DNA from: a virus
IMG/VR virus record: IMGVR_UViG_3300007513_000984
Location: 25,670 to 89,669 of that record
Strand: one strand, 5' to 3'
Length of the DNA: 64,000 nucleotides
The translations under genes were made by a program, and so were the position numbers. Shown here in pieces: positions 1 through 64,000 of the stretch (its first letter is position 1; each line of letters begins with the position of its first letter). The notes under the pieces are model-generated. The model made no database searches and was not told the DNA's origin. It saw nothing but the letters and a program-made list of their open reading frames with translations.

Positions 1-769
1 TACCAGCAGTTCCTGATAGTTTTGCGTATATGTTTATTTGGTTTCCAGCATAATCACCTGTTCCACCTTTTGTGTAAATTAGTTGATACGTGCCAGTTAA
101 ATTATTAAATCCATTGCCTGGAGTACCTACACTTGCTGAACTTTCAGTAAGAGAATGTGATAATTTAACTGTAGCAATTGCACTTAACATTGTTTGCCAG
201 TCAACACTTTGGGCATGTGCCGCATCAACGCCAGTTAATGTTGCGTCAAATCTAAGTTCTCCACCAGAATTAAAGAAGTGTCTGCGATTGTCTTCATCTG
301 TGAAGGTAACTTTCGCTTCATAAAATACCTGATTTGCACTAGTCCAAATAGGAGTACCAGGACTACCTGTTGGGTCAAAGTATTCTTTTGCTGAAGATAT
401 TAGATTTGCTGTTGCAGTCATGTATGATACATCACTGTTTAGTTTGTTTCCTACTATGTTTGCTATATCTGTAGTTATAGTAGGAAAAATTAAATCTAGG
501 TCGTGTTGGGGTGGCCAACTAGCATCTGAAGTGCTAGTCGGCGAATTTAATGTTGTTCCTTGATGTCTGCCTGCATAGAACATCGAGGTCAAAAGTTCAT
601 CCCACAATGGTGTTGTTACTCTATCTAGTGCCTTAGCAACAACGAGATGACTTTGACCGTATCCCGAATCGTTTGCACCAATACCGACTATATCATTGAT
701 ATCGTCTGCAAATGAGTTAAAATCTGCAACGTGTAATTTCCATCTATTTAGATAGTAACTCTGTGGCAT
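1..769 (-). CDS. Virion structural protein, runs off the window; paralog of 792..1703
   Basis: Not in the ORF track. ATG at 769 reads MPQSYYLNRWKLHVADFNSFADDINDIVGIGANDSGYGQ...RRHFFNSGGELRF and stays open to position 1. Shares GY(G/N)Q and F..GGELR motifs with the upstream gene. Confidence 0.75.
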   Translation of the reverse strand, partial: MPQSYYLNRWKLHVADFNSFADDINDIVGIGANDSGYGQSHLVVAKALDRVTTPLWDELLTSMFYAGRHQGTTLNSPTSTSDASWPPQHDLDLIFPTITTDIANIVGNKLNSDVSYMTATANLISSAKEYFDPTGSPGTPIWTSANQVFYEAKVTFTDEDNRRHFFNSGGELRFDATLTGVDAAHAQSVDWQTMLSAIATVKLSHSLTESSASVGTPGNGFNNLTGTYQLIYTKGGTGDYAGNQINIYAKLSGTAG

Positions 770-791
770 TTACATCGTCCCATAACTTAGG

Positions 792-1703
792 TTACAGAGC
801 GTCAGTAACAGTAGCCGTTGGATTCGTTAAGTTAACTGAATCAGCCGGATTTGTTAATTTCTTCGATGCAATAGTAACTACTGAATCACCTGGTACATTA
901 TCTGCACCAGTCCATGACCATCCACCACCATAGCCAGAGCCACTGCCTGTACGGGCAACGTGAGCATCTGCTAAGTCAGTCTGTATATAAAGGTCACCAC
1001 CATCTGTTTTTGCTGAAACTTGTATATAGTTTGCACTATAGTCAGAATCATCTGCATATTCTTTCTTATGAACAACATAAGAAGTTGTGATATCACCATG
1101 CTTGTATCTTGTACGTGTATCAACTGAACTTGTATCTTCTGGTCTTACTGAGTAAGTGAATGTTCCCATTTCAGCCGCAAGTTGTTCCCAAGAAGTACCT
1201 TGTTGGTTTGAACTTGTGTCATTGTGTGATGCTGAAACTCTAAGTTCGCCACCTGCGGCAAACCAAGCATTCATATTATCTGCTGAACCGAATGCAAATT
1301 TAACAATTTGAGTTCTAGTTCCGTTCCAGTCTGATGCTGTTTCTTGTGTTTCGTTCTGTACGCTTGTGTCCCAGTCTGTGTAAGACCAAGGTGCGTCAAA
1401 ACGTGCAGTGATGGCTGAGTTGAACGCAACTGCAACTGCACCATAATGGTCCCAGTCGATTGTTGTGCCTGCATCTACTGCCGTAAATGTATTTGTAATG
1501 TTGTAGTAGTTTGCTATCTTTGCCGCCGCACTATGTAATGAATCATGATATGAATCATCAATAGTATCACCAGTTGCCGGATTTGCCGCCACAGTATGAG
1601 ATTGATTATAACCACCGTGGACACCAGTTCCATTTAAGATAGTATTCATTTGGTCACGCAAACTACTTAAGTCGTTGTATGTAATTGTTGAGCCTGAAGC
1701 CAT
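792..1703 (-). CDS. Virion structural protein (Thr/Ser/Asp-rich, baseplate/tail associated)
   Basis: 303-aa ORF, GAGGAG SD, lies in the baseplate operon; motifs GGYNQ and WFAAGGELRV. Confidence 0.7.
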   Translation of the reverse strand: MASGSTITYNDLSSLRDQMNTILNGTGVHGGYNQSHTVAANPATGDTIDDSYHDSLHSAAAKIANYYNITNTFTAVDAGTTIDWDHYGAVAVAFNSAITARFDAPWSYTDWDTSVQNETQETASDWNGTRTQIVKFAFGSADNMNAWFAAGGELRVSASHNDTSSNQQGTSWEQLAAEMGTFTYSVRPEDTSSVDTRTRYKHGDITTSYVVHKKEYADDSDYSANYIQVSAKTDGGDLYIQTDLADAHVARTGSGSGYGGGWSWTGADNVPGDSVVTIASKKLTNPADSVNLTNPTATVTDAL

Positions 1704-1722
1704 TGTTATACTCCTCTAAAAT

Positions 1723-2382
1723 TTAACTAATTTGTATTGTAACTGTATAGTCAATTACAATAGTTCTATTTGCCGCCAGTAACACGGGATGGAATGTTAC
1801 GTGTGTCAGCATTAAGGTTTTTGTTTTATCTAGGGCACCACTATCGGTAACCCCAGCCATGAGACCGATTTCATCAAAAGTAAATGCTTCGACCTGACTT
1901 GCAGATGCAGAACTATCACTTGATGGAATTGATTCTCCCACAGCCGTGGCGTAGTCTGCGTGTGTTAAATCCACACTGAACTTCACTTTGGATGTGTTAT
2001 TTGGTACTATTTCTCCAGCCCCCATGTCCTCACCTGGATAATACACGGTATTTGTAGTCAACTGTTCATATTTTGGTACGTACAGTGATGAATTACTAGC
2101 CGTTATGGCTAGTTGGTCATATGTTGGGTAAACTCTCGGAGACCGATACGAAAGTGTAGTAGTTGAGGTACTACCACCACTACCAAATTGCATCCAATTA
2201 ATCAATGGTGCATTTCCTGATGAGTTTACACTCGTTGGTTTGCCTGCCATGGCCGAAGCCATAACATATGCCATATTTCCTGGATGAATTGCGTTTTTCT
2301 TCTGTACAAGCACATCGCCACTCTCTCTATCATAGATTTTAAGTGTGCCAATTACTTGTGATTGTATTGTGTCATTAAACAT
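1723..2382 (-). CDS. Baseplate-associated structural protein
   Basis: 219 aa with KNAIHP, FDEIGL and LTHVTFHPV motifs; follows the giant wedge gene; late-promoter motifs at 2412-2434. Confidence 0.6.
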   Translation of the reverse strand: MFNDTIQSQVIGTLKIYDRESGDVLVQKKNAIHPGNMAYVMASAMAGKPTSVNSSGNAPLINWMQFGSGGSTSTTTLSYRSPRVYPTYDQLAITASNSSLYVPKYEQLTTNTVYYPGEDMGAGEIVPNNTSKVKFSVDLTHADYATAVGESIPSSDSSASASQVEAFTFDEIGLMAGVTDSGALDKTKTLMLTHVTFHPVLLAANRTIVIDYTVTIQIS

Positions 2383-2469
2383 GTTGTATCCGTCTCTTAG
2401 ATTGTTTCTTATATTTATCTACTAATGTATTTATGCAAACAGTCATTTTAGATATACTATCACTCTATT

Positions 2470-5400
2470 TTACACTAAGTCCTGTAAAACCAATTGTAAA
2501 GGAGTTTCAAGTACATATACTAAGTCATTATTAGCAAATGAATGCCCTAGACCTGTATATAATACTCTGTTACTAATAGTAAGTGATGTACTTGCTTTCT
2601 TATTGTACATCATAAATTCTACATCAGAAGTCCCTGCCTTTTGTACTGCTATTAATTTTTTATTATTTTTAGAGGCAGTATCAAACAATGATGCGTTATT
2701 TACCTCTAAAGTTGTTCCATCAAATGATGATATTGTACCTGAAGATTTAACTCCAATATTGTAACCTCTACCATACATATCATACACATAAAATTCTGTT
2801 TTATCAACGGTCTCAGAGCCAATTCCACCAGTAATATCGCCTGTGTATGTCTGCAATCTTACTATCGATGTCTCTAATGCTTTTGAGTCTACTAAGCCAG
2901 TGTCAAATCCACCCTCTTCTGCTGTTGGTGTGAATCTATTTCGCAAGAACTGTCCCTGCTCATATTCTCCATCAGCAATATCATCAAATGAACTTGGCGT
3001 TGAAGTCGCATAATCACCACCGTCTAACGTAGAGTCTAAGTATCTACTGTTATTACCAAAGTCTAAAGTAAGAGCCAACTTCTCATCAATTGTAGTAGTT
3101 GCTGTCATTGAATCAGTTGTCGAGTTTATTCTTTTGATTTCTCTTATCTTCGCATGATATGGCTTTGCTTCTCTAACATACTCTAACACATCTTCTTCAC
3201 TATCTCTTTGATAAACGGTATATTGTTTCAACTCTCTGTTATGTAAATCTAAATCAAAATAACTTGTTTTGAATAACCATGAAGGATATGTTTTTTCTGT
3301 GTAAAGATATTTAATCATAGAAAAGAATATATCATTAATAAATGAAGTATTTGGATAATCTCTGATTAAATTCATCAACTCATGTACTTGAATTCCCACT
3401 GCATTATTATAATATGTTGTATATCCTGTCTCTGGTATTGTTGTCATATCGAAAGATACATTCAATGCACTCTTAGTTCTGTGAACTAATTGTAGTTTAC
3501 CCTCATGCTCAAAGTAATATTCATCATGTGTTGGTAGTTTTAATTTAAATGACTTTATACCATTTTCATATTGTTCAATCATATCGAACTCTCTAGTAGT
3601 TGATAGATACGAGAACGAATTAATCGTTTTATAACTGTCATCTATGTACCAATTACCTAGACTGAAAAGAATATCATCAGTATCTATGTATTGAGCATAC
3701 TTAGAATACGCAGTCTGTAACATTTTATTACTCATATTGGTGTTTATCACTGAAGCAAAGTTGTTATGAGTTTTTGAAGTATTAGTAAACCAATTGTTCT
3801 TTGTTCCTTCTACTGAGTAAACTCTTAACACATCTCCTACTACCATTGTGTGGTCTTTTTTAATCTTTAGATTATTGCCGTCAATACTTAGATAACTTGC
3901 TTTTACTGTTCCTGAGTTTGTAGTAACAACAATATTATCAGTTGTTAGTCCACTCATAAAGTTGTTTCCGTATTTGTCTGTTGGTGTCGCAATTGCAAAG
4001 TTAACATCAACTAAATGAGATGCTTCTAATTCAATAGCATAAGATTTCAGTATAGTAACGTTAGAAATAGAATTTGTCAAATCATCTAAGAATCTGTTAG
4101 GTATAACAGACTTTGAATCTTCTAGTAACATTTCCCAGTCTGAGTGTTCCTTGACCAGATGTGGTTTTTGTTGATACTCTAACGATGCACTCACAGTTTG
4201 ACTATTATATGTCTTCGCATTATTACTAATGACTATCCTTGATGTTGAAACTGGGAAGAATCTGTTCTTAGGTCCACCAGAACCAATCAACATTTTTAAT
4301 TCTGTTGTATCATCATCTTCTGCCCAATAGAAATAATCAGTAACAATTTTACCAGCATTATCATCATAGTACTTTTTAGTATTATATGTCAATATAGTCT
4401 CTGGTAATGTTCTAGATTTTGTCCACTTCTTCACAACTATAGTTGAACTTGGTACTATTCCGCCCCAATACTTTCTTACGTAATCAATATCTAAATTTCC
4501 ATTAGCATCACCATAATCGTTGTAACGATAGAAACGTGCTAAGTCTGTATCCCACCAAAGTTCATCAAGTCTTTCATCTAACCAAATATCATTACTTGTA
4601 GTTGTATCATATTTTGCTGGGTCTGTCCACATAATATAATCTAATTTAGACATGATAGTGCCAGGTAGTTTTAAATTAAGTGGGTCATATACTTGATGAA
4701 TTGTAGATTGTTCTCCATCTTGAATTATTAATCTCTTTGTTAAATCTGTATCTATAACTTTTGTCTGTTTAGCATGAATTGTAAATCCACCAACTGGGTC
4801 ATAGTTTAAAACTGCCCAACCAGATGAATCATATTCATCTATCCATAACTTACTTGCACTGTTTAGTCCTAGACTAGTATTGAATTCTGTAAGTGTAGCA
4901 CCGTTAACTCCGATTGTATGTCTCATTGATTTCCAAATCATTGCTTTGAAATTAGCACTTGATGTGACATTAGAATATATCAATGAGAGTCCTATCTTAG
5001 TCAACATTGCAGTAGAAGTTCCAGAGAATGTCATCTGTACACTATCGTTAGTGAATATCATTCTACCATCACTTGATACACCAACCTCAATATCAGATGC
5101 AGTATTGATTTGACTTGCAAACTCTAGTGCTGTTGGACTTGATGATTCTGTATTACTATATGTACCTGCTGTCATGCCCATATCGGCAAGAGGGTCACCA
5201 GAAAGATTACTTGTGACTATACTCTTTTCTGAACTTGTTATTTTTACTTTGTAGTCAGACTTGGTTGCGGCAACTGTTGAGCCCGAAAATACTTGAGTGT
5301 TTAAGTCAGATACTATTGTGTCTGTGGCATCAATTGCAACTGTAGTTGTTGCAAATCCTAGTCTGCTCATAGCACCCGATGTCACTTCAACTATATCTAA

Positions 5401-8400
5401 ATTATGATTTGTACTTGATATCTTAATTGTGCCTGTGACAACTTCAGCAGTAACACCTAAAATAGCCATTGCGTTTATCTGTTGAACAACACTTGTCTGT
5501 GTTGGATTAGAATTAGAAAGATAAGTTCCTGCTGTTATTCCTAATTCACTTAATGCTGTTCCAGAAATAATCATTTGACTTCCTGAACTTGCTATAGTCA
5601 TACGATTGTTTGTATCAACTGTAGCAGTAATATCAGTTATTGTAGTTAAGTCTGTTGCTAAGTTATCTAGTTTTGAATCTGTATATGAATTAGTAGTTGA
5701 AAGTCCTAAATCAATCAATGAACCACCTGTCATGGTTAGTTGCGGAACTGATGTTGTCAGAACCAATTGATTTGATGATTGTGATGCTACTACTTCACTT
5801 GTTCCTGTGTTAATCGCAATTATAATTGCGGCTAAATCATCTGCATTATTTAATGTAATTGTATCACCATTAATTGTTAGTGGCTTCGTAGATGTCATCA
5901 CTGGTGATGTAACTGTGCCTGTGACTGTTAAATCTGCAACTGTCTTTGTAGTACCATCGATAACAACAGTGTTTCCTGTCGTTAATGTTGAACTTCTTGT
6001 TGCTGTTGTAGTTTGTGATATACTATCAGTTGAACTATAATCAACAGTCAATGATGTACCGTCAATTGTTATTTCGTCACCTTGATTTGAACTAAATGCG
6101 CCTGTTGTTTTTGCAACAGTTCCAGAGAATGTGACTGTTGTGTTTGTGCCGTTTTCAACTAGACCAGCATCATTATAAACAACAAATCTTGCTTGTTCAC
6201 CTTCAGATATAATTGGGTTTACAACTGTTCCTAGTATTGTTATTCCAGTACTAGTAGTTCCAGACGGTGCGTAAGTAAACGTGTCACCATCGATTGAAAT
6301 CGAATCGCCACTAGAAAACACTGGATTACTTACTGAGCCTATTGCTTCAACACCAGAATCTGCATTAGTTGGTACAAATACACTGTTAGTAGTTGTTGAA
6401 TCTATCTCAATAATTAGAGGTTCAAAATCTTCTTCAAATACTAGATACTCATGTACTGTTGTTCCATTTACTGTTTTTGTTCCGTTAGCAGATAGAAGAT
6501 AATATCCACCTATTGTTGGACTTATCTCGTCAGCAGAGATTTTTAAATAAATTGGCTTATTAGTAAATTCATCAGCAATTGCATTTGCAGTTCCAACATA
6601 CAATTGATTGTCTGATGTTTCTCCTACATAACTTATTTCTGCTACTTCACTTAATCGTACAACATCCCAATCTCTATCTGTGTCTGCTTGTATCCAAGAA
6701 ATATCTCCCTCGTACAATGTGCTATCTGTTAGATTAACTAGTGAATCATGAGTCGAAGTGACATAGTTTACATCTGCTTCGTCCACATATCCTGTTGTTT
6801 TTAATGCTATGTTCTTTTTATCAGAAACTTCTAAAAGTTGTTTAGTTGGGTCTGCATAATCTATTAGATATGGGTCTTTAATCATATCAGATACCGTAAT
6901 ATCCTTTGTCATTGTAAACTTATTAGACTCGTGACCATAGTCACTTAGTTTAACTGCCCAAACATCAGCATGTGTGATATTCTTAAAGTTACTATTGTTA
7001 TTAACAATCTTGTCAATACTAGAGTTAGTTCCTTTATGAGATAAAAATCCTTTATAAAATTCTAATTGTGATTCTCTTTCAACACCATGATTTGTTAGAT
7101 ATGCTCTTGTAGTATATCCATAATGATTTGATTTTAACTTATTAATAACTGAAAGACCTTGGTCAACAAGAGTATCTCTATAATAACGTGTGTCTTCAAT
7201 CATTGTATCGAAGTTTGGTATTAATTGATTATCGTTAACGATGTAACCATCTACTGCCATAGTTCCATCCCAATCAATAGTTCTATTACAGTCTATTTGC
7301 ATTCTAAGATTTCTAGTATGTGTATGTGGGTCGTATATGATATCTCCATAACTGTCAGTTCTGTCAACGACAAATGCATGTTCAATATCTCTGATATCCA
7401 TTTTCATTCCGTAAATAGGAACAGTGCTTTTGAATATTAATTTAGAGCCGTCTGTACGAAAACTAAGTTCAGAATTTGGTATAAGTCTACCTGCTGAATC
7501 TATTACACGATAATAATTTTTAAATGTTTCAGTAGTCGCACTTGCAACACCATAGGTTGCATCGAAACTACCACCTGTTAATAGTGGAGTAAGAGTGATA
7601 AAATCACCAATCTCGTGTATTTCTGATTGCCATTCTAGGAACTTATATAATAGATTTTCCCAATCTATCACATCACCAAATTCACCAGAATCTGTGAATT
7701 CCCATCCTACTAATTTAAGATAATGTTGATAACCTAATATCAAGTGAGCAACATCGTCTACTGATTCTAAAATGTCACCGTAGTTATAATTCTTTACTGT
7801 GTCATCTACTAATTCTTTATATCCAACTGCCTGAACTTTATTAACTCTAGGCCATTCTGTTACTGACTTCCAATCTTTAATGTTATCATCAAATATTGAA
7901 GTAGATGTATGATTTGTAAGACAAACATACGGAGTATCATTCCACAATATATATGAATCCATTCTATAGTATTCACCAGGTTGCCACTGTTGTAGTGTAA
8001 GTTTGTCACCTGATGTTGAGAATGCTTTTTCTCCACTTGCTTTGTCCCATCCCATTGAATAGAATGTAGGATTAATCTCATCATATCCGTGTACTCTAAA
8101 ACCAAACTTATTGGTTTTGGGTTGTGATACTAATGTCCAGCCACTATAGTCAAAGAATGTTCCACTAGGAGGTGATTGCTCGTTTGTTGTTAATGATGAT
8201 ACTTTTCTTTTATAATATTTGCCATCATTCAAGTTCAGAACAATATCGCCCTTTATGTAAGTTGATATATCTGCAAAAGAATATGTTGGATGTTTAACGT
8301 CTAGTGATACTTTTTCTAATACAATAGCACTAAAGAATTCACTTCTATTTGGTACACCAGCATGAACAAACAAATCAAAGTTGTCTTCTGGCAGTTCAGT

Positions 8401-11385
8401 AAATCTACTATTTGATAATGAGTTGTTTTCTGTTTGTAATTTAAAGTTATTAACAAAGCCACCTAGTTTTGAACCCAACTTAAATGAATAATTGTCTTTG
8501 TCTGCGATTACTAAATCAGTATCAATGTCTTCATTTTTATTTGAGTATTCTATAATGTTTTTCATCTCAGTACGATAATCGTACATAACTTGAAATGGTT
8601 TTGTTAATAACATTAATATAAATTCAGCAAAAGCAAATTCACTACTTCTTGTCCATGCAAGTTCAACTGGAGAGTTATCTCCATATTCCCATACTTGGTC
8701 CATCAACGCAATCTCGGCCGAAGTTATTGAGTTACCGAAAAATAAAGAATTAGGAGTTTTTAAATTTCCTAAAGCATCAACTGGATTAGGAATAGTTAAT
8801 GATTCTTGATTTATAAGATTATCCCACCAATCTGATGACGTGTAACCTAATGTACCATATTTTGTATCGAAACCTGCAGGCTTTTGTGAATATTTTAGTA
8901 CTTTCCATGGCTCTTGTGTTGGTCTATCTGTGCCATACGTGTGTATTAATTGTCCTCTCCAATAACCACTTGTGTTCTCGTCTTTTGCTCTGTAATTCCA
9001 AGTCTTATAATCATTTGCATCAAAATCATCATTGTTTAGATTGTCAATGTTATTACGCATCATCCATTTCTTAAAGAACGGATACATAATATATTTCTTT
9101 TCGGCATTCGTATAATCACTGGAAGCACTATCGTATATTCCATAATTCATGCTATCAACTTTAGAACTTGTATTGTCTGTTAAATTATTAAATATTAAAG
9201 TTTCAAATGCAAGGAGTATATTGTCAACTCTTGTTCCATATGCTGGAATTAATGAGCCATCGTGGCCTCTAATAAAGTTTACTGAACTACTGTAATTCGC
9301 ATCTGTGATTGATTGTGGTTGATATGCTGGAGCAATATCCAACTTAGTTGCACTTGGTGGTATATAAGTTTCTTTTATGTTACTATAATGTCTAACAGTT
9401 ATTACATCACCTGTTGACCTCGCTGTTGTAAAGTTTATTTCTGTTGCACCAGAAGATAATGTATAATCTACATTTAATCTTTGAACAACATTGTCTAAAA
9501 TAACAGTTATGTCCTTATCATTTAATATTGAGTTAGTAAACGTTGGCATAACTTGTTCAGTTGCGCCATCAATAACAGAGACAGCAAGTGACTGATAGTG
9601 GGCATTTGCTTCACCAAAGTTCACCATATTACTGTCTCTAAAGATACTTACACTCTTATGTTTTCCAAGAGAAATAGTAGTAATTGCTTCTTCTAGTATC
9701 TCTAAATCTGTCTTGCTTTCACTTGAAGTTGAATCTATAATAGATTGAACTGTTGTGAGTAATTTATTTTTATAACCATTATATGCACCTGATAAGAATT
9801 CGGTTGCTTTAATTGGATTATAATCTTCTCGTGTTAATGCAAAGTATGCCTCTTTAATATCTATTGAGTTTCTAATAAGAACACTACCTTTATCAGCAAA
9901 TCTTAATTTAGCATCATTGGCATCACTTCCAACACTAGTCGTTCTATAATTGTTGGCCGCATTTGCACTTCCTGTTAAACCCGATACAGTTTCAATTATA
10001 CGAACACAGTGTTCATAAACAAGAGAATATGGCATTTCTGTATTATAATATGTTGTGTTATCTACATTATATTCTAATGATGGATTAAGTCTTTGAAACA
10101 CTGTTTGTCCATCAAAAACTACTGGAGTATCAGTACAGTAATCTACATATATGTTTCCAGAAACTGCTTCTGTTAATATGATTTTCTTTGTAGTAGTGTT
10201 GTATACATAATTTCCTATTTGCTTATCACCATCTACATATAAATCTATTCCGTTTGCGTTCTTTGGTGATTGAAGTAGTTCGATTTCTGAAATTGATATT
10301 TTATCACCTATTTCTTGTCTTAGATTTCGATAGTCAAATGTTGAAGTTATCATCAACTTTTTATAATCTGTATTATATTTGTATGCTGATGATTCATCTA
10401 AGTCAATATTAAATACAAATTCACTCTGGTAGTCGCCTGCTTTTAGTTTAGGTTTAAATCCTAATTCTGTGTCTGTTGTATAATTAGCACCAATTACGTA
10501 ATGAAATATGTTTATATCTTTTACATATGTGTTATCTGAATTGTATGATTTGAATGTTGGTATTTCTCCTTCTTTAGCCCATGCAGTACCAGTTCCAACA
10601 GGACCAGGTATTACTGCTGTAAATGTATCGCCAACTGCGTAAGTAGGCAATGGATTAATTGAATGGGTTCCTGCTATACTATTCCATTCGTTGTTCGTTG
10701 TTGTTCCGAGAGATGATATTATATATTCTGTACCAACTACAAATGCTCCTGCAGTTACATCTACACCAACTGCGACTGCCTTATCACTCAACTCAATATC
10801 TTTGTCGAATTCAATAATTGGTCTTAGTGCTTGTGATATTTTTGTAAAGTTTGAATCTGTAATTAGTGATTTGATATCATCATAATGATACCAAGAGTTA
10901 TTACTTCCCCACCATGAACCTACACCTTTGTCTATTGTGACATAATGTTTGTTGATTGAGCCAGTAATTGAAGCATCAAATCCAGGAGATACCCAATAGT
11001 ACATACTGAAGTTAACAAATTTGTCTAAGTCTATTGGTAGAGAAACAGTGTCTAAAGTACTTTTAAATAATCGTCTATGGTCATTTGTTAATGCACCTTT
11101 ATTATAAGTCGCATTCAGTAGGTCGTCATAGTATATGCTGTCAGTTGCATCTCTGTTTGTGAATGTTGGTTCTAAACCGTAATTATCTCTTGCATATGAT
11201 TCTGATGGAAAAGAAAGATATATATCACTAGTTTTGTATATTCCTTTTTCTTTTCTACCAACAAACGCTTTTGTTTTCTCCATCTCACCAGAAGAGAAGG
11301 CGCGGTCAAGTGTTGTGTCAAATATTGTTTCTAACTCGCTATTCTTCAGGTGCCCTGGTAAAAAGTCATAAATCTTCTTTGCCAT
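2470..11385 (-). CDS. Giant baseplate wedge protein (gp7-like), 2971 aa
   Basis: Directly downstream of the gp6-like gene; N-terminal DFLP motif and C-terminal EAKPYHAKIRE (KPxH motif of wedge proteins); internal Thr/Ser-rich repeats. Confidence 0.7.
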   Translation of the reverse strand: MAKKIYDFLPGHLKNSELETIFDTTLDRAFSSGEMEKTKAFVGRKEKGIYKTSDIYLSFPSESYARDNYGLEPTFTNRDATDSIYYDDLLNATYNKGALTNDHRRLFKSTLDTVSLPIDLDKFVNFSMYYWVSPGFDASITGSINKHYVTIDKGVGSWWGSNNSWYHYDDIKSLITDSNFTKISQALRPIIEFDKDIELSDKAVAVGVDVTAGAFVVGTEYIISSLGTTTNNEWNSIAGTHSINPLPTYAVGDTFTAVIPGPVGTGTAWAKEGEIPTFKSYNSDNTYVKDINIFHYVIGANYTTDTELGFKPKLKAGDYQSEFVFNIDLDESSAYKYNTDYKKLMITSTFDYRNLRQEIGDKISISEIELLQSPKNANGIDLYVDGDKQIGNYVYNTTTKKIILTEAVSGNIYVDYCTDTPVVFDGQTVFQRLNPSLEYNVDNTTYYNTEMPYSLVYEHCVRIIETVSGLTGSANAANNYRTTSVGSDANDAKLRFADKGSVLIRNSIDIKEAYFALTREDYNPIKATEFLSGAYNGYKNKLLTTVQSIIDSTSSESKTDLEILEEAITTISLGKHKSVSIFRDSNMVNFGEANAHYQSLAVSVIDGATEQVMPTFTNSILNDKDITVILDNVVQRLNVDYTLSSGATEINFTTARSTGDVITVRHYSNIKETYIPPSATKLDIAPAYQPQSITDANYSSSVNFIRGHDGSLIPAYGTRVDNILLAFETLIFNNLTDNTSSKVDSMNYGIYDSASSDYTNAEKKYIMYPFFKKWMMRNNIDNLNNDDFDANDYKTWNYRAKDENTSGYWRGQLIHTYGTDRPTQEPWKVLKYSQKPAGFDTKYGTLGYTSSDWWDNLINQESLTIPNPVDALGNLKTPNSLFFGNSITSAEIALMDQVWEYGDNSPVELAWTRSSEFAFAEFILMLLTKPFQVMYDYRTEMKNIIEYSNKNEDIDTDLVIADKDNYSFKLGSKLGGFVNNFKLQTENNSLSNSRFTELPEDNFDLFVHAGVPNRSEFFSAIVLEKVSLDVKHPTYSFADISTYIKGDIVLNLNDGKYYKRKVSSLTTNEQSPPSGTFFDYSGWTLVSQPKTNKFGFRVHGYDEINPTFYSMGWDKASGEKAFSTSGDKLTLQQWQPGEYYRMDSYILWNDTPYVCLTNHTSTSIFDDNIKDWKSVTEWPRVNKVQAVGYKELVDDTVKNYNYGDILESVDDVAHLILGYQHYLKLVGWEFTDSGEFGDVIDWENLLYKFLEWQSEIHEIGDFITLTPLLTGGSFDATYGVASATTETFKNYYRVIDSAGRLIPNSELSFRTDGSKLIFKSTVPIYGMKMDIRDIEHAFVVDRTDSYGDIIYDPHTHTRNLRMQIDCNRTIDWDGTMAVDGYIVNDNQLIPNFDTMIEDTRYYRDTLVDQGLSVINKLKSNHYGYTTRAYLTNHGVERESQLEFYKGFLSHKGTNSSIDKIVNNNSNFKNITHADVWAVKLSDYGHESNKFTMTKDITVSDMIKDPYLIDYADPTKQLLEVSDKKNIALKTTGYVDEADVNYVTSTHDSLVNLTDSTLYEGDISWIQADTDRDWDVVRLSEVAEISYVGETSDNQLYVGTANAIADEFTNKPIYLKISADEISPTIGGYYLLSANGTKTVNGTTVHEYLVFEEDFEPLIIEIDSTTTNSVFVPTNADSGVEAIGSVSNPVFSSGDSISIDGDTFTYAPSGTTSTGITILGTVVNPIISEGEQARFVVYNDAGLVENGTNTTVTFSGTVAKTTGAFSSNQGDEITIDGTSLTVDYSSTDSISQTTTATRSSTLTTGNTVVIDGTTKTVADLTVTGTVTSPVMTSTKPLTINGDTITLNNADDLAAIIIAINTGTSEVVASQSSNQLVLTTSVPQLTMTGGSLIDLGLSTTNSYTDSKLDNLATDLTTITDITATVDTNNRMTIASSGSQMIISGTALSELGITAGTYLSNSNPTQTSVVQQINAMAILGVTAEVVTGTIKISSTNHNLDIVEVTSGAMSRLGFATTTVAIDATDTIVSDLNTQVFSGSTVAATKSDYKVKITSSEKSIVTSNLSGDPLADMGMTAGTYSNTESSSPTALEFASQINTASDIEVGVSSDGRMIFTNDSVQMTFSGTSTAMLTKIGLSLIYSNVTSSANFKAMIWKSMRHTIGVNGATLTEFNTSLGLNSASKLWIDEYDSSGWAVLNYDPVGGFTIHAKQTKVIDTDLTKRLIIQDGEQSTIHQVYDPLNLKLPGTIMSKLDYIMWTDPAKYDTTTSNDIWLDERLDELWWDTDLARFYRYNDYGDANGNLDIDYVRKYWGGIVPSSTIVVKKWTKSRTLPETILTYNTKKYYDDNAGKIVTDYFYWAEDDDTTELKMLIGSGGPKNRFFPVSTSRIVISNNAKTYNSQTVSASLEYQQKPHLVKEHSDWEMLLEDSKSVIPNRFLDDLTNSISNVTILKSYAIELEASHLVDVNFAIATPTDKYGNNFMSGLTTDNIVVTTNSGTVKASYLSIDGNNLKIKKDHTMVVGDVLRVYSVEGTKNNWFTNTSKTHNNFASVINTNMSNKMLQTAYSKYAQYIDTDDILFSLGNWYIDDSYKTINSFSYLSTTREFDMIEQYENGIKSFKLKLPTHDEYYFEHEGKLQLVHRTKSALNVSFDMTTIPETGYTTYYNNAVGIQVHELMNLIRDYPNTSFINDIFFSMIKYLYTEKTYPSWLFKTSYFDLDLHNRELKQYTVYQRDSEEDVLEYVREAKPYHAKIREIKRINSTTDSMTATTTIDEKLALTLDFGNNSRYLDSTLDGGDYATSTPSSFDDIADGEYEQGQFLRNRFTPTAEEGGFDTGLVDSKALETSIVRLQTYTGDITGGIGSETVDKTEFYVYDMYGRGYNIGVKSSGTISSFDGTTLEVNNASLFDTASKNNKKLIAVQKAGTSDVEFMMYNKKASTSLTISNRVLYTGLGHSFANNDLVYVLETPLQLVLQDLV

Positions 11386-11386
11386 G

Positions 11387-14300
11387 TTATTCGCCCACTA
11401 ATTCAGATTGTGCCAATTGTGTAATTATTTTTACATCGTTTGATGTTGTCACTGCCATAAACACTTCGTTTAAGGCACATGAGATGCTTAATAAGTTTGT
11501 AAATTCATTTGAAGAATATTTTGGTGTAATTACTACACTTGAAATATAATCTCCTAGTTCTTTATGTAAGTATGCCGCAAGTTCTGAGAAGTAGAATGTA
11601 GCACCGAAGTCCCAGTTATCAATTGCAAAATATTCATTTACTTTTTTAGATACTTCTGTTTTTATTTCACTATCAGTATAACCTACACCTAATCTTTTAA
11701 TAACTTTAAATATTGCTTGATTCTCGTCTTCAGCATATGAACCGAACAAGTATTTAAACTCTACTGGAATATAAGCAACGTGGTCAGCGATGGCTGCCTT
11801 AGGCTCAATTGTGTCCATTATTTTTGATAATTCAAAGTTATTAGGAGCAACTGGCATAGAAGTTGTAAAGTTGTTTGCTATCCATTTTTCTACGTTTCTT
11901 ACGTAATCTGAAGTTAATACATACATGTCAACAATGTTACTTGTACTAGGGTCTATTCGTTTGTCTACATCTGCATAATGTTCCCATCTGAAACTTGCAA
12001 AGTTATCTTCAACGAAAGTTATTCCTTCTTTTACTGAGTAAGTAACTGTGTTATATACTATATCATCACCACCTGCACTTGTATATGTGAAACTTGAATT
12101 CCAAACACCACCTATACGTTTATACCATGTACTATTTGTTGAGTTAAACCACAATGTAGCAGTTGATGGTACTGATTCATCTGGGACTGTTGGTCCAGAA
12201 TCTTGTGCGGCCGCTATTGCAACCTTTGATGCTCTTTCGTATGTTATGTTATTTTCTATATAACTTTCTAATACAATCTTCTGACTAGCAGTAATATCCA
12301 GAATACTATATGGATGGTCATCAACATTTGATGCGAATAGTTTAACTTTTGTATTATCTTTATAACCAGCACCTGTCAAGTAATCATCATATACATATGA
12401 TGCCATAGACTTATATATTGCTGTTGTTGTATTTGTTTGTGTTGCTAAATCAAATGATGCTTTAACTCTCACTGAGTAATCTGCAATATCAGTTAATGTT
12501 GTCGGCGTACCAACAAACACGTCAATTAGGTCGCCAACTGAAATTGCATATGTCCAGAAAATAACTTTATATGTATTGCCTGAAGTATTTGTAACTGTAG
12601 TGTGGGCGGCATCAATAAATGCTCCAGTTTCCGTTCTAAGTAGTATATTACTAGTTGTAAGTGCAGTTGCACTTGTTATTGAGAATTCTCCATAAGCATA
12701 CTGTTTGAAATCTATGTCATCGTCAAGTGTGTTGATTTGGAATGTTGTTTGCCAAGGTAACACAAATGTATATTCTGATATTCCTGATGCATAAGTTACT
12801 ACCATATCATTTTGTTCTGCGGCATCAGAGTTGTCTCTAAAAACCCAATTGCTAGTTGCAGAAGCCGTGTTAAAATAATCTAAAGATATTTTTCCTTTAA
12901 AGCCAAAAGTAGTAAGGTCACTAGTACTGATAGTTGTAAAAGAACTGTCTGCGTTTGCTAAAGTTTTTATATCTCCAGGTTCACCTTCATAATTTATAGT
13001 AATATTTGTCAGAGAAGTATTAGTTTCTGAAGATGCTGTAACTGGACTGTCTAATCCTATAGTACTGGATAAGGACGTTATTGTTGACAAGTCATCAATT
13101 CTTAATTGAAGTTTGTCTATGCCGTCTCCTAAATCTGTAGCATCGCCAATAATTTTACCTGATGCTGACGTTGGCGCAATTATGTGTGATGCTAGTAATG
13201 GATATTCTAATCCATCTGGCGATATCAAAGAATGAGTATATGCTGTGCCTGAAACTCCAACTGCTGAATTTTCTGCAAACTCATATGATTCTCTTGCTCC
13301 AGTGTATTGAAACTCAGCATCAAATTCTGCACCAACTGTATTATATACTGATGAGTTCGTTACTGGTGCTTGTCCTACAGTAATTGCGTCACCTGTTGTG
13401 GTACCAAAACCAGAACTAGTTCCACCAGTTGTTAGATAGTTTAGATATATTGCATCTCTCGTTGATAAGTTAGTTTCATTATCAATTACGTCTGTGGTGT
13501 TACCATAGAAGAACTTGACTTGGTCTCTACTTTCAAATGCTATTTTTTTACCTGTGAATGTTGCTACATATTCTGATTCATTGTCTCTAATACCAGAACT
13601 GTAGTTAAACACTACATGGCATTCTGTTGGAGTTCCTGATATCGTATGTAATTGCCATTCCCATAAATTTGTTTCACCTGTTTTTATTGCATATTTTATT
13701 GTAAATGTTTCTTCACTAACACTATCGACTTTAGTTTTTATTGATGTTATTTCTGCTTCTGTAAATTTAGTTCTCAATCCTCTTACTACGTTTACAATAG
13801 TTCCATTTTCTTGGATTGCTTTGTTTAGTGTATAAGTAGTTCCTGAGACTTCCATAACTTTTGCCCATGTGGTTTTTCCTGATGCTGATAATAATTCAAA
13901 AATATCACCTTCATTTACAACGTTTGCAACTGTTGGTGCTAAAATCTTCATCTGATTACTAGTATCGTATGTATAGTTCCTTGCTAAAGGAACTAAAATA
14001 CTAACATCTCCTCTATATTTGTGAAAAAAGGAATTTAAAAAACTTGGATGTTTTATTGCTTTAGTAAGTTCGTTTCTTATAAAGTTATCACTGTTACCTT
14101 GTAATTTATTATAACTTAATGGAATCTTTATGGTTTCATCTTCGACAAATAATGAGCCGTCTGAACCAGTAACACTTAAGTTTGAGTGATGTCCGAGAAC
14201 ATCATCCATCTCATAAAAACGAGAGTTGCCTGCAAAAGAAGTATTTACCGATTTAACTTTTCTAACAATATTAGTTCCAAGAGATAATGGATATACGTTA

Positions 14301-15613
14301 TAATCTTGTGCATTGACCATTCTATCTTGTGAGTAGTAACTTCTTGGAGCAGTTCTGCGTATACTTCCGTAAGTTTCGCCAGAATAGTTCTCAGTGAAAT
14401 CTATAGTACTTGTTAGTGTTAAAGTTAATCTATATGTTCTGTTGTCACTTCCTGTATATGGAATTGTTATGACTTGATTTGTAATATCATTTGCGTTTAC
14501 AGTAAAGTTTTCATTGTCTACTGTTCTGTACCATGTTCTATATACACCAGTTGCGGCATTACCAAACACACCATCTGGATATTGTAGTTCAATTCCGTTG
14601 TTCTCTATTGAGTTGACACTTACAAGGTCTCCAGAGCCAGTTCGTAAAGCATTATAAATTGCAGTTTCACGTGTATCATTATCTACTTTTACTACACTTG
14701 AAGCGTAGTCTCTTTGTGAATCTAGTTTTTGTATCCATACATCAGAGTTTGATATATTAATATCTCTAATCGATTGTGTTCTGTTTGAGATTGTTGTAGT
14801 GTAATTTTCATCTTTAGAATTTAATACTCCAGCAACTGCAAAGACAAAGAAGCCTGTTCTGTCACTAGCAGAGCCCAGATTATCATTACGATTTATAATT
14901 GTAAAATTGTTGCTTAGATTTGGTTCATCTTCATAAATCGTTGAAGATGCCACATCAATCTTTACACGAACCGCTTCGAAGTCTCTAGTTTTTCCACCTA
15001 CATTAGGAGAAAATGGATAGTTTATATTTTTTGAATTTGCATCTTCGTTAATTTCATACAAAGAATGTTCTACATCTGCGATTGTTAATTTAGATGTAGG
15101 ATTTTGAATTTTGGTAGTTCCAGAGAAAGAAGAATTTAAGATACTGATAAAGTTTTCATACCAGTCTATATTGTTGCTGTCGTTCCAATTAATAACTTTT
15201 CCAGCAAGAGTGACTCCTTCATTGTCTAATACATCTTCGGTAGTTGTGACACTTGAAATCTTCATAAAGCCCTTTGCGTTAATTGGGCGTGTCTTATTAT
15301 ATCCTAAAGTTTTAGCCATCTGAAGAATACTTGCTCTACGTTCAGCAGTATCCATAAAGTTTTCTCTAGTGTTCATGTCTAGTCTAAATGCTAAACTGTG
15401 TCCTAGATATGCAACTAAATCTAAAATTGCAATGAATTCTGAACTTGCTATAAAGTCATTGAATTTGTCGGGATAGGTCTTTGATGTGTATTCTAGTAAG
15501 GCCGCTCTAATCGTATCAAAGTCATATGCCTTAAGACTAACGTTAGTGAAAGCAGTATAAACTGTTGTCCAACTCTCACTTGCGAATAAATTGTCTGTAC
15601 GTTCTTGGCTCAT
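11387..15613 (-). CDS. gp6: Baseplate wedge subunit (T4 gp6-like)
   Basis: YDFDTIR...FNDFIASSEF...ENFMDTAERRASIL..AKTLGY and APRSYYSQDRMVNAQDY (gp6/baseplate J motifs); follows gp25. Confidence 0.85.
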   Translation of the reverse strand: MSQERTDNLFASESWTTVYTAFTNVSLKAYDFDTIRAALLEYTSKTYPDKFNDFIASSEFIAILDLVAYLGHSLAFRLDMNTRENFMDTAERRASILQMAKTLGYNKTRPINAKGFMKISSVTTTEDVLDNEGVTLAGKVINWNDSNNIDWYENFISILNSSFSGTTKIQNPTSKLTIADVEHSLYEINEDANSKNINYPFSPNVGGKTRDFEAVRVKIDVASSTIYEDEPNLSNNFTIINRNDNLGSASDRTGFFVFAVAGVLNSKDENYTTTISNRTQSIRDINISNSDVWIQKLDSQRDYASSVVKVDNDTRETAIYNALRTGSGDLVSVNSIENNGIELQYPDGVFGNAATGVYRTWYRTVDNENFTVNANDITNQVITIPYTGSDNRTYRLTLTLTSTIDFTENYSGETYGSIRRTAPRSYYSQDRMVNAQDYNVYPLSLGTNIVRKVKSVNTSFAGNSRFYEMDDVLGHHSNLSVTGSDGSLFVEDETIKIPLSYNKLQGNSDNFIRNELTKAIKHPSFLNSFFHKYRGDVSILVPLARNYTYDTSNQMKILAPTVANVVNEGDIFELLSASGKTTWAKVMEVSGTTYTLNKAIQENGTIVNVVRGLRTKFTEAEITSIKTKVDSVSEETFTIKYAIKTGETNLWEWQLHTISGTPTECHVVFNYSSGIRDNESEYVATFTGKKIAFESRDQVKFFYGNTTDVIDNETNLSTRDAIYLNYLTTGGTSSGFGTTTGDAITVGQAPVTNSSVYNTVGAEFDAEFQYTGARESYEFAENSAVGVSGTAYTHSLISPDGLEYPLLASHIIAPTSASGKIIGDATDLGDGIDKLQLRIDDLSTITSLSSTIGLDSPVTASSETNTSLTNITINYEGEPGDIKTLANADSSFTTISTSDLTTFGFKGKISLDYFNTASATSNWVFRDNSDAAEQNDMVVTYASGISEYTFVLPWQTTFQINTLDDDIDFKQYAYGEFSITSATALTTSNILLRTETGAFIDAAHTTVTNTSGNTYKVIFWTYAISVGDLIDVFVGTPTTLTDIADYSVRVKASFDLATQTNTTTAIYKSMASYVYDDYLTGAGYKDNTKVKLFASNVDDHPYSILDITASQKIVLESYIENNITYERASKVAIAAAQDSGPTVPDESVPSTATLWFNSTNSTWYKRIGGVWNSSFTYTSAGGDDIVYNTVTYSVKEGITFVEDNFASFRWEHYADVDKRIDPSTSNIVDMYVLTSDYVRNVEKWIANNFTTSMPVAPNNFELSKIMDTIEPKAAIADHVAYIPVEFKYLFGSYAEDENQAIFKVIKRLGVGYTDSEIKTEVSKKVNEYFAIDNWDFGATFYFSELAAYLHKELGDYISSVVITPKYSSNEFTNLLSISCALNEVFMAVTTSNDVKIITQLAQSELVGE

Positions 15614-15626
15614 AATATTCTCTCTG

Positions 15627-15983
15627 TTATTCTCTTGCTAAGTCTATACTCAACTCTATTGGCTCATTTGATGGCAATATTTTAAGTCGTAACATAGCAT
15701 TTACTGTGTGGTCCGAGTCAGTAATGTCTACGCTAACAAAACTACATCTCGGGTCATCATTTATAATGTCTGTTAAATCTTCTTCAATCAACTCAGTTGT
15801 TTCTTCAGTTAGCGGCTCAAACATCATATCGTGAATAATTGACCCATAAGTAGGCAACATCACTCGTTCGCCTTTTCGGGTCATGATATGATTCATAAGG
15901 TCCTCAATCACCAAGTCCTTATCATGCAACTCGTGATTTATCGCATTTGTATTTTTGGTACTAAAACCTGTGAATAGTGGCAT
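15627..15983 (-). CDS. gp25: Baseplate wedge / sheath initiator (gp25-like)
   Basis: 118 aa; TRKGERVMLPTYGSIIHDMMFEP...DPR motif. Confidence 0.9.
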   Translation of the reverse strand: MPLFTGFSTKNTNAINHELHDKDLVIEDLMNHIMTRKGERVMLPTYGSIIHDMMFEPLTEETTELIEEDLTDIINDDPRCSFVSVDITDSDHTVNAMLRLKILPSNEPIELSIDLARE

Positions 15984-16016
15984 AACTTTATTTTCTCTGT
16001 AGTTTATTTATAAATG

Positions 16017-16045
16017 TATTTATCTCCTCTTAATATTCGTAGTTT
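16017..16045 (-). promoter_or_regulatory. Late promoter GATAAATA with upstream AAACTACG element (gp25-gp6-gp7 operon)
   Basis: Minus strand AAACTACG-N13-GATAAATA; core resembles T4 late TATAAATA. Confidence 0.7.
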
Positions 16046-16049
16046 TAGA

Positions 16050-16089
16050 TTGACAAATGGATGCAATTCTGTTATTATAGTACTAAATA
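16050..16089 (+). promoter_or_regulatory. sigma70-type promoter plus late-type motif for clpP
   Basis: TTGACA-N17-TATTAT at 16050-16078; CTAAATA at 16083-16089. Confidence 0.75.
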
Positions 16090-16121
16090 ATACTATTAAT
16101 TATACTAAAGGATAATAATTT

Positions 16122-16712
16122 ATGCCAAATCTAGTACCAATGGTCGTAGACCAATCAACTAATGGAGAACGTAGTTACGATATTTTCTCTCGTTTATTAA
16201 AAGAAAGAGTCTTATTTTTGACTAATGATATCAATGACTATCAGGCAGACTTAATCTGTGCCCAGTTATTATTCTTAGAAGCAGAAAACCAAGACAAAGA
16301 TATACATTTTTACATCAATTCACCGGGTGGTGCAGTGACCTCTGGCATGGCAATTTACGATACAATGCAGTTTATTAAGTGTCCGGTAGCAACTACTGTG
16401 ATGGGTCAAGCATGTTCAATGGGTTCATTACTTGCTCAGGCTGGTGCTAAAGGAAAACGACATGTATTGCCAAACAGTCGCACTATGATACATCAACCAA
16501 GTGGTGGTGCAGGTGGACAAGCAACAGATATGAAGATTCAAGTTGATGAGATTATGAAAATGAAGAAAAGATTAACTCAAATCTATGTAACTCATAATAC
16601 TGCTGGAAAGAAATTCGATGAATTGACTGCGGCGATGGAACGTGATAATTACTTGGATGCTGAAGAAACAGTAGCATTTGGTCTAGCAGATAAAGTTATA
16701 TCAAGTCGTTAA
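16122..16712 (+). CDS. clpP: ATP-dependent Clp protease proteolytic subunit
   Basis: [22 protein letters not shown], catalytic Ser (QACSMG), His (MIHQP) and Asp (ERDNY). Confidence 0.97.
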
Positions 16713-17341
16713 AATCCCGGAACAAAACTAAACAATTTAGCAGTTTTTATTTTTTGACTTGCTAGTGTTTCGTTTACTTTTCCGTTCTCTTTTATATTCT
16801 TTTGAATTTCGTCTGTTATTGAGTACCAGTCTTGTGCATTTATAAGTGCAACAATCGAACTATTTTCTATAGTGTCAATCCCCTCATTAAAGAAATGATA
16901 CAATAATGCATCATAATGTGGTTGTGAAATTTTTACTTTAACGAATCTCTCTAATACATTACCAATATTTCTTAATTGTTTCTCTAAGATAAAATCTGCC
17001 ATTCCTTTTGTTATCTTATTGGTTGTGATATCTATTCTTGTAGACGAAACAGTAATATAACCATAATTTATCTCAGTATCAGATATTTTATAATTATATC
17101 CAACTATGTTATCTTTAACTGTGAGTGTGGGTTTATTATCTAATATAATTGCATCTTTGCTCATTGACGAGAATGTCAAATCTTTTATATCTACCATGTC
17201 TACTTTTACATGCGATAGTATATATGTAGGATTACCATTCGTATGATATCCTGTTCCCAAAAATGTACCATTCTCAGTTATAACATGCAATGGTAACTGA
17301 ATGTAATTTAGTAATGAACCTTTTCGTTTATCATATATCAT
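16709..17341 (-). CDS. GH24 lysozyme-like protein, apparently catalytically degenerate
   Basis: [21 protein letters not shown] and [18 protein letters not shown] resemble GH24 C-lobe motifs; follows the gp5-like gene. Confidence 0.6.
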
Positions 17342-17353
17342 AGTCTAATATTC

Positions 17354-18637
17354 CTATCGATGTGGATTTCCAGAAGAACTTCTGGGCATCCCTGCTCTTG
17401 CTAAGCCGTTATCACTAGCAGAATCTATTGCAAATTGGCTTGTTGATAATTTTTTAGAATGAGGTCTAACAAAAGGTTCGTGTGTTGGCATTTCAGATAC
17501 AATAGTATCTTTAACTATTGTACATGCTAAATCTTGCATATCTGGATGTTCTGTAACTAGAATAAGTTCTGATTCTGGTGCAGTTGGACCATTCAAGTGC
17601 AATTTACCACCAGTTGTTACAATACCATTAACTCCAACATTCACATTAAGAGTTGATTCAGTCTGTAACATTGTATTGCCTTTACTTCGTAAATGTATTT
17701 CTTTATCTGAATTAACTTTAGTATTTCCTTCGATGCTCTTAATATTGACGTTTTCTTTTGCTTCAAGATTTATATTTTTATCGGCTCGAACATTGAAGTC
17801 TTTCTCGGTTCTCATATTTAACGAGCCTTCTGCATATACCATAACTTCGCCACTTGCCCCAATCTCTACCCATCCAGAACCAGAACTGTTAACAACGTAA
17901 ATAAAATCATTTCCGCCATCTAATATAACTCCAGCACCCGAAGAAGTTACTATTCTTATTTGCTCAGGATGAATTGTTCCATCTTCACCGACACTTCCAT
18001 CATCTATAGAAAAAGAAGACCCACCTGATGATTTAATTCCCATAACTTTAGAATGCTGTGTTCTGTCATATGCGGCATCTCTACGAGGAGTTGTAGTTGT
18101 TGTTCCTCTTAGAGTATCACTAAATGTTCCTTGGTCAGCAATTATCTTATTTGTTGGACTGTTTGGTAATGTTTCGGCATCCAGTTCTACATCGTGTTGG
18201 TCTTCTGGTGATTTCATTGTTGGTGTGTCAGCAAAAAGACCTTCACCCAAGCCACTTCCATCAACTTTACCTTTTCCAGAAGCACCACCACTAACTATGT
18301 CAACTATATCGGTTGATGTTGCGAACCAAAATCCCTCTGTTAAGTTACCATTATCAGCGAAGAACACAAGAATTGTAGTGCCTGTTTTGTCTGGAACATT
18401 AAACAATGCACCTGTTTGTGCATGTCTAAAATATCTTGGCTCGTCTGGACTATCTCCTAGTGCAGGAACATATGCGGCTATAATGCCTTGTCCTGTAGGG
18501 TCAATAAATTTCTCACCAAGTGAGTTTTCCGTAATAACAACAGCCTTGTATACTCCATTTCCTAGATGGCCAAGAACTTTTGATGAGTTCTTCTCTTTGT
18601 TAAGTGCATTTACTAATGAATTTCCTCTACCTGACAT
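17354..18637 (-). CDS. gp5: Baseplate hub central spike (gp5/VgrG-like)
   Basis: OB-fold motif IDPTGQGIIAAYVP...PDKTGTTILVFF; C-terminal beta-helix-type repeats ending LHLNGP and MPTHEPF. Confidence 0.75.
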   Translation of the reverse strand: MSGRGNSLVNALNKEKNSSKVLGHLGNGVYKAVVITENSLGEKFIDPTGQGIIAAYVPALGDSPDEPRYFRHAQTGALFNVPDKTGTTILVFFADNGNLTEGFWFATSTDIVDIVSGGASGKGKVDGSGLGEGLFADTPTMKSPEDQHDVELDAETLPNSPTNKIIADQGTFSDTLRGTTTTTPRRDAAYDRTQHSKVMGIKSSGGSSFSIDDGSVGEDGTIHPEQIRIVTSSGAGVILDGGNDFIYVVNSSGSGWVEIGASGEVMVYAEGSLNMRTEKDFNVRADKNINLEAKENVNIKSIEGNTKVNSDKEIHLRSKGNTMLQTESTLNVNVGVNGIVTTGGKLHLNGPTAPESELILVTEHPDMQDLACTIVKDTIVSEMPTHEPFVRPHSKKLSTSQFAIDSASDNGLARAGMPRSSSGNPHR

Positions 18638-18651
18638 ATTTTTCTCCTTTA

Positions 18652-21600
18652 TTACTTGTCGATATAAAATTTATCACCTGTTAATGTTAACATAAGCGAC
18701 CCATCATTATCTTTAGGAAGTTTACCATCTATAAGTTGGCTCTTTTGTCCTGATATGATATCTGGAAATAAATCTGCAACTTTTCCCATTAAAACATTAT
18801 AGTCTTTTGCATATGATGGATTTATATCATTGTATGTAGTCGTATGTATGCCAAAATATGCACTAGGATTACTAATTGTTTGTGAGACTCCATTTGCATC
18901 AGTGTATGTAATTGGTCCAATGTTACTAAAGTCTTTAACTTGAATATTCTGTCCCAAATCGTCAGTCACAGTAGTCATGTCTCCATAATCACTACTAACT
19001 AATATTTGGTATATCTTTTTAGCCTCTCTATATTGGTCAACCTTATCAGGATTCTGCATTGCATATCGCCAACCAACACCTCCTACATAATCCTTGGAAA
19101 ATCTTGAGTTTGTTAAACTTCCCGGTAATATAATATCCGCAGTGTTAATGTCTGTTTTCACCAAGATTGGTGCTTGGTCGACCTCAATTTGGTCAACTGG
19201 ATTTTTTATTGGAATATAAGTTGTATCTCCATTAGAATCTACCATAGTTGCCACATTAGTCATATTTTCTGCTGGTAGAGTAAGGTCCTTTATTGCCATC
19301 TGTAATTCAAGTTCTTCTAGATTTTTAATTTCTACATCTCGATGTGTACTATCAAAATAATATCCATCTAGATTTGTGTTGGATAGAGTTGCGTCTGCTG
19401 ATAAGGTCGCTAATTCATGTTGAAGTTTACCAACATGTACAGCCGAAGTCAAGTCACTACGATGACTTCCATCTGTTGCTGATGAATTGATAGCATTGAT
19501 ATCGTTAACTAAACCAGTGGCTTTTTGATACTCGTCATCAGTAAGTCCATCTAACATTACAGAAGAATTAATTTTGTCCGCTAACGCATTTTTTATTAAA
19601 ACCTTATCTGTAACATTAAGAACTAATTCTTTAATATCTAACTGATTATTAAGCATTTCATTTGCATTATCTGTCCATAGATATTGTTCCGCAAGTAATT
19701 CGGGTATTAATCCAGCACCATGCTGGTCTCTTAATGAGCCGGCAAATATAATCTCATCAAGTTCATCAACTTTAGAATTTATTGCACTTACTTCATCATC
19801 AGTTAGAGTACCTTCTTTAATTCCTGTACATTCTAGTCTTCTTGTATCTGGATTAAATTTTTCTTTAGGACAAGACTCGTCTGTTATTTCATTAACTTTT
19901 TCTTTAAACCAATAAGTATTTTTCCAATCGTTGTTTGAATTTGGATATCTTATTTGGTCGTCATATGCTTTTTTCTCATCCCACGTTTTAGCATCTGTAT
20001 TAATATTTACATCTTCTGTTTCTTCGACATTAAGTAGCGATTCGCCAGACAAAATAGCATTGTCTAGACTTGCTCCCAATGGTAGAGAACTAAAATGATA
20101 CGTTGGTGTTCTTTCGTTTGTATAATCTCTGATTATTCGTTCTATATCTTCTGGGTCATGTCCTGTAATGTTAAGAGGAATTCCAGCAGTATGTTGCAAC
20201 ATTGCAACTTCATATTGACTTACGACTGCCCCACCGGCTATTGCATTATTAATCGCATTGTTCATTGTCGTTGCTGTTGATAACTTTCCTATATCATCCG
20301 TGGTTAGTCCAAACGGTGCTAATATATCATTCTTAGAATTTTCTAATTGGTCACAAACACTTTGATTTCCGCCTTCGCATTGTTTTTTTATCCCTTTAAC
20401 TTTTTCCATATAATGCGCCGCCTCTGCTTGTCTAATAATTCCATCGTTAGTGTAGTTAATTACTGGAGGATTTCCTGCAACCATATTGGTGGTATTGGTT
20501 TTAATACTCTCTGTTTTGTTATCTAACTTTTCATTTTCTTTTTCAATTTGCGCCGCTCTCATTTCTCCTAATGATTTTATGATATAATCTTTAATCTTCA
20601 CTATTACCGGTTCGCCACTGTGCAACCCAATATGTTCGTTAATTATTTTGTTCGTTTCTACGATTTCTATAGGACCGGTTGCTTCTGAATCAATGATAGG
20701 CTCTCCGTCGTGTATATTAGGATAGTTCCTATCATCTACTTCATGCACTTTAACTTTGGTAGTCTCAGATGGAAAATGTTCTGCTTCAGGAACTTTTACC
20801 AGATGTAATGACTGTTGAAACACACCGTTGCTAAAAGTACTTGTTATTGTGGTGACTATGTATAAACTAAAAACCATAGTTCTAGTCATCATGTTTTCAT
20901 TTTCGTCAACACCCTTTGCTATTCCAGATTTCAGTATTAGATGTGGGAACCCATTTATGTTAGTTACCTCATGAAACTCTTTCGAGGAACCGTTATTACC
21001 AAAAATCTTTTTCTTGCTTTGTGGTGGCGAGTTTCCTTCTAACCAAAAAGGGTCACCCTTAATAGTCATGTCTGCTTTGTTCATACTCAGTCTTCCACCT
21101 TTTGCTTCGTAATATTTCTCTCTTGCCATTGTAATATGTGCCTTATCTTCGGATGTTGTGCTAGAGGTCAAAGTTACTTGGCTTTTATTAGTGACATTAT
21201 CAGCAGTATTTCCAACTAATCTTCTAAATGTAATTGGATTGCTTGCCTGTGATGCAAGTATAGTTTCGAAATCTCCATTAGATAGTTTACTAATGAAGTC
21301 TCTATCTAGATTTTCTGCAAGTATCAAGTTTTTTCCATTAGATATAACTGTCTTCATCTTAATATTCTCAAATACTGCTTGTCCTGCCTGGCTAAGTCCT
21401 GATTCAATCTTGTTATTGATTTTCGTAGCCATTATATCATTAAGTTGGTCTGTATATTCACTTCTGCTCTCATTGAATGCAGTATCGCTTTTTTTCTGTT
21501 TTTCAGCCAACTCTGCAATCGTATCTTTCAGGCTTTCTCTATCCTTCAGCCTTGCTCCATAATTAATCTCTTTCTTCACGTCACTAAATGGGTCGGCTGC

Positions 21601-23340
21601 CTCTGCCTCTAGTCTGGCATTCTTTGCATCTCTTTCACGATTTATAACAGCCCTAGGATGTTGTGATAATTTTTTAGATTTTGTTACAACTACATCATCA
21701 ATTGGGTCACCAATATATTTTAGAAGTTGGTCCAACGTCATATTTTCAACTTTTTGAGCCTCAAATCTATTCCCTTTACCAATAGCATTGATGATATCAA
21801 GCCTTAATGATTCTTCTGCATTTTTAAGGTTAGCAATAGCACTCTTACTATTATTTGAGTCTCTTTGAAATATCTCATGGTCATCTTTAAGTTCTTTCCC
21901 AACAGCATCCATCATTTTCTTTTCTTCTTCATTTAGATTTAAGCCTTCCAATCCTCCTTTTTTGAAATATTCATAGGCATACAAATCTTCTGGTTCTGAG
22001 TATATTTTTGTTAACTCAGCATCTAGTGAGATATTAAAATCTAATATTTGGTCATTATTTCCAGTGAATAGATAATCATATTTTTTATTTACATGTCCAG
22101 TATCAAATATTCCTTGGACTATATCCTTTGCGTTTCTCATCTTGTTGAATTTATCTGCCATGTTATGATACACTAGTTTCTTTTCATAGTCTATATAAAA
22201 TAAAACATCATATGCTTGTGTTCCTTTTACTGGATTATATCCTCCAATTTTCATAGCCAAATGTGGAGTAATTTTAGGAAGTTTTGACATACTTGGCTTA
22301 TTTTCTCTTGCTTCTTTTTTAAGACCCTCAGAATGAAAACATATTTCTTCTAATATCGTGTAGATATGACTACCGGCCACATTGCCCCCTACATGTCTAC
22401 CTGCTTCGAATTTTGTATTTATTTTTGCCTTATCTGTATCTGCTTTTTCAAGGTTTGCTACTCTTGATTCTATAGTTCCAACACTAGTTTTCTTATCATC
22501 CTTGGTTTTGGTGGTTTTAATATAATAAAGTCCTTCACCTTTCATACTACCTGCAGTTAATCCATCTTTTTTCATCTGTTCAGAAAATTCATAACTATAT
22601 GTGTGTTTCATTTCTGATTTAAGCATTGTATTTTTATCACCAATCTGTTTGTTTAATGCCGTAAAGAAGTTGTTTAAAGTATCCTCTAGAGTATCACCAA
22701 TGGGATATTCAAAGGGATGCTCAATGAGTGAAACATCACTATCCATTACAACTTTATCAGCAGGTACTTGACCACTAAGTACTGTAGTTGTTCCTCTTGC
22801 GTCTGAAGTGGTGTTTAATTGTTGATAGTCTATAAGTTTAAATGGTATAACTTTTGTTTGGTTGATTTTTGTTTCTACGCCATCTGCATTATGACCTACG
22901 AAATTGATTTTAATAAAATACTCAGCATTACCAATTCCAGTAAATCCACATAGTGCAACTACGTTTTGCAAACTATCTGATAGACTTGTGTTTCCAACTT
23001 GTGTTACAGTGAAATTTACTCTGTATGCCGTTCCAGCAATCTTGCTGTAATCGCCATTGCCCACACCTACAGAATCTACTGTTAAGTCAGTTATATTGAA
23101 CTCAGTGGTAACTCCAGTTTTTGCTATTGTTATATAGTTGTCACTATCTCCTGGCCAAGCATTTGTAATAATGTCACTCATGTCAAAGGCTTCACCTAAA
23201 GAGAATTTTCTCGTTGCTTCACGGTCACATACAAACCACTCTAAGGTGTAGGTGTAGGAATCAAATACATCAAGGGGGTTTTCAATGAATGTGTGACTAT
23301 CTACGAGGTCTTTTAGGTAAGTCGTTGCAGTATTATCCAT
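18652..23340 (-). CDS. Baseplate hub protein (gp27-like) with long C-terminal extension, 1562 aa
   Basis: NPLDVFDSYTY, YDYLFTGNNDQILDFNI, MTIKGDPFWL and FSNGVFQQSLHL motifs; lies between gp53-like and gp5-like genes. Confidence 0.6.
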   Translation of the reverse strand: MDNTATTYLKDLVDSHTFIENPLDVFDSYTYTLEWFVCDREATRKFSLGEAFDMSDIITNAWPGDSDNYITIAKTGVTTEFNITDLTVDSVGVGNGDYSKIAGTAYRVNFTVTQVGNTSLSDSLQNVVALCGFTGIGNAEYFIKINFVGHNADGVETKINQTKVIPFKLIDYQQLNTTSDARGTTTVLSGQVPADKVVMDSDVSLIEHPFEYPIGDTLEDTLNNFFTALNKQIGDKNTMLKSEMKHTYSYEFSEQMKKDGLTAGSMKGEGLYYIKTTKTKDDKKTSVGTIESRVANLEKADTDKAKINTKFEAGRHVGGNVAGSHIYTILEEICFHSEGLKKEARENKPSMSKLPKITPHLAMKIGGYNPVKGTQAYDVLFYIDYEKKLVYHNMADKFNKMRNAKDIVQGIFDTGHVNKKYDYLFTGNNDQILDFNISLDAELTKIYSEPEDLYAYEYFKKGGLEGLNLNEEEKKMMDAVGKELKDDHEIFQRDSNNSKSAIANLKNAEESLRLDIINAIGKGNRFEAQKVENMTLDQLLKYIGDPIDDVVVTKSKKLSQHPRAVINRERDAKNARLEAEAADPFSDVKKEINYGARLKDRESLKDTIAELAEKQKKSDTAFNESRSEYTDQLNDIMATKINNKIESGLSQAGQAVFENIKMKTVISNGKNLILAENLDRDFISKLSNGDFETILASQASNPITFRRLVGNTADNVTNKSQVTLTSSTTSEDKAHITMAREKYYEAKGGRLSMNKADMTIKGDPFWLEGNSPPQSKKKIFGNNGSSKEFHEVTNINGFPHLILKSGIAKGVDENENMMTRTMVFSLYIVTTITSTFSNGVFQQSLHLVKVPEAEHFPSETTKVKVHEVDDRNYPNIHDGEPIIDSEATGPIEIVETNKIINEHIGLHSGEPVIVKIKDYIIKSLGEMRAAQIEKENEKLDNKTESIKTNTTNMVAGNPPVINYTNDGIIRQAEAAHYMEKVKGIKKQCEGGNQSVCDQLENSKNDILAPFGLTTDDIGKLSTATTMNNAINNAIAGGAVVSQYEVAMLQHTAGIPLNITGHDPEDIERIIRDYTNERTPTYHFSSLPLGASLDNAILSGESLLNVEETEDVNINTDAKTWDEKKAYDDQIRYPNSNNDWKNTYWFKEKVNEITDESCPKEKFNPDTRRLECTGIKEGTLTDDEVSAINSKVDELDEIIFAGSLRDQHGAGLIPELLAEQYLWTDNANEMLNNQLDIKELVLNVTDKVLIKNALADKINSSVMLDGLTDDEYQKATGLVNDINAINSSATDGSHRSDLTSAVHVGKLQHELATLSADATLSNTNLDGYYFDSTHRDVEIKNLEELELQMAIKDLTLPAENMTNVATMVDSNGDTTYIPIKNPVDQIEVDQAPILVKTDINTADIILPGSLTNSRFSKDYVGGVGWRYAMQNPDKVDQYREAKKIYQILVSSDYGDMTTVTDDLGQNIQVKDFSNIGPITYTDANGVSQTISNPSAYFGIHTTTYNDINPSYAKDYNVLMGKVADLFPDIISGQKSQLIDGKLPKDNDGSLMLTLTGDKFYIDK

Positions 23341-23344
23341 TGTT

Positions 23345-23635
23345 TTACGCCATGTTACTAATATTATCTTTGCTTGGAATTTTTATTATTTTTCCTGCAG
23401 AAAAATCTCTAATAGGGTCAATTATAATGTCTGGATTTCTAGTAGCAAATACCCACCAATACTTTGCAGTATCATACATCTCATAACTGCACAAGTCTGG
23501 ACGTTCGTCAAATTCTTGAGGTATAGTGTAACTTTCATCGTATGGGTCTCTATAGATAAACCTCTTTTTCATTATATCTAGTACAGTATCGTCTATGATT
23601 GCTGTTCTATTCCATGGTGATTCTTCTTTATACAT
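23345..23635 (-). CDS. gp53: Baseplate wedge protein (gp53/LysM-like)
   Basis: ERPDLCSYEMYDTAKYWWVFATRNPDIIIDPI motif. Confidence 0.8.
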   Translation of the reverse strand: MYKEESPWNRTAIIDDTVLDIMKKRFIYRDPYDESYTIPQEFDERPDLCSYEMYDTAKYWWVFATRNPDIIIDPIRDFSAGKIIKIPSKDNISNMA

Positions 23636-23649
23636 ATCTTTAGTCCTTT

Positions 23650-24366
23650 TTATACATAACCTTTATTCTTTAAGTTACCCTTAAGATAATCTTTAACACT
23701 AAAGTGTTCTCTTATACTCTTAGGTGAGTGTGTGACTTGTAATGTCAGTACAAACATATTCGTAACTGGTACTCTTATTATTTTTAATTTCTTCAGAAAT
23801 TGTCCTCTTTCATCTTTAGGATTAAACCAAAATGGTGTCGGGTCTGGTATTTCTAGATAATCTATATCTGAATCTAGGTTCCAAGTAAAGTCACGAATAA
23901 CACAAGGTACATCTTCATATATTCCGTGTGCGTTAAATCGCAATATCGGTGGTGGCATACCAGGATTATCGTCTTTCAACCAGGACATTTTCATTGTACT
24001 TCTAATCCACACTGATGCTCTGTATACATATTCGGCTTCTGCAATATCTCTCACAATCATTGGTGCGGTTATGTTGATTTCCATATTTGTATGGCTCTCA
24101 AAGGCACGTTGTTGAAAGTTACTATGAGTCATGACATACTCTCCATAGTTTGCACTATTGATTATAGAAGTAGTGGGCGTATACGGAAAATTAAGTCTTG
24201 TTTTTCTCAACTTCTTCTTTGCTTCTTGAGTAGTATATCTACCTTGGGGACCTTCATAATCTTCGAACTTGTCTAGACGTTCTTCTGCATACGGTAAGAT
24301 ATTGTCGAATCTACCACTAGGGTCTTCTAAGTATACTGGTTGTTTTGTATAATATGGACTTGCCAT
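23650..24366 (-). CDS. Baseplate tail-tube initiator (gp48/gp54-like)
   Basis: FPYTP, GMPPPILRFNAHG..DVPCVI motifs; first gene of the hub operon. Confidence 0.65.
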   Translation of the reverse strand: MASPYYTKQPVYLEDPSGRFDNILPYAEERLDKFEDYEGPQGRYTTQEAKKKLRKTRLNFPYTPTTSIINSANYGEYVMTHSNFQQRAFESHTNMEINITAPMIVRDIAEAEYVYRASVWIRSTMKMSWLKDDNPGMPPPILRFNAHGIYEDVPCVIRDFTWNLDSDIDYLEIPDPTPFWFNPKDERGQFLKKLKIIRVPVTNMFVLTLQVTHSPKSIREHFSVKDYLKGNLKNKGYV

Positions 24367-24394
24367 GTCTTTTACTCCTAAATCATTATAACAG

Positions 24395-24423
24395 TATTTA
24401 TCGTTGTATTATATGCGAAGTTT
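24395..24423 (-). promoter_or_regulatory. Late promoter GATAAATA with upstream AAACTTCG element (hub operon)
   Basis: Minus strand AAACTTCG-N13-GATAAATA. Confidence 0.7.
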
Positions 24424-24463
24424 CTGGTCCAGTAACTTTTTACTATATATAGTGTTTATATGC

Positions 24464-24493
24464 TTGACAACCGTCAAGTTTTTATGTTATAAT
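24464..24493 (+). promoter_or_regulatory. sigma70 promoter for the gp55-gp47-SDR-gp46 operon
   Basis: TTGACA-N18-TATAAT with extended -10 TG. Confidence 0.8.
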
Positions 24494-24518
24494 TGTTGTA
24501 AGATTAGGAGAATAAACT

Positions 24519-25388
24519 ATGGCAAGACGACAAAACTACTTAAATAACAAGGATATGTTGAAACAGATACATATCTCTAAGTCAAACTATTGTTGGTTTG
24601 AAGATAGAGATAAACATCACCAGCATGATATGATACTGTATTCAACTAACGAAATCCCTGATGCGGTAGAACAAGCAAGACAAAATAAAGCAAAACGTTT
24701 ACAGAAATTGGCTTGGGATGCTAATGAGGATAGAAAGAAGAAACAGGTAGATTTTGAAGTTGACCCTGCTTCTTTCACGGAAGACGAGATTATATTTCGT
24801 GTAATGGGATTCGACCACATACCCGATGAACCAGGTCGTAAAGCAAACCCAAAGACACCAGCAGACCATAAGGTAAAATTACCATTTCCTGCATTCAAAC
24901 ACTATACTTATGCAGACGAGAAAATCAATGAAGTGGGGATTTCACATTACAACAAAGAGAAAGAATTTGATTTAAGTGCTGGTAAAATCACAGCCGTATT
25001 GGCAACGATGTATATCAAACTAGTAGAAAGATACTCTCAGAGGTCAAACTGGCGAGGATACACATATATTGATGAAATGAGAGGACAAGCATTGCTCCAA
25101 TTAGCACAAATTGGACTACAATTTAACGAAGACAAGAGTGATAATCCATTTGCTTACTACACAACGGTAGTAAACAATTCGTTCACTCGTGTACTTAATA
25201 TAGAAAAGAAAAATCAAGGCATTCGTGATGACTTGCTGGAAAAAGCAGGCCAGGCACCAAGTTGGACAAGACAACTTGCACACGAAATGAAATCTCAGGA
25301 GCGTTGGCAGAAAGTCGTAAAAACAAAAATTACAGACGATGCTATTCCAACAGAAACCATTAAAGAGATTTATGCCGACAATGACTAA
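24519..25388 (+). CDS. gp55: Late-transcription sigma factor (gp55-like)
   Basis: NYLNNKD, NWRGYTYIDEM, FNEDKSDNPFAYYT..NNSFTRVLNIEKK; same synteny as T4 55-47-46. Confidence 0.9.
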   Translation: MARRQNYLNNKDMLKQIHISKSNYCWFEDRDKHHQHDMILYSTNEIPDAVEQARQNKAKRLQKLAWDANEDRKKKQVDFEVDPASFTEDEIIFRVMGFDHIPDEPGRKANPKTPADHKVKLPFPAFKHYTYADEKINEVGISHYNKEKEFDLSAGKITAVLATMYIKLVERYSQRSNWRGYTYIDEMRGQALLQLAQIGLQFNEDKSDNPFAYYTTVVNNSFTRVLNIEKKNQGIRDDLLEKAGQAPSWTRQLAHEMKSQERWQKVVKTKITDDAIPTETIKEIYADND

Positions 25389-26400
25389 TAACCTATTTAA
25401 GAAAGCCGCTTGTTTTACAGATATCCATTGGGGTATGAAGAACAACGCAAAACAACATAATGAGGATTGTTTAGATTTCATTGATTGGTTTATCGAGGAC
25501 GCAAAGAAAAGAGATTGTGAAACTTGTATATTCTTAGGCGATTGGCACCACAACAGGTCAAGTCTAAACATATCAACGATGAAATATAGTCTTGCTGGTC
25601 TACGTAGACTAAGCAAAGCATTCAATAAAGTTTATGTCATCTTGGGCAATCACGACCTATTCTACCGTGAAACACGTGATGTGAATTCTATGGAATTCAT
25701 TGACGACCTTCCTAATGTGGTCTTAGTCAGAGATACACTAGTCGAGGGTAATGTTGGTATTGTTCCATGGTTAGTCGGTGACGAATGGAAGAAAATTCCC
25801 AGATTAGAATCAAAATACATCTTTGCTCATTTAGAGTTACCTACATTTCAACTCAATGCAATGATAGAAATGCCAGACACCGGTGGGTTAAAAGGCAATA
25901 TGTTCAAGAATCAAGATTATGTATTCACTGGACACTTTCATAAACGTCAAGTAAAAGATAACGTAATTTATATTGGTAATGCGTTTCCTCACAACTTCTC
26001 AGACAACTGGGATGATGATAGAGGATGGATGTACTTAGAGTGGGATAAAGAACCAGAGTTCTTCACTTGGAAAGATGCACCAAAGTACAGAACAATAGCA
26101 CTATCAACGTTATTAGATGCACCAGATGAATATCTATTACCTAAAACAAATGTAAAGATAACACTAGATATTGATATTTCTTACGAAGAAGCAAATTTTA
26201 TTAAGGATACATTTGTAGAAACATACAAGTTACGAGATGTAACATTAGTACCACTCAAAAGCAATGAACACGAAAACGATACTGGTGCTGAAATACATTT
26301 TGAAACAATAGATGAAATTGTCGTTTCGCAGTTAGCATCATTAGATGATAATGGTAGTTTTGACAAAAATGTACTTATTGAGATTTATAATAATTTATGA
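25381..26400 (+). CDS. gp47: Recombination endonuclease (gp47, Mre11/SbcD-like)
   Basis: Phosphoesterase motifs TDIHWG, LGDWHH, GNHD, GHFH; start moved to ATG 25381, which overlaps the end of gp55. Confidence 0.93.
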   Translation: MTNNLFKKAACFTDIHWGMKNNAKQHNEDCLDFIDWFIEDAKKRDCETCIFLGDWHHNRSSLNISTMKYSLAGLRRLSKAFNKVYVILGNHDLFYRETRDVNSMEFIDDLPNVVLVRDTLVEGNVGIVPWLVGDEWKKIPRLESKYIFAHLELPTFQLNAMIEMPDTGGLKGNMFKNQDYVFTGHFHKRQVKDNVIYIGNAFPHNFSDNWDDDRGWMYLEWDKEPEFFTWKDAPKYRTIALSTLLDAPDEYLLPKTNVKITLDIDISYEEANFIKDTFVETYKLRDVTLVPLKSNEHENDTGAEIHFETIDEIVVSQLASLDDNGSFDKNVLIEIYNNL

Positions 26401-26993
26401 AGAAGATACTAATTACAGGAAGTCGTAAGTACGGCTTGTGTGAGGCTATGTGCAATCTGTTTGACACAATGCCTGACATCGAGTACGAAACTGCAAGTAG
26501 AAGTAATGGCTATCAGTTAGATACCAACGATGGACAACACAAATTAGCAGAGTATTATATCAATGAAAACTTTGATGTCTTTATAAACAACTCTGCAATA
26601 TGGAAATTCCAGCAAGTTATGATTGCTGAGAGCATTTTTAATGCAATGGAATTAGCAGAAAGAAAGGGACATATTATAAACATAGGGTCAACTGCTGACA
26701 CTGGAGTAAAGGGAAGAAGTTGGAGATATCCAACAGAAAAGAAAGCACTCAAAGCCTATAATAGAGATTTGACTTATAAAGCAATGGGTGGTAGTAATAT
26801 AAAAACAACACTAATTTCGCCAGGAAGTTTAACAACATCAAGTGTGATGAAGAAACATCCTGACAGAAAACTGATTGATGTCGAATACATTGCAGAGTTA
26901 GTAGTATGGGCAATCAATCAACCAGAGTATATCAATGTCAACGAATTGTCGATTGACCCGATACAACATGGAACATACGCAAGAGAGGTATAA
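26397..26993 (+). CDS. Short-chain dehydrogenase/reductase (SDR)
   Basis: ILITGS..YG, DVFINNSA, IINIGS, YxxxK (YPTEK), ISPG. Confidence 0.85.
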   Translation: MKKILITGSRKYGLCEAMCNLFDTMPDIEYETASRSNGYQLDTNDGQHKLAEYYINENFDVFINNSAIWKFQQVMIAESIFNAMELAERKGHIINIGSTADTGVKGRSWRYPTEKKALKAYNRDLTYKAMGGSNIKTTLISPGSLTTSSVMKKHPDRKLIDVEYIAELVVWAINQPEYINVNELSIDPIQHGTYAREV

Positions 26994-26995
26994 GT

Positions 26996-28777
26996 TTGCT
27001 AATAATTAAGAATATAACAATAAGAAATTTTATGAGTGTGGGCAACGTAACCCAGGCTGTAACATTAAACCAAAATGAACTAACTTTAGTTTTGGGTAAT
27101 AATGTTGATTTAGGTAGTGATGGTGCAAGAAACGGAACTGGTAAGACCACTTTAATCAATGCGTTATCGTACGGTTTATATGGCAAAGCACTTACAAATA
27201 TTAAACAGAACAATCTAATCAACAAAACCAATGGTAAAGGTATGATGGTTACTGTTGATTTCACATACAACGGAAATGAATATAGAATTGAACGTGGTCG
27301 TTCTCCTAATGTATTTCATTTTATGCGTGATGGTATGGAACTCGGTGATAATAACGTAGAGAATGCAGGTCAAGGAGAGATGCGATTGACTCAAGTTGAA
27401 GTTGAGAGCATTATTGGTCTTTCTCATGCAATGTTCAAACATATTATTGCATTGAATACTTATACCGAGCCGTTCCTGGCATTACGTGCTGGTGACCAAC
27501 GTGAACTTATCGAAGAACTTCTAGGAATTACAGAACTCTCTCGTAAAGCAGAAGCACTCAAAGAGATTTCAAAGAACACAAGAGAGCAAATAAAAGAAGA
27601 AGAATACTCACTCAAAGGCAAAGAAGATACGAATGCTCGTATTCTTAAAAGCATCAAAGACATTGAACGTAGACAGAAAGTTTGGACAAATAAACAAACA
27701 ACAGATTTAGTAACATTACAAACCGAACTATCTTCATTAACACATTTAGATATAGAATCTGAACTAAAGAACCATGCTTTGTTAGTTACATATAATGAAA
27801 ATATGACGGCAAAATCTACAGCAACTTCTTGGATTGATAGCATCGAGTCTGACAACTCAAAACAAAATAAACTAATAGAAAGATTAGATAACGAAATAAA
27901 ATTAATTGAAGAACACAAATGTCATGCTTGTGGTCAAGAAATTCATGATGAGAAACAAGGCGAGATACTGACAAATAAAAATACACTGAGGAAGGAAGCA
28001 GTAGACCAACTTACCGTAAATCAAACTTCATGGACTGAACACAATACTTTAATCGAGGGTATCGGAGATATTGGCGAGAAACCTGTTACTTTCTATCAGA
28101 CATTATCTGATGCTTACGAACATCAAACTTCTGTAGAGAAATTAGCAGAACAAATAGAACTAAACAAGAACACTGAGGACCCATACGCAGAACAAATAGC
28201 AGATATGCGTGATAGTGCCTTAGAAGAAGTAGACTATGGACACATGAATTCATTGGTTTCTTTGCAGGAACACCAAGAATTCTTATTAAAATTACTAACT
28301 AACAAAGACAGTTTTATACGTAAAAAGATTATAGACCAGAATTTAAGTTATTTAAATCAACGTCTAGCAAGGTACTTAGACCGACTAGGATTACCACATG
28401 ATGTTGTATTCCAAAGCGATTTAACAGTAGAAATCACTGAAATGGGTCGTGATTTAGACTTTGATAACTTATCTAGAGGTGAAAGGAATCGACTTATACT
28501 AGGTTTAAGTTGGAGTTTCCGTGACATATTTGAGTCATTATACAGCACAATTAACGTGTTATTTGTTGATGAATTGATAGATAGCGGATTAGACACCAAT
28601 GGTGTTGAGTCCTCACTTGCTGTTCTTAAGAAGATGGCAAGAGATGGAAATAGAAGTGTGTATTTGATATCACACAAAGACGAATTGCAAGGGCGTGTAC
28701 AAAGCGTTCTAAATGTAATAAAAGAGAATGGTTTTACAAGTTTTTCTCATGAAGAGGAAACTACCACTACAATATAG
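26996..28777 (+). CDS. gp46: Recombination ATPase (gp46, Rad50/SbcC-like)
   Basis: Walker A NGTGKTT, zinc hook CHACGQ, signature LSRGE, Walker B LFVDE, ISH. Confidence 0.95.
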   Translation: MLIIKNITIRNFMSVGNVTQAVTLNQNELTLVLGNNVDLGSDGARNGTGKTTLINALSYGLYGKALTNIKQNNLINKTNGKGMMVTVDFTYNGNEYRIERGRSPNVFHFMRDGMELGDNNVENAGQGEMRLTQVEVESIIGLSHAMFKHIIALNTYTEPFLALRAGDQRELIEELLGITELSRKAEALKEISKNTREQIKEEEYSLKGKEDTNARILKSIKDIERRQKVWTNKQTTDLVTLQTELSSLTHLDIESELKNHALLVTYNENMTAKSTATSWIDSIESDNSKQNKLIERLDNEIKLIEEHKCHACGQEIHDEKQGEILTNKNTLRKEAVDQLTVNQTSWTEHNTLIEGIGDIGEKPVTFYQTLSDAYEHQTSVEKLAEQIELNKNTEDPYAEQIADMRDSALEEVDYGHMNSLVSLQEHQEFLLKLLTNKDSFIRKKIIDQNLSYLNQRLARYLDRLGLPHDVVFQSDLTVEITEMGRDLDFDNLSRGERNRLILGLSWSFRDIFESLYSTINVLFVDELIDSGLDTNGVESSLAVLKKMARDGNRSVYLISHKDELQGRVQSVLNVIKENGFTSFSHEEETTTTI

Positions 28778-28786
28778 GAGAAATAT

Positions 28787-28963
28787 ATGAGTACAAATGC
28801 AGAAATTATGGAAGCAGTTGAAACTTACCAGGCAGAAAATGCTAAGTTTGAAGAAAAGGGTGTAAAAGCCTCAGCCGCTCGTGCCAGAAAGGCATTAGGT
28901 AATCTTGGCAAACTTACAAAGGTACGTAGAAAAGAAATCCAAGAAAAAAAGAATAATATGTAA
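28787..28963 (+). CDS. Small basic Hc1/histone-H1-like DNA-binding protein, 58 aa
   Basis: Not in the ORF track. AGGAG SD; MSTNAEIMEAVETYQAENAKFEEKGVKASAARARKALGNLGKLTKVRRKEIQEKKNNM. Confidence 0.75.
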   Translation: MSTNAEIMEAVETYQAENAKFEEKGVKASAARARKALGNLGKLTKVRRKEIQEKKNNM

Positions 28964-28981
28964 AAAAAATACTAAAACCAC

Positions 28982-29010
28982 TTGACTTTGATGGTCCAGT
29001 ATGTTAGTAT
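28982..29010 (+). promoter_or_regulatory. sigma70 promoter of the candidate sRNA
   Basis: TTGACT-N17-TAGTAT with extended -10 TG. Confidence 0.7.
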
Positions 29011-29016
29011 TATATA

Positions 29017-29140
29017 ATCAACGGAAGCCTATGTCTCCTCTAAACCTCTCTCATCGACACTGGCCTCTAGTTGATACTCTATCAGAACGATAGAGGAGTT
29101 CGACAAAAGGCCCGGTACCAGAAATGGTATCGGGTTTTTT
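29017..29140 (+). ncRNA. Candidate ~125-nt sRNA with CU-rich anti-Shine-Dalgarno loop
   Basis: Bounded by a promoter and a terminator, with no sense ORF; three hairpins. Confidence 0.65.
29109..29140 (+). terminator. Rho-independent terminator
   Basis: CCCGGTACCA-GAAA-TGGTATCGGG followed by T6. Confidence 0.85.
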
Positions 29141-29186
29141 CTTTTTTGTCTAAATACATCAACGTATCTTTATGAGAGAAATCCCA

Positions 29187-29438
29187 ATGACTAGTAAAAA
29201 CTATGAAAATTTGAAATGGTTTGCGACATTTATGTTTGTTCTTGCTGGAGTATTGATATCTCTGAATATAGAACAATCTAAATGGGCTTTTCCATTATTC
29301 GCAACAGGACATATGACTGTGCTGTTCGTATTTTTAAGATTAAAGGATAAGCCAATGATTTTTCAGAATAGTTTCTTCTTGGCTATTGATTTCTTAGGAA
29401 TATATCAGTGGTTATTGGCGCCTATATTTTTTGTTTAA
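29187..29438 (+). CDS. Small 3-TM membrane protein (PnuC/SemiSWEET-like)
   Basis: Three hydrophobic segments, ends LGIYQW; GAGAG SD favours ATG 29187; late motif CTAAATA at 29150. Confidence 0.55.
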   Translation: MTSKNYENLKWFATFMFVLAGVLISLNIEQSKWAFPLFATGHMTVLFVFLRLKDKPMIFQNSFFLAIDFLGIYQWLLAPIFFV

Positions 29439-29859
29439 GGCTTTTTAGATACTCAGTAAGAATTTTTGAACTTCCCACTCGTACATTGATAATACCATTA
29501 TAGTATTCATCTGTTTCTAAGACTCTTCGGTCAAATTGTTCTTTTGCTTCTAGGTAACTCATTGCACCACGACTAGGACAGTAGTGGAGTATTTCACGTG
29601 TAAATTTATCTTGGCCTAATTTTTTTACATCGGCATTTAAATAGTCAGAAGAACCCCAATAAGTTCTCCAATCACTTTCTTTATATCCACGTCTTTTGTT
29701 CTTTCTGCCTTTAAGAGGTGGTTTTGTTGTTTTAAATCGTGATAACTTCTTACCAATGTACTTACGATTATCTACAAGATTTGTAATTATATACACAAAT
29801 CCCTCAACATTCTCAGGTAATTCATCTACAACTTTATTTTTATATGTCCATTCACTCAT
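29422..29859 (-). CDS. Free-standing GIY-YIG endonuclease, 145 aa
   Basis: GFVYIITNLVDNRKYIGKK, YWGSS, FTREIL, conserved Glu (YLEAK) and YYN. Confidence 0.9.
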   Translation of the reverse strand: MSEWTYKNKVVDELPENVEGFVYIITNLVDNRKYIGKKLSRFKTTKPPLKGRKNKRRGYKESDWRTYWGSSDYLNADVKKLGQDKFTREILHYCPSRGAMSYLEAKEQFDRRVLETDEYYNGIINVRVGSSKILTEYLKSLKQKI

Positions 29860-29874
29860 GGTGTTCTCATTCTA

Positions 29875-38639: not shown

Positions 38640-39794
38640 ATGGAAAATCTTTTCGAAGGAAAAAATTGGGACACTACTCGTGAAACACTTCTAGACGGTT
38701 TAGAAGGTAACAAACGTGACGTAATGTCATCAGTTTTAGAAAATACAAAACAAGCACTTACAGAAAGTGCTACAGCAGGTGCATCACAGTCTGGTAATAT
38801 TGCTACTTTAAACAAAGTAATTTTACCAATAATTAGACGTGTTATGCCTACTGTAATAGCAAACGAAATCATCGGCGTACAGCCAATGACTGGTCCAGTT
38901 GGACAAATTCACACATTGCGTGTACGTTATGCTGAAACTGTTGGTTCAACAACTGCAGGTTCAGAAGCATTATCACCTTTTGATATTGCTACATCATATT
39001 CTGGCGACGGAACAAACGCTCCGGCGGCTACTTCGTCATTAGAAGGTGATGCTGGTAACAAAATGTCAATTCAAGTTCTTAAGCAAACAGTTGAAGCGAA
39101 AACTCGTAAACTGTCTGCACGTTGGACTTTTGAAGCGGCACAAGATGCCAATGCAATGCACGGCTTAGATGTTGAAGCAGAAATTATGGCGGCTCTAGCA
39201 ATGGAAATCACTGCTGAAATCGACCAAGAAATCTTAACATCATTAGGCAACCTTGCTACAGGTTCTGCAACATATGACCAGAGTGCTGTAACAGGTACTC
39301 CAACATTTGTTGGTGACGAACATGCGGCTCTTGCAACAATGATGAACAGAGAAGCAAACCTAGTTGCTCAACGTACTCGTAGAGGCGCGGCTAACTGGGC
39401 AGTTGTTTCACCTGCGGCACTTACAGTGCTACAGTCTGCAACTACATCAGCATTTGCACGTACTACTGAAGGTACTTTCGAAGCACCTACAAACACTAAG
39501 TTTGTTGGTACTTTAAACGGCACAATGAGAATTTATGTTAACACATATGCCTCAGATGCTACACCAGTACTTTTAGGTTATAAAGGTCAAGGCGAAATTG
39601 ACGCGGCGGCATTCTATTGCCCATACGTTCCACTAATGTCTTCAGGCGTTGTGGTTGACCCAGGCACTTTTGAGCCAGTAGTTTCATTCATGACTCGTTA
39701 TGGTTATGTTGAATTAAACAACACTGCATCATCACTTGGTAATGCGGCTGACTACGTTTCAAAAATTGCAATGTCAAACCTTTCATTCGTATAA
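38640..39794 (+). CDS. gp23: Major capsid protein
   Basis: GVQPMTGPVGQI, VEAKTRKLSARWTFEAAQD, EIDQEIL, FYCPYVPL, FMTRYG. Confidence 0.98.
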   Translation: MENLFEGKNWDTTRETLLDGLEGNKRDVMSSVLENTKQALTESATAGASQSGNIATLNKVILPIIRRVMPTVIANEIIGVQPMTGPVGQIHTLRVRYAETVGSTTAGSEALSPFDIATSYSGDGTNAPAATSSLEGDAGNKMSIQVLKQTVEAKTRKLSARWTFEAAQDANAMHGLDVEAEIMAALAMEITAEIDQEILTSLGNLATGSATYDQSAVTGTPTFVGDEHAALATMMNREANLVAQRTRRGAANWAVVSPAALTVLQSATTSAFARTTEGTFEAPTNTKFVGTLNGTMRIYVNTYASDATPVLLGYKGQGEIDAAAFYCPYVPLMSSGVVVDPGTFEPVVSFMTRYGYVELNNTASSLGNAADYVSKIAMSNLSFV

Positions 39795-39816
39795 TATTTT
39801 TATACAACTTGAATAT

Positions 39817-39843
39817 AAAAGGCTCCTTCGGGAGCCTTTTTTA
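39817..39843 (+). terminator. Rho-independent terminator after MCP
   Basis: GGCTCC-TTCG-GGAGCC followed by a T-run. Confidence 0.92.
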
Positions 39844-39904
39844 TTGCCTGCTTCCAAACGTTGATAAGATAAATACAATAAACGTATAAATTTGGAATAA
39901 TATA

Positions 39905-40729
39905 ATGGCAGAACGAATATCCTTTGGCGATACTTTAATACTTACAGGCGAAAAATTACTTATAGATAATGATACTAACGATGGTATAATTAAATCTAAG
40001 AATGGAATAGTTAGGATTGACGGAAATCTTACGGTATCAGGAACTACAACTACCGTAAATTCGGAAACTGTAACAATAGCAGATAATATAATAGTTCTCA
40101 ATTCAAACGAGACCGGTTCTCCATTTGAGGATGGTGGTATTGAAATTGAAAGAGGCACATCATCAAACAAATCATTAACGTGGAACGAAACAGATGATAA
40201 ATGGACAGTAGGTTCAGAATCTTTTGTTGCTGGAACATTTGAGGGCGCCGTAACAGGTGATGTAACAGGCACAGTTTCTAGTTTGGCTAATCACGATACT
40301 GATTCTTTGTCAGAAGGTTCAAGGTTATATTATACAGATATTAGAAGTAGAGGCGCAATAAGTGTTAGTGGAGATTTATCATATGATAGTGCAACTGGTA
40401 TAATTAGTTCTCCTGGTTTAATGCCTCTTACGTTGATTAAAACGTTAACGACAAATTATACACCAGTTACTGCTGACCATGGATATTACATAAGAATAGA
40501 TTCAACTAGTAATGTTGGAATTACTTTAGTAAGTGATAGTACAGAAAATATTCCAATAGGCACTACAATGATTATTGGTAATTTAAATACAGGTGTAGTT
40601 TCAATTTCTGGTGGGGCAGGAGCAATAGTAATTTCGCCAACAGGTTATGCAATTTCCATACAATATGGTAAAGTCACAGTTATGAAAACTGCGGCGAATA
40701 CTTGGGAAATTAATGGAGACTTAATTTAA
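39905..40729 (+). CDS. Short fibre-like virion protein, N-terminal paralog of 42069..45914
   Basis: MAERISFGD..., GNLTVSGTTTTVNS, GIEIERG...WNETDDKW. Confidence 0.7.
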   Translation: MAERISFGDTLILTGEKLLIDNDTNDGIIKSKNGIVRIDGNLTVSGTTTTVNSETVTIADNIIVLNSNETGSPFEDGGIEIERGTSSNKSLTWNETDDKWTVGSESFVAGTFEGAVTGDVTGTVSSLANHDTDSLSEGSRLYYTDIRSRGAISVSGDLSYDSATGIISSPGLMPLTLIKTLTTNYTPVTADHGYYIRIDSTSNVGITLVSDSTENIPIGTTMIIGNLNTGVVSISGGAGAIVISPTGYAISIQYGKVTVMKTAANTWEINGDLI

Positions 40730-40739
40730 GGAGAAAAAC

Positions 40740-41300
40740 ATGAATATAAACAATACACAATATTTGGCACATCTTATGGATTCTCATGTGGCTATGAGAC
40801 CAGATGGCGGGTCATCAAGAGCCGTATTTGCTTCTACTTCTTACGATTGGAAAATTATAATATATGGTGGTACAATGCCAACGGCTTCTGCGTTTGATTC
40901 AGGATGGTCCACATTATATAGACCTCATATGTATCAAGGCTCAACAACAAAAACTGCAGGTTCGGAAGTATTAGTAACATATGACGAGGGATTTAGTAAA
41001 TCTGGAAATACAGTTACTATAGCATCTAGTACACCTTCATCAACATATCATAAAGATGGAACAGCAACCTGGGCAGCCATGTGTCCAAACTTTACCGAGC
41101 AAAATTACGGAAATACATATTCAAGTTCTGAGGGAAGTGGCATTGGAAATCCATGGTGGTCAGGCAATCCTATTTCGCCAATAGCGATGTTGGTTGATGT
41201 CTCAGAACCGAGCGGTTCAGGAATAGTACAATTAGTAAGCACAACAGTTTCTGGTTCCGCCCCCACTTTTTACACTTGTGCATATACATTAGGAGTATAA
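40740..41300 (+). CDS. Putative virion protein, 186 aa
   Basis: AAGGAG SD; IIIYGGTMP...GTATW motif shared with the next gene. Confidence 0.55.
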   Translation: MNINNTQYLAHLMDSHVAMRPDGGSSRAVFASTSYDWKIIIYGGTMPTASAFDSGWSTLYRPHMYQGSTTKTAGSEVLVTYDEGFSKSGNTVTIASSTPSSTYHKDGTATWAAMCPNFTEQNYGNTYSSSEGSGIGNPWWSGNPISPIAMLVDVSEPSGSGIVQLVSTTVSGSAPTFYTCAYTLGV

Positions 41301-41302
41301 TA

Positions 41303-41737
41303 ATGGCAGTTTTAAGATTATCAACACAATACAAAAGAATGTGGGCAAATTCATTCGGTACAATAACGACAGCAAACCAGGAGGAAATGGGAAATTGGTG
41401 TTTTCACAATGTAAATGGAACACTTGGAGCATCTACAGATGTTACTATATATAGCGGCACCATCAATGATGTAGGCAATAGTACAGTGTTATTAACAGCA
41501 CAAACAACTCAATCTAGGGTCGAACTAGACGGAAGTGACCATATTATAGTATATGGCTGCCCATCAACTGCCGCAACGGCATCGGGTACTGCTTCGTGGT
41601 TTGCATTAGGCGACTGGGCATACGGAACAATAGGAACAGATTCAAGTTCTGACTTAGTGATTGGTACACTTTCGATAACCTCTGGTCAAGAATATACTAT
41701 TGATAATATAAAGTTTAACTTTACAAATGCTATATAG
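41303..41737 (+). CDS. Putative virion protein, paralog of 40740..41300
   Basis: AGGAG SD before ATG 41303; VTIYSGT...SGTASWF...GTIG. Confidence 0.55.
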   Translation: MAVLRLSTQYKRMWANSFGTITTANQEEMGNWCFHNVNGTLGASTDVTIYSGTINDVGNSTVLLTAQTTQSRVELDGSDHIIVYGCPSTAATASGTASWFALGDWAYGTIGTDSSSDLVIGTLSITSGQEYTIDNIKFNFTNAI

Positions 41738-42008
41738 TTTTGCAGGATTAATTAAGACTTTAGTGGACTACTACTCTTTTGAGGGTAATGAGACTTCAGA
41801 GATGCCTGCTATTACTATAACTTCGATAGATAATTCATTTAGTGGCACATCTACTACTGAACTACCAACAATTACTATAACTGGAATAGATAATTCATTT
41901 AGTGGTGCATCTACTACTGAGATGCCTATTATTACTATAACTTCGATAGATAATTCATTTAGTGGCACATCTACTGTCGAACTGCCTACTATTACTATCG
42001 CCGCTTAA
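41727..42008 (+). CDS. Small protein built of 20-aa repeats
   Basis: 93 aa; TEMPxITITSIDNSFSGxS repeated ~3.5 times. Confidence 0.5.
   Translation: MLYSFAGLIKTLVDYYSFEGNETSEMPAITITSIDNSFSGTSTTELPTITITGIDNSFSGASTTEMPIITITSIDNSFSGTSTVELPTITIAA
41793..41999 (+). repeat. 60-bp tandem repeat, 3 full copies plus a partial
   Basis: Units start at 41793, 41853, 41913 and 41973; ATTACTATAACT..GATAATTCATTTAGTGG conserved. Confidence 0.9.
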
Positions 42009-42068
42009 TTCCAAACCCATAAGATAAATACATATAATATAACTTATTAGTGTTTTTGGAACAATATA

Positions 42069-45000
42069 ATGGCAGAACAAATCAAATTTGGTGATAGACT
42101 ATTCCTCACAGGTGAAAAATTAGTACTAGATAATGGTGCAAGTGCAGGCATTATCATGTCTGAAAGCGGCACAATCGAGATTGAAGGCAATCTTATAGTA
42201 ACTGGTGATACAACAACAGTTAATTCACTTCAAACTAGTTTTGCTGACCCTAAACTTCTAATTAATGGTGACCTTACAGGAGCACCAACTGAAGATGTTG
42301 GTATCGAAATTGGTCGTGGCACTTCAGCAAACAAATTCTTAACATGGAATGAAACTTCAGATAAATGGACAGTTGGTTCTGAGAGTTTTGTAGCAGGCAC
42401 ATTTGAAGGCAATCTAACAGGAGATGTTACAGGTGATATTACATCATCTGGTTCTACATTTTCTGGTATAGATATTAATGGTGGAACAATTGATGGTACT
42501 CCAATTGGTGGAACTACTCCTGCGGCTGGTAATTTTACTCTTATAACTGGTGACGGAACAGGACTTACTAATATTTTTACGAATTATGATACTGACGATT
42601 TAGCAGAGGGTTCAACAAATTTATTCTTTACAAATGAACGTGTAGATGACAGAGTTGATGCATTATTTACATCAGCATACGGAATAACTGGAACTTATAA
42701 TGATGCAGGTGATGAATTTACTTTAGCATTTGACCCAATCAATGCAGGCTCAGCCATCGCAGTATTAGATACAACAGATACAACTCAAGCAAAATTTAGA
42801 ACAATACGTGAAGGTCAAGTAGCATCAGGTGGACATGGAGACTTAACAGTTGCTTTGTCTGGTGATGAAATTGTAATTGATACAACTATTCCAATAAATC
42901 ATGTAGCATATAACTCTTATACTGGTAACGGTACTATTAGTGTCTATACATTGCCATACTCAGTATCACAAGATTGGCAAGTCTTAGTTTATATTGATGG
43001 TGAAGTTCAACATCCAGTAACAAACTATGCAATATCTGGCTCAACATTAACATTAACATCTTCGTTGGGTAACGGTGCAGTGATGAATGTTATAAGGATG
43101 GCAACAAATTCTGTATCAAGTACTATAACAGATGCAACCACATTGGGTGGAAATCTTCCAGCACACTTTTTAGATTGGGCACAGACTACAGGAACGCCAA
43201 CTACATTAGCCGGTTATGGAATAACAGATGGTTATGCAAATAGTGATGTTGACTCTCATTTAAATCAATCAAATCCAACATCAGGATATGTTCTTTCTTG
43301 GAATGGTTCAGATTATACATGGATTGATAACGCTGGTTACACAGATTCAGATTTTGACACAAGATTTGCAACTAAATCAACAACAAACTTATCAGAAGGT
43401 ACAAACTTATACTATACAGATGCTCGTTCAAGAGCGGCAATTAGTGTTTCAGGTGACTTATCTTATAACTCATCAACTGGTGTTATTTCATCAAGTGGAC
43501 TTGCTTCTTCAACAACAGATGATTTAACAGAAGGCTCAACGAATTTATATTACACAACTGCTAGAGCAAATACAGATTTCGATACAAGATTAGCAACAAA
43601 AGACACAGATGATTTAACAGAAGGTTCATTAAGTTTATATTATACAGATGCAAGGGTACGAGCAGTTTCACTAGAGCATATTGTAGAAGACACAACACCT
43701 CAGTTAGGTGGAACCTTAGATTTAAATACATTTGACCTTACTACAACTGACCCTACAGTTTCATTAACAACAACATTAACACCAACTACGGCACAAGGAA
43801 CAGTAGCGGCGACAACAGACACAAATTTATCTAATGTAACTATTGCTTTTACAGATGATAATGCCAACGTTGCAAATGCCACGAGTGCTTATACAACTCT
43901 TACTAGTACACAAATAACTAATTTAGGATTTAAAGGCGAAATATCATTAACTTACTTTGGTGCGGCCGCTCCTACTAGTAATTTTGTTTGGAGAGACGTA
44001 TCTGATAGTGCAGAACAAAACGATATGATTTCTGTTTATTCTCCACCTTCAGATGAATACACATTTACATTACCACATGAAACAGGATTTCAAATAGATT
44101 CAACTGATGCGGATATTTACTTCAAGCAATATGCTTATGGAGAAATGACAGTAACGACTACAAGTCCACTTACTGGTAGTAATATTCAACTTAGAGATGC
44201 TAATGGATTTTATATTGATAAAGACCACGTAACAGTTACTAATATTTCTGGCAATGATTATAAGATTGTTTTTTGGACACACGATGTTAGTGCGGGAGAT
44301 GTTATTGATGTAGTTAGTCCATCGGCACAAACAGCAATTTTTGAATGGGGTACTGAATCATTTTCTGAACCTGGTTTTGCCTTAACTTCTGAGGGTTTCT
44401 CAGTAACATCATCTACTAATGATATTTTTGCATTGGGTGATTTAGAGATTACAACAGGTAGTACAACAGGAGAAGTTGTAGGTTGGGCAGTTTATGACCA
44501 TCCTACTAATAATGCAATAATTTCTGGATTAACAACAGTTACGATAGACGGAACTGGATATCAAACGGCATTAACAACCACTGAAGTTCCAATTTTAATG
44601 ACAGGTAATGCAGGCACTTCAAACGAACTTAGTATAGCAGTTGGTGGTCCACTGACTACAGTTGCAGATGCAAGACTTTGGTTAATAGATAGTTCTGGAG
44701 ATTTAATTTATAAATTCCCAGCGGCAGATGGAACAGCAAATCAAGTAATGAAGACTGATGGTGCAGGCGACATTTCTTGGGCAACACAAAATACAGATGA
44801 TGTTACAGAAGGTTCAACAAATCTATATTACACAGATGCTAGAGCAGATGCAAGGGCACAATTAAAAATTGATGCTTTAGTTGGTGGAGCATCAGCGGCC
44901 TTCGATACATTAGTAGAAATTGAAAACGCAATGGCTACTGATACTGAATTGACCAATGCAATTGCGGCACTAAATCACGATAGTCTTTCTGGTTTTGTAG

Positions 45001-45914
45001 CAAACGAACACATTGACTGGACATCAGCATCAGCAGGTACTATTCATGCTAGTAATTATACAGATACAAATACAGACACGACTTATACAGCAGGTACAAA
45101 TGTAACTATAAGTGGTTCTAACGTTATATCTGCAACAGATACTAATACAACATATGTCGATTCAGATTGGAATCATGACAATTTAACTGGCTTTGTTGCA
45201 AATGAACACATAGATTGGACTTCAGCCTCAGCAGGCACTATTCATGCTAGTAATTACACAAACACTGGAGATACAACATACACAGCAAGTGGAACTGGAC
45301 TTACTCTTGTTGGAACAGTATTCAGTAATACTGCTCCAGACCAAACAGTATCATTAACAGGAACAGGTGCTACTACTGTTACAGGAACATATCCTAACTT
45401 TACTATTGATAGTACAAATACGACTACAAGTATTACAGGTGATATAATTCCAGCAACAGATAATACATATGATTTAGGAAGTTCTGCTAAGAAGTATGCT
45501 AACATATATGGTCATTCAGTTCACGCAACATATGCCGATTTGGCAGAACGATACGCAACTGACGTTCCTTATGAATCTGGAACAGTTGTAATATTGGGTG
45601 GAGAGGCAGAGATAACAGTAACGTCAGAAGCAAGAGATGTTGCAGTTGCTGGTGTAATCTCAACAAACCCAGCAGTAAAATTAAATGCAGATGCCGGTAA
45701 TTCAGAAACACATCCTTATGTAGCATTAAGAGGAAGAGTTCCATGTAAGATGATTGGTCCAGTATCTAAAGGTGACCTAATCGTAACAGCAGACAATGAG
45801 CCGGGTTATGCTCAAAGTATAGGCAAAGAGAACGCAGGTCGTTCAGTCTTTGCAAAATCAATAGAAACAGACTTAACAGAAGGTAAAAGATTAATAGAGG
45901 TAGTTATTCTATAA
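42069..45914 (+). CDS. Long tail-fibre-like protein with C-terminal intramolecular chaperone (peptidase G2-like), 1281 aa
   Basis: Repeats TDDLxEGSTNLYYT; C-terminal YADLAERY...GVISTNP...VALRGRVPCK...KGDLIV. Confidence 0.75.
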   Translation: MAEQIKFGDRLFLTGEKLVLDNGASAGIIMSESGTIEIEGNLIVTGDTTTVNSLQTSFADPKLLINGDLTGAPTEDVGIEIGRGTSANKFLTWNETSDKWTVGSESFVAGTFEGNLTGDVTGDITSSGSTFSGIDINGGTIDGTPIGGTTPAAGNFTLITGDGTGLTNIFTNYDTDDLAEGSTNLFFTNERVDDRVDALFTSAYGITGTYNDAGDEFTLAFDPINAGSAIAVLDTTDTTQAKFRTIREGQVASGGHGDLTVALSGDEIVIDTTIPINHVAYNSYTGNGTISVYTLPYSVSQDWQVLVYIDGEVQHPVTNYAISGSTLTLTSSLGNGAVMNVIRMATNSVSSTITDATTLGGNLPAHFLDWAQTTGTPTTLAGYGITDGYANSDVDSHLNQSNPTSGYVLSWNGSDYTWIDNAGYTDSDFDTRFATKSTTNLSEGTNLYYTDARSRAAISVSGDLSYNSSTGVISSSGLASSTTDDLTEGSTNLYYTTARANTDFDTRLATKDTDDLTEGSLSLYYTDARVRAVSLEHIVEDTTPQLGGTLDLNTFDLTTTDPTVSLTTTLTPTTAQGTVAATTDTNLSNVTIAFTDDNANVANATSAYTTLTSTQITNLGFKGEISLTYFGAAAPTSNFVWRDVSDSAEQNDMISVYSPPSDEYTFTLPHETGFQIDSTDADIYFKQYAYGEMTVTTTSPLTGSNIQLRDANGFYIDKDHVTVTNISGNDYKIVFWTHDVSAGDVIDVVSPSAQTAIFEWGTESFSEPGFALTSEGFSVTSSTNDIFALGDLEITTGSTTGEVVGWAVYDHPTNNAIISGLTTVTIDGTGYQTALTTTEVPILMTGNAGTSNELSIAVGGPLTTVADARLWLIDSSGDLIYKFPAADGTANQVMKTDGAGDISWATQNTDDVTEGSTNLYYTDARADARAQLKIDALVGGASAAFDTLVEIENAMATDTELTNAIAALNHDSLSGFVANEHIDWTSASAGTIHASNYTDTNTDTTYTAGTNVTISGSNVISATDTNTTYVDSDWNHDNLTGFVANEHIDWTSASAGTIHASNYTNTGDTTYTASGTGLTLVGTVFSNTAPDQTVSLTGTGATTVTGTYPNFTIDSTNTTTSITGDIIPATDNTYDLGSSAKKYANIYGHSVHATYADLAERYATDVPYESGTVVILGGEAEITVTSEARDVAVAGVISTNPAVKLNADAGNSETHPYVALRGRVPCKMIGPVSKGDLIVTADNEPGYAQSIGKENAGRSVFAKSIETDLTEGKRLIEVVIL

Positions 45915-46186
45915 TTAACTCAGTTTATAATAAAATTAACTGTAAGTATTGCTTTTCCACTTATTTCGATAAATACTCTTGTAACAGGAAGATAAAGGGT
46001 CCTGTTGCAATTCCCACGTAGAAGATGAAATTTTTTATCTTATACTAGGCTAACCTTTGTCTTAGTCGGAGGATGTTTTAAAGTGAGAAGTAAAGATATA
46101 TTCTAGCAACATTCTTATTAACACAATATGGAATGGTAACATTCTTAAATATTTTATAAAATATAAATAAACGGGAGAAAACGAAA

Positions 46187-48619
46187 ATGGCAGCATATGC
46201 AATTCAATTCCGACGTGGTACAACTACTGAACACAACTCCTTTACTGGTTTAGCCGGTGAGGTTACAGTTGACACAGATAAAAATACAGTTGTTGTCCAT
46301 AACGGTTCAACAGCAGGTGGATACGCCTTGGCACTTGAAGGTGCCGCAGTATCAACGACAACAGGTACGTTCACAAGCAACGTAACAGTTGGCGGAACAT
46401 TGGCAGTTACTGGTGGTAACTTGACAATGACTGGGCACATTTTGCCTAGTGCAAACGTAACTTATGATTTAGGCTCATCAAGTATGATGTGGAAAGACAT
46501 CTACGTTGGTCCTGGCTCATTATATGTTAATGGTAAAAAAGTTATCGAAGATGACTCTGGCGCAATTAACATTACTACAGACAACAACGAAGACCTTAAA
46601 TTAACTACTACTGGTACTGGTACGTTAAAATTCATTTCAGGTAATGGTATTAACTTTACTGGTGAATTAGGTGCAGTATCTGGTGATTTACAAATCGGTG
46701 ACCATATCGATATGAATTCATCATTAATTAAAGAACTAGCAACTCCAGTTTCTGGCACAGATGCGGCGAATAAAACTTACGTTGATACAACGTCAGCAAG
46801 TGCGGTAACAGGTGGTGCAAACGCAGGTTCTTTTACTACAGTAACAACAACAGGTAACGCTACTATTGGTGGCAACTTGACAGTTTCTGGTACAACTACG
46901 TACATTGCAACTGAGGCTATAACATTAGCAGATAATCTATTCATAATCAATTCAAACGCAACTGGTTCTCCTACAGAGAATGGTGGTTTTGAAGTTGAGC
47001 GTGGTGATTCTCTAAACGTTCAGTTCTTATGGAACGAAACAGATGACAGATGGACAGTAGGCGCACAGAATTTTCATTCAGGTGCAAACATTACTGCTTC
47101 TACATTAACTGGTGATTTAACTGGTGATGTAACTGGTGACTTAACTGGTGATGTAACTGGTGATGTAACTGGTAACTTAACTGGTAACGTAACTGGTAAC
47201 ACTTCAGGTAGTGCAGGTACTGTAACAAGTATTGCGGCTCATCTTAAAGATGAAGACGATATGGCTTCAGATAGTGCTACTCACGTTCCTTCACAACAAT
47301 CAGTTAAAAAATATGTTGATGATTCAATATTAACGAAAGATAATACTGACGAAATTACTGAAGGTTCAACTAATCTTTATCATACAACTGCAAGAGCAAG
47401 AGCGGCAATTTCTGCTTCTGGTTCTTTAAGTTATAACTCAACATCTGGTGTTATGTCATTCACAATGAATGATGAAACAGTTCAGGATATTGTTGGTGCA
47501 ATGATTACAGGTAACACTGAAACAGGTGTTGCAGTAACTTATGATGATGCAGATGGTACTTTAGACTTTGTTGTAGCAAGTCAAACTGACGAAAACTTTA
47601 CAACAGCAGACCATGCCAAATTAGATGGTATCGAAGCAAGTGCGACAGCAGACCAAACTGATGCAGAAATCAGAACGGCAGTTGGAGCGGCTTCAGACTC
47701 AAACATCTTCACTGATGCTGACCATAGCAAATTAGATGCTATCGAGGCTACAGCAGATGTTACAGATGCTACTAACGTAGCGGCGGCTGGTGCAGTTATG
47801 GAATCTGATGCAACAACGGCAGCAATGACGTTTGTTAAAGATGAAGATAACATGGCTTCAGACAGTGCTACTCATTTAGCAACACAACAATCTATCAAGG
47901 CTTATGCAGATGCAGGTGATGCCTCAACATTATCATCAGCACAATCATATGCAGATACGGCAGAAGCAGATGCGAAAACTTATGCAGACGCGGCCGTAGC
48001 GGCAATCGTTGACTCGGCTCCAGGTACATTAGATACTTTGAACGAATTAGCGGCGGCTCTAGGTGATGATGCCAACTATGCGACAACTACTACAGCGGCA
48101 ATAGCAACTAAGTTGCCATTAGCAGGTGGTACAATGACGGGTGACATCGCAATGGGTGGTAATGATATCACTGGTGGCGGTGACGCAACATTTACTAACT
48201 TCAACGGTACGGCGACATATGCAAAATATGCCGACCTTGCTGAGAGATATGCGGCAGACGCCATATATGAAGAAGGTACAGTAATGACATTTGGTGGTGA
48301 AGCAGAAGTAACTTCTGCTCAAGGTTATGGTTCAACAGCAATTGCAGGCGTAGTTTCTACTAAGCCAGCGGTAGCAATGAACTCAGAAGCCGGTTCATCA
48401 GAAACTCATCCATATATTGCTCTACAAGGACGTGTTCCATGTAAAGTAACAGGCACAGTTTCTAAAGGTGACATTCTAGTTGCATCTGAAGTTTCAGGTA
48501 CAGCAACTAAGTGGTTAGAAGATTCAGTAGACCCTCGTATGACAGCATACGTTGGTATTGCTATTGAAGATAAGACTACTGATGGCGAAGGCTATGTTGA
48601 AGTTAAAGTAGGTAAGTAA
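46187..48619 (+). CDS. Tail-fibre-like protein with Mtd_N-like N-terminus and peptidase G2-like C-terminus, 810 aa
   Basis: IQFRRGTT...GEVTVDTDK..VVHNG; TGDV repeats; YADLAERY...LQGRVPCKV. Confidence 0.75.
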   Translation: MAAYAIQFRRGTTTEHNSFTGLAGEVTVDTDKNTVVVHNGSTAGGYALALEGAAVSTTTGTFTSNVTVGGTLAVTGGNLTMTGHILPSANVTYDLGSSSMMWKDIYVGPGSLYVNGKKVIEDDSGAINITTDNNEDLKLTTTGTGTLKFISGNGINFTGELGAVSGDLQIGDHIDMNSSLIKELATPVSGTDAANKTYVDTTSASAVTGGANAGSFTTVTTTGNATIGGNLTVSGTTTYIATEAITLADNLFIINSNATGSPTENGGFEVERGDSLNVQFLWNETDDRWTVGAQNFHSGANITASTLTGDLTGDVTGDLTGDVTGDVTGNLTGNVTGNTSGSAGTVTSIAAHLKDEDDMASDSATHVPSQQSVKKYVDDSILTKDNTDEITEGSTNLYHTTARARAAISASGSLSYNSTSGVMSFTMNDETVQDIVGAMITGNTETGVAVTYDDADGTLDFVVASQTDENFTTADHAKLDGIEASATADQTDAEIRTAVGAASDSNIFTDADHSKLDAIEATADVTDATNVAAAGAVMESDATTAAMTFVKDEDNMASDSATHLATQQSIKAYADAGDASTLSSAQSYADTAEADAKTYADAAVAAIVDSAPGTLDTLNELAAALGDDANYATTTTAAIATKLPLAGGTMTGDIAMGGNDITGGGDATFTNFNGTATYAKYADLAERYAADAIYEEGTVMTFGGEAEVTSAQGYGSTAIAGVVSTKPAVAMNSEAGSSETHPYIALQGRVPCKVTGTVSKGDILVASEVSGTATKWLEDSVDPRMTAYVGIAIEDKTTDGEGYVEVKVGK

Positions 48620-48655
48620 TAATTAATTAATACTTTTTACTAAGATTTTAAAATG

Positions 48656-48684
48656 AAAAAGGGAACCGAAAGGTTCCCTTTTTT
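48656..48684. terminator. Bidirectional Rho-independent terminator
   Basis: A5-GGGAACC-GAAA-GGTTCCC-T6; lies between the fibre gene (+) and the ncRNA (-). Confidence 0.9.
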
Positions 48685-48905
48685 AATACAAGCAAAATAG
48701 GTGGGACTATGGATTTACCCACAAGTGAGGACGCAGATACCATTCTGAAACCTCAACAACCTAACCCCGCCAGTGACTGCGATGTGACTCCCTCTGTTTT
48801 CCAGATAAAGCCTGGGTACCACCCCTGGTTAGTCAAGTTCGACTCTCTGGTGAAAGCCTCTTCCTTGCACTATTAACAAAAGTTAATTAGACTTTTGCTA
48901 CTTAT
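48660..48905 (-). ncRNA. Candidate ~250-nt structured ncRNA
   Basis: GC-richer ORF-free region bounded by a promoter and terminator; closing helix AGTGCAAG/CTTGTATT around a multi-stem core. Confidence 0.75.
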
Positions 48906-48911
48906 AATTTA

Positions 48912-48940
48912 ATAATAGCACAGGTTCGAACCAGTGTCAA
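48912..48940 (-). promoter_or_regulatory. sigma70 promoter of the ncRNA
   Basis: Minus strand TTGACA-N17-TATTAT with extended -10 TG. Confidence 0.8.
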
Positions 48941-48963
48941 CCACTTTTTTTAATTATTTTTAA

Positions 48964-49665
48964 TTATTTGAAGATTTTTTTGATAGTTGTACAGAAAGTG
49001 TTGGTCCCCTTAGGGTCCAAGGGTAATGAGTTCTCGTTAATCCACTCAGGAAACTTCTCAAACAGTGTTTTCCACTGAATCATTTCATTATATAGGTCTA
49101 CTATCTTCTTTAGATGTTCAGTAGTATTAGGATAATTGTGTTCTCTTTTTAGTTTATTGACTCTTTGTTTACATTCATCTAAGTCTGATAAATCTCGGTC
49201 AATTGCGTCAATTATATGTTCAAAAGATTCTATATCTTTGAATTTGTTAATTAGGAACTGATGATGTTTGTTCTTGGGTTTGCCATCATACAGAAACATA
49301 ATCTCTTGTAAATCATAATACAATGCCTTTACTGGATTGATACTTTCTCTGTATCTTTTCATTATTTCATCAATAGCAAATTCTGAACTTTCGGTAGATA
49401 AGTTTTCGAGTACACTTATAGCCAGTATATTAATACGTTGACTACTTGCTGATAATGCCTTCGTTGAATCTTCTTTAACTTTCGCAATGACAATATCCAC
49501 AAGACGAGCCTCGGTATCATCTAAATCTCTTTTTAGATACTCTACATGGCCAGGGCTTGAATGAACGATTGTTCTTCTTAGGCTATCCGTAACTCTTTCA
49601 CCTTTAAGAACTTGTTTACAGTCACGGATGAATCGTTGTCTTTCTAAATTGATAATATGATTCAC
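48964..49665 (-). CDS. Hypothetical helical protein, 233 aa
   Basis: GAGGAG SD, GTG start, CTAAATA late motif near 49696; no recognised motif. Confidence 0.7.
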   Translation of the reverse strand: MNHIINLERQRFIRDCKQVLKGERVTDSLRRTIVHSSPGHVEYLKRDLDDTEARLVDIVIAKVKEDSTKALSASSQRINILAISVLENLSTESSEFAIDEIMKRYRESINPVKALYYDLQEIMFLYDGKPKNKHHQFLINKFKDIESFEHIIDAIDRDLSDLDECKQRVNKLKREHNYPNTTEHLKKIVDLYNEMIQWKTLFEKFPEWINENSLPLDPKGTNTFCTTIKKIFK

Positions 49666-49718
49666 TATGTCTCCTCAAAACTTCTCTTACAGTGATATTT
49701 AGGATGATTTGACTAGTC

Positions 49719-50156
49719 TCAAAGTGACGATATAATTTCTTTAATGATTTTTAATTTTTTCTTTCTGAATAAGGTACGTCTTGTACCGGGATGTAATGGT
49801 TTGGGCACATAGTTAGTTTCAACCCATGCATATCCGCCTGATTCGTGATTTGTTTTTGGTATGAATTCTTTTTTAACTAATATAACAAAAGAGTAATAAC
49901 TGAATTCGCCATTCCTTGTATGATATTGGTCTAATGGATATATCTTAATGACATCTTTTTCAACACTTATATCTAATTCTTCTGTTATTTCTCGTAGTAA
50001 GGTTTGTGCTATGTTTTCTTTATCTTCAACTTTCCCACCAAAGAATCCCCAATTTCTTGGAAATGAACCATCTAATGCTCTCTGTTGAAGAAGTATTCTA
50101 TTTGTGTCTTTTGCGACTATACAACCGCCTGCCGCTCTAATTCTTGAAACTTTCAT
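49719..50156 (-). CDS. NUDIX hydrolase
   Basis: Nudix box GGKVEDKENIAQTLLREITEELD. Confidence 0.9.
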   Translation of the reverse strand: MKVSRIRAAGGCIVAKDTNRILLQQRALDGSFPRNWGFFGGKVEDKENIAQTLLREITEELDISVEKDVIKIYPLDQYHTRNGEFSYYSFVILVKKEFIPKTNHESGGYAWVETNYVPKPLHPGTRRTLFRKKKLKIIKEIISSL

Positions 50157-51535
50157 TATGGGGTCACTACTAATTCTAATCTCCAGTATCCACCATCATA
50201 TATTCCTTGATAAGTGTCCGTCCATTCTCCCTTTTCAAATTTAAATTGTTGAGAAGAATATGTATTTGTTACGTATTCACGTGTTTCGTTAGCACTGGCA
50301 TCAAAACTTTTTACCCATGCTGTTCCGTTATATTCTAAAATGTCACCAGTATCAATTTCAATTCCCCAAACACTAGTGGCTTTAGCAGAATCTAAAGTTA
50401 GATATCTTTGTCCTGATGCTTCAACTGGAATACCATTAAATCCTGGTTTTGCTGTAGAGGCATTAATAATTCTATCTACAGAAGTTACCGTGTTTGTTGG
50501 TAGAGTTGCTGGGTCTATTGTAAACTGTAATGCATTATCTACACCAGTAACAGTTGATAATGTACCGATAACATCGGCATTAAGGTCTTCTACTTCTCCA
50601 TGATATTTTAATCGAAGTCTTGATACTCCATCGTCTAATGTGCCATAATCTTTAAGAACAGTTGCCCATGCTATGTTATCATCATAGTTTCCATTTGCAT
50701 ATGGACTACACCATACATCACTACCATTTTCATAAACTCGTAAAGCATAATTGTGTGGTGTTACAATGACACTTGATTGTGCCTTTAAGTCGGCAAAGAA
50801 TTCAAATGCATCTGGGTCATAATCAATTGTATCTAAATCTGTATATGTATAGATGTTGTTGATAATATTTCTAACTACATTCTGTCTTGTTACTTGTGCT
50901 GGTGGATTAATCCATACAGGAATCTGAAAAATCATTGTTGCGATATCAATTTGGTCTTCAACACCTGCTGGTATTCCTCTACTTGTCCATTGTAGGTCAG
51001 TCATTTCTACTACTGTAATAGTAGTCCAGTCTACAGGATTATCGTTGTGTTGTATTTCTAATGCTGGATTGAATAATACTAGCATTTGCTCAAGCAATTG
51101 AAGTTTTTGGTCTGTATTAGAAGTCCAAACATCAACTTGCATGTTCAATAAGTAAGGAACTGGCATTAATCGTTTTACACTATATTTGTTACCAGGCTCG
51201 TTAGTATAAGCATTTGTAGTAGAATCAAATGCCCTTTCATTAACACTTACAGCATCATTGAAAAATGGCTCTTGTAGTCTTTGTCTATCTGGTTGTAAAC
51301 TTTGTACATGGGCCGCAATAAATGGCGCAGAGTTTACTACGTTCTCAGAGTTTCCTTTGAGAATAGTTGCCGCCATTCTTGATACATCTCCGTATCTTGC
51401 TGGAACTCTGATATAATAATCAGTTGTCCCATCATCCATTTTGCTTCCAGTTTTAACTGTGAATCCACTAAACATTCTAATAAATTGTAGAATGTATCTT
51501 CGAATCTGATTGTCATAGAAATGAGTTTGTGCCAT
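50156..51535 (-). CDS. gp15: Tail terminator / sheath stabiliser (gp15-like) with C-terminal extension
   Basis: HFYDNQIRRYILQF..MFS, VPARYG, MPVPY, QLLEQMLVLFNP. Confidence 0.85.
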   Translation of the reverse strand: MAQTHFYDNQIRRYILQFIRMFSGFTVKTGSKMDDGTTDYYIRVPARYGDVSRMAATILKGNSENVVNSAPFIAAHVQSLQPDRQRLQEPFFNDAVSVNERAFDSTTNAYTNEPGNKYSVKRLMPVPYLLNMQVDVWTSNTDQKLQLLEQMLVLFNPALEIQHNDNPVDWTTITVVEMTDLQWTSRGIPAGVEDQIDIATMIFQIPVWINPPAQVTRQNVVRNIINNIYTYTDLDTIDYDPDAFEFFADLKAQSSVIVTPHNYALRVYENGSDVWCSPYANGNYDDNIAWATVLKDYGTLDDGVSRLRLKYHGEVEDLNADVIGTLSTVTGVDNALQFTIDPATLPTNTVTSVDRIINASTAKPGFNGIPVEASGQRYLTLDSAKATSVWGIEIDTGDILEYNGTAWVKSFDASANETREYVTNTYSSQQFKFEKGEWTDTYQGIYDGGYWRLELVVTP

Positions 51536-51536
51536 A

Positions 51537-52544
51537 TTAGTCTACCTTTGGTCTTACTGCTTTTGACAGATTTACTTTTGATGTGATAATAGTACCATCA
51601 TCTAGTTTTACTGTGCCTGCATTATTAATAAATTGATTATGTAGTGCGTGTCCAACTTCCCATGCTCCATCATCATCGTTAATTCTGTACCATTTATTCT
51701 CTCTATATTGAAATAATCTTGATGGAGTATAATCCGTTCTTAAGAAATATGAATCATCAGATGGAGAATCTGGGAATTTCTTTCCAGAGTCTACTGTTGC
51801 ATAATCTACATCATCTGGATGATTACCTGGTGTTGCATACATTAAATTGTTTGTTCTGTAGTCCCAATATTTTCCAGGAACATTATCGGCTGCCTCTTGT
51901 ACGACAGCATCAGTGATTTGTAATTCTTTATTGTAAGTAGATAGAACATTTTTCAAGTCAGCGGCATCTTCACCAGTACCAAGAATATCTTTGTATTCTT
52001 GTGTATCTTGTAATTGTTTACAACGAACTCGCCAAATATGTGGCCACCAACCAGCATCAAAACCCTCAGCACTTCTTGTTGCTTCTTGTACAACCCAATA
52101 TTGGTTGACAGCATCCGGGTCTTTACCATCGTTTCCTTCTAACATCATGTCTTCACGCATGTGAGGAAGTTCTATTACATCACCAGTCATTATTTTACGA
52201 CCTAGTAAATTTACCATTTCGTTTAAATGGAGAGTAAACACTTGTTGGTCATTACCTAGAAACATTCCGAATTGTGATAATTCGAAATCTTGGTCAGATA
52301 CAGTATATACGCCTCGTAAGTCGTACAAATCTTTCTCGTATTTTCTATCTCTGTTCTCTAAAAAGAGTAAATCTTGTATTGCAGGTGACGCCGGGTCATA
52401 GTCTGCGGCAGTTTTATCTTGTGAACCGATATACTTATGAATTAGCAAAGATGTCCCGCCATGGTCAAAGTGTGCTTTCACTTGTTTGTCGATAAATTTA
52501 TAATCGTTACCTTTTTTAGAATTCCATAGGCTAAGTCTTGCCAT
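51537..52544 (-). CDS. gp14: Neck protein (gp14-like)
   Basis: DLLFLENRDRKY, LSQFGMF, GDVIELPH; precedes gp15. Confidence 0.75.
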   Translation of the reverse strand: MARLSLWNSKKGNDYKFIDKQVKAHFDHGGTSLLIHKYIGSQDKTAADYDPASPAIQDLLFLENRDRKYEKDLYDLRGVYTVSDQDFELSQFGMFLGNDQQVFTLHLNEMVNLLGRKIMTGDVIELPHMREDMMLEGNDGKDPDAVNQYWVVQEATRSAEGFDAGWWPHIWRVRCKQLQDTQEYKDILGTGEDAADLKNVLSTYNKELQITDAVVQEAADNVPGKYWDYRTNNLMYATPGNHPDDVDYATVDSGKKFPDSPSDDSYFLRTDYTPSRLFQYRENKWYRINDDDGAWEVGHALHNQFINNAGTVKLDDGTIITSKVNLSKAVRPKVD

Positions 52545-52563
52545 AATAAATGTTCTCCATAAT

Positions 52564-52592
52564 TTGACTTCTATGTGTATTTATCTTATAAT
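52564..52592. promoter_or_regulatory. sigma70 promoter (+) overlapping a late promoter (-)
   Basis: TTGACT-N17-TATAAT on +; GATAAATA on - at 52578-52585. Confidence 0.7.
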
Positions 52593-52644
52593 ATAACAAT
52601 ATAATTTTTAATTTATAAATAAACATTTAGGAAGGTACGAAACG

Positions 52645-53367
52645 ATGAATTTAGATGATAACACTGGATATGTCTCAATAAAAGAACTTATTCCATCATT
52701 TGTTGTACAACAGTTTAAACTATGGGCGATGAACCCTGCTAATATACATCGTGGTAACGCTGTAAATGGGGTATACTACGCAAAACACAGAAAAGGTAGG
52801 GAATATAACGTCTGTTGGAGTAAAGAGCCTCCTCGTGAAATGTGGCAACCCATAGTAGATAGACTGAGTACATACATTAATGCAATGTTTAAGGGCAAAG
52901 AATGGGATATTCATATTGTCGATACGATTACGACAAGACCTGGAAGTGCCAAGATTAGGGCACATATTGATACTCCTTATAGATTTGAAGATTTTGCTCG
53001 TACATCGAATGATGAATTATTTGGTGTACAGATTATTATTCCATTAGACCCATTTACATTACAGAATGGTGCTACTTGTATTTTGCCTGGTTCACATAAA
53101 AGTAGATTTTATTATAAAGATATAGAAGATAATCAGGAAGAATATAATAATTTATTAACGACACAAGGTTTTCAATTTGTTTCAAATCCTGGTGATGCGT
53201 TAATATATAATTCGAGAACATTGCATAGTACGATGCCGAATAACAGTAATGAATTTAGAAGTGCAATACTCATTAACGCACTTGATGTAAACATAATAAA
53301 AAGAATTAGAGAAGTAGATATGAATACGAAAACAGCAAGATTTGATAATAAAACACACAAAACTTGA
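52645..53367 (+). CDS. PhyH-family 2OG-Fe(II) dioxygenase
   Basis: HID, PLDPFTLQNGATCILPGSHK, GDALIYNSRTLHS..PN...R. Confidence 0.88.
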   Translation: MNLDDNTGYVSIKELIPSFVVQQFKLWAMNPANIHRGNAVNGVYYAKHRKGREYNVCWSKEPPREMWQPIVDRLSTYINAMFKGKEWDIHIVDTITTRPGSAKIRAHIDTPYRFEDFARTSNDELFGVQIIIPLDPFTLQNGATCILPGSHKSRFYYKDIEDNQEEYNNLLTTQGFQFVSNPGDALIYNSRTLHSTMPNNSNEFRSAILINALDVNIIKRIREVDMNTKTARFDNKTHKT

Positions 53368-53392
53368 CAAAATTAAAGGGTTAGAATATAAT
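53364..53392 (+). promoter_or_regulatory. Consensus sigma70 promoter
   Basis: TTGACA-N17-TATAAT. Confidence 0.85.
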
Positions 53393-53429
53393 ATCTATCT
53401 ATATTGATATATAAAAAGATGAGAGACTA

Positions 53430-54716
53430 GTGACAACAGCAATGATAAGACGAAAAAAGAAATCAACGAAAGGAAGATATTCTGATGAGGCATTTACAGG
53501 TTCTGAACCAGACTGGACGGATTCGGATAAATGGTCAGCGGAACGTTATTATAGAGAACGTTCACGTACTTCTCAATATTATAGTTATTATTATAAAACA
53601 AAAGATTTTATTTCATGGGTTGCAGATTGGATGTTATCTAATGGATATACCAAAGAAGATGTCACATCATATAAAGCGGCACCAGAGTGGCGAACGAGAG
53701 CAACATTAGGTGGCTCTGTAAGAGCATTATCAAGAGGAATGCCAGAGAATCATAAAGGAATTCCAGAATATTTTAAAACAATGAGTGGTATTATGAATCC
53801 TGAAAAAGGATTAAGAGATGTAAGTGAAGAGGTTAGGAATGATATAAATGAAATCATTGAAATTGGTAAAAAAATTAAAATAGAAAAAGAAGAAGAACAA
53901 AAAACTAAAGTTAAGAAAAAAAGACTTTCTATCCAAGAACTTTTAGAAAAGAAGTCAATAGAGATGGCATGGGATATTGATGATTTTGTTTATGATTATG
54001 ACGGTTCAAAAGAAATGTTGGCTAAATTCAATCCTCAAAAATTGTTATTAGTTGTTGGTGCAAAACCAAATCATGCTAAAGTTATATCAAAATTATATGA
54101 ACCAATGTTTAATGAATTTGATGAACTTCTTAATCCACCAGACATTAAAAAGATGAGTGACCACGAAAAAGATATGCATGGACAACTCAAAGAAGGTTAT
54201 TCTCATATGTCTAAGTCTGAAATAAAAAATCATTACAAGATGTTTAAGATGATAGGAGATGCATGTGAGAACATTATATTAAAAGGAAAAGCAACAAGAA
54301 AACCACGTAAGAAAAAATTAATAAGCAAAGAGAAACAAATCAAAAATTTCAAATATTTAGACCATCACGCAGACACAAAATCAATTAGTGTTCATCCAAC
54401 TGAATTAATAGGGGCAAACGGCGCCGTTGTATATAATTCTAAGACAAGAAAATTAGGAATATATCATGCACGAAATATTGACCCTATGGGATTAAAAAGA
54501 GAGGGCTCAGGATTAAGTGTTAAAGGAACAACTATTAAAGGATTTAGTGAAGAAAAAAGTGTATGTAAGACACTTAGAAAGCCACTTGACCAGTTAGCAG
54601 TCTTCAAAAAGGGTGCAAAACGTACAATAATCAAAGAATTTGATGCTATTAACAGTGTTGAGATTAAAATGAATGGAAGATGCAATGTCCATTGTTTGAT
54701 TATAAAAGTTTTTTGA
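53430..54716 (+). CDS. Conserved T4-like phage protein of unknown function, basic, 428 aa
   Basis: YNSKTRKLGIY, GLSVKGTTIKGF..KS..KTLRKP, NGR motifs. Confidence 0.7.
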   Translation: MTTAMIRRKKKSTKGRYSDEAFTGSEPDWTDSDKWSAERYYRERSRTSQYYSYYYKTKDFISWVADWMLSNGYTKEDVTSYKAAPEWRTRATLGGSVRALSRGMPENHKGIPEYFKTMSGIMNPEKGLRDVSEEVRNDINEIIEIGKKIKIEKEEEQKTKVKKKRLSIQELLEKKSIEMAWDIDDFVYDYDGSKEMLAKFNPQKLLLVVGAKPNHAKVISKLYEPMFNEFDELLNPPDIKKMSDHEKDMHGQLKEGYSHMSKSEIKNHYKMFKMIGDACENIILKGKATRKPRKKKLISKEKQIKNFKYLDHHADTKSISVHPTELIGANGAVVYNSKTRKLGIYHARNIDPMGLKREGSGLSVKGTTIKGFSEEKSVCKTLRKPLDQLAVFKKGAKRTIIKEFDAINSVEIKMNGRCNVHCLIIKVF

Positions 54717-54764
54717 TAAATACTGTTATAAGTAGTTTACTATAAACGTATTTGAGGGTCCAGA

Positions 54765-55517
54765 ATGGCAAAACAACGCAATAAGATAAAAAACGATGTA
54801 ATTAAACAGATTAGACTGTTACTTGGTGACGGTATGGTCGATATCGAATTAGACCCAGAACACTATGACCTTTCTATTGATATTGCATTAGATAAGATAA
54901 GACAACGTTCAGAGAACGCAGTACAAGAAGATTTTTATTCTATTGAACTAAAGAAAGAAGTAGAAGAATATACTCTTCCTACAGAAATAACAGAAGTTAA
55001 AAAGATACATCATCGTTCTTTTGGACATGGTATATCCTCTGGTGTTGATATGGACCCATTTGAATTAGCATATGCGAATTCATATTTCTTTATGAACAAT
55101 CACGTTGGTGGTATATCAACATACGAATTATTCTCTCAGTACCGTGAAACTCTAAACAGAGTTGCGGCAACTGATATTCAATATATTTGGAATCCAACCA
55201 CTCATAAATTAAAACTCTTAAGAAAAATGAGAGCAGATGAGATGGTTCTTCTTCATGTTTACTTAGAACGTTCGGCAGACCAATTACTAACAGACCCATA
55301 TTTAAAATCATGGATGAGAGATTACTCAACTGCTTATTGCAAGAAGATGATTGGTGAGGCACGTTCTAAATTTGCTACACTTCCTGGCGCACAAGGTGGA
55401 GTTTCATTAAATGGTGATGCCTTAAAAGCAGATGCAATGGCAGATATAGAGAAATTAGAAACTGAATTGAAACTATATATCGATGGTTCAGCACCCCTTG
55501 GTGTTATGATTGGCTAA
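54765..55517 (+). CDS. gp13: Neck/head-completion protein (gp13-like)
   Basis: LGDGMVDIEL, WMRDYSTAYCK..IGEARSKF..LPG..GGVSLNG; GATAAATA at 54716. Confidence 0.88.
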   Translation: MAKQRNKIKNDVIKQIRLLLGDGMVDIELDPEHYDLSIDIALDKIRQRSENAVQEDFYSIELKKEVEEYTLPTEITEVKKIHHRSFGHGISSGVDMDPFELAYANSYFFMNNHVGGISTYELFSQYRETLNRVAATDIQYIWNPTTHKLKLLRKMRADEMVLLHVYLERSADQLLTDPYLKSWMRDYSTAYCKKMIGEARSKFATLPGAQGGVSLNGDALKADAMADIEKLETELKLYIDGSAPLGVMIG

Positions 55518-55662
55518 TAAAATAGTTAATTTCGTTAACAACCATCTTAATTTACCCCTTTATTTGATAAATAAGAGTGTAGGGTAAAGAAACCCTAACA
55601 GAAAAAGCAAAGAGATATTATCTCGGAGTTTAAAATAATAACATTTCTTAAGGAGAAATAAA

Positions 55663-55920
55663 ATGGCAGCAATAGCAAAAGCAGGTAACGGATTAGGTTC
55701 GATTACTACAGTTTTAGTTTCAGATGCTTCAGTAGCCGACCAAGCGGCTTTAGATGCAGTTTCGGCGGCATTACAAAACGCAGGTCACACAGTTGCAGGT
55801 ATTGATGGCGCCCACGGTGGCACAATGCACTTCGCAGTTCAAGGTGGACCAGATGCTTCAGGTTACTCAGCAACAGTTATGGGTCAGGCTCTTTCAGCAG
55901 TTTGTACTTTTAACAACTAA
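55663..55920 (+). CDS. Small Ala-rich late protein (possible virion/decoration protein)
   Basis: Own late promoter, strong AAGGAG SD and terminator. Confidence 0.6.
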   Translation: MAAIAKAGNGLGSITTVLVSDASVADQAALDAVSAALQNAGHTVAGIDGAHGGTMHFAVQGGPDASGYSATVMGQALSAVCTFNN

Positions 55921-55942
55921 GAAGTTTAATAATATTTAAGTG

Positions 55943-55970
55943 AAAAAGCCCTCTTATGAGGGCTTTTTTT
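55943..55970 (+). terminator. Rho-independent terminator
   Basis: GCCCTC-TTAT-GAGGGC followed by T7. Confidence 0.88.
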
Positions 55971-56000
55971 ATGTATAAACATAACTTTTCCCCCTTTTTT

Positions 56001-56221
56001 CATAAATACAAATGTAAGTGATAAAGAAAAACACTTACGATACTTGAGATATCTTCCGAGTATTCAAATGCATGAGTCTATTCCGTGCAGTGCCTTGAGA
56101 ATCCTTCCGAGGTATAAAAAATATAAAAAACTAAAATATGAAAATAAACATTTTTGTGTTTGTTATTCCGTGTATGATATATGGAATAATTAATTTAAAT
56201 GGCTTATTATAGGAGATAATA
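56001..56221 (+). promoter_or_regulatory. Late promoter and ~210-nt structured leader with three repeated hairpins
   Basis: CATAAATA then a 5' hairpin, then three stems enclosing TGAG-N4/5-TTCCG. Confidence 0.7.
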
Positions 56222-59200
56222 ATGGCTAATATAAAAAACTTTGGTATCCGTGGTATTGGTGCTGACGTTCAGTTTGGTAAGTCGGGTGGCCGAGTCGTAT
56301 ACGATTCAGGTAACTCACTTTTCAAAGTAACGACAGACGGTACAACGTTGGGCAAACTTAGTGTTGCAACTCCAACTTCGGATAACCATGTAGCAAACAA
56401 GAGTTATGTTGACTCAGTTGCTTCAGGATTGGATGTAAAAGATTCAGTTCGTGCGGCTTCTACAGGTAACGTAACCCTAACGGCTCCAGGTGCATCAATT
56501 GACGGTGTTACACTGGCGGCTAACGACAGAGTTCTATTGAAAAATCAGAGTTCTGGCGATGAAAACGGTATCTACGTATGGACAGCACTTGACGCCACTA
56601 TGGCTCGTGCTTCTGATATGGATGGTACTGATGAGTTTGTTGGCGCTTTTTTCTTTGTTGAAGAAGGTACTATAAACTCAGACCAAGGTTTCGTATGTTC
56701 AACTAACGGTACAATCGTTGTTGATACTACGTCTATCGCTTTTACACAGTTCACAGGTACTGGACAACTTACAGCAGGTAGTGGTTTATCTAAATCAGGT
56801 AACACAATGTCTGTCAATGTTGACGATACTTATGTAAGAATTGTTGGCGATGACCTTACTCTTAAAGGTACAGGTACAACAGGTGAAGTACTTCGTTCAG
56901 ATGGTTCAAGCGGCGTTGCCTATGGCGCGGTTGACTTAACTAACTCGAATGCAGTTACTGGCGCACTAGGACTAGTAAATGGTGGTCTAGGTGTTGACGC
57001 TTCAAGTGGTGGTGGTAAAACTACTGCTCGTTCAAACTTAGGTTTGGGCTCGATGGCGGTTCAGGATTCAACTGGTGTTACAATCACTGGCGGTTCAATT
57101 GACATCTCTAGTGGTACTTTAACTCTAGCAAACGACCAAATCTCTGGTGACAAAGTTTCTGGCGGTACAATTGATGGTGCTAACCTTTCAGGTGGCGTTT
57201 CAAAAACTATCTCTGCTTACGATGTTACTATTGGTGCTGGTAAGACGTTAGACGTTGACGGCGTTGTTGATATTGATGCTTCAAGTGGTAACATTGATAA
57301 TGTTGCTATTGGTGGTACAACTTCAGCGGCTGGTACGTTTACAACTATGACATCTGGTTCAGTTGACATTAATGGTGGTGCTATTGACGGCGTTACTATT
57401 GGTGGTGCTGTTGCAGGTGCTATTACAGGTACTAACATATCTGCTTCAGGTACTCTGAAGACAAACACACTAGACAACTATTCTGGTACTGACATTGCAG
57501 TTTCGGCTCCAATGAATATTACTGGTAATGTTGGTGTAACTGGTTCAGTTACGGCTACAACATCAATGATTACAGACACAATTGCAGAAAGAACTGGCGC
57601 GGCTGGTGTTACTGCTGATGGTGTTTTACTTAAAGATGGTAATGTAACCGCTACTTTAACTGGTAATGTAACTGGTGATGTAACTGGTGACCTAACAGGT
57701 AATTCTGCTGGTGTTCATACAGGTGCAGTAACTGGTAATGTAACTGGTAATACTGCTGGTACACATACTGGTTCGGTTAATGTTTCAGGTGATACTTTAA
57801 CACTTGCGGCTGACCAAATCTCTGGTGATAAAGTTCACGGTGGTACAATTTCTAACTTTGCTTCAACTGGTATTGATGATAACGCAGACCAAACAGTCCT
57901 AACTTTAGGTGCTGATGAGTCGGCTCAATTTGCTGGTGCGGTAACAGTTGCTGGTAACCTAACAGTTGAAGGTACTTTAACTTCAATTGAAACTACTAAC
58001 ACTGCTATTACTGATAACACGATTGTTTTAAACAGTGGTGAATCAGGTGCGGCTGTTACAGCAGGTACATCAGGTATTGAAATTGACCGTGGTAGTTCAG
58101 ACAACGCTACTGTTCTTTGGAACGATACTGGCGATTTGTTTGAAATGAAAGTTGGCACAGCATATGCAAACTTTAAAGCAAACGGCATAACTGGTGATTT
58201 AACTGGTGACGTAACTGGTGATTTAACTGGTGACGTAACAGGTGATGTAACTGGTGATGTAACTGGTGACTTAACTGGTAATAGTGCTGGTGTTCACACA
58301 GGTAATGTAACTGGTAACTTAACTGGTAACAGTGCAGGTGTTCATACTGGTAATGTAACTGGTAACTTAACTGGTAACAGTGCAGGTGTTCACACAGGCG
58401 CAGTAACTGGTGATGTAACTGGTGATTTAACAGGTGATGTAACTGGTGATTTAACTGGTGACTCTGCTGGTACTCATACTGGCGCAGTTGTTGGTAACGT
58501 AACTGGTAACATAACTTCAACAGGTAGTTCAGCATTTTCATCTATTGATGTAAATGGTGGTGCTATTGATGGTACTACAATCGGTGCTAACACATCGGCT
58601 GCCGGTACTTTCTCAACAATGACAACAGCAAGTGCGGCTATAACAGGTGGTACTGCGTCATTGACAACAGCCACAGCAACTAATCTAAACTCGGGTAACG
58701 CTACTATAACAGGTGGTGCTATTTCTGGTGCGACAGTTGATATGACTGGCAAAACATTGACATTAGACAATGATGCAATTTCAGGTGATAAGATTCACGC
58801 AGGTACTATTTCAGGTGCTTCATTAGCCGGTTCTGCCGACACAATGAGTGGCTATGATATTACTGTTGGCGCTGGTCGTACAATAGATGTATCTTCGGGT
58901 ACTCTAACATTAGCGGCAAACCAGATTTCTGGTAACTCTGTTGATGGTGGTACAATCTCTACATTTGCTTCAACTGGTATTGATGACAATGCTACAGCAA
59001 CTAAGTTAACACTTACAGACTCGGCGGCAACATTTGGTGTTGCTGGTGACTTTGGTGCTAACGACCTAGATGCAGGTGCTTCGACACTTGCTTCTCTATC
59101 AGTAACTGGAAACGCTTCAGTAACTGGTAACCTTACAGTTTCAGGTTCTGTGACAACTACTTTATCTGAGACAGTGAACATTGAAGATAACATTATCGTT

Positions 59201-64000: not shown

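Follow-up and report, generated by a model that had tools for sequence, protein, structure and literature searches.

A marine giant-phage genome fragment carries what we regard, with high confidence, as a real and separately transcribed small RNA (sRNA) gene of a new family. Judged from sequence, the family is an uncatalogued one carried by uncultured marine giant phages related to T4. We give an even chance to the reading in which its product acts as an early, trans-acting sRNA that masks Shine-Dalgarno (SD) sequences, with a gene for a 233-aa protein as its chief phage target in this clade. Both the anatomy of the gene and the pattern of its conservation bear on this reading, as does a complementarity to the leader of the 233-aa gene that lies far above background.

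The stretch of DNA analysed here (the window) comprises 64 kb of IMG/VR record IMGVR_UViG_3300007513_000984, which is 89.7 kb long and has a completeness of 21% (CheckV). Its T4-type proteins include an SbcC/gp46-like nuclease, a baseplate hub protein, a SegE-like GIY-YIG nuclease and a gp15-like tail sheath stabiliser, and the sequencing runs sharing the record's sequence are marine. By gp46, the closest cultured relatives are the giant phages PA5oct, Phosso and Atu_ph07, at an identity of only 41-49%. With gp46 as bait we fetched 80 related loci, and we call close relatives those whose gp46 is at least 80% identical to that of the window phage. An exact 20-mer search returned 41 contigs representing 25 distinct sRNA versions from close relatives, while a degenerate pattern search returned about 18 more distant giant-phage contigs with the sRNA.

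Anatomy of the sRNA Gene

The initial annotation of this region described a promoter, an RNA of about 125 nt and a terminator, and all three are present between 28982 and 29147 (table 1). Within the extended -10 element, TG lies at 29002-03 and TAGTAT at 29005-10, and upstream of the promoter an A-rich stretch directly follows the stop codon of the Hc1-like gene. We place the probable 5' end of the transcript 7 nt past the -10 element, at the foot of hairpin P1, and the probable 3' end within the U-tract. The minimum free energy (MFE) fold of 29016-29146 consists of three hairpins at -48.4 kcal/mol (z of -5.5 against shuffles), and it reproduces exactly the previously described stems ATCAAC/GTTGAT, GCC/GGC and TGTC/GACA together with their 20-nt loop. 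This apical loop of P1 (29036-29055) is rich in C and U and free of G (UCUCCUCU-A-AACCUCUCUCAUC), with an unpaired probability of at least 0.9. An alternative fold, pairing the loop with AGAGGAG of P2, was rejected, being 11.6 kcal/mol worse. With promoter and terminator motifs of its own and a loop this accessible, the description of the locus as a self-contained sRNA gene exposing an anti-SD-like loop is borne out.

Table 1. Positions of the sRNA gene, its neighbours and its predicted target in the window.
Feature	Position	Strand	Remarks
Hc1 histone-like gene, 58 aa	28787..28963	+	stop 19 nt before the -35 of the sRNA gene
sigma70-type promoter	28982..29010	+	-35 TTGACT 28982-87, 17-nt spacer, extended -10 TGnTAGTAT 29002-10
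Predicted sRNA transcript	29017..29147	+	about 125-130 nt; both ends predicted
Hairpin P1	29017..29075	+	pairs 29017-25/29066-75, 29027-29/29062-64, 29032-35/29056-59; displays the loop
sRNA core TGTCTCCTCTAAACCTCTCTCA	29032..29053	+	same in all 25 distinct close relatives
Hairpin P2, CUCUAUC/GAUAGAG	29077..29095	+	varies, expanded in relatives
Intrinsic terminator	29105..29147	+	G+C-rich stem GGCCCGGUACCA/UGGUAUCGGG(UU), stem 29105-29140, then U-tract
CTAAATA (29150-56) and GA-rich SD region AUGAGAGA (29172-79)	29150..29179	+	complementary over 8 nt to the loop's 3' half
PnuC-like membrane protein gene, 84 aa	29187..29438	+	three predicted transmembrane segments (read from sequence)
Predicted target gene, 233 aa	48964..49665	-	GTG start; all-helical protein
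Predicted target site AGAGAAGUUUUGAGGAGACAUAG	49665..49687	-	includes the SD (GAGGAG) and the first base of the GUG start
CTAAATA late-type promoter-like motif	49696..49702	-	37 nt before GTG; putative function

Searches against catalogued RNAs agree with the novelty of the family. Rfam 15, run over the whole window, returned a manA motif elsewhere and nothing on the sRNA; over the sRNA region at E values up to 10 it returned terminator-driven noise only, and across 26 related loci there was no match at the family gathering thresholds. The Rfam families unmatched by the sRNA include C4, DicF, RsaE, IhtA, pnuC/NAD+-II and other riboswitches. Similarly, blastn searches of cultured phages with the sRNA region and with a member of the wider family gave no match, and in PA5oct, the nearest cultured phage by gp46, the syntenic place has no intergenic space. 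Bacterial genome contigs yielded 16 pattern matches, mostly of high G+C by eye, which we read as chance since they are scattered and the hairpin context is absent.

Public RNA sequencing was consulted as assembled contigs. Three runs had no cover over 28974-29241, and a fourth (oligo-dT) held only the core and promoter-side sequence of a relative; all four are uninformative on expression. Elsewhere in the window, an ORF-free stretch of about 600 nt on the minus strand (29860-30463), beside the SegE-like GIY-YIG gene and with a TTGACA-17-TAGTAT promoter at 30463, had contig cover in 4 of the 4 RNA runs examined.

Conservation and Covariation of the RNA Family

The sRNA element is found in every close relative. 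A -35 element of the form (GC)TTGAC and a TGnTAnnAT element are kept in all relatives, as is the terminator, whose two arms change in concert. Hairpin P1 covaries: 6 of its 13 pairs show compensatory changes, 92.6% of cells are paired, and the covariation score of 0.383 compares with 0.245 in shuffles (none of 500 reaching 0.383) and with only 0.05-0.13 when the pairing partners are slid. The many G-U pairs in P1 indicate in turn that the plus strand is the RNA strand.

The loop behaves quite differently from the stem which carries it. In the wider family UGUCUCCUCU-N-AACCUCUC is invariant, the sole variable base being 29042 (A, C or U); this holds in the 25-sequence P1 alignment and also in a 22-sequence alignment of the whole RNA, where mean column identity is 51%. 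The middle of the molecule is plastic, and the version in the window is the shortest (131 nt). In the approximately 18 distant members the promoter is of the same type; a 5' hairpin that covaries carries the loop GUGUCUCCUCUCAACCUCUCUCA, and a small hairpin (CUCUC/GAGAG) and a terminator are present as well.

Most close relatives (e.g., L107:1050-1215) have an extra module that is absent from the RNA of the window, with stem GGUGG/CCACC and a second invariant loop, GUUAGACCUUAACGUA, followed by AAAAAGCACAAAAAGG. The GGUUAGA of this module could form a kissing interaction with UCUAAACC of the first loop, with one A bulged.

Predicted Pairing with the Leader of the 233-aa Gene

The long complementarity reported in the initial annotation proved to be real. 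Apart from the query itself, only 49665-49687 (the 21/23 match) is hit in the window when up to three mismatches are allowed, no second hit arose in any of 100 shuffles, and the match spans positions -22 to +1 of the minus-strand gene 48964-49665, which starts with GTG; the RNA is therefore antisense to the SD and start of that gene, as had been claimed. We compared it with the ribosome-binding sites (RBSs) of 78 roughly called gene starts of the record. In loop-versus-RBS energy the 233-aa gene reaches -21.4 kcal/mol, far outside a background with a mean of -7.4 (sd 3.3) and a runner-up at -14.3. Cofolding of the whole molecule gives a net gain of -20.1 kcal/mol at the 233-aa start, as against a mean of -3.8 (sd 2.5) for the other 77 starts and -8.1 for the next best, so that the leader stands apart from all other gene starts with z of about -4 to -6. 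No other non-self site anywhere in the 89.7-kb record pairs as well.

CU-rich loops match any SD, and this counts against the target reading. The shorter complementarities noted earlier, of 10 nt to gene 792-1703, 9 nt to the 428-aa gene and 8 nt at 29172-79, do exist, but the SDs of this phage are AGGAG-like and these 8-10-nt matches fall within the normal spread of RBS scores; only the long match carries weight, as the initial annotation had itself cautioned. Of the non-self sites with 19/24 pairs or more in 1.13 Mb of related DNA, nearly all are leaders of the 233-aa gene; the exceptions are the antisense strand of the sRNA gene in a distant clade and a 19/24 site in a coding region (38517+) with a homologue in one relative.

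Among close relatives, eight distinct leader variants keep 18-21 of 22 pairs (counted by hand), with several wobble-compatible changes and some mismatches; they pair as well as the leader in the window or better (-21 to -32.3 kcal/mol), and the intergenic DNA beside the leader diverges. The pattern changes with phylogenetic distance. In the group at 73-79% identity and in more distant clades there is an SD-level match only, with the loop equally conserved. The loop is constant wherever the long target match exists; the variant with U (L216) sits on a 9-kb contig without the target gene, and the clades with the C variant are without the extended target. When 95 ortholog groups from seven genomes are ranked by complementarity to the loop of the respective genome, the 233-aa family comes second with a mean z of -1.8, which is suggestive, although no universal pattern emerges. 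When targets were sought across the genome of a relative (342 kb, 92% complete), no phage site stood out. Since the extended target is lost in distant clades while the loop is kept, the 233-aa gene does not explain why the loop is invariant throughout the family. Extended pairing is confined to one clade and the loop is invariant far more widely, which leaves room for another, conserved partner.

The predicted target gene sits in a cluster of structural genes (neck and tail genes). A TAAATA motif 20-37 nt upstream of it is kept in all relatives, and if the CTAAATA of the window is used as a promoter, the 5' UTR would be about 25 nt long and almost wholly duplexed. The encoded protein is soluble with an all-helical model (pLDDT 85), is confined to these marine phages and is conserved in all seven related genomes examined; it has no match in Pfam, PHROGs, PDB sequences or the ESM Atlas, and the model has no fold match in the PDB and a single viral structure match.

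CTAAATA occurs 22-60 nt upstream of four gene starts (29150-56, 49696-49702, 16083 and 62595). Structural genes instead show TATAAATA, and CTAAATA may represent a weaker or separate late-type promoter class. Directly 3' of the predicted target gene lies the manA RNA motif (Rfam RF01745; 48691-48897 on the minus strand; 56.1 bits against a cut-off of 55.2). No gene follows it on that strand, and here it is no obvious 5' leader.

A Model for the Action of the sRNA

On the reading we favor, the sRNA would be made, and made early, by the host sigma70 RNA polymerase from a strong early-type promoter behind the Hc1-like gene, and its transcription would stop at its own intrinsic terminator. The RNA would begin at the foot of the covarying hairpin, whose only job seems to be the display of the invariant CU-rich loop, and this loop would base-pair in vivo with GA-rich translation-initiation regions. 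In the window phage and its close relatives the outstanding partner would be the short leader of gene 48964-49665; the duplex would bury both the SD and the GUG start, the 30S subunit could then not bind, and translation would be repressed or delayed. Secondary targets may be the sites of 7-10 nt at the PnuC-like gene, gene 792-1703 and the 428-aa gene, as well as host mRNAs.

Possible Host Partners of the Invariant Loop

The loop is equally invariant in clades without the target, and an unchanging host partner, whether bound by a decoy or present as host mRNAs, is therefore an alternative, less probable explanation. The main rival to masking of a phage leader, unlikely in our estimation, is that the RNA is a decoy or mimic whose invariant loop binds a constant host component instead of a phage mRNA. 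Candidates are proteins that bind pyrimidines, among them ribosomal protein S1 and Rho; Hfq; or SDs generally, for which the loop would be a rival of the 16S anti-SD. In that case the match to the 233-aa leader would be incidental and confined to one clade, or the leader would serve as a sponge for the RNA. This proposal accommodates several observations: the loop stays the same among clades in which gp46 identity is no more than about 55-70%, conservation of the extended phage target does not reach those clades, the 342-kb, 92%-complete relative has no standout phage site, and the loop consists of C and U with G absent. Nevertheless, the host partner is hypothetical, and the match in the window has a length and a placement on an RBS that forbid dismissing it, and it recurs in relatives; furthermore, CU loops displayed on hairpins are the classic format of a base-pairing seed. 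In a fuller version, which we hold to be quite unlikely, the loop stays invariant through a host component, with the RNA as an SD/anti-SD competitor or an S1/Rho decoy and the 233-aa leader as a late off-switch sponge.

Host mRNAs might alternatively be the main targets of an early takeover sRNA that silences them via their SDs, the phage leader match being secondary. The early-type promoter fits such a role, as does family-wide invariance of the loop in the absence of a family-wide phage target, and DicF and VpdS are known to act on host mRNAs (PMC12197685). In contrast, no bacterial genome was found with a related RNA, the 16 scattered pattern matches being without hairpin context, and we judge this scenario distinctly improbable.

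Neighboring Genes

In the close clade the gene following the sRNA is PnuC-like, of 80-88 aa, in all 24 distinct relatives with enough sequence, and the gene upstream varies; the 84-aa gene of the window has a sub-threshold match to Pfam NMN_transporter (PnuC). This constant neighbor first suggested a riboswitch or attenuator acting in cis as the leader of the transporter gene that follows, a reading that was dropped once the wider family emerged and that we now consider very improbable. Besides the invariable position of the element directly upstream of the PnuC-like gene, a leader would explain the layout of promoter, structure, terminator and gene, and the PnuC-like SD of relatives is in every case complementary to a portion of the loop (-9 to -15 kcal/mol). 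However, downstream genes differ in the wider family: most encode a protein of about 60 aa, and in one distant clade a promoter is followed by a 381-aa ORF, provisionally DNA-ligase-like. The sRNA is thus an independent gene and no leader. Moreover, a conserved promoter-like CTAAATA intervenes between the terminator and the PnuC-like gene, no antiterminator fold was found (the alternative fold being the one 11.6 kcal/mol worse), no Rfam riboswitch matched, and variable stems topped by an invariant loop do not resemble an aptamer.

The 84-aa protein resembles a PnuC-like unit of one-third size, and a NUDIX gene is present at 49719-50156. The downstream protein of about 60 aa is conserved in the wider family (..KKGGK..PEGAITDEGQMNYKFRR), for example at L187:4904-5104 and L161:4710-4880.

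On the upstream side, an Hc1 histone-like gene immediately precedes the sRNA in 9 of 18 members of the wider family, as it does in the window. The usual location of the sRNA is thus directly behind an Hc1-like gene, whose transcripts it may also terminate. In the window the Hc1-like gene could share the sRNA terminator, and as the sRNA gene holds the only terminator behind the Hc1-like gene, the sRNA could also arise from read-through transcripts.

Two further proposals can be dealt with briefly. The idea of a toxic 233-aa protein with this RNA as its type-I-like antitoxin, which the initial annotation had suggested, did not survive: the complementarity to the RBS is all that speaks for it, whereas the putative toxin is neither small, hydrophobic nor adjacent, being a soluble helical protein of 233 aa whose gene is 20 kb distant, follows a late-type motif and is surrounded by neck and tail genes. 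The protein is conserved in 7 of 7 related genomes examined and matches no toxin family in Pfam, PHROGs or solved structures, and we find the idea scarcely credible. Equally far-fetched is a tiny peptide (M/V-SPLNLS-H...) from 29031, possibly beside an RNA role: every relative has ATG, TTG or GTG at its start and the sole variable loop base, 29042, is a synonymous third position of Leu (CTA/CTC/CTT), but the five remaining third positions of conserved codons never vary, which argues for constraint at the RNA level, the frames range in length from 10 codons to over 60 and have unrelated tails, and the SD-like purines sit inside stem P1. In the window this frame has 20 codons (MSPLNLSHRH..., 29031-29093 on the plus strand) and starts in P1.

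Comparison with Known Regulatory RNAs

Bacterial sRNAs that mask SDs through C/U-rich loops include the hairpins of Staphylococcus aureus RNAIII and RsaE. As in these, an apical C/U-rich loop on a stable hairpin is predicted to pair with the SD and start of a target, the RNA ends at an intrinsic terminator and it probably has several targets. In contrast, the window sRNA has no sequence or Rfam relation to them, is encoded by a virulent-type giant phage, displays a much longer loop (20-22 nt with two CU tracts), and has as its best predicted target a gene of the phage itself.

The c4 antisense RNA of phages P1 and P7 (Rfam C4) uses loops that pair with the RBS of a phage gene, and it is processed from the transcript of its own target and acts within an immunity operon. 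The sRNA of the close clade likewise lies just upstream of a gene whose SD can pair with it, but it has its own promoter and terminator, its main predicted target is 20 kb away and it does not match the Rfam family. Location immediately behind a coding gene, here the Hc1-like one, recalls 3'UTR-located sRNAs with their own promoter, of the DapZ/MicL type; unlike these, the gene upstream differs in some relatives. The same gene brings to mind Chlamydia, where the IhtA sRNA is associated with Hc1. This likeness is one of neighborhood only: the window loop has no notable pairing at the Hc1-like start, which is not among the top RBS scores, and there is no match to Rfam IhtA.

To our knowledge, hardly any work has explored regulatory RNA in virulent and giant phages. 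In one review, the phage sRNAs covered stem mostly from temperate phages and prophages (PMC12197685). Trans-acting examples are DicF of the Qin prophage and VpdS of vibriophage VP882, the latter reported to control phage replication (PMC12197685). They share with the window sRNA the basic arrangement of a phage gene for a base-pairing RNA that blocks mRNA translation, an activity which for the window sRNA is predicted. Yet DicF and VpdS, for which experimental work exists, belong to temperate phages or prophages, whereas the family described here belongs to uncultured T4-related giant phages and has no homology to them.

Implications

With its own promoter, a covarying stem and an unchanging seed, the family bears textbook signatures of function, and its concrete predicted target, a leader of 25 nt preceding a conserved gene of late type, is open to testing. 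A further puzzle is why none of the phage targets identified to date matches the loop in conservation. Should the host-component reading prove true, the loop would be part of an RNA device for the global takeover of host translation or termination. The family offers a simple entry to the RNA-based timing of phage gene expression.
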